NCBI GenBank assembly: GCA_028345065.1
Contig: JAOMCN010000001.1
Span: 21,605 to 85,604, forward strand
Reading direction: 5' to 3'
DNA length: 64,000 nucleotides
From: Rhodospirillales bacterium
GTDB taxonomy: Bacteria; Pseudomonadota; Alphaproteobacteria; Rhodospirillales; UBA2165
The translations under genes were made by a program, and so were the position numbers. The notes beneath the pieces were generated by a model. That model was not told the DNA's origin. It saw nothing but the letters and a program-made list of their open reading frames with translations, and did not search any database. Shown one piece after another: positions 1 through 64,000 of this stretch. Position 1 is the first letter of the stretch. Each line of letters begins with the position of its first letter.

Positions 1-485
1 GTCAGAAGTTCCAGACAAAAATGGAAGAACTCGAGCGGGGCATCCAACTAAGCAAAACGATCACAGCAACGCCAAACGAACTATCGAAACATGGTTTGAA
101 AATTAAGAAGGACGGCGTGCGCAGGTCGGCCCTGGACCTTCTGGCTTATCCGGAAATAACGGTCGCGAGGCTGACCAAGATATGGCCGGAGCTCGGGGCA
201 CTAAAACCAGAAACCGCCGAACAGCTTGAAACCAACAGTCAGTATTCAGGATACATGAATCGACAGGAAGCCGACATTAAGGCGTTCCGCAGCGACGAGG
301 CCCTGACATTGCCGGCTGACTTGAATTACGAGAAAATTGACGGCCTCTCAACCGAAGTAAAAAGTAAGCTTGGAGATGCAAAGCCTACCACACTGGGTGC
401 GGCGGCCCGTATTTCCGGCGTGACGCCTGTAGCGTTAACCGCCCTATTGGGACACACCCAACGATCGGCACCCGTTGACAGGTAA
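1..485 (+). CDS. mnmG: tRNA uridine 5-carboxymethylaminomethyl modification enzyme MnmG (GidA), C-terminal part; 5' end lies outside the window
   Basis: The frame is open from the window edge (same frame as ORF 21..485). It has the MnmG C-terminal pattern (NSQYSGYMNRQEADIKAFR, IDGLSTEVKSKL, ARISGVTPVAL) and sits in mnmG-rsmG-parA-parB synteny. Confidence 0.9.
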   Translation, partial: QKFQTKMEELERGIQLSKTITATPNELSKHGLKIKKDGVRRSALDLLAYPEITVARLTKIWPELGALKPETAEQLETNSQYSGYMNRQEADIKAFRSDEALTLPADLNYEKIDGLSTEVKSKLGDAKPTTLGAAARISGVTPVALTALLGHTQRSAPVDR

Positions 486-497
486 TGACTGATTAAT

Positions 498-513
498 TGT
501 TTCACGTGAAACA
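498..513. promoter_or_regulatory. parS: parS centromere-like site (ParB binding), copy 1, intergenic
   Basis: TGTTTCACGTGAAACA is an exact match to the 16-bp palindromic parS consensus TGTTNCACGTGAAACA. It lies immediately upstream of rsmG-parA-parB. Confidence 0.85.
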
Positions 514-518
514 CTGGC

Positions 519-1154
519 TTGGACATGTATGGACCGGACGAGTTTTCTAGGGACATCTCTGTTTCACGTGAAACACTGGCGCAGCTTAAAGAATTTGTTC
601 ACCTTCTTTTACATTGGCAAAAGACGCTCAATCTGATCGGTTCGACCACGGTTGTCGACATTTGGCGCCGGCACATTCTCGATTCCGCGCAGATTTTTCG
701 GTTTTTAAACCCCCCCGGGTGTTTGGTTGATTTGGGAAGCGGCGCAGGCTTTCCGGGCATTGTGCTGGCAATAATGGGGTATCCGGCGGTTAAGCTAATA
801 GAGTCTAACGGAAAAAAGTGCGCGTTTCTTCGTAATGCGTCTCATTCTTTGGAAATTAATGTAGAGGTCATACAGTGTCGTATTGAAGACTACCAACCAA
901 CCAAACGGGCGGCTTACATAACGTCTAGGGCCCTGGCCTCGCTTGAAAAATTGTTAATTTACAGTGGACCTCTTATTTCGCGGCAAGGAAAATGTTTGTT
1001 TTTGAAGGGCGCAAATGTGATCCCTGAATTGACGAAAGCAAAAAAAAACTGGAATATGAACGTCCAAAAACACATTTCTATGAGTAATCCCCGCGGGATT
1101 GTTCTTGAAATCGCGGAGCTTACCTCAATCGATGAAATACACAAAAGTAATTGA
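519..1154 (+). CDS. rsmG: 16S rRNA (guanine527-N7)-methyltransferase RsmG (GidB)
   Basis: It has the N-terminal VSRETLAQL motif and the SAM-binding motif LVDLGSGAGFPGIVLA, and its position follows mnmG. The start is uncertain: TTG at 519 or ATG at 525. Confidence 0.9.
   Translation: MDMYGPDEFSRDISVSRETLAQLKEFVHLLLHWQKTLNLIGSTTVVDIWRRHILDSAQIFRFLNPPGCLVDLGSGAGFPGIVLAIMGYPAVKLIESNGKKCAFLRNASHSLEINVEVIQCRIEDYQPTKRAAYITSRALASLEKLLIYSGPLISRQGKCLFLKGANVIPELTKAKKNWNMNVQKHISMSNPRGIVLEIAELTSIDEIHKSN
560..575. promoter_or_regulatory. parS: parS centromere-like site, copy 2, inside rsmG coding sequence
   Basis: This is a second exact TGTTTCACGTGAAACA. The 21 nt at 560..580 are identical to 498..518. 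It overlaps the rsmG codons GTT TCA CGT GAA ACA (V-S-R-E-T). Confidence 0.85.
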
Positions 1155-1941
1155 TCAGGGTGTTCCGGTCCGAGTTTTAGCCGTAGCCAACCAAAAAGGG
1201 GGGGTGGGCAAAACGACCACCGCCATCAATTTGGCGACAGCGATGGCTGCGGTGCAGAAAAAAGTCTTGATTATCGATCTTGATCCCCAGGGCAATGCTA
1301 GCACAGGCCTAGGGTTGTATTCGGATGATAGAAAGATAAATACCTATCATCTCCTCATGGGAGAGGCAGACCTGAGTGATACAATCTCCGAAACAAACAT
1401 ACCTGGATTATCAGTACTACCGTCTGGCGTTGATCTGTCTGGTGCTGAAGTAGAGCTTGTAGAGGTAGAAAACCGTCTATACCGTTTGAAAACAGCGCTG
1501 ACAGGAAACCTTTTTTCATTCGATTATATATTAATTGATTGTCCACCGGCGCTTGGCCTTTTGACATTAAATGCCCTTGTTGCTGCCCATTCGGTGCTTG
1601 TTCCCTTGCAATGCGAGTTTTTTGCGTTGGAGGGGATTAGCCACTTGGTTCGTACAATTAATCGGGTGCGGAAAGCATATAATCCAAGCCTTGATATCCA
1701 GGGCATAGTTTTAACAATGTTTGATCGTCGAAATAATTTATCGGATTCCGTGGCACTTGAGGTTCGGGACCATTTTGGTGACATTGTTTATGATACCGTT
1801 ATCCCCCGCAATGTTCGGGTATCCGAGGCGCCGTCGTACGGTAAGCCTGTTCTGCTGTACGACACCTCCTGTGCGGGTTCTCAGGCCTACATACACCTGG
1901 CAAGCGAAGTGCTTCGCCGTGAGCAGGCATTGGCGGCCTAA
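1132..1941 (+). CDS. parA: chromosome partitioning ATPase ParA (Soj)
   Basis: It has the deviant Walker A motif NQKGGVGKTTTAINLA and ParA/Soj-type sequence throughout. I take ATG 1132 as the start; the track begins at TTG 1099. Confidence 0.9.
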   Translation: MKYTKVIDQGVPVRVLAVANQKGGVGKTTTAINLATAMAAVQKKVLIIDLDPQGNASTGLGLYSDDRKINTYHLLMGEADLSDTISETNIPGLSVLPSGVDLSGAEVELVEVENRLYRLKTALTGNLFSFDYILIDCPPALGLLTLNALVAAHSVLVPLQCEFFALEGISHLVRTINRVRKAYNPSLDIQGIVLTMFDRRNNLSDSVALEVRDHFGDIVYDTVIPRNVRVSEAPSYGKPVLLYDTSCAGSQAYIHLASEVLRREQALAA

Positions 1942-2828
1942 TGTCAGATCCGGGAAAGCGCAAAAATCTGGGTAGGGGATTGGACGCCTTGCTAGGTGAA
2001 GACGCCCTGGCGGAACTTTCTTCCTCACAAAAATCAGGAGAAACCAAAGTTACATCCGTTACCGTTGCGCCTATCGGGTCTTTGGTTCCTGGAAGATATC
2101 AGCCTCGCACTCAATTTCTATCAAGCGAATTGAAGGCGCTAGCGGCTTCAATAAAAGTTAATGGTATCATTCAACCGATACTCGTTAGAAACAGCCAGAT
2201 CGAACCAGAAAAATGGGAGATAGTTGCTGGCGAACGCCGCTGGCGAGCAGCCCAAATAGCACAATTACACGAAGTTCCAATTCTTGTTCGGAAGTTAACA
2301 AATATAAAAGCATTAGAAATAGCTCTTGTGGAAAACCTTCAGCGGGAAAATTTGTCACCCTTAGAAGAAGCCAGGGGGTATGAGCAACTTATACAAGAAT
2401 TTTCTCATACTCAGGAAAAGCTGGGGAAGTTGTTGGGAAAAAGCCGGAGCCATGTGGCAAATATGATCCGCCTTTTAAGCCTGCCCGATGGCGTTAAGTC
2501 ATTGATTACTTCTAGGGTTTTAAGTGCCGGACACGCGAGGGCGCTTCTAAATTCTAGCAATCCTGGTGAGTTGGCCAAGCTTGTTGTAAAAGGGGGTCTA
2601 AATGTACGGCAAACAGAAACCCTCGCAAAAAAGGCCGGTGTTAAAAGCCGTAAAAGCCCAAATACATACGAGAAAGATGCCGACACACTCAACCTGGAAA
2701 GGGAAATCTCTACCTCTCTCGGACTTAGTGTCTCAATTCATTTTACGCCATCCGGTGGAAAGGTAACAGTTAACTATGACACACTGGAACAGCTGGACGA
2801 AGTTCTAGCGCGGCTAAAAAAAAACTAA
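1941..2828 (+). CDS. parB: chromosome partitioning protein ParB (Spo0J)
   Basis: It has the ParB box GERRWRAA, an HTH region (QEKLGKLLGKSRSHVANMIRLL), and a TAATG overlap with the parA stop. Confidence 0.92.
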   Translation: MSDPGKRKNLGRGLDALLGEDALAELSSSQKSGETKVTSVTVAPIGSLVPGRYQPRTQFLSSELKALAASIKVNGIIQPILVRNSQIEPEKWEIVAGERRWRAAQIAQLHEVPILVRKLTNIKALEIALVENLQRENLSPLEEARGYEQLIQEFSHTQEKLGKLLGKSRSHVANMIRLLSLPDGVKSLITSRVLSAGHARALLNSSNPGELAKLVVKGGLNVRQTETLAKKAGVKSRKSPNTYEKDADTLNLEREISTSLGLSVSIHFTPSGGKVTVNYDTLEQLDEVLARLKKN

Positions 2829-2949
2829 CCCCTCCACAACCGAACGATGTTTTGTAGTTTAAGGGGGTGGTGCTTCGCTAAAATCGAATTTTCTAGTCGA
2901 CAGATTTTTCAAAAAAAGCTGGCCGTTAGATCATTCCACCGTGAAAAAA

Positions 2950-3972
2950 CTAATTTTTTCTAGCTATTTGACTTAATCGCAGTAACGCACGCTCTCCAAT
3001 GATGTTCTGTGGTAACCGTGTCGACTTACATTCTATCTCGGCAGTCGAAAGAAGCTCAAGGGCTGTTCCTATGAGTGAGGGCGTCCACATACCGAGCTGC
3101 GCCAAAAATCGTTGGGCAAAGGTAAAGATCACAGGCGGCCGTAAAATCTTTATTGCCTCACTTGGCGTTCTGCCGTCAGCACAAATTTCGCTCGCAAGCA
3201 GCAACCTATGTAAATGCCTTTGTGTCGCTCTAAGCAGGGCAATCGTGGAAATTCCTTCCGCGGCGATGCGTAAAAGACTTTCATTCAATTTATTTTTATT
3301 TCCACCAGCAGCAGCGTACACGAGTTCTTCAATAGAAAAAGCGCTACTGTCACCTATTATAGCAACCACATCTTCAATTGAAACATCTCCGTTGGACCCA
3401 ACAAACAAAACCAGCTTTTCTAACTCACTTCGGGAAACCATTCGGTCCGAGCCAAGATGATTTAACAGATAATCTTTGGCTGTGCCGCTAATGTTGAGGC
3501 CCCGGGACTTTATTACTTCTGAGATTAGGTCGGAAAGGTCGGCTTGAGTATCTTGGTAGCAGGCTATAACGGCGGTTTTGGTTTCTTTTTCCATAAATCG
3601 ACGAACAGCCGATGAGGCACTCAAAAACCCCGCCTCTATTACAATTAGGGCATTTTGTTTTGGCAACTCAAACAGGGCCCTGAGACAGTCGGAAATGTTT
3701 TCGGTTCCGAGACGAATACGAACGACACGCCGGCCTCCGACCAGACACTGTGCTGTAAATTCGTCAGTTAATTTGGAAGGGTCGCCTAATATTTCACTGG
3801 CACCTAACTCTGAAACCCTAAACGGGTCAGCAGGGTCTTCAACAACGGCTCGGGTAATTCTTAGAACTCTCTCATGAATAAGCCCGGTGTCCTTGCCATA
3901 AACCAAAACGGCCAGGACGTGGTCAGGGGGCTTGTTTAAAAAGGCGTTTAAATTTCGAGTTAAAACTTTCAC
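2950..3972 (-). CDS. holA: DNA polymerase III delta subunit HolA
   Basis: It is delta-subunit-like (VLVYGKDTGLIHE) and sits in the leuS-lptE-holA operon order. I set the start at in-frame GTG 3972, 11 nt after the lptE stop. The track start at 4092 overlaps lptE by 110 nt. Confidence 0.8.
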   Translation of the reverse strand: MKVLTRNLNAFLNKPPDHVLAVLVYGKDTGLIHERVLRITRAVVEDPADPFRVSELGASEILGDPSKLTDEFTAQCLVGGRRVVRIRLGTENISDCLRALFELPKQNALIVIEAGFLSASSAVRRFMEKETKTAVIACYQDTQADLSDLISEVIKSRGLNISGTAKDYLLNHLGSDRMVSRSELEKLVLFVGSNGDVSIEDVVAIIGDSSAFSIEELVYAAAGGNKNKLNESLLRIAAEGISTIALLRATQRHLHRLLLASEICADGRTPSEAIKILRPPVIFTFAQRFLAQLGMWTPSLIGTALELLSTAEIECKSTRLPQNIIGERALLRLSQIARKN

Positions 3973-3982
3973 GGAGACAGTG

Positions 3983-4486
3983 TCAGGATACTTGTGAACG
4001 ACGAACAAAAGCGGCAATTCTGTTGTTAATATCAGCACTGAGTTCCCTAACAGCCCGGGTGCGTGCATTCTCTTCAGCAGCCAACGTTGCAAAATGAGAG
4101 CTTAGAATATTATAGCTGACCGTGATTTTGGAAGTCCCCGAAAAGTTTTTCCCTAAATGCTTATTTTTACCTTTAAGATTGAAGACAGCTAAAAAATTGA
4201 GGTTAGATCGGGTGGAAAGAGCGGACTTCTTTAAGGCTAAAAGCTGTTTTTGAGAGGTTAATTGGACAGTCAAAGTATAGTTTGGAGATTGAGGAGCGCC
4301 GCCGGGATTGATCCGATCTAGTAAAAAATTCCGCAGTTGCTGCCCTTGGCCACCTTTGATTATACCCACTTCAATAGTGGCCATTTCCATTTGGGTGCGG
4401 GCTTGTCCCCTGCTCCCATAAATAGGCTGGAAACCACACGCCCCTAAAACGGCCAAAGCGGCAACATAAGCAGATATTCTAAACAA
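3983..4486 (-). CDS. lptE: LPS-assembly lipoprotein LptE (RlpB)
   Basis: It has a lipoprotein signal with lipobox LGAC-G, lies between leuS and holA, and its TTG start overlaps the leuS stop by 8 nt. Confidence 0.75.
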
Positions 4487-7040
4487 CGAAATTCACAATC
4501 TTGTTGGACACAAATATTACTTTACGAGGATTGCGGCCATCAAGCAACTTTGCAACTGGCTCCAAACCTAAAGCAAGGGGTTCGACATGTTCTTGAGATA
4601 AATTCCGTTCTACATCGACAGTGACCCGCAGCTTTCCATTAACTTGTACGGCAATGGTTACTGTATCTTCTTCCAATAGCGCTAAATCAAAATCTGGCCA
4701 AGGTGTCTCTACGACCAAGGTAGTATATCCCAGTTTTTGCCACATTTCTTCTGCTAAGTGGGGTAGCATAGGAGCAATAAGCTTCGTAACTGTTTCCATT
4801 CCACGCCGGTAAACCCAACCGGCGCCGTCGTCATTGTTGAGTTCATCCAACAAATTGGTTAACTCGCGTATTCTAGCGACCGCTTTATTAAAGTGGAAGT
4901 TGTCTAAGTCCTTCCCAACCGCCGCGGTTGTTTGGTGCACTGACCGCCGAACTTTTTCTACGGAAGGCCCAATTTTGTTTGGCATTGGTAGGTCCCGCCC
5001 AACGAGGGGCATTTGGGGTTCGGAGATCATCCGCCACAACTTGTTGACGTACCTCCAGGCCCCTTCGATCCCAGATGCAGTCCAGTCTAGGTCTCGGTTT
5101 GGTGGGCTGTCAGATAACATAAATAAGCGTGCTGTATCAGCGCCGTACACCTGTATGATTAGTTCGGGGTCAACAACATTTTTCCGAGACTTGCTCATTT
5201 TTTCGGTGCGCCCGACGGTAATGGGGGAACCGTTATCAATTCGCTGGTACGAACCATTTGGAGTTTTTTCAATTTCTTCCGGTAGCACCCAGTTTCCTCC
5301 GCTATCCCGATATGTTTCGTGACAAACCATACCCTGGGTCATCATTCCGGCAAAAGGCTCCGAAATGCCTATATAGCCACACTTATTCAGGGCCCGTGTA
5401 AAAAACCTTGAATACAACAAATGAAGGATAGCATGTTCGATGCCACCGATATATTGATCGACGGGCATCCAATAATCTAAGGCAGCGCGATCGAGGGCTG
5501 CTTTAGAGTGAGGCGAACAAAATCGTGCAAAATACCAGGATGACTCAAAAAAGGTATCAAAGGTATCAGTTTCACGTTCCGCCGGTTTGCCGCAGTCCGG
5601 ACAATTCACAAATTTCCAGGTGGGGTGGCTATCTAGCGGGTTGCCTGGTTTGCCGAAACTCACATCCCTCGGAAGCTCAACGGGCAGGTCTCGCTCAGGA
5701 ACCTGTACGAAGCCACATTGTTTGCACTTGATTATCGGTATCGGGCAACCCCAATAGCGTTGTCTTGAGACGCCCCAATCCCTTAGGCGGTAGTTAATGA
5801 CACGTTTACCAGAATTTGTTTCTTCAAGCTTTTTGGCAACGGCAACCTTTGCTTGGGAAATGTTTAAGCCATCCAAAAAGCCGGAATTTATATGAACACC
5901 ATCCCCCAGATAGGCTTCACCTTTAACAGCGAACGAACTTTTGCTGCTATCAATCGGCGCGACAACAGTGATCACATCGAGCTCATATTTTCTTGCAAAA
6001 TCTAAGTCCCTTTGATCGTGCCCTGGGCAACCAAATATTGCTCCAGTGCCATATTCCATAAGGACAAAGTTGGCAACATAGAGGGGCAGTTTTTTATCTT
6101 TTATGAGGGGGTGTTCTAATTCGTATCCTGACAAAACGCCAACCTTCTCTGCCGTTTCTATAGCCTCTGCGCTAGTCCCCTGGCGGTTGCATTCAGTAAT
6201 AAACTTTTGCACTACTATGTCTGACTGTGCGAGTTCCTCTGCCATTGGGTGGTTGGGTGAAATAGCGCAAAAAGTTGCGCCGTAGAGAGTGTCTGCTCGT
6301 GTAGAAAAGACCTCTAATACGTCATCACGGCCGGAAACACGAAATTCTATGTGCATGCCTTCGGAGCGCCCAATCCAGTTTTCCTGCATGAGCCGAACGC
6401 GGTCAGGCCATCGGTTTAGCCCCTTCAAAGCCAAGAGGAGGTCTTCAGAATATTCAGTAATTTTTAAAAACCATTGCGAAAGTTTCTTTCTTTCTACAGG
6501 CGCCCCAGAGCGCCAACCTTTGCCGTCAATTACCTGTTCGTTGGCCAAAACCGTTTCCTCCGCCGGATCCCAATTGACCCATGCTTCCCGACGGTAGGCA
6601 AGGCCCACGTTCAAAAAATCAAGGAACATCTTTTGTTCGTGTTTGTAGTATTGAGGTTGGCAGGTTGCAAATTCCCGATCCCAGTCATAGGAGAAACCCA
6701 TGCTTTTTAGTTGATTGCGCATGGCGGCAATGTTTTGTTCCGTCCAGTCGGCTGGCGCAATTTTATTCTCAATAGCGGCGTTTTCAGCTGGCAGCCCGAA
6801 GGCATCCCATCCCATTGGGTGTAGAACATTGAAACCGCGAGCCTTTTTATACCTTGCCACCAAGTCCCCTAATGTATAGTTCCTGACGTGACCCATGTGC
6901 ATGCGTCCAGAGGGATATGGAAACATTTCAAGGACGTAGTATTTTGGGACGTCACTTACATCGGATACATTAAAGCACTGCCGCTCTTCCCAAACAGCTT
7001 GCCAATATTTTTCGGCTCTTTTGAAGTTATATCTTGACAT
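4479..7040 (-). CDS. leuS: leucine--tRNA ligase
   Basis: The 853-aa protein has the class I HIGH motif ([15 protein letters not shown]), the KMSKS motif and a CP1 editing domain. Confidence 0.97.
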
Positions 7041-7181
7041 TGGATCTAAGGTTCAAACGATCTTAATAATCATTGACTTCATCTATAAACGAAGAGAAAC
7101 ACGCCTGCCCGGCAGCGCCACCCTGTTGCGGTGCTATCGCGACTTTTAATATCAACGGGCCGTTTGATTTAGGAAACGTTT

Positions 7182-7722
7182 TTATTTCAGCGACCCCGCT
7201 CGAAATTGTTGCGCTCTGGTTAGTATTGAGTTCTCCACCAACGTCTGGGTATCGGTTTGAAGGACCGCTTGTTGCCATTCGCCTCGGGCATTCAAAATTT
7301 GTTTAAATATTGATACTCTCACGCCATCCGCGCGTAGCGCGCGGCCCAAAATAAAAATGTTAAATTTAAATCGTTCACGGGGAGTTTCCGGGGGAGCATA
7401 CCAATCGGTAATTATAACCCCCCCCAAATGGATCCGCTGAAGAAACAGGCCACGAAGAAATCACGTCTAGGCTTGCACGCCATAAAAAAGCATTAACCCC
7501 GATGCCGCTGCCTCTGTCACCTTTTGGAGCGTCGACCTCGTCGTCGCCACCAAACGTCAAGGCGTCACCGCCAAAGATCGTTTCCCTTTTCTTCATGTCG
7601 ACCGTTTCATCATCGAGCGTCGCGAGGTCCAGCACTTCTCCTCCACACGATGACAAAAGTGCCCCTATAAGTATCACGGCAAGACCATTTAACGTGTACT
7701 GCCTGAAGCCAGCAAAACCCAT
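7182..7722 (-). pseudogene. DUF3576-family lipoprotein whose reading frame is interrupted at a C8/G8 homopolymer (7418..7425)
   Basis: ORF 7375..7722 has the lipobox LLSSC and ends ...ADPFGG. ORF 7182..7427 begins VIITDWYAPPETPRERF. Together they form one DUF3576-type protein if the 8-nt run is read as 7 nt. Confidence 0.7.
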
Positions 7723-8132
7723 TTCGAAAATGTCCCTCTAAAACGTCAAATCAACGATATAGCTATAGTTACCCAGAAAGTCTATCCAAGTCCAACTCAG
7801 GGTTTAGCAAGATGTGCCTTATTTGAAAATGTCGCTGTCCGATCAAAGCAGGATTCCGAAACTATTAGACAATAACAAGCAGACGATTTACTACTTTTGG
7901 CAGGCCACACTATACGGGTTGACCCGACTAGTTTTATTAACAAATTTATCAATTAACGTGTGATGCAATTTTGCCACATGTACAAAAAAATGGTACAAAT
8001 AAGGCACAATCTCTGTTGACCCTCCGTGGCGACTGTGGCTTATTACCAGTATCGATAGTTTTGAGACAACCTCTTCAGCCTGGGTTCAGCGTTAATGCCT
8101 TCTGGGATGGGGAAATTTTAGGAGGATTTATC

Positions 8133-9230
8133 TTGAAGAAATTTCTATTTTCCACCACCGCCCTTGCTGTAGCGGGTGCCTTTGCATTTGGCGCTGACGC
8201 CAATGCTGCTGCGAAACCCATAAAGATAGCCGTAGGCGGTTTCATGACCACAGAGATGGGTTTCGGCAATAATGACAGCGCTTTCGAAACAGGTGGGGCA
8301 TCTTCAACCACTACCAGTAACAAGAGAGCGACCTTTAACAATGTTCAGGACAGTGAGATATTATTCTCAGGTTCCACCAAGCTCGATAATGGTATTTCGC
8401 TCTCCATTAACATCCAGCTTGAGGGCGACCAGGCCGTGGCCGCAGGAACTCAGATTGATGAGTCCTATATGAAATTGACGGGTGCTTTTGGTGACCTCCG
8501 TCTTGGTTCAACGACAGGCACCAATTCAGTCTTGAAACATATGGCGCCATACGTTGGTGTTGGACTAGACGGTGGAGGATCCGATAATTACATCACCGTA
8601 CCAGCTGCTGTAACCGCTGGTAACTCAAGCAACGCGTCAACGAGTGGCGACGCCAACAAAATTGCCTACATTACACCTCGTTCAGGCGGTCTGGCGTTAG
8701 GTGTGTCTTGGACTCCGTCGACCTCTAATTTAAACACGTCGCCGGTTACCGGTGGTAATGCGGGAACTGAGATTGCGGTTTTAGAGGGAGCTCTATCCTA
8801 CGAAACCACAATGGGAACGTCATCTGTTAAAGCAGATATCGCATTCGAATCCGCTAGTAACAATACGAGGAAGTATCGTGGCGGTGTTCTGGTCGGAGCA
8901 GGTGGTGTCACTGTCGGTGGTTCTTATAGTGTACAAGACGATGATACAGAAGGCGTTAGAGATAAACGTATAGCGTACGATCTGGGTGTTTCCTACGTCA
9001 TGGGAGCTTATAAATTTGGGCTTGCCATGGCCCAAGGAACACGGGACTTTGGCACGAATAATGAAGACGATGAAGATAAATGGAGTGCTGGCCTTCAGTA
9101 CACCATTGATACAGGCGTAACTGGGACGCTTACATATATTAACGCTGACTACGAAGACGGCGCTTCAGGCGCAGATACCAACAACAACGATGGCCATGCC
9201 CTTATTGGTCAGATAAAGGTAAGCTTCTAG
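8133..9230 (+). CDS. outer-membrane porin (Gram-negative porin family)
   Basis: The signal peptide LKKFLFSTTALAVAGAFAFGADANA follows TTG 8133 with the RBS AGGAGG at 8120..8125. The protein has an alternating beta-strand pattern and the C-terminal OMP signature ...IKVSF. The upstream track extension 7971..8132 is not supported. Confidence 0.8.
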   Translation: MKKFLFSTTALAVAGAFAFGADANAAAKPIKIAVGGFMTTEMGFGNNDSAFETGGASSTTTSNKRATFNNVQDSEILFSGSTKLDNGISLSINIQLEGDQAVAAGTQIDESYMKLTGAFGDLRLGSTTGTNSVLKHMAPYVGVGLDGGGSDNYITVPAAVTAGNSSNASTSGDANKIAYITPRSGGLALGVSWTPSTSNLNTSPVTGGNAGTEIAVLEGALSYETTMGTSSVKADIAFESASNNTRKYRGGVLVGAGGVTVGGSYSVQDDDTEGVRDKRIAYDLGVSYVMGAYKFGLAMAQGTRDFGTNNEDDEDKWSAGLQYTIDTGVTGTLTYINADYEDGASGADTNNNDGHALIGQIKVSF

Positions 9231-9254
9231 CGTTAGAGCTTTTGAAAAGAATGC

Positions 9255-9282
9255 GGGGAGCGGTTTTACCGCTCCCCTTTTT
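9255..9282. terminator. intrinsic terminator between the convergent porin and J-domain genes
   Basis: GGGGAGCGGT-TTT-ACCGCTCCCC forms a 10-bp GC-rich stem followed by TTTTT. Confidence 0.8.
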
Positions 9283-9303
9283 CTTTGCCGATTTTTAAAT
9301 ATT

Positions 9304-9945
9304 TTATTTACAGAGAAGTTGCATGGCCGTGTTGAGCTGGCTCATGCGATGGTGGCTGCCGTCGTGACTGTCCGGGTGATGTATCGTTGCGAGGGTTCTA
9401 AAACGGGCCCTTACGGTGGCCTTGTCGGGGTTTTCCCTGGGGGCAAAACCAAGAACGTGAAGTGCTTCTTCGGAGGTGGATACTCCTTCCTGAAGAGGAT
9501 CGAATGCCAAGACGGAAATAATTTTTTTCAGACGCTCCACTTCACCAGATAGTTTTTGGTCGGGTTCAGTCTCCGGTGATAGGGCGTTAGGGTTGGCGAG
9601 TTTGAGCTCCAGAGACCCGTTGTTTATCCTAAGGGCGATGTTAAGCGCCCGGCGCACCGTTGAGACGTCGTATCCTGACCGTAGACGGACCTGAATACGG
9701 GGTTTCCGTTGCCATAATTTACCGGCTGAGGGGCCCGACTTTATCAATGTTTGTTCGCGGTCGCCTGGGGGTGGGCCGCCAGGGTCTGGAATAGAGCGGA
9801 TGACTTCTTCCGGTACCGTCAAAAGAATAGATCGGGCGACGTCTGCAACATTACCCCGAAGGGAGACGGCGAGAGCACTAATCGCATCCCTAAATGAACT
9901 GGCGCAGGGAATTGTGTAGGAGGATTTATGGGATTTGGGGCACAT
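9304..9945 (-). CDS. J-domain (DnaJ-like) protein
   Basis: A C-terminal J domain carries the HPD motif (FRTLATIHHPDSHDG). The N-terminal region is uncharacterised. Confidence 0.65.
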   Translation of the reverse strand: MCPKSHKSSYTIPCASSFRDAISALAVSLRGNVADVARSILLTVPEEVIRSIPDPGGPPPGDREQTLIKSGPSAGKLWQRKPRIQVRLRSGYDVSTVRRALNIALRINNGSLELKLANPNALSPETEPDQKLSGEVERLKKIISVLAFDPLQEGVSTSEEALHVLGFAPRENPDKATVRARFRTLATIHHPDSHDGSHHRMSQLNTAMQLLCK

Positions 9946-10340
9946 AGAACCTAATGTATCACCTTAGCAGTTACACAATATAGTAGTGGTAAACAGCCCG
10001 TTTAAAACAAGCCCGGCCTATTCATAATTATTTAGTCTTTTCACTAACTACTATTGTTGTTGTCGGTATAATTGTTTTCCCTGGCGCTGTCACCTTCTTA
10101 ACTAAAGGGCGAGAAAAAACGTTTAATGCATTCTTAAAATGTAATTAATACTTCATTCCGAGATCGGCTGTTCCGAATAACTGCAAAAGGACATATCAAC
10201 TAGGCCAAGACCATATATCCTTAAACGGAAAACCCACAAATTCTATCGTGAGTTACTAAAACGATCCCTTAATCTATTAAAAACTAAATTTTATGGAAAG
10301 CGTCTATGAGAGACGCAAAAACACAGAACAAGAACCATGT

Positions 10341-11495
10341 TCAACTTTTACCGTTCAACGACAATAGATAGAGACGCCCCCGTATTTTTAGAGACCCATC
10401 CATTCTGGGTACAATGTCTCTTGCAGCGAGCAATTCAAAACCGAAAGTCCTGGAAAGATCTCTGATGTATCCATCACTGTGGGCGTATCTCCCGGTTGGG
10501 CAGAGACTAAAGGAACCTGATCTAAGCTTCTCTACAGAAAAGCAAAAAACGCCCTTGCCACTTAATCGTTTAGAAACACCATTGAAAACTGAACGCAAAT
10601 CACCGAGATAGACAAGCGCATCGCCACTGACAATTAAATCGTATTTTGGTTTCCCGACAGTTCTATCTAATAAAAATGTGGTCATTTCCTGTAAATAAAT
10701 ATTATCGTATCGTTGGTGTTCAAAGGCGACTTTAACCATTTTTTCCGAGAGGTCGACACCATCTGTCTTCGTGACCAGACCCTTGATGGCTTCCGAAACC
10801 AACCCCGTTCCACACCCCAAGTCTAGAGCGGAAGAAAAACGGCAGATTTTCTGAAAATTGGGGGACCTGGTAATTTTTTTGAGTTCCTTGCGGATCAAAG
10901 TAGGAACGACATAATTGAGATCGTTCAAAAGATCCTGCTCAAAGCTATCTGCGTAATCATCAAAGAGGTCTCGCACATAATCATCTGGCGCCCTATCAGT
11001 TGTGGTTCCAAGCATGGATGCGAGAAGATGTTTGGCCATGCCATGGTTGGGGTCTTTTTCAAGACACTTTCGGTACGCCCACTCGGCCCCGATTTTATCA
11101 CCGGTCATTTCCCTGGTATAAGCCAATTCCCAATAGGCGGCTGTGCGGCTTGGTTCAACATCAAAACCACGTTCATAAAATTCAATCGCCTCATCGTAGG
11201 ATTCGATAATCCGGAGCGTTGCGGCCAAACCAAAAAGACCGTCAGAATTATTTGGGTACATCTCTAATCCAAAACGATAAGTACTTTCAGCGCTTTCATA
11301 ATCTGCTAGACCAAAATATGCATCCCCCAACCCAAACCTGGCAACAGCGCTGTTAGGATCACGCTTTAAAATGTTAAGAAACTGAAAAACGGACGAGCCA
11401 TAATCTTCTTCTTCCAAAGATACTTGGGCAATCGATAGTAATTCCTTCACGGGCCTACTGCTCCTACCTTCGGTCTTTGTTTCGACCTTTCTCAT
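10341..11495 (-). CDS. TPR-repeat protein with C-terminal class I SAM-dependent methyltransferase domain
   Basis: It has N-terminal TPR-like repeats and SAM motif I LDLGCGTGL. Confidence 0.75.
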   Translation of the reverse strand: MRKVETKTEGRSSRPVKELLSIAQVSLEEEDYGSSVFQFLNILKRDPNSAVARFGLGDAYFGLADYESAESTYRFGLEMYPNNSDGLFGLAATLRIIESYDEAIEFYERGFDVEPSRTAAYWELAYTREMTGDKIGAEWAYRKCLEKDPNHGMAKHLLASMLGTTTDRAPDDYVRDLFDDYADSFEQDLLNDLNYVVPTLIRKELKKITRSPNFQKICRFSSALDLGCGTGLVSEAIKGLVTKTDGVDLSEKMVKVAFEHQRYDNIYLQEMTTFLLDRTVGKPKYDLIVSGDALVYLGDLRSVFNGVSKRLSGKGVFCFSVEKLRSGSFSLCPTGRYAHSDGYIRDLSRTFGFELLAARDIVPRMDGSLKIRGRLYLLSLNGKS

Positions 11496-11509
11496 TCTTT
11501 CCTGTTGGC

Positions 11510-12166
11510 CTAGTCTATCATAGCACCAACTACTCCAATCCCAGCGGCACCGCTTCCAACCAGCCTTTTCGCCGAAATATCGTTAATACCCCCTAAAGCG
11601 TATATAGGCAGTTGTGTGGAATTGCATATTTTAATGAACCTCATTAACCCAAGAGGTTTCTTATTAGGATGACTGGCACTAATAAATACGGGAGACAAAA
11701 ATGCCGCGTCAACGTTGAGGCGATCTGCGTTAATTAACGCCTGTGGCGAATGTATCGCCGCCGTCAGAAAACCTTCTCCAAATTGACGCCATTTATGAAT
11801 ATCCCGATCTGCTCCTTTTAAGCAATATTCCGGCAGGTGTAAACCATCTGCAGCAACCTCTAACGCAAGATCTACGTCGTTGGAAACAATAAAAAAAAGT
11901 GCACGGGTATCGCATAATGTTCTTAACGCCAGGGCTAGTCTCCTTCGCGCTGGAAAGCTATAATGTCTAAATAACACCGCCGAGCCTGGCGGTAGGAGGG
12001 CAATCGACGAAAGTGGTTCTGGTTGACGTTCTTCGTCAGAAAATAATACGAGGGGCGGCAAATGGGTGGCGTCGGCACCAAAATTGAGGCGAAGGGCGAT
12101 ATTTGATATCGTACGTTCCAACGGGATATTCCGCAAATGATCTGATATTGGAATAACTATGAACAC
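11510..12166 (-). CDS. thiamine-phosphate synthase family protein (ThiE/TenI-like)
   Basis: The C-terminal pattern PIYALGGI...GAAGIGVVGA is typical of the TMP-TENI fold. The start is uncertain: GTG 12166 overlaps the yggS start. Confidence 0.6.
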   Translation of the reverse strand: MFIVIPISDHLRNIPLERTISNIALRLNFGADATHLPPLVLFSDEERQPEPLSSIALLPPGSAVLFRHYSFPARRRLALALRTLCDTRALFFIVSNDVDLALEVAADGLHLPEYCLKGADRDIHKWRQFGEGFLTAAIHSPQALINADRLNVDAAFLSPVFISASHPNKKPLGLMRFIKICNSTQLPIYALGGINDISAKRLVGSGAAGIGVVGAMID

Positions 12167-12848
12167 CGAGAATCAAATTGCAAGTAATCTTGCTCTTGTT
12201 AAATCAAGTTTGCGAGATGCTGAGGTGCGCGCGGGAAAACAGGCTGGCTCTGTCACGCTTGTGGCCATTGCTAAAACCCAATCAATCGAAGCAGTTCAAT
12301 GCCTACTAGGTACCGGCCATAAAGTTTTTGGCGAAAATAAGGTTCAGGAGGCTATAGAAAAATGGCAGGTTTTGAGGGAGCAATATGAACATATTCAACT
12401 CCATATGGTTGGCGCCTTACAAAGCAATAAGTCCAACCTGGCGGTGAAGTGCTTTGACGTTATAGAAACGTTGGATAGGCCGAGCCTTGCCCGAGAACTT
12501 TCTAAACACATGGATAAACAAGATCGGCGACCCGAATGTTTAGTTCAAGTGAATACTGGCGAGGAAAAACAAAAGGCGGGTATCCTTCCAAAAGACGCTG
12601 ACAGATTTATAAAATCTTGTCGTTTAGAATTTAACCTTCCCGTTACTGGTTTGATGTGTATTCCACCGATGGCGGAGGAGCCGTCTCCTCATTTTGTATT
12701 TTTAGCTCAAATTGCCCACCGTAATGGCCTCAAAAACCTCTCGATGGGAATGAGCTCGGACTACTTGGTGGCGGCTCGTTTTGGGGCGACCCACGTGAGA
12801 GTAGGAACGGCAATATTTGGGAAGCGCCGGCAAGATGGAGAGACATAA
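12159..12848 (+). CDS. yggS: YggS-family pyridoxal-phosphate homeostasis protein
   Basis: It is YggS/PROSC-like (VTLVAIAKTQ, FGENKVQEA, HMVGALQSNK, LSMGMSSDY). Confidence 0.88.
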   Translation: MNTENQIASNLALVKSSLRDAEVRAGKQAGSVTLVAIAKTQSIEAVQCLLGTGHKVFGENKVQEAIEKWQVLREQYEHIQLHMVGALQSNKSNLAVKCFDVIETLDRPSLARELSKHMDKQDRRPECLVQVNTGEEKQKAGILPKDADRFIKSCRLEFNLPVTGLMCIPPMAEEPSPHFVFLAQIAHRNGLKNLSMGMSSDYLVAARFGATHVRVGTAIFGKRRQDGET

Positions 12849-12863
12849 AAGCGTCCGCAAGCT

Positions 12864-13361
12864 TTAAAACTCCATAATATGAAGTTTTGTTTCTGTTGAA
12901 CAGGTTTTTAAGATTTCAAGCAAATCAGCATCTTTTAGGGCGACGCACCCTCTAGTTGATTTAAAAGATGGTTCGGCAATATGGATAAATATAGCGCTAC
13001 CCAAAAATGGGTTTACGGGCGATGTGTTATAACCTAATACCACAACAATGTCGTAAATGTTGTCATCCCGCCAGAGCCTTTCATGGGATCCGTCATGGGG
13101 TAATTTTATGGGTTTGTTATAGTCTTCATGAGTGGGGTCATCACACCACCCGTCATTTGGCGACAAAGCAAAAACGGGCAAACGCGTCTCAGGAAAATCC
13201 ATGCGATCTGGTCTGTATAGAACGCGTATGAGAGGGAAAACGCCAGCAGGAGTAGCGCCGTCACCTTCGATCTTCTTTGTCAGAGCGCCTGTTTTTCCTA
13301 AGACGCACCTATACGTCCGACCATTTGAGAGCAGAGAATTCGAAGAGGTTATGCGCATCAA
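12864..13361 (-). CDS. L,D-transpeptidase catalytic-domain protein (YkuD-like)
   Basis: It has the catalytic signature GSAIFIHIA...STRGCVAL (His...Gly-Cys). Confidence 0.7.
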   Translation of the reverse strand: MMRITSSNSLLSNGRTYRCVLGKTGALTKKIEGDGATPAGVFPLIRVLYRPDRMDFPETRLPVFALSPNDGWCDDPTHEDYNKPIKLPHDGSHERLWRDDNIYDIVVVLGYNTSPVNPFLGSAIFIHIAEPSFKSTRGCVALKDADLLEILKTCSTETKLHIMEF

Positions 13362-14299
13362 TGGTTAACAGAATACACTGGTCGGTGGGGATTTTTTGTT
13401 AATTTCTTTGCAGATGTATACTTACCCAGACCTTTGAGCATGGCATCGATAACCCAGTTTTCTCTCGTTAGAGCCTTGTTTTGTTCGCGGGCGCCGAGGT
13501 TCTCATTAACTTTTGTATCACTTATATTAAGCGGGACGCTCGCGCCCCTCACAGTTCTGGCTGAAAAACGAGGAGTTAATGCCTGGGGTTGTTTGATCCC
13601 AGGGGCATTTAAATTAGGATTAATGGTTTCGTTAAACATTTTGTTTGTCACGAAAGGCGGGGTAGTTGGTTTTTTTTCTTCTACCATTATTTTCAACTCG
13701 TGCCCGGTGGTTTTGAAAGCTTGTTGAGGCTCTTTCAGGGATAAAGTGTTGTTTTTTGCAAGTGGAATTGCTGTCATTCCCGCAAAATGAAATTTATCAG
13801 GGGAAGTACCCTTCGCACCCAATTCCAGGTGTTGTGTTACCAGAGAGGCAATTTGTGCCGGGTTTTTTTCAATAGTACCGTTGCTAACGGGTGCCGCAAG
13901 AGGCATGACCCTCAGGTTTTTTGCTTTTTGGTTAGAAACGCCTCCACCGGTAAAAAATGTAGCTGTATGCTCAACAATATCTAAACCTGTATTATGTTTG
14001 ATGGCAACATCCATAGACGCCAAGGCTCCTCCTAGGGGTCCACCAAATAAAGTTGCCCCTGCGATCCGAGAGCCCGGATCTATTTGGTCTCCGGTGATTG
14101 AGCGATAAATCGTTGAGATGATTGGGAGGTGTTGTAATGGATTAATGATATCAAGAAAGTCAAAAAACGTGAAACCATCATTACCAAACAACGCATTTTT
14201 GTTGGTCAGCACGTTATTTCTGGGGGACCTTGTTGCTATTGGATGTCGATCGCTGATCGCAAGGGTCTCTTGTCCCGACTGATTGTCGATATTGGTCAT
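13358..14299 (-). CDS. hypothetical protein
   Basis: This is a long ORF with a 4-nt overlap to the downstream L,D-transpeptidase gene. I recognise no family. Confidence 0.5.
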   Translation of the reverse strand: MTNIDNQSGQETLAISDRHPIATRSPRNNVLTNKNALFGNDGFTFFDFLDIINPLQHLPIISTIYRSITGDQIDPGSRIAGATLFGGPLGGALASMDVAIKHNTGLDIVEHTATFFTGGGVSNQKAKNLRVMPLAAPVSNGTIEKNPAQIASLVTQHLELGAKGTSPDKFHFAGMTAIPLAKNNTLSLKEPQQAFKTTGHELKIMVEEKKPTTPPFVTNKMFNETINPNLNAPGIKQPQALTPRFSARTVRGASVPLNISDTKVNENLGAREQNKALTRENWVIDAMLKGLGKYTSAKKLTKNPHRPVYSVNH

Positions 14300-14559
14300 A
14301 GATCAATCTTCCCGCACGGCTGTTTAAGCCTCAATCTGCAAAATCGATGCCAACGATATTGTAGAGGTTTCGACCATTTCCCCATTAATTTATTTAATTT
14401 CGTGCTAAAGTGGAAAATATTGTCCGGTTTAACGGTGGAGGCTGAAAGCCTATAACGTTAAAATGGACACCTGTTATTTTAATACAGTGACGTTGGTCTG
14501 GAAAGTTACGGCATAACAGTATGGTTAAATAGCGTTATAGCATTAGGAAGAATTGTCCG

Positions 14560-15249
14560 ATGATTTCTGGAAAGCTTATATTAGCCGTTGGTGATGATGA
14601 AACACTTTGGCAGATACTAGCGGAACAACTGCAATTAAATGGAGAATTTAGGATAAAAGAGGCGCGAACAGGGGAAGAAGCGCTTCAATATACCGAAAAA
14701 CAGTATTTTGACGGTGTTCTTCTGGACGTTGAACTAAACGATTTTAACGCTTTTGAGATTTGTTGCCAAATGCGCAAAAATGGCGTGAAGGCGCCCATTA
14801 TTATAATTTCTGATGCTAATAATGATCAGGATACAATTTTGGGTCTTGATTCGGGGGCGAATGATTTTGTTGTGAAGCCTATAAAAATTGCCATTTTGCT
14901 GGCAAGGCTCCGAGCACATATTCGTCAGTATGAACAAAACGAACACGCGGTTTTAAATTTTGGAACGTATTCATTCCGGCCAGGTGCCAAGGTTCTGTTG
15001 GATACAAAGACCAACAAAGAGATACGCCTTACGGATAAGGAAACAGCAATTATTAAGTTTTTATACCTTTCTAGTGGGCAGGTGGTTAGCAAAAGTGTCT
15101 TGTTGGACAAGGTTTGGGGGTACAATGCCGGCATGGCCACCCACACGCTGGAGACCCATGTTTATCGTCTCCGGCAAAAAATAGAACGGGACCCGTCAAA
15201 AACAGAGCTTTTGGTTACGGAAGCCAATGGTTATCGCTTGGCTGTTTAA
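14560..15249 (+). CDS. OmpR-family response regulator (receiver + winged helix)
   Basis: It has a receiver domain (GDDE, LLDVEL, KP) and a C-terminal winged helix (LTDKETAIIKFL...THTLETHVYRLRQKI). No adjacent histidine kinase is present. Confidence 0.88.
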   Translation: MISGKLILAVGDDETLWQILAEQLQLNGEFRIKEARTGEEALQYTEKQYFDGVLLDVELNDFNAFEICCQMRKNGVKAPIIIISDANNDQDTILGLDSGANDFVVKPIKIAILLARLRAHIRQYEQNEHAVLNFGTYSFRPGAKVLLDTKTNKEIRLTDKETAIIKFLYLSSGQVVSKSVLLDKVWGYNAGMATHTLETHVYRLRQKIERDPSKTELLVTEANGYRLAV

Positions 15250-15608
15250 AATTTGAAACCGAGTTTAAATTTTCCCGTTTAGAGGGCGAACGTAAGTATT
15301 TACAGTAACAAACATTAGCCGGAGTTCCTGTTGTCTGATATTGGAAACCTGACCTATGATGTGTTCTTCACATATACCGTTTAATCCCAAAGACACTGAT
15401 CACGAAAATGTGAAAACTATTAAAAGAGATTTAATTATTGTTTTAAATCAATGGGAAGTCCATAATTAGCGCCATACCACTACATAATGAAGACTATCAA
15501 AATCTAGCCCTTAAGCTTGACTAATATATCAATATATTGTGCACTGTGAGTTGATTCTGCATTTTAGCGGAGTCTATAGTATGGTATTAATCACTGAAGG
15601 ATCAGCAA

Positions 15609-15842
15609 ATGCCTGGTATTTATGATTCTGTAAAAAGATTTTTCATCCAAGTTACCGAGATGGGGCTCCTCCTCATCGCTCTAGCAGTTGTGGCGGGAAT
15701 AATTGTTGGCCCCGGGAATGTTCCTTTCGTTGGTGAGGTGGTTACCAATTTAACCAATCTCATAAAGTCACTTGGTGATAGTGGTATAGTGGGACTGATC
15801 GCAGTCGGCATAATTCTATGGCTGTTGTCTAAACGAGCGTAA
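15609..15842 (+). CDS. small two-TM membrane protein, hypothetical
   Basis: The 77-aa protein has two hydrophobic helices, and the RBS GAAGGA lies 8 nt upstream of the ATG. It sits isolated in an AT-rich gap of about 0.95 kb. Confidence 0.45.
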   Translation: MPGIYDSVKRFFIQVTEMGLLLIALAVVAGIIVGPGNVPFVGEVVTNLTNLIKSLGDSGIVGLIAVGIILWLLSKRA

Positions 15843-16209
15843 AACGAACCAAAGCGACAAGTTCGTAGGGCCGCATATCGTTGGTGATGTGTGGCCCATC
15901 GCTTTATGGGGAGATGTGAGGGCGCGGTGAATAAAAGCTAACACATTACTTCCATTCTGTATTATCTGTAACTTAGTGTTTTCAAAACCTGGCCCAACCG
16001 TAGCGATTCCCGTTAGTTTCTGACCTAGCCCCAAATACGTAGGCGGACCGGCGTAATTGCCCTATGAGGGGCATATTGGTTTTAAAAGGGACAACAAAAG
16101 TTTTTTAGTGTTTGCATTAGAGCCGCTAAGAACATTTACAAAAAGAAAACAGAGCACCGATAAATGATTTCATTAAACGTTGAACCAAACAGTTTGCGAG
16201 CCCAAAGTA

Positions 16210-16887
16210 TTAATTATTTTTTTTTGTAGGGAGGGTAAACAACGTTGGGTCTAATTTAATACCAGTTTGAATGCCAGTTAGGTTTATCGTCGTTATAATA
16301 TTCTGGGCATCAACAACGACCCATTTTCTTAGCACTAATGGTTTATCACTAAACACCAATTGTATCGATCCTAATTCTGGCTCTTTGGTCTTTTTTATTT
16401 TAATTTGCAAAATTCCGGGCGGGCGATCAATTTCTGTGACCGTTACATCGCCTTTAAACTCTATCTTTTCTTGCACCAAAAAACTCAGGGGCGTGGATTT
16501 CAGGAACACGTGGGTTGTTTGTTCCAAGTCTCTGTCGATATAAACAAAAAACAACCCATCTGCGATCATTAATATCGCCTCTGGCGGGTCATATTCAAAT
16601 CGTAGACGCCCAGGTCTGGACATAAATAACTTCCCAGAGGACACGCTGCCGTTCGAAGAAACTTGTAAGAAGCCCCCACGTAGAGTCTTAATTGCTTCCA
16701 AATATACAGCCACCCGCTTTAAATCCTTTTTGTCTTGGTTTGTCATCTCCATAGAAACAACGTCTTCGGCCAGAACTTGAAAACTCCCGACCAAGCTGGA
16801 TAAATAGGTTACTCCGACAAGAAAATAACTACTGACAATTATGCGTAGAACAAAATTTCTAAAATACAATAAAAAAACAGGAGACAC
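16210..16887 (-). CDS. lolA: outer-membrane lipoprotein carrier protein LolA-like
   Basis: It has a LolA pattern (SRPGRLRFEYDPPEAILMIADGLFFVYIDRDLEQTT) and is located downstream of ftsK. Confidence 0.75.
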   Translation of the reverse strand: MSPVFLLYFRNFVLRIIVSSYFLVGVTYLSSLVGSFQVLAEDVVSMEMTNQDKKDLKRVAVYLEAIKTLRGGFLQVSSNGSVSSGKLFMSRPGRLRFEYDPPEAILMIADGLFFVYIDRDLEQTTHVFLKSTPLSFLVQEKIEFKGDVTVTEIDRPPGILQIKIKKTKEPELGSIQLVFSDKPLVLRKWVVVDAQNIITTINLTGIQTGIKLDPTLFTLPTKKNN

Positions 16888-16978
16888 AGTATTCCTAACC
16901 GGGTTTCTTAGGTGTTTGCTAATTTGGATTGGTTAAAAGACGTTTTTACTAGAATAAGGAAAGTGATTTTGATCTAAA

Positions 16979-19375
16979 TTAATGATTGCTAACTAATACT
17001 TCGCGTCTACCGACGCGGTCGGCTTTGGATACGACGCCGTGCTCCTCCATTTGTTCCATGATTGTTGCCGCTCTATTATATCCGATTTGTAAGTGCCGTT
17101 GGATAAAACTGGTGGATGCTTTACCTTCCCGGGCAATTAAGGCCACCGCCTGGTCATAATACTTGTTATCCGTGTTGCTACCAAATCCATCGGTACCTTG
17201 TGTGGAAAAGCCTCCATCAACATCAGCTGTAACATCTTCTATATAATCGGGTTCGGCCTGCTCCTTAAGGAACCTCACAATGTGTTCGACCTCTTCATCT
17301 TTAACAAAAGGACCATGGACACGGGTGATCTGACCACCACCAACCATGTAAAGCATATCACCTTGCCCAAGCAATTGTTCAGCTCCCTGTTCGCCTAAAA
17401 TCGTGCGGCTGTCGATTTTTGAAGTAACCTGAAAACTAATACGATTTGGAAAATTAGCCTTGATTGTGCCGGTGATTACGTCCACCGATGGTCGCTGAGT
17501 TGCCATTATCAGGTGAATTCCCGCTGCACGAGCCATCTGTGCTAGGCGTTGAATGGCAGCCTCAATATCTTTACCAGCAACCATCATCAGGTCAGCCATT
17601 TCATCAACGACGACAACAATAAGCGGCAGCTGATCCATGCTAAGCGGTTGTTCTTCAAAGACAGGTTTGCCTGAATCATCAAAACCAGTTTGTACACGAC
17701 GGGTCAATTTTTCACCCTTTTTATGTGCACTAATTAGCCGCATGTTATATCCTGTCACGTTTCTCACACCCATTTGGGACATTAACCGGTAGCGATCCTC
17801 CATTTCTCGTACAGCCCATTTCAAAGCGAACACGGCTTTTGATGCATCTGTAACCACAGGGGTTAAAAGATTTGGAATGCCATCATATACCGAGAGTTCC
17901 AACATTTTGGGATCAATCATAATGAACTTACATTGGTCGGGAGGTAGTCGATAAAGTAATGAACAGATCATGGTATTGATTGCCACTGATTTCCCTGATC
18001 CCGTGGTGCCGGCTATTAGTAAGTGCGGCATGCGGGCAAGGTCTACCAACTTGGGGTTACCGCCAATGTCCTTGCCTAAAACCAAAGTTAGTGCGCCGTT
18101 GGCCTTCTCGAAGTCCTTAGATGCCAGTAGTTCGCGGAAATAAACAGTATCACGATTCAGGTTGGGAAGCTCTATGCCAATTACACTCCGTCCTGGAACA
18201 ACAGCAATTCGGACCGAAAGTGCACTCATTGATCTAGCTATATCGTCAGCCAATCCAACAACTCGAGAAGTCTTTGTTCCTGGCGCTGGCTCGAGTTCAT
18301 ACAAGGTTACCACTGGACCGGGGCGGACCTTGACAATCTCACCCCTGATACCGAAATCCTCTAAAACCGTTTCTAAAAGTTGCGCATTTTTTGAAAGCGA
18401 AAGTTTGTCTGCATCTAAGGGGGTTGGCCGGTTAGGCGGGGCTTCCAAAAGATCAAGAGGCGGCAGAAGGAACGTATCATTTTTTAGAAGAGCAAGTAAG
18501 CCTTGTTCCGCATTCTCCGCTCGGTGTCCTTTTGGTGCCTCTTTTGCCTTGTCCTGGACAATTGTTTTTCGGGATACGCGGTTTGAAGTTCCATCTAATA
18601 TACCTGCCTTTCTGGCACCAAGACTTTGGTTGCCGTTAACCTGTTCTTCAATTCCATTCTTTGATTTGCGTACTAATTGGGGTTCAAGGCGTTCATTCTT
18701 GAAAGAACCGTATTCTTTAATATTGACGATTTTTTTGCCAACAAAAGCCGAAATTAACCCCAAAGGAATGCAAAGGGCGACCCACTCTGATTTTTTTAAG
18801 CCTGTGGCAAAAACAAAAGAAACAGTGCCAAAAGTAAGAGATATAGACGCAATTATAATTACTTCAAAACCTAGTTGAAATTGCGACAAAATACTGAACA
18901 AGAAGGTATAAACAACCATTCCAGCAACACCGCCCAAGCCCGGGTTTAGCGGCCAGAATTTGGGTTGGTTAAAAGATGATAAAAATACGGAAATTAAAAG
19001 AAGGCCGGTGAATAACATCATTAACCTTACCCAGATAACAGAAACACCCTGTTTAGTAATCAGTTTCCAACCCCAGGATAACAAGAGTAGCGGAATAAGG
19101 GCCGCAGCCAGACCCAAGGTTTGTATCAACAGATCTGCTGTATGTGCGCCAATGGGCCCAATTAAATTTTCAGTCATACTTTTAGAGGCTGTATTAAAAG
19201 ACTGGTCATAGTGGCTATAGCTGGTGAGAGAGGCCGCCAATAAAAAAGCTAATAATAACAAGGAAACACCAACACCTTCAGACAACCAACATTTAATTCT
19301 TAAAATTACAGCTGGTGGCCAAAAGACAGGTCTGGTTGAACGCTCTAATGATCGCGGCATATTCAATCTTCGCAC
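16979..19375 (-). CDS. ftsK: DNA translocase FtsK
   Basis: It has N-terminal TM helices, the Walker A motif GTTGSGKS in the motor domain, and a C-terminal gamma winged helix. An alternative ATG start lies at 19360. Confidence 0.95.
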   Translation of the reverse strand: MRRLNMPRSLERSTRPVFWPPAVILRIKCWLSEGVGVSLLLLAFLLAASLTSYSHYDQSFNTASKSMTENLIGPIGAHTADLLIQTLGLAAALIPLLLLSWGWKLITKQGVSVIWVRLMMLFTGLLLISVFLSSFNQPKFWPLNPGLGGVAGMVVYTFLFSILSQFQLGFEVIIIASISLTFGTVSFVFATGLKKSEWVALCIPLGLISAFVGKKIVNIKEYGSFKNERLEPQLVRKSKNGIEEQVNGNQSLGARKAGILDGTSNRVSRKTIVQDKAKEAPKGHRAENAEQGLLALLKNDTFLLPPLDLLEAPPNRPTPLDADKLSLSKNAQLLETVLEDFGIRGEIVKVRPGPVVTLYELEPAPGTKTSRVVGLADDIARSMSALSVRIAVVPGRSVIGIELPNLNRDTVYFRELLASKDFEKANGALTLVLGKDIGGNPKLVDLARMPHLLIAGTTGSGKSVAINTMICSLLYRLPPDQCKFIMIDPKMLELSVYDGIPNLLTPVVTDASKAVFALKWAVREMEDRYRLMSQMGVRNVTGYNMRLISAHKKGEKLTRRVQTGFDDSGKPVFEEQPLSMDQLPLIVVVVDEMADLMMVAGKDIEAAIQRLAQMARAAGIHLIMATQRPSVDVITGTIKANFPNRISFQVTSKIDSRTILGEQGAEQLLGQGDMLYMVGGGQITRVHGPFVKDEEVEHIVRFLKEQAEPDYIEDVTADVDGGFSTQGTDGFGSNTDNKYYDQAVALIAREGKASTSFIQRHLQIGYNRAATIMEQMEEHGVVSKADRVGRREVLVSNH

Positions 19376-19536
19376 GTGATTTATTGATAGTACGTTAACA
19401 GTCGTTCCAACATTTCGGGTATAAGTAATTATATTCCTAGTTTGGTTGATGGTGAAGCGTCGATTTAACGGCGCCTATTTAGCTCGAAAAAGCGTGATGG
19501 GGCGTTGAAAGGGAAAAAATTATTGCCTAAACATTA

Positions 19537-20727
19537 CTATAGGTTATTTTCTAGGCGCCTAAGTGCGTCAGATATCAAATCAGGATCATGTACCAGAGCA
19601 ATCCGGATGTATTCGTCTCCAGGACTCGAGCCGTTTGAGCCGTTTTTTGAAAGATATTTCCCTGGAATTACTCTTATTCCGGCTTCGGACCAAAGTCTTT
19701 GCGCGGCTGCTTCTCCGTCACCCACATTAAGCCATGCAAAAAAGCCACCCATGGGACGATAGTATTCAAATTTGTTTTTTAATATCTGATCTGCAGTGTC
19801 GAATTTCTGACGATACTTAGTGCGATTATTCTCCACGTGCGGCTCGTCCCGCCAGAGTGCTGCTGAGGCCGCCATAATTGGGCCAGGTATTGCAGCCCCA
19901 CCATAGTTTCTTAGCATTTTTAACCCCGCCACTAACCCTGGATCACCAACGACAAAACCGGAGCGTAATCCCGGAGCGCTAGATCTCTTTGAAAGGGAAT
20001 GAAAAGCCAGAACGTTTGTGAGGGGGCCATTAATATCCTGGCAGGCTTGGAGAATACCGGGTGGTTGCAAAGTATCATAAATCTCTGCATAGCATTCATC
20101 CACTGCCAAAACGAAATCGTGGCGCAAGGCTAACTCAACCGCTTCTCTCAAATACGTGATATCTGCAATAGTCCCCTGGGGATTTGCTGGTGAACAAAGA
20201 TAAACAAGTGCACAGCGAGCAAGAAGTTGAGGGTCCAAAGATTGAAAATCAGGAAGAAAACCGGTTGCTTTGGTGGCGGGAAGGTAAATAGGTTCTGCGT
20301 CCCGAACAACAGCTGCCCCCATATAAACTTGATAGAAGGGATTGGGTATCAACACGGCTGGCCGTTGGCCCAATATATTGCGAGGGATGCACAGATCGCC
20401 GACCATGAATAGGGCCTCCTTGGTCCCGTTTACAGCGATCACATTTCTAGAGGGCTCCACAAAACCATCTGCAAGTCTGTAGCGATTTCCAAGCCACTCC
20501 ACGACAGCATTCAACAAGTCAGGTGTTCCGATTACTGGTGGATATTTTCCCCATTCGTTCGCGTGGCGGGAAATAACTTCTACGACGAAGGGCGGCGGTT
20601 CGTGTTGCGGTTCCCCGAGAGACATATTAATTGGTTTTTGATTGGCGGGTGGTTCTAGGCCATTAAGCAAGTGGCGCAAGCGATCGAAGGGATAATCGCC
20701 TAATTTGTCAAGGACTTGGTTGATCAT
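19537..20727 (-). CDS. class I/II PLP aminotransferase (DapC/succinyldiaminopimelate-transaminase-like)
   Basis: It has the N-terminal YPFDRLRHLL...SLGEPQHEPP pattern, the PLP lysine region SLSKRSSAPGLRSGF, and NP-x-NPxG. Confidence 0.7.
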   Translation of the reverse strand: MINQVLDKLGDYPFDRLRHLLNGLEPPANQKPINMSLGEPQHEPPPFVVEVISRHANEWGKYPPVIGTPDLLNAVVEWLGNRYRLADGFVEPSRNVIAVNGTKEALFMVGDLCIPRNILGQRPAVLIPNPFYQVYMGAAVVRDAEPIYLPATKATGFLPDFQSLDPQLLARCALVYLCSPANPQGTIADITYLREAVELALRHDFVLAVDECYAEIYDTLQPPGILQACQDINGPLTNVLAFHSLSKRSSAPGLRSGFVVGDPGLVAGLKMLRNYGGAAIPGPIMAASAALWRDEPHVENNRTKYRQKFDTADQILKNKFEYYRPMGGFFAWLNVGDGEAAAQRLWSEAGIRVIPGKYLSKNGSNGSSPGDEYIRIALVHDPDLISDALRRLENNL

Positions 20728-20882
20728 TCGCGAGCCTAATTGGGTTAAGGTCTTAAATTCTTTTTAAATGGATACCCTACACTTGGTATCGATACTCTAG
20801 AACCAGAGGCCTAACTACTAAAATATAGCTTACCAACACTAGTTTGTGGCAAAACTAAACCAATGGGCAACCTTTAGAAAAA

Positions 20883-22220
20883 CTAAATATCGTAGCCACG
20901 CTCTCCATGAACAGTGAGGTCGAGACCTTCCGTTTCTTCTGTTTCGTCAACTCGAAGCCCGACCGTTACTTGAACAACTTTAACAATTATGTAACTGAGA
21001 ACGCCAGCCCAAATTACAGTGATTACCGCTGCTAGCAATTGACCAACAAAAGCCATTCCTATGGAAATGCCACCGGGTAATCCTATGCCTCCTACACTGG
21101 CGTCAGCAAAAATTGAGGTTAATAGGACGCCCAAAATACCACCAACACCATGCACGGCAAAAACATCCAAAGAATCGTCAATTTTCCACGTGTTCTTAAT
21201 TACGCTAATCATAAAAAAGCAAATCACTCCAGCTAAAGCACCAAAAACCAAAGCTCCCACCGGCCCAACAAAACCAGAACCGGGTGTTATAGTGGCTAGA
21301 CCTGCGATCGCACCTGTTGCAATCCCGACCAGGCTTGGCTTTCCAAATTTTATCCACTCTATGGCAATCCAAACCAGGCAAGCGGTGGACGCTGAAATAT
21401 GGGTAACGGCTATTGCCATCCCAGCTCCACCGTTAGCGCCGAGGGCGCTACCCCCATTAAAACCAAACCATCCAACCCATAACATTGCTGCACCTATCAT
21501 GACCATACCTGGGTTGTGGGGAGGTCTAAGCTCATTGGGAAAACCTCTACGACTGCCAAGTATTGCGGCTATTACAAGTGCCGCAACGCCTGCGTTGGCA
21601 TGTACAACTAAACCACCAGCAAAATCCATCGTTCCAAATCCTTTTAAGGCGTCGCTCGCCCAGCCCAAGTCTGCTAAAAGTCCACCACCCCAAATCCAGT
21701 GGGTAGATGGCGCATAAACAGTCATTAACCATAAACTACTGAATAAGAGTACCGCGCTAAACTTAATACGCTCCACGTAGGCACCCACGATTAAAGCCGG
21801 TGTAATTACAGCAAAAGTCATCTGAAACATGAAGAAGACATTTTCTGGTATGGTGCCAATTAGAGTGTCCGCCGAGACCCCCGCGAAAAACGATTTTCCC
21901 ATTCCACCCCACCATTGGTTGTTTTCACCAAACGCTATGGAATATCCAAAAATCAACCACAAGACAGACATTAAGGTTGCTATACCAAAACACTGCATTA
22001 ATACCGAAAGCACGTTTTTAGATCTTACAAGTCCGCCGTAAAAGAGTGCTAAACCCGGCATTGTCATGAACAGTACTAAAGCCGTAGATGTCATGATCCA
22101 AGCGGTGTCACCAGTATCAAGTGTTGCTTTGGCGTCTGCCGCCATTGTGATATGGGCGGAAGTCAAAGAGAAAAGTAACGCAATAGAAACAAGACAACCC
22201 AATTTAAATATAATTTTCAT
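20883..22220 (-). CDS. amtB: ammonium transporter AmtB
   Basis: The Amt family sequence has about 11 TM helices. The start is set at ATG 22220, which gives the signal peptide MKIIFKLGCLVSIALLFS... and lies 13 nt after the glnK stop. Confidence 0.92.
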   Translation of the reverse strand: MKIIFKLGCLVSIALLFSLTSAHITMAADAKATLDTGDTAWIMTSTALVLFMTMPGLALFYGGLVRSKNVLSVLMQCFGIATLMSVLWLIFGYSIAFGENNQWWGGMGKSFFAGVSADTLIGTIPENVFFMFQMTFAVITPALIVGAYVERIKFSAVLLFSSLWLMTVYAPSTHWIWGGGLLADLGWASDALKGFGTMDFAGGLVVHANAGVAALVIAAILGSRRGFPNELRPPHNPGMVMIGAAMLWVGWFGFNGGSALGANGGAGMAIAVTHISASTACLVWIAIEWIKFGKPSLVGIATGAIAGLATITPGSGFVGPVGALVFGALAGVICFFMISVIKNTWKIDDSLDVFAVHGVGGILGVLLTSIFADASVGGIGLPGGISIGMAFVGQLLAAVITVIWAGVLSYIIVKVVQVTVGLRVDETEETEGLDLTVHGERGYDI

Positions 22221-22233
22221 GGCTGGTAAACTC

Positions 22234-22572
22234 CTATAGAGCATCTTCATCAGTCTCTCCTGTACGTATGCGGACGGCCTGGTTCAGATCAGTGACAAAT
22301 ATTTTGCCATCACCAATTTTGTTTGTATTAGCTGCTGTTTTAATTGCATCGACAGCCGCTTCAACTTGTCCTTCGGAAACGGCGACTTCAATTTTTATTT
22401 TAGGCACAAAACTGACACTGTACTCCGCACCGCGATAAATTTCAGTATGGCCTTTTTGTCGGCCGAATCCGGATACTTCTCCGGAGGTTAGGCCTTGAAT
22501 ACCGATTTCTACTAACGCCTCTCTAACGGCATCAAGCTTTGCGGGTTTAATAATCGCCATGATCATCTTCAT
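22234..22572 (-). CDS. glnK: nitrogen regulatory protein P-II (GlnK)
   Basis: The 112-aa protein starts MKMIMAIIKPAKLD and carries the T-loop GRQKGHTEIYRGAEY. The RBS GGAAGGA lies upstream of ATG 22572. The track's N-terminal extension is not P-II-like. Confidence 0.93.
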   Translation of the reverse strand: MKMIMAIIKPAKLDAVREALVEIGIQGLTSGEVSGFGRQKGHTEIYRGAEYSVSFVPKIKIEVAVSEGQVEAAVDAIKTAANTNKIGDGKIFVTDLNQAVRIRTGETDEDAL

Positions 22573-22974
22573 TAGACAGATCCTTCCTTGACATTGTTTC
22601 TCGGCACCACAAACACTACAACTGAGACGCCATTGGCACAAAAGTGGACACCAACGATGGCATGACGGTTCCACATACCTACATTAAGGTTGATACTACC
22701 TGATTTCATTTCAATTACCGTGCCATTTAGAAAAACGTTTATTTGTCAAGAAGTTGTGGAAATGTTTATCGAAAACTAAAAGTTTAACCAAGCTAAAACG
22801 CCTAGTTTTTAGGCACAACCATACCCTGCCTATTAAAAAAGCATCATAATTTCAGATAATCTAAGGTGGTTTACCCGCTCCGTCTGGAGACCTATAAACT
22901 CTAATAGTGTACGACCGGATCAAAACAGTGTTTTTAAATAGTATGGATAAAGTTTCAGAAAGACTATTGTTATA

Positions 22975-24192
22975 ATGGGAGCGAGATTTCAAACAGATGT
23001 ATTGATTGTTGGGGGTGGCTTGGTCGGCGGCACTCTTGCCTGTGCCTTAGCTGACGGCGGATTGACGTCAATCGTAATTGATAGATCCTCTTCTCAGCAT
23101 CAAAACACCCAGTCCTTTGATGGCAGAGCAACGGCTGTAGCCCAATCAGCAAAAAGAATGCTGACCGTTATTGGTATTTGGTCAAACCTCAAAGGGAAGG
23201 TGTCGCCTATCTATGACATTAGGGTGACAGACGGAAACTCCCGTCATTACCTTCACTTCGACCACAGCAATATGACAGAGGACGCCCTCGGTTACATGAT
23301 AGAAAATCGTTTCTTGCGTAGAGCTATTTTGCGAGCCACGTTAAAACGTGAGGAAATAAAATACTTGGCTCCCGTTGAGCTTACAGAGGTAGTACGGAAT
23401 TCTCAGGGCATATGCGCCGTTCTGGTTGACGGCCGAGAAATTCATGCAGCACTAATTGTCGGAGCAGACGGACGAAGTTCTTATGTTCGCCAACATGCGG
23501 GGATACCCGTGACCAAATGGTCTTATAAACAAGCCGGAATTGTGTGCACCGTAGCACACGATAATCCCCATAATAATATAGCTCACGAGCATTTTTTCCC
23601 GGCGGGACCGTTTGCAATTCTTCCACTCGTTGGAGACCGTTCATCAATCGTGTGGACGGAAAACCTCGATGACGCTCGCATGCTTATCGAGCTTCCAGCC
23701 CAAGAATTTTTATTCGAGCTTTCACAGCGTTTTGGGGATTTTTTGGGACCCCTTGAGGTGATCGGACCAAGGTCTTCCTATCCGCTACACTTACAGTTTG
23801 CTAAGTCATGTACGGCGTCAAGGTTGGCTCTTGTCGGTGACGCTATTCATGGAATGCACCCCGTTGCTGGACAGGGTTTCAATATGGGTCTCCGTGATGT
23901 TGCAGCGCTAACCGAGGTTTTGGTGGATGCATATCGCCTAGGGTTAGATATAGGAACATCCAACAGTCTAAGACAATTTGAACGTTGGCGCCGATTTGAT
24001 AATACCCTCATGTTGGCTGCTACTGATGGCCTTAACAGATTGTTTTCAAATAATTATTTACCACTTCAGATTGTTAGAGACTTAGGTTTGGCCGCGGTTA
24101 ACGCATCAAGTACCTTAAAAAACGTTTTTATGCGCCAAGCCATGGGTTTAACAGGAAATCTTCCGCGACTGATGAGGGGAGACGACCTATAG
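22975..24192 (+). CDS. FAD-dependent ubiquinone-biosynthesis hydroxylase (UbiH/UbiF/Coq6 family)
   Basis: It has the GxGxxG motif (VGGGLVGG), the DG motif (GADGRSS) and GDAIHGMHPVAGQGFN. Confidence 0.85.
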   Translation: MGARFQTDVLIVGGGLVGGTLACALADGGLTSIVIDRSSSQHQNTQSFDGRATAVAQSAKRMLTVIGIWSNLKGKVSPIYDIRVTDGNSRHYLHFDHSNMTEDALGYMIENRFLRRAILRATLKREEIKYLAPVELTEVVRNSQGICAVLVDGREIHAALIVGADGRSSYVRQHAGIPVTKWSYKQAGIVCTVAHDNPHNNIAHEHFFPAGPFAILPLVGDRSSIVWTENLDDARMLIELPAQEFLFELSQRFGDFLGPLEVIGPRSSYPLHLQFAKSCTASRLALVGDAIHGMHPVAGQGFNMGLRDVAALTEVLVDAYRLGLDIGTSNSLRQFERWRRFDNTLMLAATDGLNRLFSNNYLPLQIVRDLGLAAVNASSTLKNVFMRQAMGLTGNLPRLMRGDDL

Positions 24193-24237
24193 TTTGATTA
24201 TTTAACTCCGGTGTCTTAAGAACGGAAAGACGTCTAG

Positions 24238-25239
24238 CTAACGCCTAAACTTAACGTTCACCACCGGCGTGTTAATTTTTTCGTTCAACCAGCTGTCAAT
24301 TAACCAGCGCGAAATAGAATATCGTGATGGGGGTAGAATATCTTGATTTTCTGCCATTTCTCTGACTTCTTCCCGGGGGAACCACCGTGCTTCAATTAGT
24401 TCTTCATCTATACAAGTAATTTTTGTCGTTGTTCCCCGGGCCCGGAAACCAAGCATGATCGACGCTGGAAACGGCCAGGGCTGGGATGCTTTGTATGTGA
24501 TATCGCTAACGTCTATGCCGGTCTCTTCTTTAACTTCTCTAACTACAGCGTGCTCCAATGACTCGCCTGGCTCAACAAATCCCGCGATGGTCGAGAAGCG
24601 AAGCCCTTTAAATCGTTTGTTGTGGCCAAGAAGACATTTATCTTCGCTGGGATGGGTTACCAGCATAATTACTGCTGGATCTGTTCTTGGGAAATGAATG
24701 CATTCGCAGCTTTTACTCGTGCAATGGCGCTCATGTCCGCTCTTTTTGCTTTCTGTCGGTGAACCGCAGCGCCCGCAATAAAGATGGGTCCTGTTCCAAT
24801 AGGCTAGAGCCCTTGCATAAGCGAGATAACCTGCTTCTTCCGGTTCAATCGAAGTGGCAATACTGCGCAGATCCTCAAACACCGTTTTCGCTGGTAAGGG
24901 GGTTGCATCTACTTTTTCCAAATGAGAAATATCGGCACAAAAAAACATTGTACCTTCTTTGACACCGAGAAAAACAATTTGGGTCGCATTCTCAACAAGC
25001 CATTGCCCTTCCTCCCCTTTGAGCATGACCGCTTGGGGGATGTTTCCATTCAAAAAGAGATTTTTGTCTCTCCAAATAGGTATAAACATAGAGCTAAGAT
25101 TGTTTAATCCTCGCTCCGAAGGGTCGTCAAATCTCAAATTGCTAGCGCGATTTAAAATCATTTGGTCAAAATAAAATCGGGATGTCATTTGTTGAAGTTT
25201 GCACAGTGCACCGTGCCAAGCAATAACTCCCGTCAACAA
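24238..25239 (-). CDS. nudC: NAD+ diphosphatase NudC (NUDIX)
   Basis: It has the zinc ribbon CGRCGSPT and the Nudix box GFVEPGESLEHAVVREVKEETG. The start may be ATG 25188. Confidence 0.85.
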   Translation of the reverse strand: MLTGVIAWHGALCKLQQMTSRFYFDQMILNRASNLRFDDPSERGLNNLSSMFIPIWRDKNLFLNGNIPQAVMLKGEEGQWLVENATQIVFLGVKEGTMFFCADISHLEKVDATPLPAKTVFEDLRSIATSIEPEEAGYLAYARALAYWNRTHLYCGRCGSPTESKKSGHERHCTSKSCECIHFPRTDPAVIMLVTHPSEDKCLLGHNKRFKGLRFSTIAGFVEPGESLEHAVVREVKEETGIDVSDITYKASQPWPFPASIMLGFRARGTTTKITCIDEELIEARWFPREEVREMAENQDILPPSRYSISRWLIDSWLNEKINTPVVNVKFRR

Positions 25240-25319
25240 TCATCTTATTTGCCGTTAAAAAGCACTTGGATAAATTATATTTTTTCTTTAGACCACGAGT
25301 TACTTCCAGCCCCTTTCTT

Positions 25320-25532
25320 CTAAATTCCGCGGACCTTGACTACAGCAAATTTTGTTTGCCCTTCTGTCAATTCAATTAGGCTAAACCCATAAAGAGCGAT
25401 GCGGTCGCTAGCATCTATTTGCAGTATTTGACGATAGCTATCCATTGCCTCATTCATTCGACCTGCGAGGTAATGATCGCCCGCCAGTTTGTGCATGGGT
25501 TTTAGTGTCTGACGTGAAACGGCTTTCGTCAT
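25320..25532 (-). CDS. small hypothetical protein with one TPR-like motif
   Basis: The support is a 70-aa ORF only, with a TPR-like stretch AGDHYLAGRMNEAMDSYRQILQID. Confidence 0.3.
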   Translation of the reverse strand: MTKAVSRQTLKPMHKLAGDHYLAGRMNEAMDSYRQILQIDASDRIALYGFSLIELTEGQTKFAVVKVRGI

Positions 25533-25750
25533 GTATGAGCTTTTAGCGCTAATTTATTTTGAGGTAAAAGCGCTTTATCTTTTTATTATTAAGCCACCAC
25601 AATGGGATATTATGTATTATATTAGACCAGCTAAAACCCAGCAATTACTGTGAACATTAATAACGGAAAATGTTAGGTTGGAAAAAAGAGTCATAAAAGG
25701 GCAGCATTCGTGCTTGCCTCTCCCTCCCCTTAGCCTGCTATATTTCTTTC

Positions 25751-25846
25751 GGGAGGCTAGCTGCGGACAGGCAACTCGTGAACTCGGTCAGGTCCGGAAG
25801 GAAGCAGCTGTAGGGAGTTTTGTCTGGGTCGCGTGTCTGGCCTCCC
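25751..25846 (+). ncRNA. ffs: signal recognition particle RNA (4.5S, small bacterial type)
   Basis: It has the conserved domain IV sequence GGTCAGGTCCGGAAGGAAGCAGC with a GGAA tetraloop. The closing helix is GGGAGGC...GCCTCCC. It sits directly upstream of dnaX, as is usual in alphaproteobacteria. Confidence 0.9.
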
Positions 25847-25915
25847 ACTTCTAGTGAGCCGCGCTACCAATAGCGACCCGCTAACTCGCAGTCACGCCAT
25901 TTGGCCTAATAAATT

Positions 25916-27685
25916 ATGACAAATAAAAAAACTGACCAGACATCACAGAAAAGAGCTCCAGATAATGAGGGGGCCAACTACCAAGTGCTTGCCCGAAAAT
26001 ACCGGCCGACCAATTTTTCTGGTTTGATTGGGCAGGATGCAATGGTGCAAACTTTGACAAATGCCTTTGAAGCCGAGAGGTTGGCGCACGCCTTTATTTT
26101 GTCGGGTGTGCGTGGTGTTGGTAAAACTACGACTGCCCGCATTATCGCCAAGGCACTAAACTGCGTCGGCGAGGACGGAAATGGGACGCCAACAATTAAT
26201 CCATGTGGAAAGTGTGAGATGTGTCTCTCTATTGCAGAGGATCGCCATCTCGATGTCTTTGAGATGGATGCCGCAAGTCGGGGTGGGGTGGCTCATATAC
26301 GAGAGTTAATTGAAGCCGTTCGATATAAACCGGTTTCTGGCCGTTATAAAGTTTACATTATCGACGAAATTCACATGTTATCCCCCGAAGCCTTTAACGC
26401 GTTGCTTAAAACACTGGAGGAACCTCCCGAGCACGTTAAATTTATTTTTGCAACCACCGAAATTCGGAAAGTACCCGTCACGGTGTTATCACGTTGCCAA
26501 CGCTTTGATTTACGTCGGGTTAATGTAGAGACGTTGATTAGGCATTTTGCTGAAATTGTTGAAAAGGAAGGCGCTCTCATATCCGAACAGGCTCTCGCAT
26601 TGATTGCCCGGGTTTCTGATGGATCCGTACGCGATGGACAAAGTCTACTAGACCAGATTGTCACAACCGCCAGAAGGGAAGAAAAAGAATTTGGGGAAGG
26701 CGATGTGCGCGAGATCTTGGGGCTAGCTGACCGGGAGAGAACCTTTGATTTGTTGGAAAAGGTTTTAAAGGGAGAAATAGAAATTGCGCTAGAGATAGTT
26801 CAGCAGGATTATATTAATGGTTCTGACCCGTTGTCGACTTTGCAAGACTTGGCTGAATTAGTTCACTGGTTGACACGGATTAAAGTTGCACCAAAAACCT
26901 TAGAAGATTTAACTGTTTCTGAGAGCGAGCGAGCCCGTGGGAAAGACCTTTCCGGGAAGCTTTCTATGGCAAATTTGGGGCGTACATGGCAAATGATAGT
27001 CAAGGGCCTCAAAGAGGCCCAAACCTCTCTAACACCAATTCAGGCGGTGGAGATGATTCTGGTCCGTCTCGCCTATCTTAGTGATCTGCCGTCCCCAAAT
27101 GATGTCATTAGAAACATGGAAAAGTATAGAGACTACCCAGAAGGCGCCGCTACACCAACGAACGATCAAAACAAATTAACCCCTTCGACCTCATCGTCCG
27201 ACACCTCAGGCGCGAGGAGTTTGGCTTTTGAATTAGAGGAGCAACCCGAAAAGCAGACCTTGTCTAATTTTAAACTGAATAACTTTGAGGAAGTAATTGC
27301 TCTCTTAGATGGTCATGATGAGCGTATTTTGATGGCCGATTTGGTAAACAATGTTCATTTAGTGAGTTTTGAGCCTGGAAAGATCGAAATCTGCTTGGCT
27401 GAAGCAGCTAATCCCGATACGCCCAAGCGCCTATATAGTTTTCTCAACTCGGTTATGGAAGATCGCTGGTCGGTATCACTGGCAACGCAAGGGGGTAACG
27501 CCACTCTGAAGGAACAGCAAAAACAGGAAGAAAGGGCTCTACACGTAGAAATCAAGCAAGGATTACTAATGCAATCCGTTATGGAAAACTTTCCTGGAGC
27601 GGAAATAGAAACAATTCGCCAAATTGACGACAAAGATATTGCAACACCAGAAGAAAAAAAACCTGGGGGAGAAAAAATGACATGA
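25916..27685 (+). CDS. dnaX: DNA polymerase III subunit tau/gamma
   Basis: It has the Walker A motif GVRGVGKTTTARI, the zinc module CGKCEMC and the SRC motif. Confidence 0.95.
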   Translation: MTNKKTDQTSQKRAPDNEGANYQVLARKYRPTNFSGLIGQDAMVQTLTNAFEAERLAHAFILSGVRGVGKTTTARIIAKALNCVGEDGNGTPTINPCGKCEMCLSIAEDRHLDVFEMDAASRGGVAHIRELIEAVRYKPVSGRYKVYIIDEIHMLSPEAFNALLKTLEEPPEHVKFIFATTEIRKVPVTVLSRCQRFDLRRVNVETLIRHFAEIVEKEGALISEQALALIARVSDGSVRDGQSLLDQIVTTARREEKEFGEGDVREILGLADRERTFDLLEKVLKGEIEIALEIVQQDYINGSDPLSTLQDLAELVHWLTRIKVAPKTLEDLTVSESERARGKDLSGKLSMANLGRTWQMIVKGLKEAQTSLTPIQAVEMILVRLAYLSDLPSPNDVIRNMEKYRDYPEGAATPTNDQNKLTPSTSSSDTSGARSLAFELEEQPEKQTLSNFKLNNFEEVIALLDGHDERILMADLVNNVHLVSFEPGKIEICLAEAANPDTPKRLYSFLNSVMEDRWSVSLATQGGNATLKEQQKQEERALHVEIKQGLLMQSVMENFPGAEIETIRQIDDKDIATPEEKKPGGEKMT

Positions 27686-28005
27686 AAAATCTCGGGCAAA
27701 TGATGAAACAGGCCCAAGAAATGCAGGATAAAATGTCAGAGGTTCAGGAAAAGCTTTCCCAACTTCAAGTAACAGGTACCGCTGGAGGTGGTATGATTGA
27801 AGTAACTATGACGGGTAAGAATGAAATGCGGCGGGTTAAAATTGATCCACAATTAACAGGACCGGAAAATTTGGAAATGCTGGAAGATTTGTTAGTAGCT
27901 GCCGTTAATGATGCCCGAGCAAAAGTTGAGGCGCGGGTAACTGAGAAGATGTCTGAAATAACCGGGGGATTGCAGTTGCCGCCGGGTTTTAAGCTACCCT
28001 TTTAA
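27682..28005 (+). CDS. ybaB: nucleoid-associated protein YbaB/EbfC
   Basis: The 107-aa protein begins [18 protein letters not shown], and its start forms an ATGA overlap with dnaX. Confidence 0.92.
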
Positions 28006-28025
28006 TTCCCCCTGGATTTTTGTTC

Positions 28026-28619
28026 ATGAGTGTTTCTGATATCGACAGCCTAATCCAACATCTATCCAAGTTGCCGGGACTCGGGCCAAGATCTGCGCGA
28101 CGCGCGGCATTGTATTTGATAAGTAACCGCGAAAAACTTATGGAGCCTCTTGGAGCTGCCATGGCCTCGGCGGCGGAAAACGTAAAAAATTGCTCCCGAT
28201 GCAGCAATTTGGATACCAATGACCCGTGTCATATCTGCATTGATCCGCGTCGCGACGATTCGGTCATTTGTGTAGTAGAAGGTGTGGCGGATCTCTGGGC
28301 GTTAGAACGCACAGCATCGTTTAAGGGGACCTATCATGTTTTGGGGGGTATTTTGTCACCTCTGGATGGTGTGGGACCCGAAGATCTTAATATCCAAGAT
28401 CTCATTGGGCGTGCAGCAAACGAAAATGTGAAAGAAATAATCTTGGCGACAAGCGCAACGGTAGATGGAAAGACGACGGCACACTATATCACGGACCGCT
28501 TGAAAGATTGCGGGGTGACGGTTTCCGAGCTAGCCCATGGCATTCCAGTCGGCGGTGAACTCGACTACCTTGACGATGGTACTTTAAGCGCGGCACTCAA
28601 AGAAAGAAGAAGCACATGA
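28026..28619 (+). CDS. recR: recombination protein RecR
   Basis: It has the HhH motif [11 protein letters not shown], the zinc finger CSRCSNL...CHIC and a Toprim domain. I prefer ATG 28026 over the track's TTG 28020. Confidence 0.93.
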
Positions 28620-28716
28620 TACAAAAAGTAGATTTCCTCCTTTTTATTTAATCCAGAAATGAGGTCCCGCGTCAAATCCACGGGGAGTTATCGCAGAAGA
28701 AAGCAAAAAAAAACCT

Positions 28717-30228
28717 CTAATCACAACGACCATCCAAATCATAGCCAGCAAGCGCAGCATTGACGAGTTCGTCGCTCTTGTTGAAGTTGTATTCCATCGC
28801 CATTCTCTTCTTCACCACGAACGGCGGACCGGCGTAGAATTTTTCATATTGTTCCTGGCGACCGGCAAATTCTGAACCGATCAATTCCCAAATCATTTTT
28901 AATAATTTAACTCTTTCTGTAGCTGGAAATTGGGGCGATTGGATGTATCGCTCAATATCGATGCGTGTCTCTGAGTTGGTAAAATCAGTAACACTAGAAG
29001 GTAACTGTATAACACCGCCGCCGCATAACTCCCGCAGATATTCCAGCATGCGCGGATAGGCTTCAGATTGAAGAACAATCGCGGCGTATAGTGCCTGCCT
29101 TCCAGGTTCCACATAGCCGTTTTGATTGGTCGTGCAGGTGGCAATTTGGGCGTCAACCAAACCTTCCATCATTGCCGCATAACTACCCATTTCCCCAAGA
29201 AGTGTCTGAACTTCAGCTATTTGGGTCACGCCGTTCATTTCTGAAACACGTCGTGCAAGCCCCATCATTAGACGTAATTTGGTAACTAGTCGGATTTGTG
29301 ATTGATGGTTTCCCATAGAATGGGCAGGCGTTTTCCACCACTGATCCCGACAGGTGTCGATATCTTTATAAATAAACACCTGTTCCCATGGCACAAACAC
29401 ATCGTCGAAAACGACTAGTGAATCAGTTTCGTCGAACCGTGTTGCGAGCGGATAGTCAAATACACTGTTAGCGGCGCTGGCGTACGACCGCCGCGAATAT
29501 ATCTTCAGACCCGGAGCGTTGCATGGAACCACTAGGTTTAAGGCGTGCGCATCGTCACCGGGCTGTACAGGGGTTATTTGGCTGAGGTTGAGGTAATCAG
29601 AGAGGGCCGTGCCAGTACCTAGCATTTGTGCCCCTCGAATGATGATGCCATTATCTCGTTCATCTACCACACCAGCATAAAGATCCGGCGGGTTTTGCAT
29701 GTGCATTGGTTTTGATCGGTCAATTTGCGGGGGGATGATAGTGTAGGTAATAAAGAGATCTCGTGCCCGTGCGAACTCATAAAAGCGGATTAGGTTTTGT
29801 TTTAGTTCCAACGCACCGTTGCGTGCAAAGACGTCCGGAGCCATTGCCCAACCGGCGAAAAAGCCAGCGACATGGTCGGGGCTTCTCCCCATCAGTCCAA
29901 ATGTGGCTTCTGACCACCTTTCAATAGCCCCCCGTCTAGCGTAGAGGTCTGCTTTGTCTCGCGGCAGACACCAGATGTAATTAAACACGTCACCTGTGGC
30001 GGGTGCGGTGTAGGTCATTAGTTTACTGTTTTCTGGATCGCTCGAAATGTCGTAAAGGCCAGCAATCGTGCGGACCGCATCGGAGAATGCCGGGTGAATA
30101 GTAACGTCGTGCACTTCTTTTCCATCGATGAACACCCGTCGACCGTCATTCTTAATTGCCTCGATATATTGTGCGCCGGTTCGTAAGCCAACTGGGAAGC
30201 GGTTTTCATCAATATAATTAACCATCAC
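28717..30228 (-). CDS. HpaB-family flavin-dependent monooxygenase, oxygenase component (4-hydroxyphenylacetate 3-hydroxylase-like)
   Basis: The 503-aa protein is HpaB/4-HPA-hydroxylase-like over its N- and C-terminal domains. The substrate is unknown. Confidence 0.7.
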   Translation of the reverse strand: MMVNYIDENRFPVGLRTGAQYIEAIKNDGRRVFIDGKEVHDVTIHPAFSDAVRTIAGLYDISSDPENSKLMTYTAPATGDVFNYIWCLPRDKADLYARRGAIERWSEATFGLMGRSPDHVAGFFAGWAMAPDVFARNGALELKQNLIRFYEFARARDLFITYTIIPPQIDRSKPMHMQNPPDLYAGVVDERDNGIIIRGAQMLGTGTALSDYLNLSQITPVQPGDDAHALNLVVPCNAPGLKIYSRRSYASAANSVFDYPLATRFDETDSLVVFDDVFVPWEQVFIYKDIDTCRDQWWKTPAHSMGNHQSQIRLVTKLRLMMGLARRVSEMNGVTQIAEVQTLLGEMGSYAAMMEGLVDAQIATCTTNQNGYVEPGRQALYAAIVLQSEAYPRMLEYLRELCGGGVIQLPSSVTDFTNSETRIDIERYIQSPQFPATERVKLLKMIWELIGSEFAGRQEQYEKFYAGPPFVVKKRMAMEYNFNKSDELVNAALAGYDLDGRCD

Positions 30229-30507
30229 TGGTACTCCTTCGACAGGTGTATGGTAAATAAGAAACGGGTTTTATGGTGACCAATTAGGGTGGGCGAACGT
30301 TGGGGTTTATTTGTTAGGCTGAATTTATAAAACATTTAGTATAATGTGAGAGGTTGCCGTCTAAAGTATCTAACCTTTTTGTTGTTGTCTTTCCTAAAAT
30401 TCTCGTTGGTTAATGGAAAGGGGTTAACCGTAAGCCACCGACCGGGAAATGTTTTTTGGAATAGTAACAGGAGTGTTTAACAAATCCCGAGTCTAGAAAG
30501 GAGAAAG

Positions 30508-31266
30508 ATGATGGATAAAACCGCTATCTTTAAAAAAGGTTCCTACCGTTATATTCAAGGGCCTTTCCAATATTCCGGTGGTGTAGCAGCCGAGCCAGGG
30601 TTCATAATCGAGAGGGCTCGTTTTTTGCGGGCAATTTCAATAAAGCATGGTTTTGAGGCTATCGAAGCTTACCTAACCGGTTTGGGGCGACCGTTAGCGT
30701 CGTTCTGCGCTTGTGAACTCCGATCCCCTGAACCGTTTGACGATGCTGGATTTGTAACTTTTAACCGGGCTTATGTGAACACACTTGAAAATTGGGGCAT
30801 ATTTGAAAATGATGAAAACCCCGTAGCCCGTTCAAACGTTTGTCCGGTGGTCAATCCACCCGCGGAACCGATGTTCCACTCCTTTTCCTATACTATTCCC
30901 GATGACGAAAGCGACGCGAAAAGCTTTGTTATTTCCGGTTCAGCTGAAGCCCGTGAAGGAGATGGAAATTACGGCGAACGAATAATCCGAAAAGGAGAAA
31001 CTACTCCGGATGCAATGCGGGAAAAGGCTAAATATGTTTTAAACACAATGGAATCCCGCATGTCAGCATTAGGCGTTGGGTGGGATCAAGTGACCGCAAC
31101 CCAAGTCTACACGGTTTACGACATTCACTCCTTCCTAGGAGATGAAATTGTCGACAGAGGTGCAGCTGATTATGGCCTAACCTGGTACTACGCAAGGCCA
31201 CCAGTCAGTGGTTTGGATTACGAAATGGATGTACGCGGGGTTCACAGAGAGAAGTTTAATTTTTAA
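30508..31266 (+). CDS. hypothetical protein with RidA/YjgF-like C-terminal domain
   Basis: The C-terminus (VTATQVYTVYDIHSF...ARPPVSGLDYEMDVRG) resembles the RidA fold pattern. The gene is divergent from the HpaB-like gene. Confidence 0.45.
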   Translation: MMDKTAIFKKGSYRYIQGPFQYSGGVAAEPGFIIERARFLRAISIKHGFEAIEAYLTGLGRPLASFCACELRSPEPFDDAGFVTFNRAYVNTLENWGIFENDENPVARSNVCPVVNPPAEPMFHSFSYTIPDDESDAKSFVISGSAEAREGDGNYGERIIRKGETTPDAMREKAKYVLNTMESRMSALGVGWDQVTATQVYTVYDIHSFLGDEIVDRGAADYGLTWYYARPPVSGLDYEMDVRGVHREKFNF

Positions 31267-32069
31267 ATTGATCCAGACGGAGAGTTTTTATTTTGCAGTA
31301 AGAATTTATACGAAATTGACAGGGCTGAGATGCTAGCGGCTAACGCTATAAAGGACAGGAATTCAAGAAACAGGTTGCCGAGAAGAGATACGCTAAGTGA
31401 CTGATTGGACTGATCGAAGAAACCTAGTTGTTGAAATATAAAAACCACCGGAAGGCCTGACATAACAAGAGGCAGAGAGGTGCAAACTATAACGCTAGCC
31501 AACCTCCATCCGTTTTTTCCCGATAATTGCCATAGGGGCCAAATATTCAGAGTTTGATCTATTGCTACGGCCGGGAACCAGAGTAAGAGGCGTGCGTAAA
31601 CATACAGACAGGCTGTCATGCCAATAATAAGTGGCAACGCCCCATTCGCTCCTAATATGATAAAGCGGGGTAAAATGATCATGGCAGGAAGCATAAGAAA
31701 TAAGATTTTTATGGTGACCCACAAAAATTGAACCTGACGACCGTTCCAACTATAGGCTTTCAACACGTCTTTGTTCTCACTTTGCACCAAATAGGCTCGA
31801 TGCCACGCGACACTGTAGGAAAGCCAGACCCAAAAATTCACAAAGAATGCAAGATAGAACAAGACGGCCACCCAACCGGACCGGTAGATATCAATAGTGG
31901 CAATCGTGCTGCCGATATCTGTGGATGAGACAGTACCCCACTGCACCAAGGTTTTAAGGATTGCAAGAACTACAAGTGGCGGCAATGTCAGTTGCCAAAG
32001 GTATAGACGCTCCTCCCACAAGTAATAATACGCACCGAAGACAGTCTTGATAACTGGAAGACGGATCAT
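31263..32069 (-). CDS. multi-pass membrane protein, hypothetical
   Basis: It has about 6 hydrophobic helices and a 4-nt overlap with the rlmN stop. Confidence 0.5.
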
Positions 32070-33172
32070 AAAACAGCGGCGTTAGTCGAGGTTATCGAAG
32101 ATAAAATACTTCTATCCTCATCTGCAGATTTCAATTGACCGCAGGCGGCCATAATATCACGTCCCCGTGGAACACGGATGGGAGCGGATAGTTTGTTATC
32201 ATTAAGTATTTGAGAAAATCGCTTGATGACGGGAAAAGGAGAGGTTTTATAAGCAGTTCCTGGCCATCTGTTGAAGGGTATTAGGTTAACCTTAGCGTGG
32301 ATACCCTTGAGGAGGCGCGCCAATTCCCAAGCATCCGCTGGAGAATCGTTCACCTTATCTAACATAACATATTCGAAGGTAATTCGTCGGGCGCTGCTGG
32401 CACCAGGATAGTTCCGGCAAGCGTCTAGAAGCTGATCGATAGGGTATTTTTTGTTAATAGGGACTAGTTCATTTCGAAGATCGTCTCGGACGGCATGCAT
32501 AGAAATTGCCAGACCTACGCCCAACTCTTCGCCTACTTTTTTTATCATGGGGACGACCCCTGAGGTGGAGAGTGTTATCCGCCGTTTGGAGAGAGCAATA
32601 CCCTCGGGGTCCATAATGATTTTGAGAGCCTTTGCAACTTCATTGAAATTAAAGAGAGGTTCTCCCATACCCATCATTACAATATTAGAGATTTTTCGGT
32701 TAGCTGGCGGTGATGACCATTCACCGTATGTATCCCTCGCTACCATCAATTGGCCCACGATTTCGCAAGCTGTGAGGTTGCGGATCAAGCGTTGGGTGCC
32801 GGTATGACAGAAAGAGCAAGTAAGAGTGCATCCGACTTGCGAGGACACGCAAAGTGCACCCCTGTCTTCCTCTGGAATGAAAACAGATTCAACGGTATTT
32901 TTATCAGATGATTTTAAAAGCCACTTTCTTGCGCCGTCTTGGGATAGCTGCTGGGTTACAATCTCGGGCCGTCGTATGACATGTGTTTCTGTTAATTTTG
33001 CCCGCGCCGTTTTGGACAGTGTTGTCATTTCGTTAAAGTCCCTAGCGCCCCGAAAATAAATCCAATGCCAAAGCTGCTTAAGACGGAAGGGCTTTTCTCC
33101 TAATATTTCGAGCTCAGTCGCAAGTTCCTCCCGGTTGAGACCAATGACGTTAATTTTGGTGTATTTAGACAG
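32066..33172 (-). CDS. rlmN: 23S rRNA/tRNA m2A methyltransferase RlmN (radical SAM); start codon non-canonical or unresolved
   Basis: It has the radical-SAM motif [11 protein letters not shown]. The conserved RlmN N-terminal domain ([12 protein letters not shown]...[18 protein letters not shown]) is encoded upstream of the first ATG (33028). That in-frame stretch has no ATG, GTG or TTG. The 5' end given here is the CTG at 33172..33170, which follows GAGGG. Confidence 0.85.
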
Positions 33173-33180
33173 GGAACCCT

Positions 33181-33702
33181 CTACTTTTTTTTACAATTAT
33201 TGCCGATAGCATTGTAGGCCGCGGTAAATCCTTTTAAAGAATAGGTATCGAGTGTCTTTGTGCCTCTGCTAGAAGTGCCGGCTACTGTCATAGTGTTACC
33301 ACGTTTCATAGCCCTGGCTAAAGCTCGGTCGGTCTTGGACGTCTTTGCCCAGGCAGTGCCTCGAGATGTGAATAGCTCAAACTTTTGACCCCCGATTTTA
33401 ATTGTGACGCTGCTATCTTTCTTGTAGGTGTAGCCTGCCACTAATTCAAAAATATCGACTTTATTTTTTTTATCATTTGGGCGATGTGTTACTAGGACAT
33501 ATGTCTTGTCCCGGCGTTTGTATGCTCCCCTTTTTTTGATTGGTTCGCTTCCCACGAAGCAAAACCGGCCTTTTCCGGAGCCGGATTTGTAGGCTTCCCA
33601 ATGATCAGTTGTTTTCACTTTTTCGTAGGTTTGAGCGTTAGTCGCATATGACACAACGAATGAGGCAAGTACGATACATGGGGGGGATATAAATTTGATC
33701 AT
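33181..33702 (-). CDS. invasion-associated locus B (IalB)-like periplasmic protein
   Basis: It has a signal peptide and the IalB-type pattern (W.AY...C...; [15 protein letters not shown]). Confidence 0.6.
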
Positions 33703-34295
33703 TCTTCATCCACAAGTTTTAAATATTCTTCCACTTCAGCTAAAGGAGCCGTCCGGCGAAAGGGCGCCATTTTTTCCTGCAATTTCGGGGTTGCAAATTT
33801 GTGTACAGATAAAAGTTCAACGGGACCGCCGGGGCTAACGGGTCTTCTGGGAAACTTGCTTAGGCTTATCAGCCTGTCATACATGGTAATAGCTCCCGCT
33901 ATGCCAACATTCACGCAGAACTTTGTTGGAATTTTGACCGTATAAACACTCCTTTTCAACACAAATGGTGAGAGGCTGCCGCGTTCCGGACCCAATATGT
34001 AAGCGGCTTGATGTGGGTGGCGGAAACTTGGTAGTTCTTCAGCTTCATCCACGAGTTCAACACCAACTATATCGCAACGACTTGGCAGGACAAGGCTTTC
34101 GGGATCGGGAAAACTATAAAACGGCAAATGATTTGTCGCCTCCGATGTATCAGCTTTATTGCCTGTTGGCAGGTTATATTGGGCATCAATAGTGAAGACG
34201 AAGCTAGCACCAAATGCGTGGGCGGAGCGAAACAAACTACCTACATTCATAGATTTGCTTACACCTTCAACACCAATTCCAAAATAACCGCGCAA
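33699..34295 (-). CDS. SpoU/TrmH-family RNA 2'-O-methyltransferase
   Basis: It has SPOUT motifs (NVGSLFRSAHAFGA; YILGPERGSLS; IPTKFCVNVGIAGAI). Confidence 0.75.
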   Translation of the reverse strand: MRGYFGIGVEGVSKSMNVGSLFRSAHAFGASFVFTIDAQYNLPTGNKADTSEATNHLPFYSFPDPESLVLPSRCDIVGVELVDEAEELPSFRHPHQAAYILGPERGSLSPFVLKRSVYTVKIPTKFCVNVGIAGAITMYDRLISLSKFPRRPVSPGGPVELLSVHKFATPKLQEKMAPFRRTAPLAEVEEYLKLVDEE

Positions 34296-34386
34296 AAACT
34301 ATTTCTCCATAATTACCGTGTTATTATTATATTAATTGTACTTAGCCCACCTTCTGCAAATTATGCAATGAAATAGGATGTAAAAG

Positions 34387-36111
34387 TTGGAGGGAATTAA
34401 ATTGCGACAAAAAGTTTCACCTAAGCGGATTGATTTGCGTACTGTGGAAAAGAGTTTGCGATTATGGTCAGGGTTAATCATTTCGATCTTTGTAATACTG
34501 CATTTGAGCAACCATACCTTGGGCTTAATTTCCTTAGAGGCGATGGAGGGCATGCGCAGCTATTTGTCCGTAATTTGGTTTGATTTGCCGGGTGCGGCCC
34601 TCCTAATGGGCGCATTTTTACTTCACTTCTTCTTGTCTTTATTCTCGCTCTATAGCCGCTCTACACTTCGCATGCCCCTTTGGGAGGCAACCCAAATAAC
34701 CCTTGGTGTTTTGATTTTTCCTCTCATCCTTGTTCATATCGTTGGCACCCAGGGCGCCGGTCACATAATTGGGTTCCGACCCACCTATGAATACGTTATA
34801 TTTGCCATCTGGGTTTCTAACCCTATTCTTGGATTTCAGCAAAGCATTATGCTTGTTATCGTTTGGGGCCATATGTGTATGGGTTTGCACTACTGGCTTC
34901 GGCTCAAGAACTGGTATTCTCGTTGGTCTCCCTTTCTCCTCGGATGCGCGGTTGTTTTGCCGGTAATTGCTCTATTGGGTTTTGTTCGAATTGGTCGTGA
35001 ACTGGATAGAAGTCATGCACGATCATCCGAAATACAAGAGCGCGTCTTTGGCCCCTTCATTAGAGCTGAACCAGAACTGGTGGCAAATTTGTACGCCCTT
35101 GAGAACAATTTATACGCCATATTTGGGGTTTTGATTGTGTCGGTCTTTGTCGCGCGGTTTATTCGTCGCCTTTACCGTAATCGCCATGGTGTCTATCGGT
35201 TGTCAATTCTCGATGGCCGCACTTTATCCGCCCCTGAGGGTCAAACTATCCTCGAAACACTTCGCGTCGCCGGAATTCCCCACGCGTCAGTCTGCGGTGG
35301 TCGCGGTCGCTGTACGACGTGTCGGGTGCATGTAGGTGAGGCTATCAAAGAATTACATCCCCCTGGAGAGGTGGAGCAGAAGGCGCTGACACGAATAAGG
35401 GCTGAAGTTGAGGTGAGACTTGCCTGTCAAACCAGGCCGCAAAAAGATCTCTCTATTAAACCGCTGCTCCCTCCGTCAGCTACAGCCAGGGATGCCAACA
35501 AGGCAGGAGGGATCCAAGGTAGGGAACAAAAAATAGCTATCATGTTTATTGATATTCGCGGCTCTACCAAACTTGGGGAAGAAAAGCTTCCTTATGATGT
35601 TTTGTTTGTTCTTAATCAGTTTTTTGCAGAAATGGCTGCGGCTCTTGCGGAAACAAGCGGTCACTACGCCCAGTTCACGGGAGATGGTTTGATGGGGCTA
35701 TACGGAATTGATGGAAATATAGTAAAAGCCTGCCGGGATGCTATCCTGGGTGCCGCAGCTATGATCAGTAGGCTTGAAAAGCTCAATGCGAGACTTAAAA
35801 ACGAACTCAAAGAACCGCTCCATATGGGTATAGGCGTTCATGCTGGGGAAGCCATTGTTGGTGCAATGGGACCTCCGTCGGCGCAGAATTTTTCAGCTAT
35901 AGGTGATGTCGTGAATGTTACGGCACGGCTTGAATCAAAAACTAAGGAATATAAGTGTCGATTGGTTCTTTCAAAGGCCGTCTCAGAGATTGCAGGTGTA
36001 GACGCTTCTGATCATCCAGCGCATTCAGCCGATGTTCGCGGACGTGACGGAAATGTTGACGTTTTTGCAGTAGATGATCCGAGAGATTTGGTTGTTCCGG
36101 CCACGGCTTAA
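34387..36111 (+). CDS. membrane-anchored class III adenylate/guanylate cyclase with a 2Fe-2S ferredoxin domain
   Basis: The N-terminus has about 6 TM helices with conserved His residues. The 2Fe-2S motif is CGGRGRCTTC...LACQ. The cyclase core is FIDIRGSTKL, FTGDGLMGLYG, GIGVHAGEAIVGAMG, IGDVVNVTARLES. Confidence 0.85.
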   Translation: MEGIKLRQKVSPKRIDLRTVEKSLRLWSGLIISIFVILHLSNHTLGLISLEAMEGMRSYLSVIWFDLPGAALLMGAFLLHFFLSLFSLYSRSTLRMPLWEATQITLGVLIFPLILVHIVGTQGAGHIIGFRPTYEYVIFAIWVSNPILGFQQSIMLVIVWGHMCMGLHYWLRLKNWYSRWSPFLLGCAVVLPVIALLGFVRIGRELDRSHARSSEIQERVFGPFIRAEPELVANLYALENNLYAIFGVLIVSVFVARFIRRLYRNRHGVYRLSILDGRTLSAPEGQTILETLRVAGIPHASVCGGRGRCTTCRVHVGEAIKELHPPGEVEQKALTRIRAEVEVRLACQTRPQKDLSIKPLLPPSATARDANKAGGIQGREQKIAIMFIDIRGSTKLGEEKLPYDVLFVLNQFFAEMAAALAETSGHYAQFTGDGLMGLYGIDGNIVKACRDAILGAAAMISRLEKLNARLKNELKEPLHMGIGVHAGEAIVGAMGPPSAQNFSAIGDVVNVTARLESKTKEYKCRLVLSKAVSEIAGVDASDHPAHSADVRGRDGNVDVFAVDDPRDLVVPATA

Positions 36112-36152
36112 TTTAATATAAATAATAAATACCCCGGCATCACCGTTTATAA

Positions 36153-37355
36153 TTATGCTGGTTGAGGAACCTTGGTTTCGGAGGGTTTTTCATTGATGGG
36201 TAAGTGTAGAAGCGCTGCTAATATTCCAAGGCCGATTGATATTTGCCAAACTAAATCGTAGGAACCCGTCTCGTCAAACAGCCACCCACCAAGCCAAATG
36301 GAGGTGAAGGAGCCTAATTGATGGCTAGCGAAGACGATGCCTGCCAGGGTAGCAAGGTATTTAAGACCGAAGAGTTGTCCCACCAGAGCATTAGTTAGAG
36401 GTACCGTCGCTAGCCATAAAAAGCCGATAAAGAATGAAAAGGCCAAGACACTATATTCAGAAATCGGAAATGTGATGAACCCGGCTATAACGATGGATCG
36501 TAGAAAATAAAGGATACTAAGCAAATATTTTTTACTGTATTTATCCCCGAGCCAACTAAATATGACTGTACCAAGTAAATTTGTCATGCCGATAATGCTT
36601 ATGGCTATCCCCGGCAACCACTCAGGCATTTCCAGGACTGAGAGATAATTAGGTAAATGCGCCATGATGAACATGACGTGGAAGCCACAGACATAAAACC
36701 CAGCCGTCAAATAAAGGTAACCTGAATGTTTGCGTGCACGATCCAGCACTTGGAGGAGGCTTTCCGCTTGTTCCTTTCCGACGGAATGGTCTTCTGTCTT
36801 TCCTTTTAAGACATAGGCTAAGGGAATAATAACCACCATTACGACCGACATGATAAAAAGGGCTTCACTCCAGCCAAATGCGTTTATAGTGTACTGGTTA
36901 AAGGGAACAATTAAGATTTGGCCGCCGGTTCCCGCGGCGCCCACCACTCCGAAAAACATTGTCCGCCGGTTTTCGGGGACGTTTCGTGCAACGACAGACA
37001 TGAGAACTGCCCACGTCATTCCGGAACCGGCAATCCCGATGATGATGCCTGTGCTGACGTGAAGTTCCCAAAGACTATCCGCATTAGCCAGCATTAAGAG
37101 ACCGAGTATCTGGAAGACCGCGGCAATCGCAATTACCCGACCGGACCCGTATTTGTCGGAGAGGGCTCCAATTATCGGCTGAGACAACCCCCAGATAAGA
37201 TTTTGAACGGCGATAGATAATGAGAAAGCAGCGAGACCTATCCCGAAACTTTGGGCTATGGGTGTCTGAAGCAGCCCGAAGCTCTGTCGTATCCCCATGG
37301 AGAGTAAAACAACTACGCTGGCGCAGATTACAATGAGATAGGTTCTTTTGGTCAT
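36153..37355 (-). CDS. MFS transporter
   Basis: The 400-aa protein has a 12-TM pattern. Confidence 0.8.
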   Translation of the reverse strand: MTKRTYLIVICASVVVLLSMGIRQSFGLLQTPIAQSFGIGLAAFSLSIAVQNLIWGLSQPIIGALSDKYGSGRVIAIAAVFQILGLLMLANADSLWELHVSTGIIIGIAGSGMTWAVLMSVVARNVPENRRTMFFGVVGAAGTGGQILIVPFNQYTINAFGWSEALFIMSVVMVVIIPLAYVLKGKTEDHSVGKEQAESLLQVLDRARKHSGYLYLTAGFYVCGFHVMFIMAHLPNYLSVLEMPEWLPGIAISIIGMTNLLGTVIFSWLGDKYSKKYLLSILYFLRSIVIAGFITFPISEYSVLAFSFFIGFLWLATVPLTNALVGQLFGLKYLATLAGIVFASHQLGSFTSIWLGGWLFDETGSYDLVWQISIGLGILAALLHLPINEKPSETKVPQPA

Positions 37356-37569
37356 TTAAATAGGAGGCAGTCTGAAAGAGACAATTTCCGGACAGTAGTC
37401 TTCAAATTTATTTCTGGCAAACATTCAGCTTTTTCGTTTTTTTTTTGCAATAGGATATTTAGATTCCAAAACGGCTTTATCCCGTTTCTACGGTCGTGTA
37501 GCATCCCATAAGGTTCTTGGGCAAGCTCTCCAGCATGTTTAAGGAACAAATGCTTTTTGGAGGAAGACC

Positions 37570-38277
37570 ATGGATAAAGTCTTTTCTGATGCTGTTACAG
37601 CGTTGGACGGTGTATTGAAAGACGGTATGACGATCATGGCGGGCGGCTTTGGCCTTTGTGGGATCCCGGAACACCTGATCTTGGCGCTTAGGGGTTCTGG
37701 CGTCCAGGATTTAACTGTGATTTCTAATAACGCAGGGATCGACGGAGCAGGCTTGGGTTTGCTTCTTGAAACCCACCAGATCAAGAAGATGATATCTTCT
37801 TACGTGGGTGAAAACAAAACCTTCGAGAAACAGTATCTGGATGGGGACCTTGAATTGGAGTTCAACCCACAAGGGACGTTAGCGGAACGCATTCGTGCTG
37901 GAGGAGCAGGGATCCCTGCTTTCTACACCAAGACCGGATTCGGTACAGACATCGCTGAAGGTAAGGAAACCCGAGTTTTTGATGATGAGAGTTACGTTAT
38001 GGAAACCCACCTCGTCGCGGACCTTTCGATCGTCAAGGCGGATCGGGGCGATACCGAAGGTAACCTGGTTTTCCGTAAAACCGCCCGCAACTTTAATTCC
38101 ATAATGGCAACAGCTGGTAGGGTTACAATAGCGGAAGTGGAGGAACTGGTTGAACCGGGAAAACTGGATCCCGATTCAATCCACACGCCTGGTATATTTG
38201 TTCAGCGTATTATAGAGGGAATAAACTTTGAGAAACGCATTGAACAGCTTACCACCCGTGAACGGGCTTCAGTATAG
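37570..38277 (+). CDS. scoA: 3-oxoacid CoA-transferase subunit A
   Basis: It has the ScoA/AtoD pattern ([34 protein letters not shown]). Confidence 0.92.
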
Positions 38278-38288
38278 AGGAGAAGAGA

Positions 38289-38939
38289 ATGTCTTGGTCA
38301 CGCAATGACATGGCGGCGCGCGCCGCAAAGGAACTGGAAGACGGGTTTTATGTTAATTTAGGTATAGGTATTCCAACGTTGGTGTCTAATTATATTCCGA
38401 AAGGAATGGACGTCTCCCTGCAAAGCGAAAACGGTATGCTTGGATTGGGGCCGTTTCCAATAGAAGGTGAAGAGGACCCAGACCTTATCAATGCCGGCAA
38501 GCAAACGATTACCGAATTGCCGCAAAGTTCTTACTTTGACAGCGCCACCAGCTTCGGAATGATCAGAGGAGGTCATATAGATATCGCTATTTTAGGTGCT
38601 ATGCAGGTAGCGGAAAACGGAGATCTGGCAAACTGGATGATCCCCGGCAAACTCGTCAAGGGAATGGGCGGTGCTATGGATTTGGTGGCAGGGGTAAAAC
38701 GTGTTGTGGTTATCATGGACCAGAACGCCAAGGATGGAAGCCCTAAATTTTTGAAACAATGTAACTTGCCCCTAACGGGTACACAGGTAGTAGATATGCT
38801 AATTACCGACCTGGGGGTTTACAATATTGATCGGAAAAAAGGTGTTACGACCTTGGTGGAATTAGCGCCTGACATTACGGTTAGTGAAGCGCGCAAAAAA
38901 ACTGAAGCTCGTTTCGAGGTGTTACCAGGTTTAAAATAG
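38289..38939 (+). CDS. scoB: 3-oxoacid CoA-transferase subunit B
   Basis: It has the ScoB/AtoA pattern including the catalytic-Glu region SENGMLG, and it follows scoA. Confidence 0.92.
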
Positions 38940-39256
38940 AGACGTTACAAGCATAAATTTGTCAGTATTTGGCATTTAAGAGCGGTCGCCAAATAAAAAT
39001 GTTGGCCGCGCAAGCCTCTGGAATAACTTTCAAGCCCTGGGTAATGACTAGTAACTTGCCGTCTATTGGTTTAAGCGTCGGGAGCGGGTATTTTCAAAAC
39101 AAGAAACTCTAAGTGATAACCACAGACAGTGTCTTTGAGACCTGACGCTTAAACAATGAACTAGCTTTTTTACTTTTGCTGAAGATGTTGCAAGGTTAAG
39201 ATAAGCCAAGTAGGCCTGGGTGTTTGGCCCTTTTTTAAGGTTTTTTCCTGATACGG

Positions 39257-39979
39257 TTACAGGCCGTTTTCTAGAATTTCATCAATGAACGCCGGGACGA
39301 TATCAGTCGCCGCGCCATAGCGGGTTTCAGAAAAAAAAGTTGCACCCTCCGAGGGTTCCAAGTTGAGTTCAACGGCTCTCGCACCCACTGAAATAGCTTG
39401 TTGAACAAATCCAGCCGCCGGATAAACATTACCCGACGTCCCAATGGAGATAAAAAGGCTACATTCATCGAGCCTTCGGTGAATTTTATCCATTTCAAGT
39501 GGCATCTCTCCGAACCAGACAACATGTGGGCGCAGCTTGTTTCTTTCGCTGCAGCTGGGGCAAGTCGTTTCAATGCTTAGGTCTTTTTGCCACGAAAGTA
39601 TAATTTCGCAGGCGGCGCAACGTACTTTTAACAATTCTCCGTGCATGTGTATTAGATTTCCCGAGCCGCCAAGTTCATGCAGGTTATCGATATTTTGGGT
39701 AACAATTGTTACTATACCGTGCCATTCACGCTCAAGTTTTGCCAAAGCTATATGAGCCGCGTTAGGCGCCACATCGCTATTAATAAGCTGCATTCGGCGG
39801 GAGTTGTAGAATTCCTGTACACGCTGCGGATCCTGCTGGAAGGCTTCCGGCGTTGCGACGTCTTCAATGCTTACCTTGGACCAAATACCATCTGCATCGC
39901 GAAAAGTATCAAGACCGGATTCCTTTGAAATACCCGCACCGGTCAAGACGAGGATGCTTTGTTCTGATTGGCCAGTCAT
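39257..39979 (-). CDS. cobB: NAD-dependent protein deacylase (Sir2 family, CobB)
   Basis: It has GAGISKESGLDTFRD, QNIDNLH and the Zn ribbon CAAC...CPSC. The start is set at ATG 39979. The track extension to 40144 overlaps the divergent phosphatase gene. Confidence 0.9.
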   Translation of the reverse strand: MTGQSEQSILVLTGAGISKESGLDTFRDADGIWSKVSIEDVATPEAFQQDPQRVQEFYNSRRMQLINSDVAPNAAHIALAKLEREWHGIVTIVTQNIDNLHELGGSGNLIHMHGELLKVRCAACEIILSWQKDLSIETTCPSCSERNKLRPHVVWFGEMPLEMDKIHRRLDECSLFISIGTSGNVYPAAGFVQQAISVGARAVELNLEPSEGATFFSETRYGAATDIVPAFIDEILENGL

Positions 39980-39982
39980 GGT

Positions 39983-40480
39983 ATGAAAAGTAAATGGGAG
40001 ACTGATTTGGTCAAGGTTCTTTTTGTATGCACCGGAAATATTTGCCGTTCGCCAACAGCAGAAGGCGTTTTCAGAAAATTGGTGATTGATGCGGGCGTTA
40101 GCGATAAAATTTCTGTTGATTCCGCGGGTACGGGAGCGTGGCACGTCAATCAGGCGCCTGATAGGCGGTCACAGGATGCAGCAAAAAAAAGAGGAGTTGA
40201 CCTCAGCGCCCAACAGGCACGACAGGTTACTTCCGACGACTTCAAGAAATTCGATTATGTGCTTGCCATGGATGCGGCCAACCTGAGAATTTTAAGCGAA
40301 TTGTGTCCGTCCGATCTTGCGTCGAGGATCTCGTTGTTTTTGGATTATGCCCCCTCACTCAAACGACGGGAAGTGCCTGATCCCTATCATGGTGGCGGGA
40401 AAGGTTTTGAGTTGGTACTTGATCTGATAGAGGCTGCTTCCAACGGTCTTCTGTCTCACATACGTTCTTATGACCTGTAA
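39983..40480 (+). CDS. low-molecular-weight protein-tyrosine phosphatase
   Basis: It has the P-loop VLFVCTGNICRSP and a DPY motif. ATG 39983 is the likely start. Confidence 0.88.
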   Translation: MKSKWETDLVKVLFVCTGNICRSPTAEGVFRKLVIDAGVSDKISVDSAGTGAWHVNQAPDRRSQDAAKKRGVDLSAQQARQVTSDDFKKFDYVLAMDAANLRILSELCPSDLASRISLFLDYAPSLKRREVPDPYHGGGKGFELVLDLIEAASNGLLSHIRSYDL

Positions 40481-40483
40481 GGC

Positions 40484-41338
40484 ATGAATTTTCCTGAAGA
40501 AGAACGGGTGAAAAGGCTGATTGGTCGAAGCCCAATCCGATTGACGCCGCTCACGGGTGGTTGTATTGCGGATGTTTGTCGGATGGACTTTGAAGACGGC
40601 GAGAAACTCGTGTTAAAGACCGGCGCTGCTGGGGCCGGGTTGGACCTTGAAGGGTATATGCTCCAGTATCTTGCATCCCATTCTGATCTTCCAGTTCCAG
40701 AGGTTTTATGCGCCAACGATGATCTATTAATTATGGAGTATATAAACGCCGGTAGTCCACTTACTCCTGTTGCACAGGAACACGCAGCTGATTTGCTGGC
40801 GTCTCTCCATAATGTTGTTGTGGACCGTTTTGGGTTCGAAAAAGACACGGTAATTGGTTCTCTACGACAGCCCAATTCCTGGACGAAAGACTGGGTGGAG
40901 TTTTTCAGGGATAAGCGGCTTATTTACATGGCTGAAGAGGCGGTAAAATCAGGTTCCTTAAAACCGTCATCTTTACCCCGCATTGAAGCCCTTTGTGCCC
41001 AACTGGATCGCTGGCTGTTGACACCAGTCCAAGCTTCCCTCATTCACGGGGACATGTGGGGAGGCAATATTTTGTGCAAAGACGGACGGATTGCCGGGTT
41101 TGTGGATCCAGCTATCTACTATGCGGACCCGGAGATTGAACTAGCCTTTTCGACATTGTTTGACACTTTTGGTTCGCCGTTTTTTAACCGCTATGCTGAA
41201 CATCGACCGCTCTTGCCCGGTTTTTTTGAAGAACGACGGGACATCTACAATCTATATCCACTTCTGGTACATTTAAAATTGTTCGGCGGTTCCTACGCAG
41301 CGAGGGTTGAGGCAACACTTTCACGGTATGGTTTTTAG
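40484..41338 (+). CDS. fructosamine/ketosamine-3-kinase family protein
   Basis: It has the motifs LIHGDMWGGNIL and FVDPAIYYADPEIELA. Confidence 0.85.
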   Translation: MNFPEEERVKRLIGRSPIRLTPLTGGCIADVCRMDFEDGEKLVLKTGAAGAGLDLEGYMLQYLASHSDLPVPEVLCANDDLLIMEYINAGSPLTPVAQEHAADLLASLHNVVVDRFGFEKDTVIGSLRQPNSWTKDWVEFFRDKRLIYMAEEAVKSGSLKPSSLPRIEALCAQLDRWLLTPVQASLIHGDMWGGNILCKDGRIAGFVDPAIYYADPEIELAFSTLFDTFGSPFFNRYAEHRPLLPGFFEERRDIYNLYPLLVHLKLFGGSYAARVEATLSRYGF

Positions 41339-41407
41339 GCTATTTTCAAATGGCTATCGTTAGAAATGAACCCCCCTTTATAAAATATAAAAAGCATTAA
41401 GGTTTGT

Positions 41408-41947
41408 TCAAATGTTTTCTGGATAAGCGGCTAGCGCTTCATAGTCAGCTCCCCGGGAACCCAGGTGACTTCGAAATAAAAACACTTGGAACACATCAAA
41501 TGGCTGTGTTTCAAATCCGGCGTTTGCCACCAGGTATGGGAAAACTTTTGCCAGGGGAGCTCTTTTTAATCGGGCGAGTGTAACGTGAGGGGTGAACTTA
41601 CGTGTTTCTGGAGCCAAGCCGATGCTTACTAGGTTCGTGTCTATTTTTTTTTGTAAGGCTTTGAGTTGCGTGGAAGGTTCAATACCCGCCCAGACAGACC
41701 GCACCATATTTCGCGAGCGGAAAGTGTCGATGCCTTTAAGACGAATTGGGAAGGCCTTAAATCTCAATTTGGATAAAGAATAGTGAATGTCTTCAGCATA
41801 GGTGTCTTCTACCTCGCCAATAAATCGGATGGTGAGATGGAGGTTTTCTTGATCAATCCAGCGAGCTCCCGGTAGGCCTGTTTTCATTGGTGCAATCCGA
41901 GTTTGTACCAGGTCTGGAAGTGAAAGCGCCACAAATAATCGCAACAT
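41408..41947 (-). CDS. thpR: RNA 2',3'-cyclic phosphodiesterase ThpR (LigT, 2H phosphoesterase)
   Basis: It has two H-x-T/S-x motifs (HLTIRF, HVTLAR). ATG 41947 gives the typical N-terminus MLRLFVALSLP. Confidence 0.85.
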   Translation of the reverse strand: MLRLFVALSLPDLVQTRIAPMKTGLPGARWIDQENLHLTIRFIGEVEDTYAEDIHYSLSKLRFKAFPIRLKGIDTFRSRNMVRSVWAGIEPSTQLKALQKKIDTNLVSIGLAPETRKFTPHVTLARLKRAPLAKVFPYLVANAGFETQPFDVFQVFLFRSHLGSRGADYEALAAYPENI

Positions 41948-41980
41948 AATAAAGACCGTCAACTGTTCTAGAGTAGTTAA

Positions 41981-43102
41981 TTATATAAATAGGTTCAGGA
42001 CGCTCGTATAAGTGTAGAGGCGGCTATTCGAGATTTCTCCATTGGCGAACATACCAACGATTGGAATGTCGCCGATGATGTCTCGAATCAGGTTTATTTC
42101 AGCGTTTTGGTTTCCAAACATGTTAGGCCCCCGAGCAATACAAGAGATATAAATTCCGCCCTTAACATTGTTACCTGCCCTTCTCTTCAGGCTCGAGATA
42201 GAATTCTGCAAATCAAGGCGCGCGGCGTCCGCATCGCGGCGCACAAACATCACCACATCTCCGTCATTTACCGGTGCCCCGATTGCGACAATCCCCTGGC
42301 CCTCGTCAACGCCCATAAGATTACGAACCAAGTAGTCACCTGTATCCGATCCTGTTACCGGAAGAGCGGCGTGAATGTGGCCTGCCATATTTTGGGCGTT
42401 CCCCGACGACGTGACGCCAGCCTCCTCAAGCAGTACATCAAGGGCTCGACGCCCATCTAATTCTTTGATCAAATTTCCGTCGCATTTGTCAATTCGGTGA
42501 GTTTTGCCGATAGGCAGGCAGCCTTGGCTGAGAGAAGTTACAATCTTTATATGTGGTGAAAACACAACACCGGAAATGCCGCCACCTGTAACAGAGCCGC
42601 ATACATGATGGGCGTTCTTCTGACTAGCCGTAAGACCACCAACGACAAATGCTTCTCTGGTATCGGTCAAGCCTTCAACCAGATTGAGAATTTGAGGGTT
42701 AGCAGAATCGGCGTGAGCCAGGATGAAGGGCAACCCCTCGGGAAAATCGTTTGTTGCAATTTCGACTGTCTGTCCGTTGTTGTCATTTGTTACGGTGTCT
42801 GAAAATAAAGCGAAACTTCCATTTGGTAGTTGCGCCGTCATTGTAGCAATGGCGGGTTCGTCGAAGTATTCGCCCCCATTTGATTGGTTGTTTGTGCAAA
42901 TTCCCATACCAACACTACCCACCCAATGCTCAATACCAGTTAATTGGCGAAAGGCATCGAGGACCTGTTCAAGATGACTAGAAAGAGGTTCGGTAATATA
43001 CAGAAACCCGAAATTGTCGAGTTTGTCACCGGAGATCTGTTTCACACAGGATTGAACGGCGGTTTCCCAATTTGAGTTTTTTGCGTGAGCTGATTTGAAC
43101 AT
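41981..43102 (-). CDS. FIST-domain signalling protein
   Basis: It has a FIST_N/FIST_C-like organisation. Its start ATG overlaps the stop of the upstream esterase gene (TAATG). Confidence 0.6.
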   Translation of the reverse strand: MFKSAHAKNSNWETAVQSCVKQISGDKLDNFGFLYITEPLSSHLEQVLDAFRQLTGIEHWVGSVGMGICTNNQSNGGEYFDEPAIATMTAQLPNGSFALFSDTVTNDNNGQTVEIATNDFPEGLPFILAHADSANPQILNLVEGLTDTREAFVVGGLTASQKNAHHVCGSVTGGGISGVVFSPHIKIVTSLSQGCLPIGKTHRIDKCDGNLIKELDGRRALDVLLEEAGVTSSGNAQNMAGHIHAALPVTGSDTGDYLVRNLMGVDEGQGIVAIGAPVNDGDVVMFVRRDADAARLDLQNSISSLKRRAGNNVKGGIYISCIARGPNMFGNQNAEINLIRDIIGDIPIVGMFANGEISNSRLYTYTSVLNLFI

Positions 43103-43794
43103 TAATTTTGGTTACTTTCTCTATGATCAACAGTATCGATCAGGGATTTAACAATTGGCAGAATGCGGCGGACGATCTCATCTACGCCCTTAGGGTTGGG
43201 GTGAATGCCGTCCGCCTGATTAAGATGGGGGTAGTTGGCGACACCTTCCAGAAAAAATTTATAGAAAGCGACGGCATGGGTTTTTGCAAGTTCGGGAAAA
43301 ATTTGACCAAACTCCCGGCTATATTCTTTGCCGAGGTTGGGGGGCGCCAACATCCCTGTTAAAAGGACCTTAATCCTTCGTTTTTTCAGATCATTTAAAA
43401 CGGCATTTAAGTTTGCTTTTGTTTCCGATGGATCCAAACCGCGTAGGCCATCGTTTGCTCCCAATTCTATAATAACCAATTGAGGGTTGTCCGTTAGCGC
43501 CCATGAAAGGCGAGATCGGCCGCCGGCAGAGGTGTCACCTGAAACACCGGCGTTTATAATCTGGACTGAGTGGCCGCTTAACTTGAGGGCGGCCGCCAAT
43601 TTGAAGGGAAAGGCATCTTGCTTTTTTAATCCGTATCCTGCGGTAAGACTATCCCCAAGTACCACAACTTTGATCCGGTCCGCCGAATAAACCGTATCTC
43701 CGGTAAACACAACAATCTGAACAAGCAACACCACCGAGAGCCAGAAAGGTGTGGCAGTCTTTTTAAGATAGTATTTGTTTAATACCATTTTCAT
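43102..43794 (-). CDS. SGNH/GDSL arylesterase (TesA-like)
   Basis: It has a signal peptide plus GDSLTAGYG, GANDGLRG and DGIHPN blocks. The gene is divergent from the ybbA/ybbP-like ABC genes. Confidence 0.85.
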   Translation of the reverse strand: MKMVLNKYYLKKTATPFWLSVVLLVQIVVFTGDTVYSADRIKVVVLGDSLTAGYGLKKQDAFPFKLAAALKLSGHSVQIINAGVSGDTSAGGRSRLSWALTDNPQLVIIELGANDGLRGLDPSETKANLNAVLNDLKKRRIKVLLTGMLAPPNLGKEYSREFGQIFPELAKTHAVAFYKFFLEGVANYPHLNQADGIHPNPKGVDEIVRRILPIVKSLIDTVDHRESNQN

Positions 43795-43838
43795 ATTTTC
43801 TTTTTGTTCCGGATCTATTAGTAAATCATCTTTCTAGG

Positions 43839-44576
43839 TTGTATCCCATGATAACAAAGCTTTCTGACGATCTCTCTGCAATGAGCCTCGATGGCGTTCA
43901 CCTTACGCTGACAAGTGAAGCCGGTGACGTCAATATCTTACGTGGTGTTGATTTATCAGTAACATCGGGAGAGGCAGTTGGCATAGTTGGCCCTTCCGGC
44001 GGTGGTAAATCTACAATGATGATGGTAATTGCCGGGCTTGAACGCGCTTCATCTGGAACAGTGAAAACGGCTGGAATAGACTTGGCTCGTCTTACCGAAG
44101 ACGAGTTAGCGCTGTTTCGGCGTGATAATATCGGGATTGTCTTTCAGGATTTTCATCTTTTTCCGACCATGACGGCATTAGAAAATGTAGCGATGCCGTT
44201 GGAATTAGCTGAGAGCCCAGATGTGCGTAACAATGCTTTTGATCGTGCAAAGGAGCAGCTGTTTTCCGTTGGTCTCGGTGATCGCATTTTGCATTATCCA
44301 AGTCAACTTTCGGGAGGAGAGCAGCAACGGGTGGCCGTTGCCCGGGCATTTGTCTCAAGCCCTAAAATTCTTCTGGCGGATGAACCAACCGGAAATTTGG
44401 ACGGTGAAACTGGAAAAATCATTGTTGATCTTCTTTTCGACCTGCACGAGCGGGTTGGCACGACTATGTTGCTCATCAGTCATGATCAGACACTGGCGAC
44501 CCGCTGTGACAGGGTGGTGACATTGGCAGATGGGCGGATCGTCGATGAACACCTTGGCGAAGGACCAGGGGGTTAA
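43839..44576 (+). CDS. ABC transporter ATP-binding protein (YbbA/LolD-like)
   Basis: It has Walker A GPSGGGKST, the signature LSGGEQQRVAVARA and Walker B ILLADEPT. Confidence 0.9.
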   Translation: MYPMITKLSDDLSAMSLDGVHLTLTSEAGDVNILRGVDLSVTSGEAVGIVGPSGGGKSTMMMVIAGLERASSGTVKTAGIDLARLTEDELALFRRDNIGIVFQDFHLFPTMTALENVAMPLELAESPDVRNNAFDRAKEQLFSVGLGDRILHYPSQLSGGEQQRVAVARAFVSSPKILLADEPTGNLDGETGKIIVDLLFDLHERVGTTMLLISHDQTLATRCDRVVTLADGRIVDEHLGEGPGG

Positions 44577-47107
44577 TGGAGATGAGTTACCGTTTTAAAC
44601 TCGCATTTAAACTGGCGTTAAGAGAGATGCGAACCGGTTTAAAGGGGTTTCGGATTTTTATTGCCTGCCTGGCTTTGGGTGTTACGGCAATAGGGGGAGT
44701 TGGCAGCCTCAGTGAGGCAATTAAAGGAGGGCTGGGAAAAGATGCAAGACGCCTTCTTGGCGGCGATGTAGCCCTACGTCTTACTCATATGCCGGCTACC
44801 TCTAAACAAAAAATCTACCTAGCTAAAAGCGGCATTCTTTCAGAAGTTGTTGAAATGCGAGCAATGGCGCATACAGTCGCGAAAAAAAAACGCACACTAG
44901 TTGAGTTAAAAGGCGTTGATAAGCTGTATCCTTTGGTTGGGAAAATTGAGATTGGCGGCGACAAATCACTCAAAGAGGCACTTTCCAGGCAAGACGGTGT
45001 TTGGGGGGCTATAGTAGAAAGGGGTGTTTTCCCAAAGCTCGGTCTGGAATTAGGAGACCACCTGAGAGTTGGTGAGGCGGAGTTTGCTATCACCGGAATT
45101 ATATTGAAAGAACCAGACAGGATTGCCAACCTCTGGAGCCTCGGACCGAGAATTATGGTTTCATCTGCCTCGTTGGCAGAGACAGAGTTGATCCAGCCGG
45201 GGAGCCAAATCAGGTTTCATTATCGAGTGTTATTACGTGATACTGGACGGATTGGTGATTGGATTGAGGGGCTCAAGCTGGAATTCCCTTCGGCCGGTTG
45301 GCGTATTCGCTCCCTTGAGCAGGCTACACCCGGGTTAAAACGTTTCATCGACTACATTACACTTTTCCTCACATTTGTGGGATTGACGACACTCCTCGTC
45401 GGTGGCATTGGCGTAAGTAACGCGGTTGGGAGTTACCTTGAAGGCAAAGTTGGCGCCATCGCTATCTCTAAGTGTCTGGGTGCTTCAGGCAACCTCATTT
45501 TCTTTACTTACTTTATGCAGCTGTTCATTTTGGCGGGTATAGGTATTGTGATAGGGACGTGTGCTGGGGCGCTGTTACCTGCGGTTGGGGCGTGGGTTTT
45601 CAATGACATGTTGCCCGTAAAAATTCTTATCGGTTTTTTTCCACTACAATTATTGATGGCGGCACTTTTCGGAATACTGATAACATTCACATTCGCAATT
45701 TGGCCAGTCGCCCGGGCTCGCGCTATCCCGGCTGCGAGTTTATTTAGAGACAAGGTTGCGCCGAGCAACGTAAAACCGGAAAAAGTTTATATTTTATACA
45801 CGATCTTTGGGGCCGTCGCTTTATCGGCAATGACAATTTTATTTTCAGTTGATAGGCGATTTTCCATGTGGTTTGTGATCGGTGCGGTTGGGTCGCTGTT
45901 GTTATTAAGCTTTTGTGCGATGTTTTTGAAATGGGGTGCAAAACGTTTAAAAAAACAAAGGTCCACAAAACTAAGCCTGGCATTAAATAATCTTCACAGA
46001 CCCGGAGCCTCGACGAATAGCGTAGTCCTTTCCCTCGGGCTTGGGCTCGCCGTATTGGTGGCGATCGCCTTGATAGAGAGTAACTTAACCCGCCAAGTTG
46101 ATGATCAGTTGCCAGATATGGCACCAGCCTTCTTTTTTATTGATATTCAACCTAATCAGGTGGCTTCTTTCGACAAAGTCGTGGGTGAATTCAAAGGGGT
46201 TACCAAACACCGAAGGGTACCGAGCCTTAGGGGGCGTATCGTCAAAATTGCCGGTAAAACGGTAGGGGAGGTTAAAATTGCACCAGGAGCTAAGTGGGCA
46301 GTTCGAGGTGATAGGGCTCTGACGTATACGGCAACTCCTTCGGACGGGACAAAAATTGTCGCCGGTAAGTGGTGGCCCCCAGACTATACTGGAAAACCCC
46401 TGATTTCCCTGGATGCAAACTTAGCTAATGGCTTTGGTGTTGGTATTGGGGATACGCTAACGCTCAATATTCTCGGTAAGGAATTAGAGGCTAAAATTAC
46501 CAGTTTACGGGAAATTGATTGGCGTTCTCTGAGATTTGATTTTGCCATTGTTTTCGCGCCCGGTACTTTGGAAAGAGCTCCTCACAGTTACATTGCCGCG
46601 ATCCAAGTACCAGAACGATTAGAAGCCAAGATTGAAAGAACAGTAGGTGATAATTTCAAGAATGTCTCTATAATCCGTGTTCGCGAGGCTCTGAAATCTG
46701 CGGCCAATATATTGGCCGGAATAGGCGACGCGGTGCGGGGTATCTCTATCGTTACCATTCTCAGCGGGGTGTTGGTTTTGGCTGGAGCCATCGCAGCGGG
46801 ACGCAAGCGAAGAGTTTATGATGCAGTCGTGTTAAAAGTTCTTGGGGCTACTCGAACAGTGGTTTTGCAGGCTTTTTTGTTGGAATACTGCATATTAGGT
46901 GCAGCTACAGGCCTGACCGCTGCGGTAATCGGGACGGTTGCCGCCTGGGGAGTGGCGAGTTTACTGATGGGGATCCCGTGGTATTTTGAGTTTTTACCTG
47001 TTCTGGGAACTATCCTTTTGTGTATATTTGTTACGTTGGTAGCTGGGTTTTATGGCACCTGGCGGGCTATGGGCCAAAAGGTTTCTCCATTACTCAGGAA
47101 TGAGTAA
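44576..47107 (+). CDS. ABC transporter permease with duplicated FtsX-like domains (YbbP-like)
   Basis: The 843-aa protein has two FtsX/MacB-type 4-TM modules and is start/stop coupled to the ATPase gene. Confidence 0.85.
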   Translation: MEMSYRFKLAFKLALREMRTGLKGFRIFIACLALGVTAIGGVGSLSEAIKGGLGKDARRLLGGDVALRLTHMPATSKQKIYLAKSGILSEVVEMRAMAHTVAKKKRTLVELKGVDKLYPLVGKIEIGGDKSLKEALSRQDGVWGAIVERGVFPKLGLELGDHLRVGEAEFAITGIILKEPDRIANLWSLGPRIMVSSASLAETELIQPGSQIRFHYRVLLRDTGRIGDWIEGLKLEFPSAGWRIRSLEQATPGLKRFIDYITLFLTFVGLTTLLVGGIGVSNAVGSYLEGKVGAIAISKCLGASGNLIFFTYFMQLFILAGIGIVIGTCAGALLPAVGAWVFNDMLPVKILIGFFPLQLLMAALFGILITFTFAIWPVARARAIPAASLFRDKVAPSNVKPEKVYILYTIFGAVALSAMTILFSVDRRFSMWFVIGAVGSLLLLSFCAMFLKWGAKRLKKQRSTKLSLALNNLHRPGASTNSVVLSLGLGLAVLVAIALIESNLTRQVDDQLPDMAPAFFFIDIQPNQVASFDKVVGEFKGVTKHRRVPSLRGRIVKIAGKTVGEVKIAPGAKWAVRGDRALTYTATPSDGTKIVAGKWWPPDYTGKPLISLDANLANGFGVGIGDTLTLNILGKELEAKITSLREIDWRSLRFDFAIVFAPGTLERAPHSYIAAIQVPERLEAKIERTVGDNFKNVSIIRVREALKSAANILAGIGDAVRGISIVTILSGVLVLAGAIAAGRKRRVYDAVVLKVLGATRTVVLQAFLLEYCILGAATGLTAAVIGTVAAWGVASLLMGIPWYFEFLPVLGTILLCIFVTLVAGFYGTWRAMGQKVSPLLRNE

Positions 47108-47248
47108 AAACCATAGTAGTAATTAGGGGATAGGTGCCTTTGACCGTTTTACTTGATATAAACCACATAAATGCCATATAGATAAGTACAACAAGTCATG
47201 AAGGTTTAATGGCTTTTGACATAGTTTTTTTTAGGTTAATTGGAGTGA

Positions 47249-47965
47249 ATGAATATGTCTGACGATTCGAGGTTTATGACCCAGGCACAAGCCGGCGTTG
47301 CGGATGTCGATGCAGGTTTGAGAGAATACATGCTTCGCGTATACAATTATATGGCTTCGGGTGTGGCACTGACAGGAATTGTTTCATCTCTTGTGTCGAA
47401 CAGTCCCCAACTCATGCAAGCTATTTTTGGGGGTCCGCTCAAGTGGGTATTTTTCCTTGGTATTCTCGGCTTGGGCTTCATGGCGCCCCGAATAATCATG
47501 TCGAAGAGCATTATAGCGGCTCAAAGTGCCTTCTGGGTTTATGCCGGAATGTTTGGCGCTCTGATGGCGCCGTATTTTATCGTTTACACCAGCACCAGCA
47601 TCGTGCGTGTCTTTTTCATTACGGCGGCGGCGTTCGCCGGCCTGAGCTGTTTTGGCTATGTAACGAAGAAAAGTTTAAGCGGAATGGGAGCCTTTATGGT
47701 GATGGGTACCTGGGGTCTGTTGATAGCCATTGTAGTTAATATATTCCTGCAATCGCCGGTGCTACAGATGACTTATTCAGCCATCGGAGTGCTCATTTTC
47801 TCCGGCCTGACTGCTTATTCGACTCAGCAAATCAAGCACATGTATTATGAAGGGGATGGTAGAGATACCACTACAAGGAAAGCTATAATGGGAGCTTTGG
47901 AGCTCTATGGCTCTTTTGTAATGATCTTTATTTTTCTACTTAATTTGCTTGGTAACCGTGAATAA
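47249..47965 (+). CDS. Bax inhibitor-1/YccA family membrane protein
   Basis: It has 7 TM helices, the N-terminal LREYMLRVYNYM motif and a BI-1 family C-terminus. Confidence 0.88.
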   Translation: MNMSDDSRFMTQAQAGVADVDAGLREYMLRVYNYMASGVALTGIVSSLVSNSPQLMQAIFGGPLKWVFFLGILGLGFMAPRIIMSKSIIAAQSAFWVYAGMFGALMAPYFIVYTSTSIVRVFFITAAAFAGLSCFGYVTKKSLSGMGAFMVMGTWGLLIAIVVNIFLQSPVLQMTYSAIGVLIFSGLTAYSTQQIKHMYYEGDGRDTTTRKAIMGALELYGSFVMIFIFLLNLLGNRE

Positions 47966-47987
47966 TTAATTATTTACAATTAGTCAT

Positions 47988-48020
47988 AAAAAGGGGAGCG
48001 GTTTAACCGCTCCCCTTTTT
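47988..48020. terminator. bidirectional intrinsic terminator
   Basis: AAAAA-GGGGAGCGG-TTTAA-CCGCTCCCC-TTTTT. The stem is nearly identical to the terminator at 9255..9282. Confidence 0.8.
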
Positions 48021-48040
48021 ATTGTTGTTCCCCAATAAAT

Positions 48041-48184
48041 TTATCTACAGAGAAGTTGCGTCGCTTCTTTGAGCTCTTTCCAGTTGTCTGGCAAAACCAG
48101 TTTTTTGGTCAACTGATGTCTATGTTGTAATTTATCCTTAAACAAAATGATTTCTTGTGTTGGTGACGGTAGGTGTGGAAACAT
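48041..48184 (-). CDS. 47-aa ORF resembling the C-terminal tail of the J-domain protein at 9304..9945 (possible decayed paralog)
   Basis: It is not in the ORF track because it is shorter than 60 aa. My hand translation is MFPHLPSPTQEIILFKDKLQHRHQLTKKLVLPDNWKELKEATQLLCR. It ends ...QLLCR versus ...QLLCK, and has LPD in place of HPD. Confidence 0.25.
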   Translation of the reverse strand: MFPHLPSPTQEIILFKDKLQHRHQLTKKLVLPDNWKELKEATQLLCR

Positions 48185-48256
48185 ATGGTCCTTAATTAAT
48201 CCATGTTGTTATTTTCCAGAAGATATTAAAAAATAAAAAAAAGGGAGGAAGATTAT

Positions 48257-49339
48257 ATGTTTCGAAATAAAAGTTTATTGGGAGCCATTGTGGGCATTGG
48301 TATTGTTGCGATGCCTTACCAGTCAGCGTTATCACAGTTCTATAAAGGTAAAACCATTAGCGTTGTTGTGCCTTCCGGTGCCGGCGGCGGCCTCACACGT
48401 TCTGCACGGTTGTTCATGAAGTTTATGTCAGGTCATATAGCCGGTTCTCCAAAAATGGTTATCAAGAATATTCCTGGAGGTGTGAAAGGCCATAACTTCA
48501 TTGCGGAAAAAGCCAGACCCGACGGAAAGACGATATTATGGGGACCAATGTTTTTTGCGGGCGTGTTAACGGGTGCTCCAGGTTATCGCTACGATCCGGA
48601 GAAATTTGGCATAATCGGCGCCGGTAATAGCTCTTTTGTAACAATTATCCGGAAGGATACCCCACCTTCTATTAACAGTCCCAGGGATCTGACTAAAATA
48701 ACAAAAAAGGTAGTTACGGGAGGCATTCGTCCGGGTGGTATTCTGGACATGTTTCAACTCTTGTCGTTTGATGCCCTCGGGATTCCCTATCGACATGTTA
48801 CGGGTTACCGCGGTATGCCCAAGATGAACGCCGCAATAAGGGCAAAGGAAATACAGGCTCTAACGGTCGGGCATCCTGGTTATCATGCATTTTATCGCAA
48901 TACGATTCTGAAAGACGGGACAGCCATTCCGCTCTTCTATCACTCACCTTTTGATCCTAAAACGGGAGAACCAGTGAGGCTTCCGGGAAGATATCCGGCG
49001 AACATCAAACATTTTGTAGATGCCTATAAGGATATAAAAGGCGCGGCACCATCTGGAGCCGCCTGGGACGCCTATAAATGGTTTGCCAGCTTCGAGACGT
49101 GGTCCTATTTCGTAGTGGCACCCCCTGGGACACCGAAAGAGGCAATTGCGGCGCTCAGAAAAGCCCATGCCAAGGTCCCGAATGATCCTGGGTTTCAAGC
49201 GGATTGGAAAAAACAGTTCCGCGATATTCCTGTTTTTCTGCCTGGGGAAAAAGCTAAGCTCGTGGCTGCGCAACATAAAAAGGTTTCGCCGGCAACACTG
49301 GCGTACTTGAAGAAAACGATCGCGCCGGCGGCAAAGTAG
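48257..49339 (+). CDS. tripartite tricarboxylate transporter substrate-binding protein (TctC/Bug-like, divergent)
   Basis: It has a signal peptide, the pattern VVVPSGAGGGLTRSARL...IKNIPGG...ARPDGKTIL, and is adjacent to a TctA-type permease gene. Confidence 0.65.
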   Translation: MFRNKSLLGAIVGIGIVAMPYQSALSQFYKGKTISVVVPSGAGGGLTRSARLFMKFMSGHIAGSPKMVIKNIPGGVKGHNFIAEKARPDGKTILWGPMFFAGVLTGAPGYRYDPEKFGIIGAGNSSFVTIIRKDTPPSINSPRDLTKITKKVVTGGIRPGGILDMFQLLSFDALGIPYRHVTGYRGMPKMNAAIRAKEIQALTVGHPGYHAFYRNTILKDGTAIPLFYHSPFDPKTGEPVRLPGRYPANIKHFVDAYKDIKGAAPSGAAWDAYKWFASFETWSYFVVAPPGTPKEAIAALRKAHAKVPNDPGFQADWKKQFRDIPVFLPGEKAKLVAAQHKKVSPATLAYLKKTIAPAAK

Positions 49340-49363
49340 AAAAACAACAGAAACGAACTAATT

Positions 49364-49391
49364 CTGGCGAACCCAACAAAGGGTTCGCCAG
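49364..49391 (+). other. intercistronic stem-loop between the binding-protein and permease genes
   Basis: CTGGCGAACCC-AACAAA-GGGTTCGCCAG forms a perfect 11-bp stem with no following T-tract. Confidence 0.6.
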
Positions 49392-49450
49392 AAATATACC
49401 GAACACTCTATTTTCCACCAACCTAAAAAATTTGATAAACGGGATTAACC

Positions 49451-51493
49451 ATGTTTGACGCGTTCGTCACCGGATTATTTCTTGTTTTTGAGTGGCCGGC
49501 CATTGGCTTTTTAATGCTCGGCGTTTTTATTGGCATGTGGCTGGGGGCCGTTCCCGGACTGGGTGGAATTATCGGGTTGGTACTTTTGTTACCTTTTACT
49601 TACGGTATGGATCCTGTCCCCGCTTTTGCCCTTTTATTGGGCATGTTTGCGGTCACAACCACCAGCGATACCATCGCCTCCGTTTTACTGGGGGTACCCG
49701 GGACGGCGGCATCCCAGGCGACTATTTTGGATGGTTTCCCGCTTGCTCAGCAGGGAAAGGCTGCGAGGGCGTTTGGAGCAGCTTTTACAGTCTCAGCATT
49801 TGGCGGGGTATTTGGAGCATTGATATTGGCCGTATCTTTGCCTTTGGTTTTACCTATCATATTGTCCTTCAACTCGCCCGAGCTATTTATGCTCGGGGTG
49901 TTGGGTCTCGCTATGGTAGGTTCGTTGAGCGGCGGTTCTATATTGAAGGGCCTCGCTGTGGCTTGCCTTGGTATTTTGATGTCCACCGTTGGATATGCCG
50001 AGACCATTGCCATTCCCCGGTTTTATTTTGGGACAGATTACCTAATAGACAAACTACCGCTAATTCCCGTGGTGTTGGGTCTATTTGCCATTCCGGAAGT
50101 AATGGAGTTGGCTATCCGTAATACTTCTATTTCCCGTATTCCCCAAGATCAGACCGACGATGGAGGGATGCTGGAGGGTATTAAAGATGCCTTTCGTCAT
50201 TGGTGGTTGGCAACACGTTGCGCAGCGATTGGTACTTACGTAGGAATGTTACCGGGTCTTGGGGCGGCTATCGTTGATTGGATAGCCTACGGACATGCCG
50301 TTCAGAGTGCGAAAGATAAGTCAAAATTTGGTCAGGGTGATATACGAGGGGTTATCGCTCCTGAAGCAGCCAACAATGCAACTAAGGGCGGTTCTCTGGT
50401 CCCTACAGTGGCCTTTGGAATTCCAGGCAGTTTAGGAACGGCAATTCTTTTAGGCGCACTTCTAATCCAGGGGCTAAAACCCGGTCCGGACATGCTCACT
50501 ACCGAACTCCACATCACCTTCAGTATGGTTTGGGCTATCGTCGTGGCTAATGTTGCCGTTGCCATCCTTCTGATGTTTTGGAGTAAACAAGTAGCAAAAG
50601 TAGCCTTTGTCCCCGGTCATCTATTGGTGCCCGGTGTTATCTTGTTTGTTTTTATGGGGGCTTGGCTTGGGGGGGCATCCCTGGGCGATTGGATCAGCTG
50701 CATCACAATGGGGATTTTAGGGTTTATCATGAAACGGGGCGGTTGGCCGAGACCACCTCTGATACTAGCTTTAATCCTGGGCTCCATAATGGAGAATGCG
50801 TTTCAGATAAGCATGGGTGCCCACGACGGCGCTCACTGGCTCTATAACCGACCGATTGTGTTAATCATATTTGCCTTGATCATAATTACTATTTTTCTCG
50901 CGGCCAAAGGTATTACGAAGAATAAGAAGGTTGCCCATAAGGAAGGAGAGGCAACAGTTTTGGGTGAAGGTTCTGAACGTAACCCAATGATTTCGTTTCC
51001 GTTTTCTATTCTTCTTTTTGTCGTGTTTATATCGGCCATTTTTGAAAGCCAGGGATGGCCGTCTTCGGTCAAAGAATTTCCAGTCACTGCGGCTATTCCC
51101 GGTGCTTGCCTCGTGTTTATTGCCATGTTCAAAGACGGCCAAGGATATCTTGCTACCTTAAAAGAACACGGATCACTTCTCGTCGCCTGGACGCATACCG
51201 CAGAAAAAGTGCTCCTGAAGAGGGCATCCGCTTTTTTTGCCTACTTGGTAGGTATGCTTCTGGTTATGTTGGTCGTAGGCCAAAAGGTTGCTCTTCCGCT
51301 TTTCATCGCTCTCTATCTTATCCGTTGGGGAAACTATAATTGGCGGGCTGCGGCTGGATACGCAGTCGGTGGCTATGTGATCTTAGTCGGTTTCTATGAC
51401 CAGATCATGCATCTCTTTTGGCATCCGGCTTGGATCCAGAGTTGGCTGCCGGATTTGCTTCCAACTTGGCTACCACCTTGGCTCCTTTTTTAA
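49451..51493 (+). CDS. tripartite tricarboxylate transporter permease TctA with a fused C-terminal TctB-like 4-TM module
   Basis: The first ~490 aa are TctA-like. The last ~190 aa add four further TM helices, and no separate tctB gene is present. Confidence 0.8.
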   Translation: MFDAFVTGLFLVFEWPAIGFLMLGVFIGMWLGAVPGLGGIIGLVLLLPFTYGMDPVPAFALLLGMFAVTTTSDTIASVLLGVPGTAASQATILDGFPLAQQGKAARAFGAAFTVSAFGGVFGALILAVSLPLVLPIILSFNSPELFMLGVLGLAMVGSLSGGSILKGLAVACLGILMSTVGYAETIAIPRFYFGTDYLIDKLPLIPVVLGLFAIPEVMELAIRNTSISRIPQDQTDDGGMLEGIKDAFRHWWLATRCAAIGTYVGMLPGLGAAIVDWIAYGHAVQSAKDKSKFGQGDIRGVIAPEAANNATKGGSLVPTVAFGIPGSLGTAILLGALLIQGLKPGPDMLTTELHITFSMVWAIVVANVAVAILLMFWSKQVAKVAFVPGHLLVPGVILFVFMGAWLGGASLGDWISCITMGILGFIMKRGGWPRPPLILALILGSIMENAFQISMGAHDGAHWLYNRPIVLIIFALIIITIFLAAKGITKNKKVAHKEGEATVLGEGSERNPMISFPFSILLFVVFISAIFESQGWPSSVKEFPVTAAIPGACLVFIAMFKDGQGYLATLKEHGSLLVAWTHTAEKVLLKRASAFFAYLVGMLLVMLVVGQKVALPLFIALYLIRWGNYNWRAAAGYAVGGYVILVGFYDQIMHLFWHPAWIQSWLPDLLPTWLPPWLLF

Positions 51494-52281
51494 AAAACGA
51501 ACCCTTTCATAGATTTGTAAACCTCTTCCGAACGCTCAAGCATTATCATATGCCCGCAATTAGGAATTATGTCGACGCCTACATTGGCGATCGCCTGTCC
51601 CAGTTTAACCCCACTTTTTAGGGGCGTCATCTTGTCGTTCTCACTGAGAATCATTTTTACGGGACACAATATTTTTTCAGCGGCTTTCAACCCGTCTTGA
51701 TAAGAATTACTGGCGGCAAGATCACTTCCCAGAACTCCGGATTTTGATAGCATAAGTAATGTTATGCTCGCGCCTTGCACCCATAGACCGGGTTGACGGT
51801 GTCCCCCAATCTGTGAATTGCTTCCCAAGCCCCAAAATACAACCAGTTCGGGGCCGAGCGGTTGGTTGGCTTTAGCAGTGGCCAAAAGGTCCGGATGAAC
51901 AGGCATTTTTTCTGAAATACCAATAAGAACCAATTTATTAACTTTCAAGGGATGTCGTGCTGCAACTTCAAGTCCTATCAGCGCCCCCATTGAATGGCCA
52001 ACGATTATGGCAGATTCAGTCTCTGAGGCATCCATAAAAAGTGCTACCCAATCGGCCATTTCGGCTATGCTTTTGAGTGGGGGGCCTTCTGAGCGGCCAT
52101 GACCAGGTAGGTCTACAGCAAATACTCGGCAGCCATTGTGGGCAACATTTCTGCTTTGTAACTGCCATGCCGTTCGATCCATTCCTGCTCCATGAATGAA
52201 TACCACTGCAGGTTCATCGTCTTTTCCTTTTCGTCCTCCAGTTGCAGCATGTGATTTTTTCCCTTCGATTATTATTTCCAT
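51490..52281 (-). CDS. alpha/beta-fold hydrolase
   Basis: It has the HG oxyanion motif (VFIHGAG) and the nucleophile elbow GHSMGA. Confidence 0.8.
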   Translation of the reverse strand: MEIIIEGKKSHAATGGRKGKDDEPAVVFIHGAGMDRTAWQLQSRNVAHNGCRVFAVDLPGHGRSEGPPLKSIAEMADWVALFMDASETESAIIVGHSMGALIGLEVAARHPLKVNKLVLIGISEKMPVHPDLLATAKANQPLGPELVVFWGLGSNSQIGGHRQPGLWVQGASITLLMLSKSGVLGSDLAASNSYQDGLKAAEKILCPVKMILSENDKMTPLKSGVKLGQAIANVGVDIIPNCGHMIMLERSEEVYKSMKGFVF

Positions 52282-52286
52282 CTCTT

Positions 52287-53582
52287 TTAAGCCTTTGCTG
52301 AAGCTCTTAGCGCTCGCTTAAGGTCAGCGGTGATGTCATTAATATCTTCTAGCCCCACCGAAAGACGGATCATCCCTTCACCTATTCCCGCTGCTTCTAG
52401 GGCTTTAGCATTCATCTGTTGGTGGGTGGTAGAAGCCGGATGTATCACCAGTGTTTTTGCATCACCGACGTTAGCTAGGTGCGATGCTAATTCCACAGTC
52501 TCGATAAACTTTCGTCCGGCGGTTCGCCCCCCTTTCAAACCAAAACTCAAAATTGCCCCCGCCCCCTTTGGGAGCAAGTTTCTTGCTAGATCAAAATCTG
52601 GATGAGATTTTAGCCCGGGGTAGTTGACCCACTCTACAGCCTCCGAGAGTTCAAGAAACTCAGCGACTGCTTGAGCATTAGCCACGTGTTTCTGCATGCG
52701 TAATGGCAGAGTTTCAATACCCTGGAGGATGTAAAAGGCATTACCGGGGCTGAGGCATGCGCCAAAATCTTTCATCCCCTCGGCCCGGGCCCGCATGAGA
52801 AAGGCCTGGGTTCCAAATTCATCGGCAAAGTTGAGACCATGGTACCCTTCATAGGGTTCTGTGAGGGTGGGGAATTTGCCAGAACCTACCCAATCAAACT
52901 TCCCCGAGTCCACCAAAATTCCACCAATGGCAATTCCATGACCGCCTAAAAATTTTGTCAGAGAATGCATTACAATGTCAACGCCATGTTCAAACGGTTT
53001 GCAGAGATAGGGCGTTGTGAATGTAGTATCTATCATCAATGGTAACCCCGCATCATGGGCCATCAAAGAGATTGCTTCCAAATCCATAACCTCGATGCCT
53101 GGGTTTCCCAATGTCTCACCAAAAATTAATTTAGTTTCTGGTTTAATAGCCTTTTTAAACGCATCCGGATCTCGGGGATTGGCAAATGTCGTGGTAATTC
53201 CAAATCGTGGAAGTGTATAGCTAAAGAGGTTGTGAGAACCACCATAAAGCGACCCGGAGGAGACAATATGCCCCCCTGAATCCATCAAGGTAGCGACCGC
53301 CAGAAATAGTGCTGCCATCCCGCTTGCTGTAGCTACCCCACCGACACCCCCTTCTAATGCAGCCACCCTTTCCTCAAGCACCGCGACGGTGGGGTTGGAA
53401 AGCCGTGAGTAGATATGACCTGGCCGCTCCAGGTTGTAGAGAGCTGCTGCGTGATCGGTATCTTCAAACAAATATGATGTGGTTTGGTAGATAGGGACAG
53501 CCCGTGAATGCGTAACTGGATCTGGTTGATGCCCGGCATGTAGACTGAGAGTATCAAATTTTAAAAATTCAGGTTTAATCAC
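52287..53582 (-). CDS. metY: O-acetylhomoserine aminocarboxypropyltransferase/sulfhydrylase (PLP)
   Basis: It is MetY/Cys-Met-metabolism PLP family (FDTLSLHAGH, HSLTKFLGGHG) and uses a GTG start. Confidence 0.9.
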   Translation of the reverse strand: MIKPEFLKFDTLSLHAGHQPDPVTHSRAVPIYQTTSYLFEDTDHAAALYNLERPGHIYSRLSNPTVAVLEERVAALEGGVGGVATASGMAALFLAVATLMDSGGHIVSSGSLYGGSHNLFSYTLPRFGITTTFANPRDPDAFKKAIKPETKLIFGETLGNPGIEVMDLEAISLMAHDAGLPLMIDTTFTTPYLCKPFEHGVDIVMHSLTKFLGGHGIAIGGILVDSGKFDWVGSGKFPTLTEPYEGYHGLNFADEFGTQAFLMRARAEGMKDFGACLSPGNAFYILQGIETLPLRMQKHVANAQAVAEFLELSEAVEWVNYPGLKSHPDFDLARNLLPKGAGAILSFGLKGGRTAGRKFIETVELASHLANVGDAKTLVIHPASTTHQQMNAKALEAAGIGEGMIRLSVGLEDINDITADLKRALRASAKA

Positions 53583-53661
53583 GGCGATCCCCTTAACTCT
53601 TTACAAAAGGCTTCTGGCAATTTACCCAAGTTTAACTCTAGATCAACCAAGGACTAAGGCA

Positions 53662-54975
53662 ATGGCACGAAAGATCAATTCTGCCGTCGTATTAGGTGGC
53701 GGTACTATGGGCGCTGGGATCGCCGCACTTTGCGCTCAGAAAGACAATCAAGTTCTTCTTTTGGACATAAACAAAGAAGCGGCGGAGCAGGCGTTGGATC
53801 GAATAATTAATGGAAGACCACCCAGTTTGGACGATCCGGAAAAGGCAAAAAACATAACTATTGGAACCTTCGATAATGATCTGGATAAAATAGTGAACTA
53901 CGACTGGATCTGTGAAGCTGTTATTGAAGATCTAAAAATCAAGCGCGAGTTGTTTGAAAAACTTGAACCGCTTCGACGGGATGGTTCTATTGTTTCTACG
54001 AATACGTCGGGCATCACATTAAGCGACATTACTGGAGGGATGCCAGATCGCCTACAGCAAGATGTCGCTGTTACTCATTTTTTTAACCCGGTAAAAGTTA
54101 TGCGCCTTCTTGAGTTGGTTCCCGGAAAACAAACCACGCCCGACGTAACTGATGCTTTAAGCGAGTTTTGCCGCAATGTTCTTGGTAAAGGTGTGGTTAA
54201 TGCAAAGGATACCGTCAACTTTATAGGCAACAGGATAGGTTGTTATTGGATACTTGCAGGCCTGCATTACGGAATAGAGGCACTAGAGGAAGGTTTTAGC
54301 GTTGAAGAAATAGATGCCATGATTTCTCAATCTATGGGTCTGCCCCCGACAGGCCTCTTTGGTTTGGTCGATTTAGTCGGTCTCGATGTAATGGATCTCG
54401 TAAGCAAAAATCTTTCAGCTAACCTCCCTTCAGGAGACCTAGGATTGAAAGTTGTAAATCTTCCGGGTTCAGTTCGTGCCATGATTGACCGTGGACAGAT
54501 CGGACGTAAAGCTGGCGGCGGCTTTTACAGGGTTGAAAAGTTGGATGACGGTTCCCGGAAGAGTGAGACGTTTGACTTAATTACCGGAAAATGGCGGGAA
54601 ACAATTAAAACAGACTCAGGTAGTACTCCAGTAACCCTTGACGCTATGCTCGAAGATGACAAACAAGGAAATCTTTTATGGCAAATTGTGGGCGGGACAC
54701 TCATTTATGCCGCAGATCTGATACCGGAAATTTCTGATGATATCGTCAATGTTGACCGAGCTATGAGATGGGGATACGCGTGGAGCGAAGGACCGTTCCA
54801 ACTGCTGGATAGATTGGGTCCGGGAAAGTTTTCAAGTAGAATTGTTTCCGAGAATGGAACAAACCCCAAAATGCTAACGGCGTTAAACAAGGCTGGTGCT
54901 GAGATGTTTTATTTGGAAGAAGAAGAAAAATTTTTTGCAATTGAAGGAACCTATAAACACATACCGGCTGACTAA
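53662..54975 (+). CDS. 3-hydroxyacyl-CoA dehydrogenase (NAD-binding plus C-terminal domains)
   Basis: It has the Rossmann motif GGGTMGAGIA and 3HCDH-type N- and C-terminal domains. Confidence 0.85.
   Translation: MARKINSAVVLGGGTMGAGIAALCAQKDNQVLLLDINKEAAEQALDRIINGRPPSLDDPEKAKNITIGTFDNDLDKIVNYDWICEAVIEDLKIKRELFEKLEPLRRDGSIVSTNTSGITLSDITGGMPDRLQQDVAVTHFFNPVKVMRLLELVPGKQTTPDVTDALSEFCRNVLGKGVVNAKDTVNFIGNRIGCYWILAGLHYGIEALEEGFSVEEIDAMISQSMGLPPTGLFGLVDLVGLDVMDLVSKNLSANLPSGDLGLKVVNLPGSVRAMIDRGQIGRKAGGGFYRVEKLDDGSRKSETFDLITGKWRETIKTDSGSTPVTLDAMLEDDKQGNLLWQIVGGTLIYAADLIPEISDDIVNVDRAMRWGYAWSEGPFQLLDRLGPGKFSSRIVSENGTNPKMLTALNKAGAEMFYLEEEEKFFAIEGTYKHIPAD
54745..54975 (+). repeat. direct repeat copy A, the 3' end of the intact dehydrogenase gene
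   Basis: This 231-nt segment is colinear, without indels, with 58950..59180. Translated identity is 51/76 aa, and the first ~41 nt have only 2 mismatches. Confidence 0.85.
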
Positions 54976-55135
54976 AATATTATAACAAAGAGTTAAATTG
55001 GAAGTTTTGAAAAGCAAACTAGAATTTTTAAATTTGTGTTTATTTTTGGGTGTATTTTGATGCTGAATTCACCACTTTTCTATTCAACGGGACGCTTAGC
55101 ACAAGGCAAGAAACTATCAGATAGAGCAAAGGCCA

Positions 55136-57511
55136 ATGAGTGAGCCATCTAGTTCCGTTCGGTTGCCGGTAATCGATTGGGCCATCGCCTTTCTAACCTT
55201 TAGTTTTGTTGTTGTAGGTATGGTTCATACGTTGCCCACTCTACCCGGTCTTGACCAGTGGGCGAGAGACTTTACAGGCAACCCGCTCCTCGCAATCCGC
55301 CGTTTCCCGTTCGAGTATCTTAATCCCTTTGTTTTTGCTCTGATGATGACCATAGTTGTTTTTAAGCATTCATTCTATCGTACGTTCAAAGATAGGGGAT
55401 CCCTCACAGCTGGGTTTAGTCTTGCTGCAGATGTTATCTTTATCGTTATGGTATACGCCGTTGCCTGGACGTATTTAATGGAGATTGAGGCTGTCTGTAT
55501 TATTGATCGTATCACAGGCGAGAGGGCAGAGTTAATTGCGAAAGCGTTACTGGCTGAAAAAGAATATGCTGAATCAATGGGTCTGCCTATACCAACAACT
55601 GTAGATGACCCAAGCTGCATAAATAACGCGGGTCTTTGGCTTTTTGCTATCGTAGGCTTTGGAGTACTCGTGTTCCTGGGTTATAACATTAAAGTTTGGG
55701 GCTTGCCCTTGGTCATGGTTTCATTATCTGTGGCCATTTACACAATCGCTACTGTGTTTATGTGGTACTTTCTTGGTCCCGATGATATCTCAAAATACTG
55801 GGTAACGAAACTTGGCGGAGAACCGCGCCAATTGACTGATGGGCTCGCCAACGTGCGCGATATCCTGACAAATGGATCGGCAGGGCTCTTGGGCCGTTTC
55901 ATCAGCATCACGATGGATATAATATTTCCTTATGTGATCCTTGGTTCATTGTTTGGGGCGTCTGCCGGCGGACGCTCTTTGATCAAGCTGGCGTTCTTGT
56001 TGACACGCAAGCTACGGGGCGGGCCAGCTCATGCAGCTATTGTTAGCTCTGCTATGTTTGGCACCATATCCGGAGGGCCTGTTGTTAACGTCCTTTCTAC
56101 CGGCGTCCTAACAATCCCGATGATAATAAAACGGGGGTTTGGTAGGGCCTTTGCCGGTGGTGTGGAAGCTGCAGCTTCCTCAGGAGGACAAATCATGCCG
56201 CCGGTTATGGGCGTCGCTGCTTTTGTGCTGGCTGCTATTACGGCTGTACCCTACAGTTCCGTTATAGTAGCGGCGGCCTTGCCTGCATTGGCATATTTTG
56301 GGGCTCTTTTTCTTACGGTCGTATTTCAAGCTCGCAAGCTCGAAATAGAAGCCTATGGTGAAATTACCGAAGACATGCTGTTGACGCTTGACGATAAAAT
56401 TAACCTATTTATGATTTTTGCTCCCCTCGCGCTTATTCTCTTGTTGCTCTTGACACCGAAAGAGGCGGTGACCTGCGGATGGATCGGTAATCTTTTTAAT
56501 GTTGAACAAGTATTTACGGGGAATGTCTGTACATCTGCCAAACTCCCTTGGTTGTTAGAGATTCTCGAAAATTCGGCCGGAGATGCAAGTTCGGCAGGCT
56601 GGTGGGCTGCTGTGCTTCTGATGGCGTTATTCTACCTCGATAAGGAAATGCGCGCCAAGCCGCGCAAGCTTTTTCATGCTCTCTGCAATGCCGGTGAGTT
56701 GCTCGCTACATTGTCTTTGATGCTGTTGGTCGTTGCCGTAATTGACTTTTCTCTAAATCTTACTGGTCTGGCTATGTATATTGCGGGTGACGTGGTCCAT
56801 TGGATGCGTGCAACAAGTGAGACCTTTAGTGTTGGAGGCGGAAGCTTGTTTATTTTCATCTCGTTGCTGGTGACAATGCTTTTGGCGATCCTTCTAGGTA
56901 TGGGCATGCCAACGGTTCCCGCCTATTTGAATGTCGCTCTGCTTATGGGGCCGCTGCTGATAGGGCTTGGCGTTGCTATGTTTACGGCTCATATGTTCGT
57001 TTTTTATTTTGCTGTTGCGTCTGCAATTACACCGCCGGTTGCAATTGCCGCTTTTGCAGCTTCTTCGATCTCGAAGACTGATCCCATGGTCACAGGAGTT
57101 GCGGCTGTGAAGGCGGGTGTTGTGATGTTTATTATTCCCTACATTTTTGCCTTTTATCCAGAGTTATTGCTCATTCAAGAAGCCCAACTAGACCCGAATT
57201 CCAAGACCGGCGCATTTTTGCCAGGTTACGATGGTGAGGTCCATTGGGGTCCTTTGGGTTGGTTATGTGCGCGTATCGCGCTGGCGCTGTATTTTATCGG
57301 GAGTTTGTTGGCGGGCTTTGACCGCATGAGAATTTCAGTTCCCGAGCAGTTTATACGGGGTTTGATTGCTTTACTGGTGATCTGGAAACTACCTGAGGTT
57401 TATTGGACAGGGATAGTATTAGGTGCAATAGTTCTTTTCTGGCATGGTAGAAAGTCAAAGAATATAAGGGCGGAAGAACCTATCCCCGATAAAGAACTAC
57501 AACAGATCTAA
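55136..57511 (+). CDS. TRAP transporter fused permease (TAXI-type, DctQ/DctM-like fusion)
   Basis: The 791-aa polytopic membrane protein is typical of TAXI-associated fused permeases and is adjacent to a TAXI receptor gene. Confidence 0.8.
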   Translation: MSEPSSSVRLPVIDWAIAFLTFSFVVVGMVHTLPTLPGLDQWARDFTGNPLLAIRRFPFEYLNPFVFALMMTIVVFKHSFYRTFKDRGSLTAGFSLAADVIFIVMVYAVAWTYLMEIEAVCIIDRITGERAELIAKALLAEKEYAESMGLPIPTTVDDPSCINNAGLWLFAIVGFGVLVFLGYNIKVWGLPLVMVSLSVAIYTIATVFMWYFLGPDDISKYWVTKLGGEPRQLTDGLANVRDILTNGSAGLLGRFISITMDIIFPYVILGSLFGASAGGRSLIKLAFLLTRKLRGGPAHAAIVSSAMFGTISGGPVVNVLSTGVLTIPMIIKRGFGRAFAGGVEAAASSGGQIMPPVMGVAAFVLAAITAVPYSSVIVAAALPALAYFGALFLTVVFQARKLEIEAYGEITEDMLLTLDDKINLFMIFAPLALILLLLLTPKEAVTCGWIGNLFNVEQVFTGNVCTSAKLPWLLEILENSAGDASSAGWWAAVLLMALFYLDKEMRAKPRKLFHALCNAGELLATLSLMLLVVAVIDFSLNLTGLAMYIAGDVVHWMRATSETFSVGGGSLFIFISLLVTMLLAILLGMGMPTVPAYLNVALLMGPLLIGLGVAMFTAHMFVFYFAVASAITPPVAIAAFAASSISKTDPMVTGVAAVKAGVVMFIIPYIFAFYPELLLIQEAQLDPNSKTGAFLPGYDGEVHWGPLGWLCARIALALYFIGSLLAGFDRMRISVPEQFIRGLIALLVIWKLPEVYWTGIVLGAIVLFWHGRKSKNIRAEEPIPDKELQQI

Positions 57512-57529
57512 TTGTATTACTCATATATG

Positions 57530-57565
57530 AAAAAAATGCCCCCGAGTTTACAGGGGGCATTTTTG
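57530..57565. terminator. bidirectional intrinsic terminator between the convergent TRAP genes
   Basis: AAAAAA-ATGCCCCC-GAGTTTACA-GGGGGCAT-TTTT. Confidence 0.8.
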
Positions 57566-57584
57566 TAGTTTGGTAACCCTAGTA

Positions 57585-58631
57585 TTATTGGGCGCAGGCT
57601 GGTAATTTATAACCCGCTTCCTTCCAGGCTGCCGCTGCACCTGCATGATATTTTAGTGTCGACTTTCCGCAGAAGCTGGATTTTTTCGGATCCATTTCCG
57701 CTAAACCAACAGATTTCATGAAAGCTGTACGTTTTTTCAGTCTATCCAATGTCGAGATATGTGCTGCAACTATTTTCTTTACCAAGTCAAAAGACATTTT
57801 TTTGTGAACGACGTCCGTGAAGGCAGTACCTAGACCACGCAGTTTATTATCTTCGGAAATAAGTGTTATTGACTTTTCATAGCCCATATCTTTCCGGTCG
57901 ACTATTATTGGAATATTGCCGGGTACGCCGAACATTTTTTTGGCCAAGGCGCTTTCCATTGCTGCCTTAGGTAAAGAAAATACGTTGATCTTGCCGGCTG
58001 CAGTCATAGTTGTTGGATAGGGGTGGGGCCAGGTCGAAGGCAATATAAAGCCATCGACCGATCCATCAACCAATGTGGTCATCAATTGACCCCAATTTTG
58101 CTGAACGCCTTTGTAATCTTTGCCGTCTTTTATGCCTGCTGCCAATATACCAACAGCTCGTGCATTATTTAGTGCGGCGCCGCGAGGAGGGCCGTTCCAA
58201 ATAGTTTTGCCTTTAAAATCTGCCCAGCTTTTCCAACCCTTATTGGCATAAGCAAAGCCATAAAAACCACCAGCGTTATAAGTCCATAAGGCGCGAAGGT
58301 TTGCCGCCAATTCAGCACCTTTTTCCTTCCCTATCTTACCATAAGGGCCGACGCCGCGAGAAAGGAGGAAAGGTAGGATAATGGGGGCAGAAGCAAGATC
58401 GGTTTTGCCTTGAGCGACATTGCGCACCGAGTTGGTGAGGGTTTGACCTTGCGCTACTTGGAGATTGGCGATTTTCTTTTCAGATAGAACATCGGCCATG
58501 TGTCCCATCACATTGCCAGGTACACCTGTTGGCCCAGCCGTTTCAGCTGACATGTTTATTTGTGCCTGGCTGTGTCCCGCTAAACCGACTACTAAAATAA
58601 AGGCTAAAATCAGCCATAGATGGTTTTTCAT
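57585..58631 (-). CDS. TAXI-family TRAP transporter solute receptor
   Basis: It has the signal peptide MKNHLWLILAFILVVGLAGHSQA and a TAXI-type periplasmic binding fold pattern. The strong RBS AAGGGAG lies upstream of ATG 58631. Confidence 0.8.
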   Translation of the reverse strand: MKNHLWLILAFILVVGLAGHSQAQINMSAETAGPTGVPGNVMGHMADVLSEKKIANLQVAQGQTLTNSVRNVAQGKTDLASAPIILPFLLSRGVGPYGKIGKEKGAELAANLRALWTYNAGGFYGFAYANKGWKSWADFKGKTIWNGPPRGAALNNARAVGILAAGIKDGKDYKGVQQNWGQLMTTLVDGSVDGFILPSTWPHPYPTTMTAAGKINVFSLPKAAMESALAKKMFGVPGNIPIIVDRKDMGYEKSITLISEDNKLRGLGTAFTDVVHKKMSFDLVKKIVAAHISTLDRLKKRTAFMKSVGLAEMDPKKSSFCGKSTLKYHAGAAAAWKEAGYKLPACAQ

Positions 58632-58758
58632 GATTACTCCCTTTTTCAAACTTTATACTAAAAACTTTTAGGTGACTTCTTTTCGGTCTTTAGATTTTAT
58701 AGCCTTATAATCTACGATCTGTTCATTGGAAACAGTTAGATCAAAACTATTAAACAAT

Positions 58759-58932
58759 TTAGTACATGAGTTCGTCCTCCTCACCACCACCAGGAAGAAC
58801 GAGCTCTCCTGACGTAGAGAGGGACTTAGCAATATCCATAACACTTGAACGGTTATCATCCACTGCTCTTTTGGGCACAGAACCATGTGCCCCCACATCC
58901 TTTTCCATAATATTTACTGCCCTTTCAGACAT
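58759..58932 (-). CDS. 57-aa hypothetical acidic-tailed peptide
   Basis: It is not in the track because it is shorter than 60 aa. My hand translation is MSERAVNIMEKDVGAHGSVPKRAVDDNRSSVMDIAKSLSTSGELVLPGGGEEDELMY. The RBS is weak. It is more protein-like than the overlapping track ORF 58668..58898. Confidence 0.25.
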   Translation of the reverse strand: MSERAVNIMEKDVGAHGSVPKRAVDDNRSSVMDIAKSLSTSGELVLPGGGEEDELMY

Positions 58933-58949
58933 ATTACCTAAGAGATGTG

Positions 58950-59180
58950 GTCAATGTTGATCGAGCCATGAGATGGGGATACGCGTGGAGTGAATGTCCG
59001 TTCCAACTACTGGATAAATTCGATCCGGGAATGTTTTTAAGTAGAATTGTTTCTGCGAATGGCGAAACCCCCAAAAAACTTAAAGCGCTACACAAGGCTG
59101 GTGCTGATAAGATTTATTTGGAAGAAGAAGGACAATTTTTTGCCCTTGGGGTAACATATCAAAAAACGCCGACCAGCTAA
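58950..59180 (+). pseudogene. orphan 3' fragment of a 3-hydroxyacyl-CoA dehydrogenase gene (direct repeat copy B)
   Basis: It encodes VNVDRAMRWGYAWSECPFQLLD..., homologous to the last 76 codons of 53662..54975. Homology stops abruptly near 58941 and no N-terminal part is present. Confidence 0.8.
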
Positions 59181-59217
59181 AAATGTATAAATAAGCTGCG
59201 AAACAGGGAGAGTTGAT

Positions 59218-60261
59218 ATGCAAAATAGAAATTTTAACCCTGTATTTATTTTTGCCAGTATTTTGACGTTGTGTTCATCACTTTTCTGGTCGACAGGAAG
59301 CTTAGCTGAACTGCGAGGAAAGGCAAAAGCGGCTGACGCTAACCAAGACGGATTGCTTCAGAAAGATGAAGCTAGGGGTCCAGCAGCAGCCAACTTCGAG
59401 GCAATAGATTGTGACAAAAGCGGCGCTCTAGACGGAAAAGAGCTTTACAACTTCTTTCGTGGTTCTGGTGAATGTGAGGGGGGCGCTGAAAAATCTGCTG
59501 GCAACATTATAATTCATGAGAAGGCATACCCGAGTGGCCCCGGTCCCTTCCCTGCGGTCATAACACTTCACACTAGCGGAGGCCTAAAAGGGTCGAAAAC
59601 ATTAATTCAAAACTTTAGGAGTGGGACCTGGGTAAACTCCGGCTATGCCGTATATGCGCCCAATTTTTTTGCAAAACATGGAATAACTACTTCTACTCGA
59701 ATGGATACTTTCGATAAATATCGTGAGGACATCGAGAAAGAACTAGTCGCAATAATCGCATTAATGAAGGCCGATCCCAAAGTAGATAGTAAAAATATTT
59801 TCGCAGTTGGCTTTTCGAACGGTGGTTTTTGGGCCAGTTTTATGGCGGGGAAGGCAAAGGTCAATGCTGCAGCATCACATTATGGAGTTTGGAAAGGGTG
59901 CTTTGGGTGGGATTGTGAAAACCCTTATCCAGTGGAATATTTTTCCTCAAAGAGTTCGCCGTTATTAGCCCTTCATGGCGATGGTGATAGCACGCAAAAA
60001 CCTAGGTATTTTGAGGCCGCATGGGACCAAATTGATGGCACGCCCAAGATTGAAAGACATATTTACGAAGGTGCCGGTCATGCTTGGGATTGTTTTCCAT
60101 ATTTTCCTAAGTCTCTAGTCGCCAAGAATCCAGGAAAATTTGGTCGTTTGCTAAAAAAATTAGAAGGAGTATGCGCTAACAAATTTGACGGCCCAAACAA
60201 AGCAGTAACAAAAGATGCTTTTAAAAGGACCCTGGCTTTCTTTAAGAAGCATGCAAAATAG
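59218..60261 (+). CDS. secreted dienelactone-hydrolase-family esterase with an N-terminal EF-hand pair
   Basis: It has a signal peptide and two canonical 12-residue EF loops, DANQDGLLQKDE and DCDKSGALDGKE. The DLH core is GFSNGG, HGDGDS, GAGHAW. Confidence 0.75.
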   Translation: MQNRNFNPVFIFASILTLCSSLFWSTGSLAELRGKAKAADANQDGLLQKDEARGPAAANFEAIDCDKSGALDGKELYNFFRGSGECEGGAEKSAGNIIIHEKAYPSGPGPFPAVITLHTSGGLKGSKTLIQNFRSGTWVNSGYAVYAPNFFAKHGITTSTRMDTFDKYREDIEKELVAIIALMKADPKVDSKNIFAVGFSNGGFWASFMAGKAKVNAAASHYGVWKGCFGWDCENPYPVEYFSSKSSPLLALHGDGDSTQKPRYFEAAWDQIDGTPKIERHIYEGAGHAWDCFPYFPKSLVAKNPGKFGRLLKKLEGVCANKFDGPNKAVTKDAFKRTLAFFKKHAK

Positions 60262-60354
60262 GGGACTTGGCAGGTTTTCGGAAAGCTTGTTTCAATTCGG
60301 ATTCGGGTGGCTATGGTTCCGATCAAGCTAGAATAGGGTTCTGATATTAAATAA

Positions 60355-60390
60355 CCCCCAAACATTGGAAGATTTTTCGGTGTTTGGGGG
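60355..60390. terminator. stem-loop between the esterase gene and the tRNA 3' end (probable bidirectional terminator)
   Basis: CCCCCAAACA-(16 nt)-TGTTTGGGGG forms a perfect 10-bp stem. On the minus strand it is followed by TTATTT. Confidence 0.55.
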
Positions 60391-60419
60391 TCAATATTCG
60401 GTATAATATTCCAAAAATG

Positions 60420-60716
60420 TGGTGCCGCTTGGGTGATTTGAACACCCGACCCCCGCATTCATCACACTACAACTTTCGTTGCCACCCACATTATAGTGTG
60501 GGTGTTCGTGCGCTGGACTTTCCCTTCATCATACCAACAGAAGTTGGCTTAGATGCTCACCGTCAAGTCTCTACACCTCTCCCTCTTGGGGCCTTGGCTC
60601 GGGATTGCCATTTTAAAGGTTTCCCCGACTTTGATGAGTGTTCACCCAAAGGTTTCCCAATGGGGACGCAATTTATAATTACGAATGCGATGCTCTACCA
60701 GCTGAGCTAAAGCGGC
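60420..60716 (-). tRNA. tRNA-Thr(CGU), interrupted by a group I intron (exons 60716..60681 and 60459..60420; CCA encoded)
   Basis: The joined exons give a 76-nt cloverleaf: GCCGCUUUAGCUCAGCUGGUAGAGCAUCGCAUUCGUAAUGCGGGGGUCGGGUGUUCAAAUCACCCAAGCGGCACCA. It has a 7-bp acceptor stem with G1-C72 and C2-G71, A73, GCUC/GAGC D stem, UCGCA/UGCGG anticodon stem, loop UU-CGU-AA, and GGGUG/CACCC T stem with a UUCAAAU loop. Confidence 0.9.
60460..60680 (-). ncRNA. group I intron, IC3-like, 221 nt, no ORF
   Basis: It is inserted after U36. The P1 hairpin is CGU|AAUU-AUA-AAUUGCG with a U.G at the splice site. Core blocks match those recalled from the Azoarcus and Anabaena tRNA introns: GGGAAACC, CAAAGUCGGGGAAACC, AUGGCAAUCCCGAGCCAAG, AGGUGUAGAGACUUGACGG, CUAAG...UAUGAUGAAGG, AAGUCCAG. 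Covariation is seen in P3 (CUCAU/GUGAG) and P7 (GACUU/AAGUC). The terminal nucleotide is G (omega-G). Confidence 0.88.
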
Positions 60717-60788
60717 ACTAGGATATAACTAAACTGAAGATCCAGATACATCAACAACCATCACAAAGTCTAAATCGTTCAGATACAA

Positions 60789-62255
60789 CTAATTATTACA
60801 CAATACTTTTAACTCTTGGATGACATTTTCAATAACTTCCTGCCAATTGCCGGGGGTTGATTGGCGAAAAAGTCGAGCGGTGGGGTACCATAGGTTGGTG
60901 TCACCAGATGTTAACCAACGCCAATCTGGGGCATGGTGTAATAGAACCCAAACTGGTTTGCCCAATGCGCCGGCTAGGTGAGCGACCGCAGTATCTGTGG
61001 TGATGACCAGATCTAGTTCCATAATAAGTGCCGCCGTTTCTTGCAATGGTGAGGGTCCGGTATCTATCAGGTTAAATTTATCAGAGAGGTCGTTCGACGC
61101 GTTGGTACCTTCATCTTTTTGAAGGTTAAACCAGTTTATTCCGGCTAAATCTGAGAGGGGTGTAAGGTCTCTCGGTGGAATTTTTCTAAATCTCTCTGCG
61201 GGGTTAGCTGGGTTTCCATTCCAGTTGAGACCGATTTTTGTTCCGGAATACTGTTGTTTCCAGTTACCCCATTTCTGTCGTAATTTTGGATCTACCAGTA
61301 AATATGGACCGTCCGCTGGTATAGTCTCCAGTGTGGTCCCAAGGATCCTAGGGAGATCCATGAAGGGTGCATGAAAATCAAAATCAGGAAGCGTGTCTCC
61401 TTGATTGATAATTTCGTCGGCTAAAACTTGTTTTTGAGCTAAAGGAACAATTGCCTGTGGTAACTCCAAATAAACGTGATCTGCGAGTTGTTTTACTATA
61501 GGCGCGTAACGCATGAAGTGAATGGTGTCGCCTAAACCCTGTTCTGGGTGAAGAAATACTTTCTTTCCTTTTAGATCCTCGCCATTCCAGTTTGGTTGGG
61601 GAAGATTTCTCCGGACACCAGGGAATTTATCCCATTTCCAGCGCCAGGCCATTTCTTCAAAACCGGCGGACATATCTCCTAGGCTCAGCAAGGATAGGGC
61701 TAAATTCCAATGGGCTAGAGCAAAGTCGTGTTGAGCAGAAATAGCGCGGCGATAAGTTGCGACGGCACTTTCTGAATAACCGCAGTCCTTCTCGGCGTTG
61801 CCTAAATTAACGAGCGCTTCAGCGCTTTCTGGGTTCGCGCTCACCGCTTGGCGCGCATAATCAAGAGCTGCGGCAAACTCTCCGTTTTGCCTCAAAAGGG
61901 CGGCAAGATTGCTGAGGGCGTTGGAGTGTTTAGGGTCAAGTTTAATAGCGCGGCGAAAAGCCTGATCGGCGTCTTCATCCCGATTTAAACCCCTATAGAC
62001 CATTCCTAAATTATTATGAAAATGCGCGATGTTTTCATTTAAAGATATTGCCGTACTGATCAAATTCTCGGCTAGAGCATTCTTACTTTTTTGATGAGCG
62101 GCCACACCAAGTAGGTTCCAAAGATCAGGATTATCAGGTGTCGTTTCTAATAAATTTCGATACCGCAAAATAGCCTCATCTATTTGCCCGTTATTGTGTA
62201 GGTCTAAAGCCTCACCGAAGGAACGGTCAAAACCAGAATGATGATTGGATGGCAT
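60789..62255 (-). CDS. TPR-repeat protein with C-terminal glycosyltransferase family 9-like domain
   Basis: It has about 6 N-terminal TPR motifs. The C-terminal pattern is GDTIHFMRYAP...DTAVAHLAGALGKPVWVLL. Confidence 0.65.
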   Translation of the reverse strand: MPSNHHSGFDRSFGEALDLHNNGQIDEAILRYRNLLETTPDNPDLWNLLGVAAHQKSKNALAENLISTAISLNENIAHFHNNLGMVYRGLNRDEDADQAFRRAIKLDPKHSNALSNLAALLRQNGEFAAALDYARQAVSANPESAEALVNLGNAEKDCGYSESAVATYRRAISAQHDFALAHWNLALSLLSLGDMSAGFEEMAWRWKWDKFPGVRRNLPQPNWNGEDLKGKKVFLHPEQGLGDTIHFMRYAPIVKQLADHVYLELPQAIVPLAQKQVLADEIINQGDTLPDFDFHAPFMDLPRILGTTLETIPADGPYLLVDPKLRQKWGNWKQQYSGTKIGLNWNGNPANPAERFRKIPPRDLTPLSDLAGINWFNLQKDEGTNASNDLSDKFNLIDTGPSPLQETAALIMELDLVITTDTAVAHLAGALGKPVWVLLHHAPDWRWLTSGDTNLWYPTARLFRQSTPGNWQEVIENVIQELKVLCNN

Positions 62256-62275
62256 AAAAACTGCTCGACAAGTCT

Positions 62276-63667
62276 TTAATTTTTAGAGTCGAAAGTTTTG
62301 TTGTTGGTGACCCTGTGTGAGACAGATTCAAGGGTCTGAGTGTTATCGTCATCACGTTCATTCTTGTCGATACGTGTAACTCGAGCCGGAGCTTTCCAAA
62401 GTAGACCATCAAATTTTTCACATTGCCCGCATTTTGGTTCCCATTCGGCTACGGTGTTGCCACAATCGTCGCAAACCCAAGCTCGGTCAGGTTCTGACAT
62501 AGAAGCCCGGCGAAGCCACTCTCTGGATTCTTCAACGTCTCCGTTTTCTGCTTCCACTAACTCTGCCATATAGCGGCAAATCCGCGCGGAGGGGTTTGTC
62601 CCTGAAGCGGCTTCCAGATGTTCCCTGGCTTCCTGCCACATTGAGGCAGCCAGGGCTGATTTAGCAATTGCTATGTGGCTTTCTTCGTGGTCCTTGTTAT
62701 ATTTTGCCAAATTCTCCAACGTTCTCATTTTTTCTTGGGGCCCAGCTCCTGGCGCTAGATCGTTCATAACTTCGGCAAGGGAGGGATGAGGGTTGGAAAC
62801 CCAAGATTCTTCCAAGATAGCGGCTGCCTTACGTCGTTTACCAGCACCTTCAAGGAGGCGGGCAGTCCGGACTGCTGCGGGAACAAAATCTGGAGCCAGA
62901 TTAATGGCTTTTTGGGCCTGTTGTAGGGCTTCCCCTAACTTCCCATCGAATTCGTCTTCAAGGCTTCGTTGGTAAAGAAGTATTGCCCGATGACGACGGC
63001 CGGTATGACTATCGATAGTTTTTTGCTTAATTAATTTTTTGACTGTTTCCTCGGCTTTTTCCCAATCACTATTTTTGATTTGTAGGTCAAAAAGCGTCGC
63101 AGTTACAGTATCAGTTTTTGGATTTAAGTGACTTGCCTTCTCGGCAAGTTCAAGAGCCATATTTTGATCGCCTTCTTGAATAGCCTGCTTGAGTTGGCCG
63201 CTAAGGCCTAAATACTTGGTCTCGGATTTCTTTGTCATGGCTTCGAAGAACTTGCCCGCGGCTTTTTCGTCACCTGATAACTGTGCCGATTGAGCCGACA
63301 GAAGCATTGTCAGGTTTGGTTCCGCAAGAAGGATTTCGGCTTTTTTTGAAAGGCGTTTTGCTTCCGCTGCGTCACCGGCAGCTACTGCCAACATTCCTTG
63401 AGTAAGAGCCTTATATCCACGCCCTCGCCTCCAATCCCGTCTTGCATTTCGAGCACGTTTTGGTGCACGTCGGATGAAAGACAATATACTAAACGTGGTC
63501 GCCAGAATTAGAGAAGTGATGATTGCCCCGGAAAACAGGATACCAATAGATGCTTCAATTTGATAACCTAGCCATTGGAGTGATACCGTACCGGGGGTAT
63601 CGGCAATCAAAGCGGCTGCGAGACTGACTAGGGCTAATAAAATAATGAACCAAACGGCTCGTAGCAT
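62276..63667 (-). CDS. hemY: HemY-like heme-biosynthesis-associated TPR membrane protein
   Basis: It has the two N-terminal TM helices of the HemY_N type, TPR-like repeats, and the C-terminal zinc ribbon CDDCGN...CGQC typical of alphaproteobacterial HemY. Confidence 0.75.
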   Translation of the reverse strand: MLRAVWFIILLALVSLAAALIADTPGTVSLQWLGYQIEASIGILFSGAIITSLILATTFSILSFIRRAPKRARNARRDWRRGRGYKALTQGMLAVAAGDAAEAKRLSKKAEILLAEPNLTMLLSAQSAQLSGDEKAAGKFFEAMTKKSETKYLGLSGQLKQAIQEGDQNMALELAEKASHLNPKTDTVTATLFDLQIKNSDWEKAEETVKKLIKQKTIDSHTGRRHRAILLYQRSLEDEFDGKLGEALQQAQKAINLAPDFVPAAVRTARLLEGAGKRRKAAAILEESWVSNPHPSLAEVMNDLAPGAGPQEKMRTLENLAKYNKDHEESHIAIAKSALAASMWQEAREHLEAASGTNPSARICRYMAELVEAENGDVEESREWLRRASMSEPDRAWVCDDCGNTVAEWEPKCGQCEKFDGLLWKAPARVTRIDKNERDDDNTQTLESVSHRVTNNKTFDSKN

Positions 63668-63673
63668 TGAAAG

Positions 63674-64000
63674 TTACTCTTTTGCAATCAGCATAGAGAT
63701 AGCTTTAGCCTGGAGATCGGCTAGCATTTTATTGGCGGCAACATTAGCCCTTGCTTTCCGGAGCCAGGGTTGAACCAACGGGCTTAAGTTTTTAGGAAGC
63801 ACCTCAAGTTCTCTCGCAGCTTTTTCAATATTGTTGTTCTTCAAAGCTCTTTCTGTTCTGGCAACAATGGCCTCTACACTGTTTCCTTCGAACATGTCTG
63901 TGCGTCTCCATTTTAGCGATTTAGAAAGCCGGGCAATTGTGCGGTCCATCAGGTTGTTTCTCTCAGGTAACCTGTCAGATTGAACAATTTTACCGGCCAT
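63674..64000 (-). CDS. Mic60/mitofilin-like (HemX-like) protein, C-terminal part; 5' end lies outside the window
   Basis: The C-terminal pattern ...LEVLPKNLSPLVQPWLRKARANVAANKMLADLQAKA resembles the mitofilin domain. It sits directly upstream of hemY, as in other alphaproteobacteria. Confidence 0.55.
   Translation of the reverse strand: MAGKIVQSDRLPERNNLMDRTIARLSKSLKWRRTDMFEGNSVEAIVARTERALKNNNIEKAARELEVLPKNLSPLVQPWLRKARANVAANKMLADLQAKAISMLIAKE

Follow-up and report, generated by a model that had tools for sequence, protein, structure and literature searches.

The window, a 64,000-nt stretch of DNA, very probably holds a functional gene for tRNA-Thr(CGU), from an uncultured marine alphaproteobacterium of Rhodospirillales type, that is split at U36/A37 by a small IC3-like group I intron whose splicing would follow that of its intron family. 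The intron is of an already catalogued kind, that of the tRNA-Thr 36/37 introns, in which the catalogued Thr.5Ug seed has the anticodon GGU, and it is common in related ocean bacteria.

Split gene and intron anatomy

Two minus-strand exons of 36 and 40 nt (Table 1), whose coordinates agree exactly with those of the preliminary description, join into a 76-nt tRNA-Thr(CGU). The joined exons are called tRNA-Thr(cgt) by ARAGORN, their four stems are all paired, and both A73 and the CCA end are encoded. All of G1-C72, C2-G71, G35, U36 and A73, which we take to be the identity elements of threonine tRNAs, are present, and the canonical fold, the CGU anticodon and the match to uninterrupted orthologues mark the gene as tRNA-Thr(CGU). 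The insert begins directly after U36, between U36 and A37, and its last nucleotide is G. The spliced junction predicted from the exons is ...GCAUUCGU joined to AAUGCGGGGG, i.e., GCAUUCGU^AAUGCGG.

The hairpin listed last in Table 1 likely terminates the tRNA gene, and a similar hairpin lies at the matching place in the related locus L138. A sigma-70 scan upstream of the tRNA gene found no promoter, and an exact-protein look-up of the neighbouring TPR/GT9 protein returned no match. Another, uninterrupted copy of tRNA-Thr(CGU) may exist elsewhere in the genome, outside the 64-kb window.

Table 1. Features of the split gene. Intron position n corresponds to window coordinate 60681-n; ^ marks a splice site.
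Feature	Window coordinates	Strand	Intron positions	Description and evidence
5' exon	60681..60716	-		tRNA positions 1-36, ending C34 G35 U36; ARAGORN on joined exons, intronless orthologue L141 (74/76)
3' exon	60420..60459	-		tRNA positions 37-76, with A73 and encoded CCA; ARAGORN, intronless orthologues
Group I intron, IC3-like, without ORF	60460..60680	-		221 nt; RF00028, covariation (n=40), exact insertion relative to intronless orthologues
P1	60667..60683	-		Exon CGU and intron AAUU with AAUUGCG: CGU^AAUU-AUA-AAUUGCG; guide GCG, U36.G12 wobble at 5' splice site
P2 hairpin, GAAA loop	60645..60664	-	17-36	Both-side changes in 8/8 pairs
P3 5' strand CUCAUC	60633..60638	-	43-48	Partner 60556-60561; 99% of cells paired, 2 compensatory pairs
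P3 3' strand GGUGAG	60556..60561	-	120-125	Covariation set
P4-P5-P6/P6a domain	60575..60628	-	53-106	With J4/5 and minimal 2-bp P5; Rfam alignment
P7 5' strand G(A)GACUU	60565..60571	-	110-116	Bulged A; partner 60515-60520; invariant in 40
P7 3' strand AAGUCC	60515..60520	-	161-166	Covariation set
P8	60527..60555	-	126-154	11-nt-receptor-like internal loop UCUAAG/UAUGA; 9/10 pairs covary
P9 (CGCAC/GUGUG) around P9a and GAAA-capped P9b	60463..60512	-	169-218	Compensatory changes in each helix
Terminal G (omega G)	60460..60460	-		Before 3' splice site, abuts A37; G in 40/40 homologues
Likely intrinsic terminator	60346..60390	-		CCCCCAAAC...GUUUGGGGG then UUAUUUAAU; read from sequence, overlapping site in terminator scan

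Rfam model RF00028 (Intron_gpI) aligns with the intron end to end (model positions 1-253) at 45.4 bits, with E-values of 2.1e-10 for the local stretch and 2.5e-8 for the whole window. The covariance-model match on which the preliminary description had made its reading depend is hence significant, yet it lies under the curated gathering cut-off of 50, which is why a default Rfam scan missed the intron. According to Williams 2020 (bioRxiv 10.1101/2020.01.27.920355), no Rfam seed was bacterial. The intron has a minimum free energy of -73.9 kcal/mol, which corresponds to z = -3.45 in comparison with shuffled sequences.

The structural traits of a group I intron are found: in P1, the end of the 5' exon pairs with a guide inside the intron, with a U.G wobble at the splice site, the intron ends in G at a boundary fixed by intronless orthologues, and the core from P3 to P8, with its P3/P7 pseudoknot, is conserved and shows covariation in P3, P6a and P8. 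P7 is presumed to be the guanosine-binding helix, given its homology to the corresponding helix of the Rfam model and of the Williams SS_cons. The intron is compact, without P2.1 or P5abc and with P5 cut down to about 2 bp, it holds the core blocks CAAAGUCGGGG, AUGGCAAUCCCGAGCCAAG and GGUGUAGAGACUUGACGG, and it has the IC3 core sequences GGGAAACC, AAUCCCGAGCCAAG and GGUGUAGAGACU; its placement in IC3 refers to its helix map and to the core blocks that it shares with the Williams-seed introns that a database assigns to IC3, according to that paper. It encodes no homing-endonuclease ORF, given its length of 221 nt and the 207-221 nt of all homologues, and the two ORFs overlapping the locus, dismissed beforehand as spurious, have no Pfam match. 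All of the motifs previously pointed out (P1, the GAAA-capped P2, the core blocks, the P8 receptor, AAGUCC, two 3' hairpins and the terminal G) are present, and the anatomy supports the original reading as a small ORF-less IC3-type group I intron with a guide GCG complementary to CGU.

Intronless orthologues and history of the insertion

The gene order hemC-hemD-hemY-TPR/GT9-tRNA is common to relatives in which tRNA-Thr(CGU) is uninterrupted. In the comparison of orthologous loci proposed in the preliminary description, the intron is absent from the tRNA-Thr(CGU) of L140, L141 and L142 at the syntenic hemY-TPR/GT9 locus, the L141 gene being identical to the window's joined exons at 74 of 76 positions, and it is present at the matching place in L138, whose HemY is 96% identical. 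These uninterrupted syntenic orthologues fix the intron boundaries and show that the intron was inserted exactly, into a gene that related lineages keep whole at this chromosomal site. One locus, L129, has two copies whose exons are identical, one with the intron and one without it, and the 3'-half copies that lie downstream in L030 and L104 hold the uninterrupted junction TTCGT^AATGCG.

As for the source of the intron, the introns of tRNA-Thr(GGU) genes form a clade with 100% bootstrap, and an origin shared with them was rejected, given that Thr(CGU) and Thr(GGU) introns group in 0% of replicates. On a crude distance tree, the Thr(CGU) and Arg(CCU) introns group in about 54% of bootstrap replicates. 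The Thr(CGU) introns form a lineage that is distinct from Thr(GGU) and has its nearest relatives among the introns that tRNA-Arg(CCU) genes carry in the same group of bacteria. The anticodon loops of Arg(CCU) (UUCCUAA) and Thr(CGU) (UUCGUAA) are one base apart, and the guides (GGG and GCG) are the complementary base apart, P1 of the Arg(CCU) gene in L008 being CCU^AAGAAAUUGGG. Since loops and guides each differ by one complementary base, a jump between tRNA-Arg(CCU) and tRNA-Thr(CGU), followed by guide adaptation, would be the most economical origin.

Related loci also carry integrase-bearing insertions, on which intron-bearing copies adjoin disrupted resident genes, an arrangement that is not seen in the window. 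Of 60 related loci, 25 have a tRNA-Thr(CGU) 5' half upstream of the intron-bearing gene; these halves mostly end at the anticodon loop (TTCGT A), and in L052 and L124 they continue through TTCGTAATGCG. The L017 family has a tyrosine integrase of 405 aa (Pfam Phage_integrase) between the 5' half and the intron-bearing gene, and the same layout of 5' half, integrase and intact tRNA-Thr recurs, with the same integrase family, for Thr(UGU) and for intronless Thr(CGU). The flanking 5' and 3' fragments of L030 and L104, put together, give back an intronless tRNA-Thr(CGU) with perfect pairing; joining the fragment to the resident 3' exon instead produces mismatches in the acceptor stem. Such findings favor a history in which the intron-bearing allele was brought laterally, carried by an integrative element with a specific target site in the anticodon loop of the resident tRNA-Thr, and recombination later left a clean gene; the patchy presence of the intron relative to HemY similarity and the differences among close relatives in the DNA that directly follows the tRNA of the window point the same way. 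For the window, however, this history is unlikely, as no tRNA half copies, integrase or second TTCGTAA junction are found near its gene, and its spacer of 72 nt to the upstream TPR/GT9 gene fits the 70-85 nt of the intronless orthologues. Moreover, the element in L143 carries an intronless tRNA, and the intron is therefore not a fixed part of the element.

A related proposal concerns how an intron without a homing endonuclease persists. It would do so by splitting the 7-8 bp core (A)TTCGT^AA that a family of tyrosine integrases of the same marine alphaproteobacteria uses as the site of an insertion that destroys the resident tRNA-Thr: an intron-bearing copy would be immune, an element could carry such a copy as replacement tRNA without a second attachment site, and elements would spread the allele. 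We consider this quite improbable.

Covariation and predicted splicing

Pattern scans recovered the intron-split tRNA-Thr(CGU) gene in 7 GTDB species genomes (Rhodospirillales-type MAGs) and in about 50 marine metagenome contigs, the homologous introns being 207-221 nt long and 72-92% identical to that of the window. Of the loci studied, L087, L106, L131 and L138 stem from Tara and JGI samples. A scan of viral contigs gave four matches, none of which is tRNA-Thr(CGU). Among 40 distinct sequences, the P1-P9 structure pairs 95.0% of cells, against 34-46% for slid-partner controls; both-side changes occur in 35 of 67 pairs, and none of 500 shuffles matched the observed covariation values. In P1, the three exon-guide pairs (C-G, G-C and U.G) are invariant in 40/40, as is the terminal G, and the inner pairs covary among UA, AU, CG and GC. 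All four pairs of P6a covary, and P4 and P6 are invariant, in part because this was forced by the search pattern. The patterns fixed AATCCCGAGCCAAG and GGTGTAGAGAC, which partly explains the absence of variation in P4, P6 and P7; given their invariance in the set, these helices contribute no covariation evidence.

We infer from this conservation that the window intron would splice itself. In the mechanism expected from its family, the precursor would be transcribed from the minus strand, and P1 would arise from pairing between the guide GCG and the CGU of the anticodon, the U36.G wobble lying at the splice site. A free guanosine bound in P7 would attack after U36, and the terminal G would next fill the guanosine site of P7. 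The AAU at the start of the 3' exon would then displace the intron's own AAU on the guide, forming a P10 of 2-3 bp, and ligation of the exons would yield the mature tRNA and release an intron that codes for no protein.

If the intron were instead a decayed, non-splicing relic, the locus would be a tRNA pseudogene and ACG codons would be read by another tRNA-Thr. An Rfam score under the gathering cut-off and a minimal P5 are in line with this, and bacteria can often do without tRNA-Thr(CGU), since ACG is also readable by tRNA-Thr(UGU). Decay, however, would leave unpaired changes and indels, whereas the helix changes across the 40 distinct sequences are overwhelmingly compensatory, no variation occurs in the blocks of the catalytic core, in the U.G pair, in the guide or in the terminal G, the exons retain a perfect cloverleaf, and a terminator follows the gene. 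A relic is hence very improbable, and a functional, spliced tRNA-Thr(CGU) remains the preferred reading.

The output of ARAGORN with introns allowed (-i) for the window and homologous loci, a tRNA-Ile(GAU) with a 219-nt intron at 33/34, is almost certainly wrong and was rejected, since its 78-nt product has a distorted anticodon and variable region, the Thr(CGU) junction has U before it and makes use of the terminal G, all 40 sequences pair CGU with the guide GCG, the uninterrupted orthologues read ...CAUUCGUAAUGCG..., and such boundary mis-calls by ARAGORN are described in Williams 2020 (bioRxiv 10.1101/2020.01.27.920355) and PMC13011429. Intron-aware ARAGORN, which the preliminary description had suggested as a check, thus mis-called the window; with default settings, ARAGORN found no tRNA in it.

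Comparison with known introns

Standard annotation misses or mis-names the gene (ARAGORN yields none or Ile(GAU), and the Rfam cut-off excludes the intron), so that genomes of this marine clade would look as if they were without tRNA-Thr(CGU). The loci provide a natural series, in which one chromosomal site exists with and without the intron and an Arg(CCU) relative is one base off in target and guide, and this series is a convenient system for testing the movement of endonuclease-free group I introns between tRNA genes. Knowledge of this kind of element is unchanged by the window intron.

The insertion site had been put forward as possibly new, but position 36/37 is a classical site, used by Arg(CCU) and Ile(CAU) introns, and insertions there were also recovered here in Thr(GGU) and Arg(UCU) genes. 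The claim of novelty for a threonine host goes too far: such hosts are catalogued in Williams 2020 and PMC13011429. The CGU introns do form a lineage separate from GGU. Williams 2020 (bioRxiv 10.1101/2020.01.27.920355) raised the bacterial tRNA intron classes from four classical ones to 21, and its seed alignment holds Rba53.Thr.5Ug, Mti5.Thr.3Ug and Pgr210.Thr.2Ug. Thr(GGU) 36/37 introns are listed in PMC13011429 (mSystems 2026), and no CGT/CGU entry was found in the portion of its supplementary files that was examined. A literature search on group I introns in tRNA-Thr gave mostly organelle papers.

The window intron has the traits of Thr.5Ug as given by Williams 2020, namely a tRNA-Thr host, insertion after the fifth anticodon-loop nucleotide (U36), U at -1 and a 3' G. 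It also shares with Rba53.Thr.5Ug, which is nearly identical to L022 (a Rhizobiales MAG), an IC3-type core and the P9 layout ...GUCCAG CGCAC GAA (hairpin) (GAAA hairpin) GUGUG AUG. Thr.5Ug differs in its anticodon GGU and guide GCC, against CGU and GCG in the window, is about 65% identical to the window intron, belongs to the separate 100% clade and is longer (216-258 nt). Arg(CCU) introns, of the classical Agrobacterium type (Arg.5Ug), are inserted at the same position, and L008 and L032 come from Rhodospirillaceae and SAR116 MAGs. The nearest non-Thr relative is L008, with 80% identity and common P8, P9, P9a and P9b sequences, although these introns have another host tRNA and the guide GGG instead of GCG. 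Identity to the Williams seeds Rur1 and Bbo3 is much lower, at 60-61%.

The 'divergent' Patescibacteria tRNA-Thr(GGU) introns share host amino acid and position with the window, but according to PMC13011429 they are placed with subgroup IA and undetected by RF00028, whereas the window intron is IC3-like and detected. The cyanobacterial and plastid tRNA-Leu(UAA) introns (Leu.3Ug) have nearly identical core blocks, AUGGCAAUCC(C/U)GAGCCAAG and GGUG(U/C)AGAGACU; they are inserted at 34/35, within the anticodon, and their guide and host are unlike those of the window.

The Azoarcus tRNA-Ile(CAU) intron (Aol6.Ile2.5Ug), the structural model of small IC3 introns, has in common with the window intron position 36/37, the lack of an ORF, the P1-P9 layout, the GAAA loops on P2 and in P9, and the P8 receptor motif. 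These GAAA loops and the receptor presumably have docking roles, as we take from the Azoarcus crystal structures. A text search of the Azoarcus paper PMC13168695 returned no tetraloop or P10 statements. The two introns are 57% identical, and P3 and P7 differ by compensatory changes, as the preliminary description had noted and in agreement with the Aol6.Ile2.5Ug row of the Williams seed alignment. In comparison with Azoarcus, P5 is far shorter in the window intron, and P9a is an additional hairpin.

Structure of the split tRNA gene and its intron

The anticodon loop of the tRNA-Thr(CGU) gene is interrupted by a 221-nt insert. The joined exons, 76 nt in total, are called tRNA-Thr(cgt) by ARAGORN, with every stem paired and A73 and CCA present. 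Under default settings, the program reports zero tRNAs across the entire window. When introns are allowed, it places a 219-nt intron at 33/34 (between these tRNA positions) and names the gene 'Ile(GAU)', a call that was rejected, the product being distorted and 78 nt long. Coordinates are presented in the table.

Coordinates of the split tRNA gene, its intron helices and other window features (window coordinate = 60681-n for intron position n)
Feature	Window	Strand	Intron positions	Remarks
5' exon	60716..60681	minus		36 nt, GCCGCTTTAGCTCAGCTGGTAGAGCATCGCATTCGT
Insert	60680..60460	minus		221 nt
3' exon	60459..60420	minus		40 nt, AATGCGGGGGTCGGGTGTTCAAATCACCCAAGCGGCACCA
P1			exon C34-U36 + 1-4, with 8-14	U36.G12 wobble
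P2			17-24 / 29-36	GAAA loop
P3			43-48 / 120-125	
P4			53-58 / 77-82	
P5			62-63 / 72-73	minimal
P6			83-85 / 104-106	
P6a			about 89-93 / 98-101	
P7			110, 112-116 / 161-166	A111 bulged
P8			126-129 / 151-154 and 133-138 / 143-148	UCUAAG/UAUGA internal loop
P9			169-173 / 214-218	encloses P9a and P9b
P9a			177-184 / 191-198	
P9b			199-203 / 208-212	GAAA loop
Terminal G			221	
Downstream hairpin + T-run	60390..60346			seen in sequence; also in L138
Variable region	54739-60348			differs among close relatives
Segment missing from L131 and L138	54986-60313			TAXI/TRAP transporter genes, dienelactone-hydrolase-like gene
Segment missing from L087	59193-60347			
Direct repeat	54739-55100 and 58944-59306			about 360 nt, 72-80% identical
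Bacterial small SRP RNA	25752-25848	+		61 bits, exceeds gathering score
Sub-threshold Rfam matches	47932-48116	-		Termite-leu 32.5 bits (E 0.003), PrrB_RsmZ 25.5 bits

When hits are reported by E-value, the RF00028 (Intron_gpI) match lies at 60686..60505 and spans the whole model (1-253), with 45.4 bits, E = 2.1e-10 on the local stretch and 2.5e-8 on the 64-kb window. Given the gathering score of 50 in the Rfam release used, the intron narrowly misses the curated cut-off, and the scan of the window at gathering thresholds yielded SRP RNA as its sole match and no Intron_gpI. Bacterial sequences are absent among the Rfam seeds, according to Williams 2020 (bioRxiv 10.1101/2020.01.27.920355). The sub-threshold matches in the table probably arose by chance or reflect a structured leader of no assigned class.

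Helices were mapped by hand, guided by the Rfam alignment together with the SS_cons line of the Williams seeds. The minimum free energy fold of the intron (-73.9 kcal/mol, z = -3.45) recovers P2, P3, P8, P9a and P9b. All motifs named in the preliminary description are found in the sequence, and both its observation of a split tRNA-Thr(CGU) and its structural interpretation are correct. The intron encodes no endonuclease.

The sequence features, a conserved covarying fold, exact insertion, intact exons and the downstream hairpin with T-run are demonstrated. By analogy with the family, guanosine would attack after U36 within P1, the terminal G would then enter the P7 site, and exon ligation would follow, with the 3' exon AAU pairing with the guide strand in a P10 of 2-3 bp. 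Based on Azoarcus structures, the P2 and P9b GAAA loops presumably dock onto the P8 receptor and P5.

Homologues and covariation

Species-representative genomes were scanned with a core-plus-P9 pattern, yielding 32 loci, at which splice sites were enumerated (U at -1, 3'-end G) and ARAGORN was run on the spliced products. Introns at 36/37 comprise Thr(CGU) (7 loci; MAGs labelled Rhodospirillaceae, Alphaproteobacteria or Magnetovibrio), Thr(GGU) (6; Hyphomicrobiales, Chloroflexia), Arg(UCU) (12; Vibrio, Enterovibrio, Celerinatantimonas, Shewanella and one Planctomycetota MAG) and Arg(CCU) (2; Rhodospirillaceae, SAR116). Four loci from various sources are Leu(UAA) at 34/35, and one match at a contig end gave no call. 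The closely related Arg(UCU) introns of the four named genera (L002, L005-L007, L009, L010, L012, L016, L019, L027, L028) have an extra hairpin inserted in P1. A metagenome scan with the pattern tied to ...TTCGT returned 101 stretches, 53 of which are intron-split tRNA-Thr(CGU) genes, nearly all from marine samples.

Forty distinct sequences from both scans, including the window (introns of 207-221 nt), were aligned. Under the mapped structure 95.0% of cells are paired, against 34-46% for slid partners; both-sided changes occur in 35 of 67 pairs (244 cells), and the covariation score is 0.277 versus 0.05-0.09 for slid partners. None of 500 shuffles matches any observed measure. Covariation is heavy in P2, P6a, P8, P9, P9a and P9b, and P3 has two compensatory pairs. 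P1's three exon-guide pairs and the terminal G are invariant, as are P4, P6 and P7; given the search patterns fixed AATCCCGAGCCAAG and GGTGTAGAGAC, the invariance of these last three is partly ascertainment, and hence counts neither for nor against covariation.

The intron core also occurs in other hosts (L033, L034, L036, L049, L057, L060, L112, L133 and viral L135, L136). Several of these cores come after ...GGTTCGT in a T-arm-like rather than anticodon-loop-like context, possibly in tmRNA or other RNA genes, and in two IMG/VR contigs the core is preceded by ...GACTTTTTTCGT.

Intronless orthologues and integrase-bearing insertions

Upstream of the window's tRNA lie genes for a TPR/glycosyltransferase-9 protein and a HemY-like protein. 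Source names of HemY homologues include 'Rhodospirillales bacterium' and 'Rhodospirillaceae bacterium', which assigns the window to an uncultured marine member of this alphaproteobacterial group. Contigs encoding such homologues were compared with the window. L138 (HemY 96% identical) has the intron-bearing gene and the window's gene order. In L140, L141 and L142 (61-72%), hemC-hemD-hemY-TPR/GT9 is followed by an uninterrupted tRNA-Thr(CGU); the L141 gene, reading ...GCATTCGTAATGCGGGGG..., is identical to the window's joined exons at 74 of 76 positions. Between the tRNA and the upstream gene, the spacer measures 70-85 nt in the intronless-orthologue loci, against 72 nt in the window. Compared with these syntenic uninterrupted orthologues, the 221 nt are thus inserted exactly between U36 and A37 of a native gene. 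An intron-bearing gene near hemY reappears in lineages further removed (HemY 38-50% identical), so the intron's presence is patchy.

Of 60 related loci, 25 have a tRNA-Thr(CGU) 5' half that shares the orientation of the intron-bearing gene and precedes it by about 190 nt or about 1.4 kb. The half stops in the anticodon loop in most loci (those with such a half: L017, L021, L030, L031, L039, L047, L054, L067, L070, L081-L086, L089-L094, L099, L104, L111, L118, L129); in L052 and L124 it covers the whole anticodon arm, extending through TTCGTAATGCG. Where the distance is 1.4 kb, the DNA encodes a 405-aa tyrosine integrase. In L030 and L104, the upstream 5' and downstream 3' fragments (...TTCGT/AATGCG...) make a perfectly paired intronless tRNA-Thr(CGU), whereas the 5' fragment with the resident 3' exon gives acceptor-stem mismatches; in these two loci, an insertion that carries the intron-bearing copy has split a resident gene. 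The integrase family is large, and contigs encoding relatives of the L017 enzyme (L143-L147) show that it has the same layout, [5' half]-int-[intact tRNA-Thr], around Thr(UGU) as well as around an intronless Thr(CGU), the latter adjoining the core-only site ACTATTCGTAATAGT. Such elements apparently supply a tRNA-Thr of their own and integrate in the anticodon loop of the resident gene. L129 holds two copies of tRNA-Thr(CGU) whose exons are identical, one intron-bearing (417-704) and one uninterrupted (2652-2727), separated by 1.9 kb. The window has no 5' half, integrase or second tRNA copy of this kind; just past its tRNA terminator, however, the DNA varies among close relatives, and the direct repeat brackets the transporter segment, part of this variable region.

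Relationship to known tRNA introns

Among 48 introns aligned with MAFFT, that of the window is 77-92% identical to 16 of 18 other Thr(CGU) introns, 72-75% to the two most divergent (L043, L052), 80% to the Arg(CCU) intron of a Rhodospirillaceae MAG (L008), 65-68% to Thr(GGU) introns, including the Williams seed Rba53.Thr.5Ug, and 57% to Azoarcus (Aol6.Ile2.5Ug). In a neighbour-joining tree (200 bootstrap replicates), the Thr(GGU) clade has 100% support, Thr(CGU) plus Thr(GGU) 0%, the main Thr(CGU) group 59%, and that group plus Arg(CCU) 54%. Introns have thus colonised tRNA-Thr at least twice. The Thr(CGU) intron of metagenome contig Ga0315338_1016031 (L052), at the same position, falls outside the main group and may be a further independent acquisition; its P5 is longer, and its P2 and P8 differ.

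The link to Arg(CCU) is suggestive only, yet mechanistically economical given the hosts' anticodon loops (UUCCUAA in Arg(CCU), UUCGUAA in Thr(CGU)) and guides (GGG in L008, where CCU precedes AAGAAAUUGGG; GCG in Thr(CGU) introns). The proposed co-adaptation of the guide to the CGU anticodon fits this comparison, but every class has the same complementarity, including the Thr(GGU) P1 (GGU/...UUGCC).

The preliminary description also considered the insertion site possibly new, which is overstated. Williams 2020, a survey of about 80,000 genomes, extends the four classical classes (Leu.3Ug, Arg.5Ug, fMet.2Ug, Ile2.5Ug) to 21, its seed alignment including Rba53.Thr.5Ug (GGU anticodon, intron after U36), Mti5.Thr.3Ug and Pgr210.Thr.2Ug. 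In PMC13011429 (mSystems 2026), 333 tRNAs with introns are counted among 4,934 complete genomes, and cases in Thr(GGU) at 36/37 are listed. Hence, host amino acid and position are already catalogued. No mention of the CGU isoacceptor was found in the running text of these sources, and neither the CGU lineage nor how it is distributed in marine samples seems to have been described in the literature searched. The window intron shares the P9 layout of Rba53 (...GUCCAG CGCAC GAA [hairpin] GGCACGAAAGUGCC G GUGUG AUG), and is a new, apparently undescribed member, of a CGU-specific lineage, in a known and already extended class.
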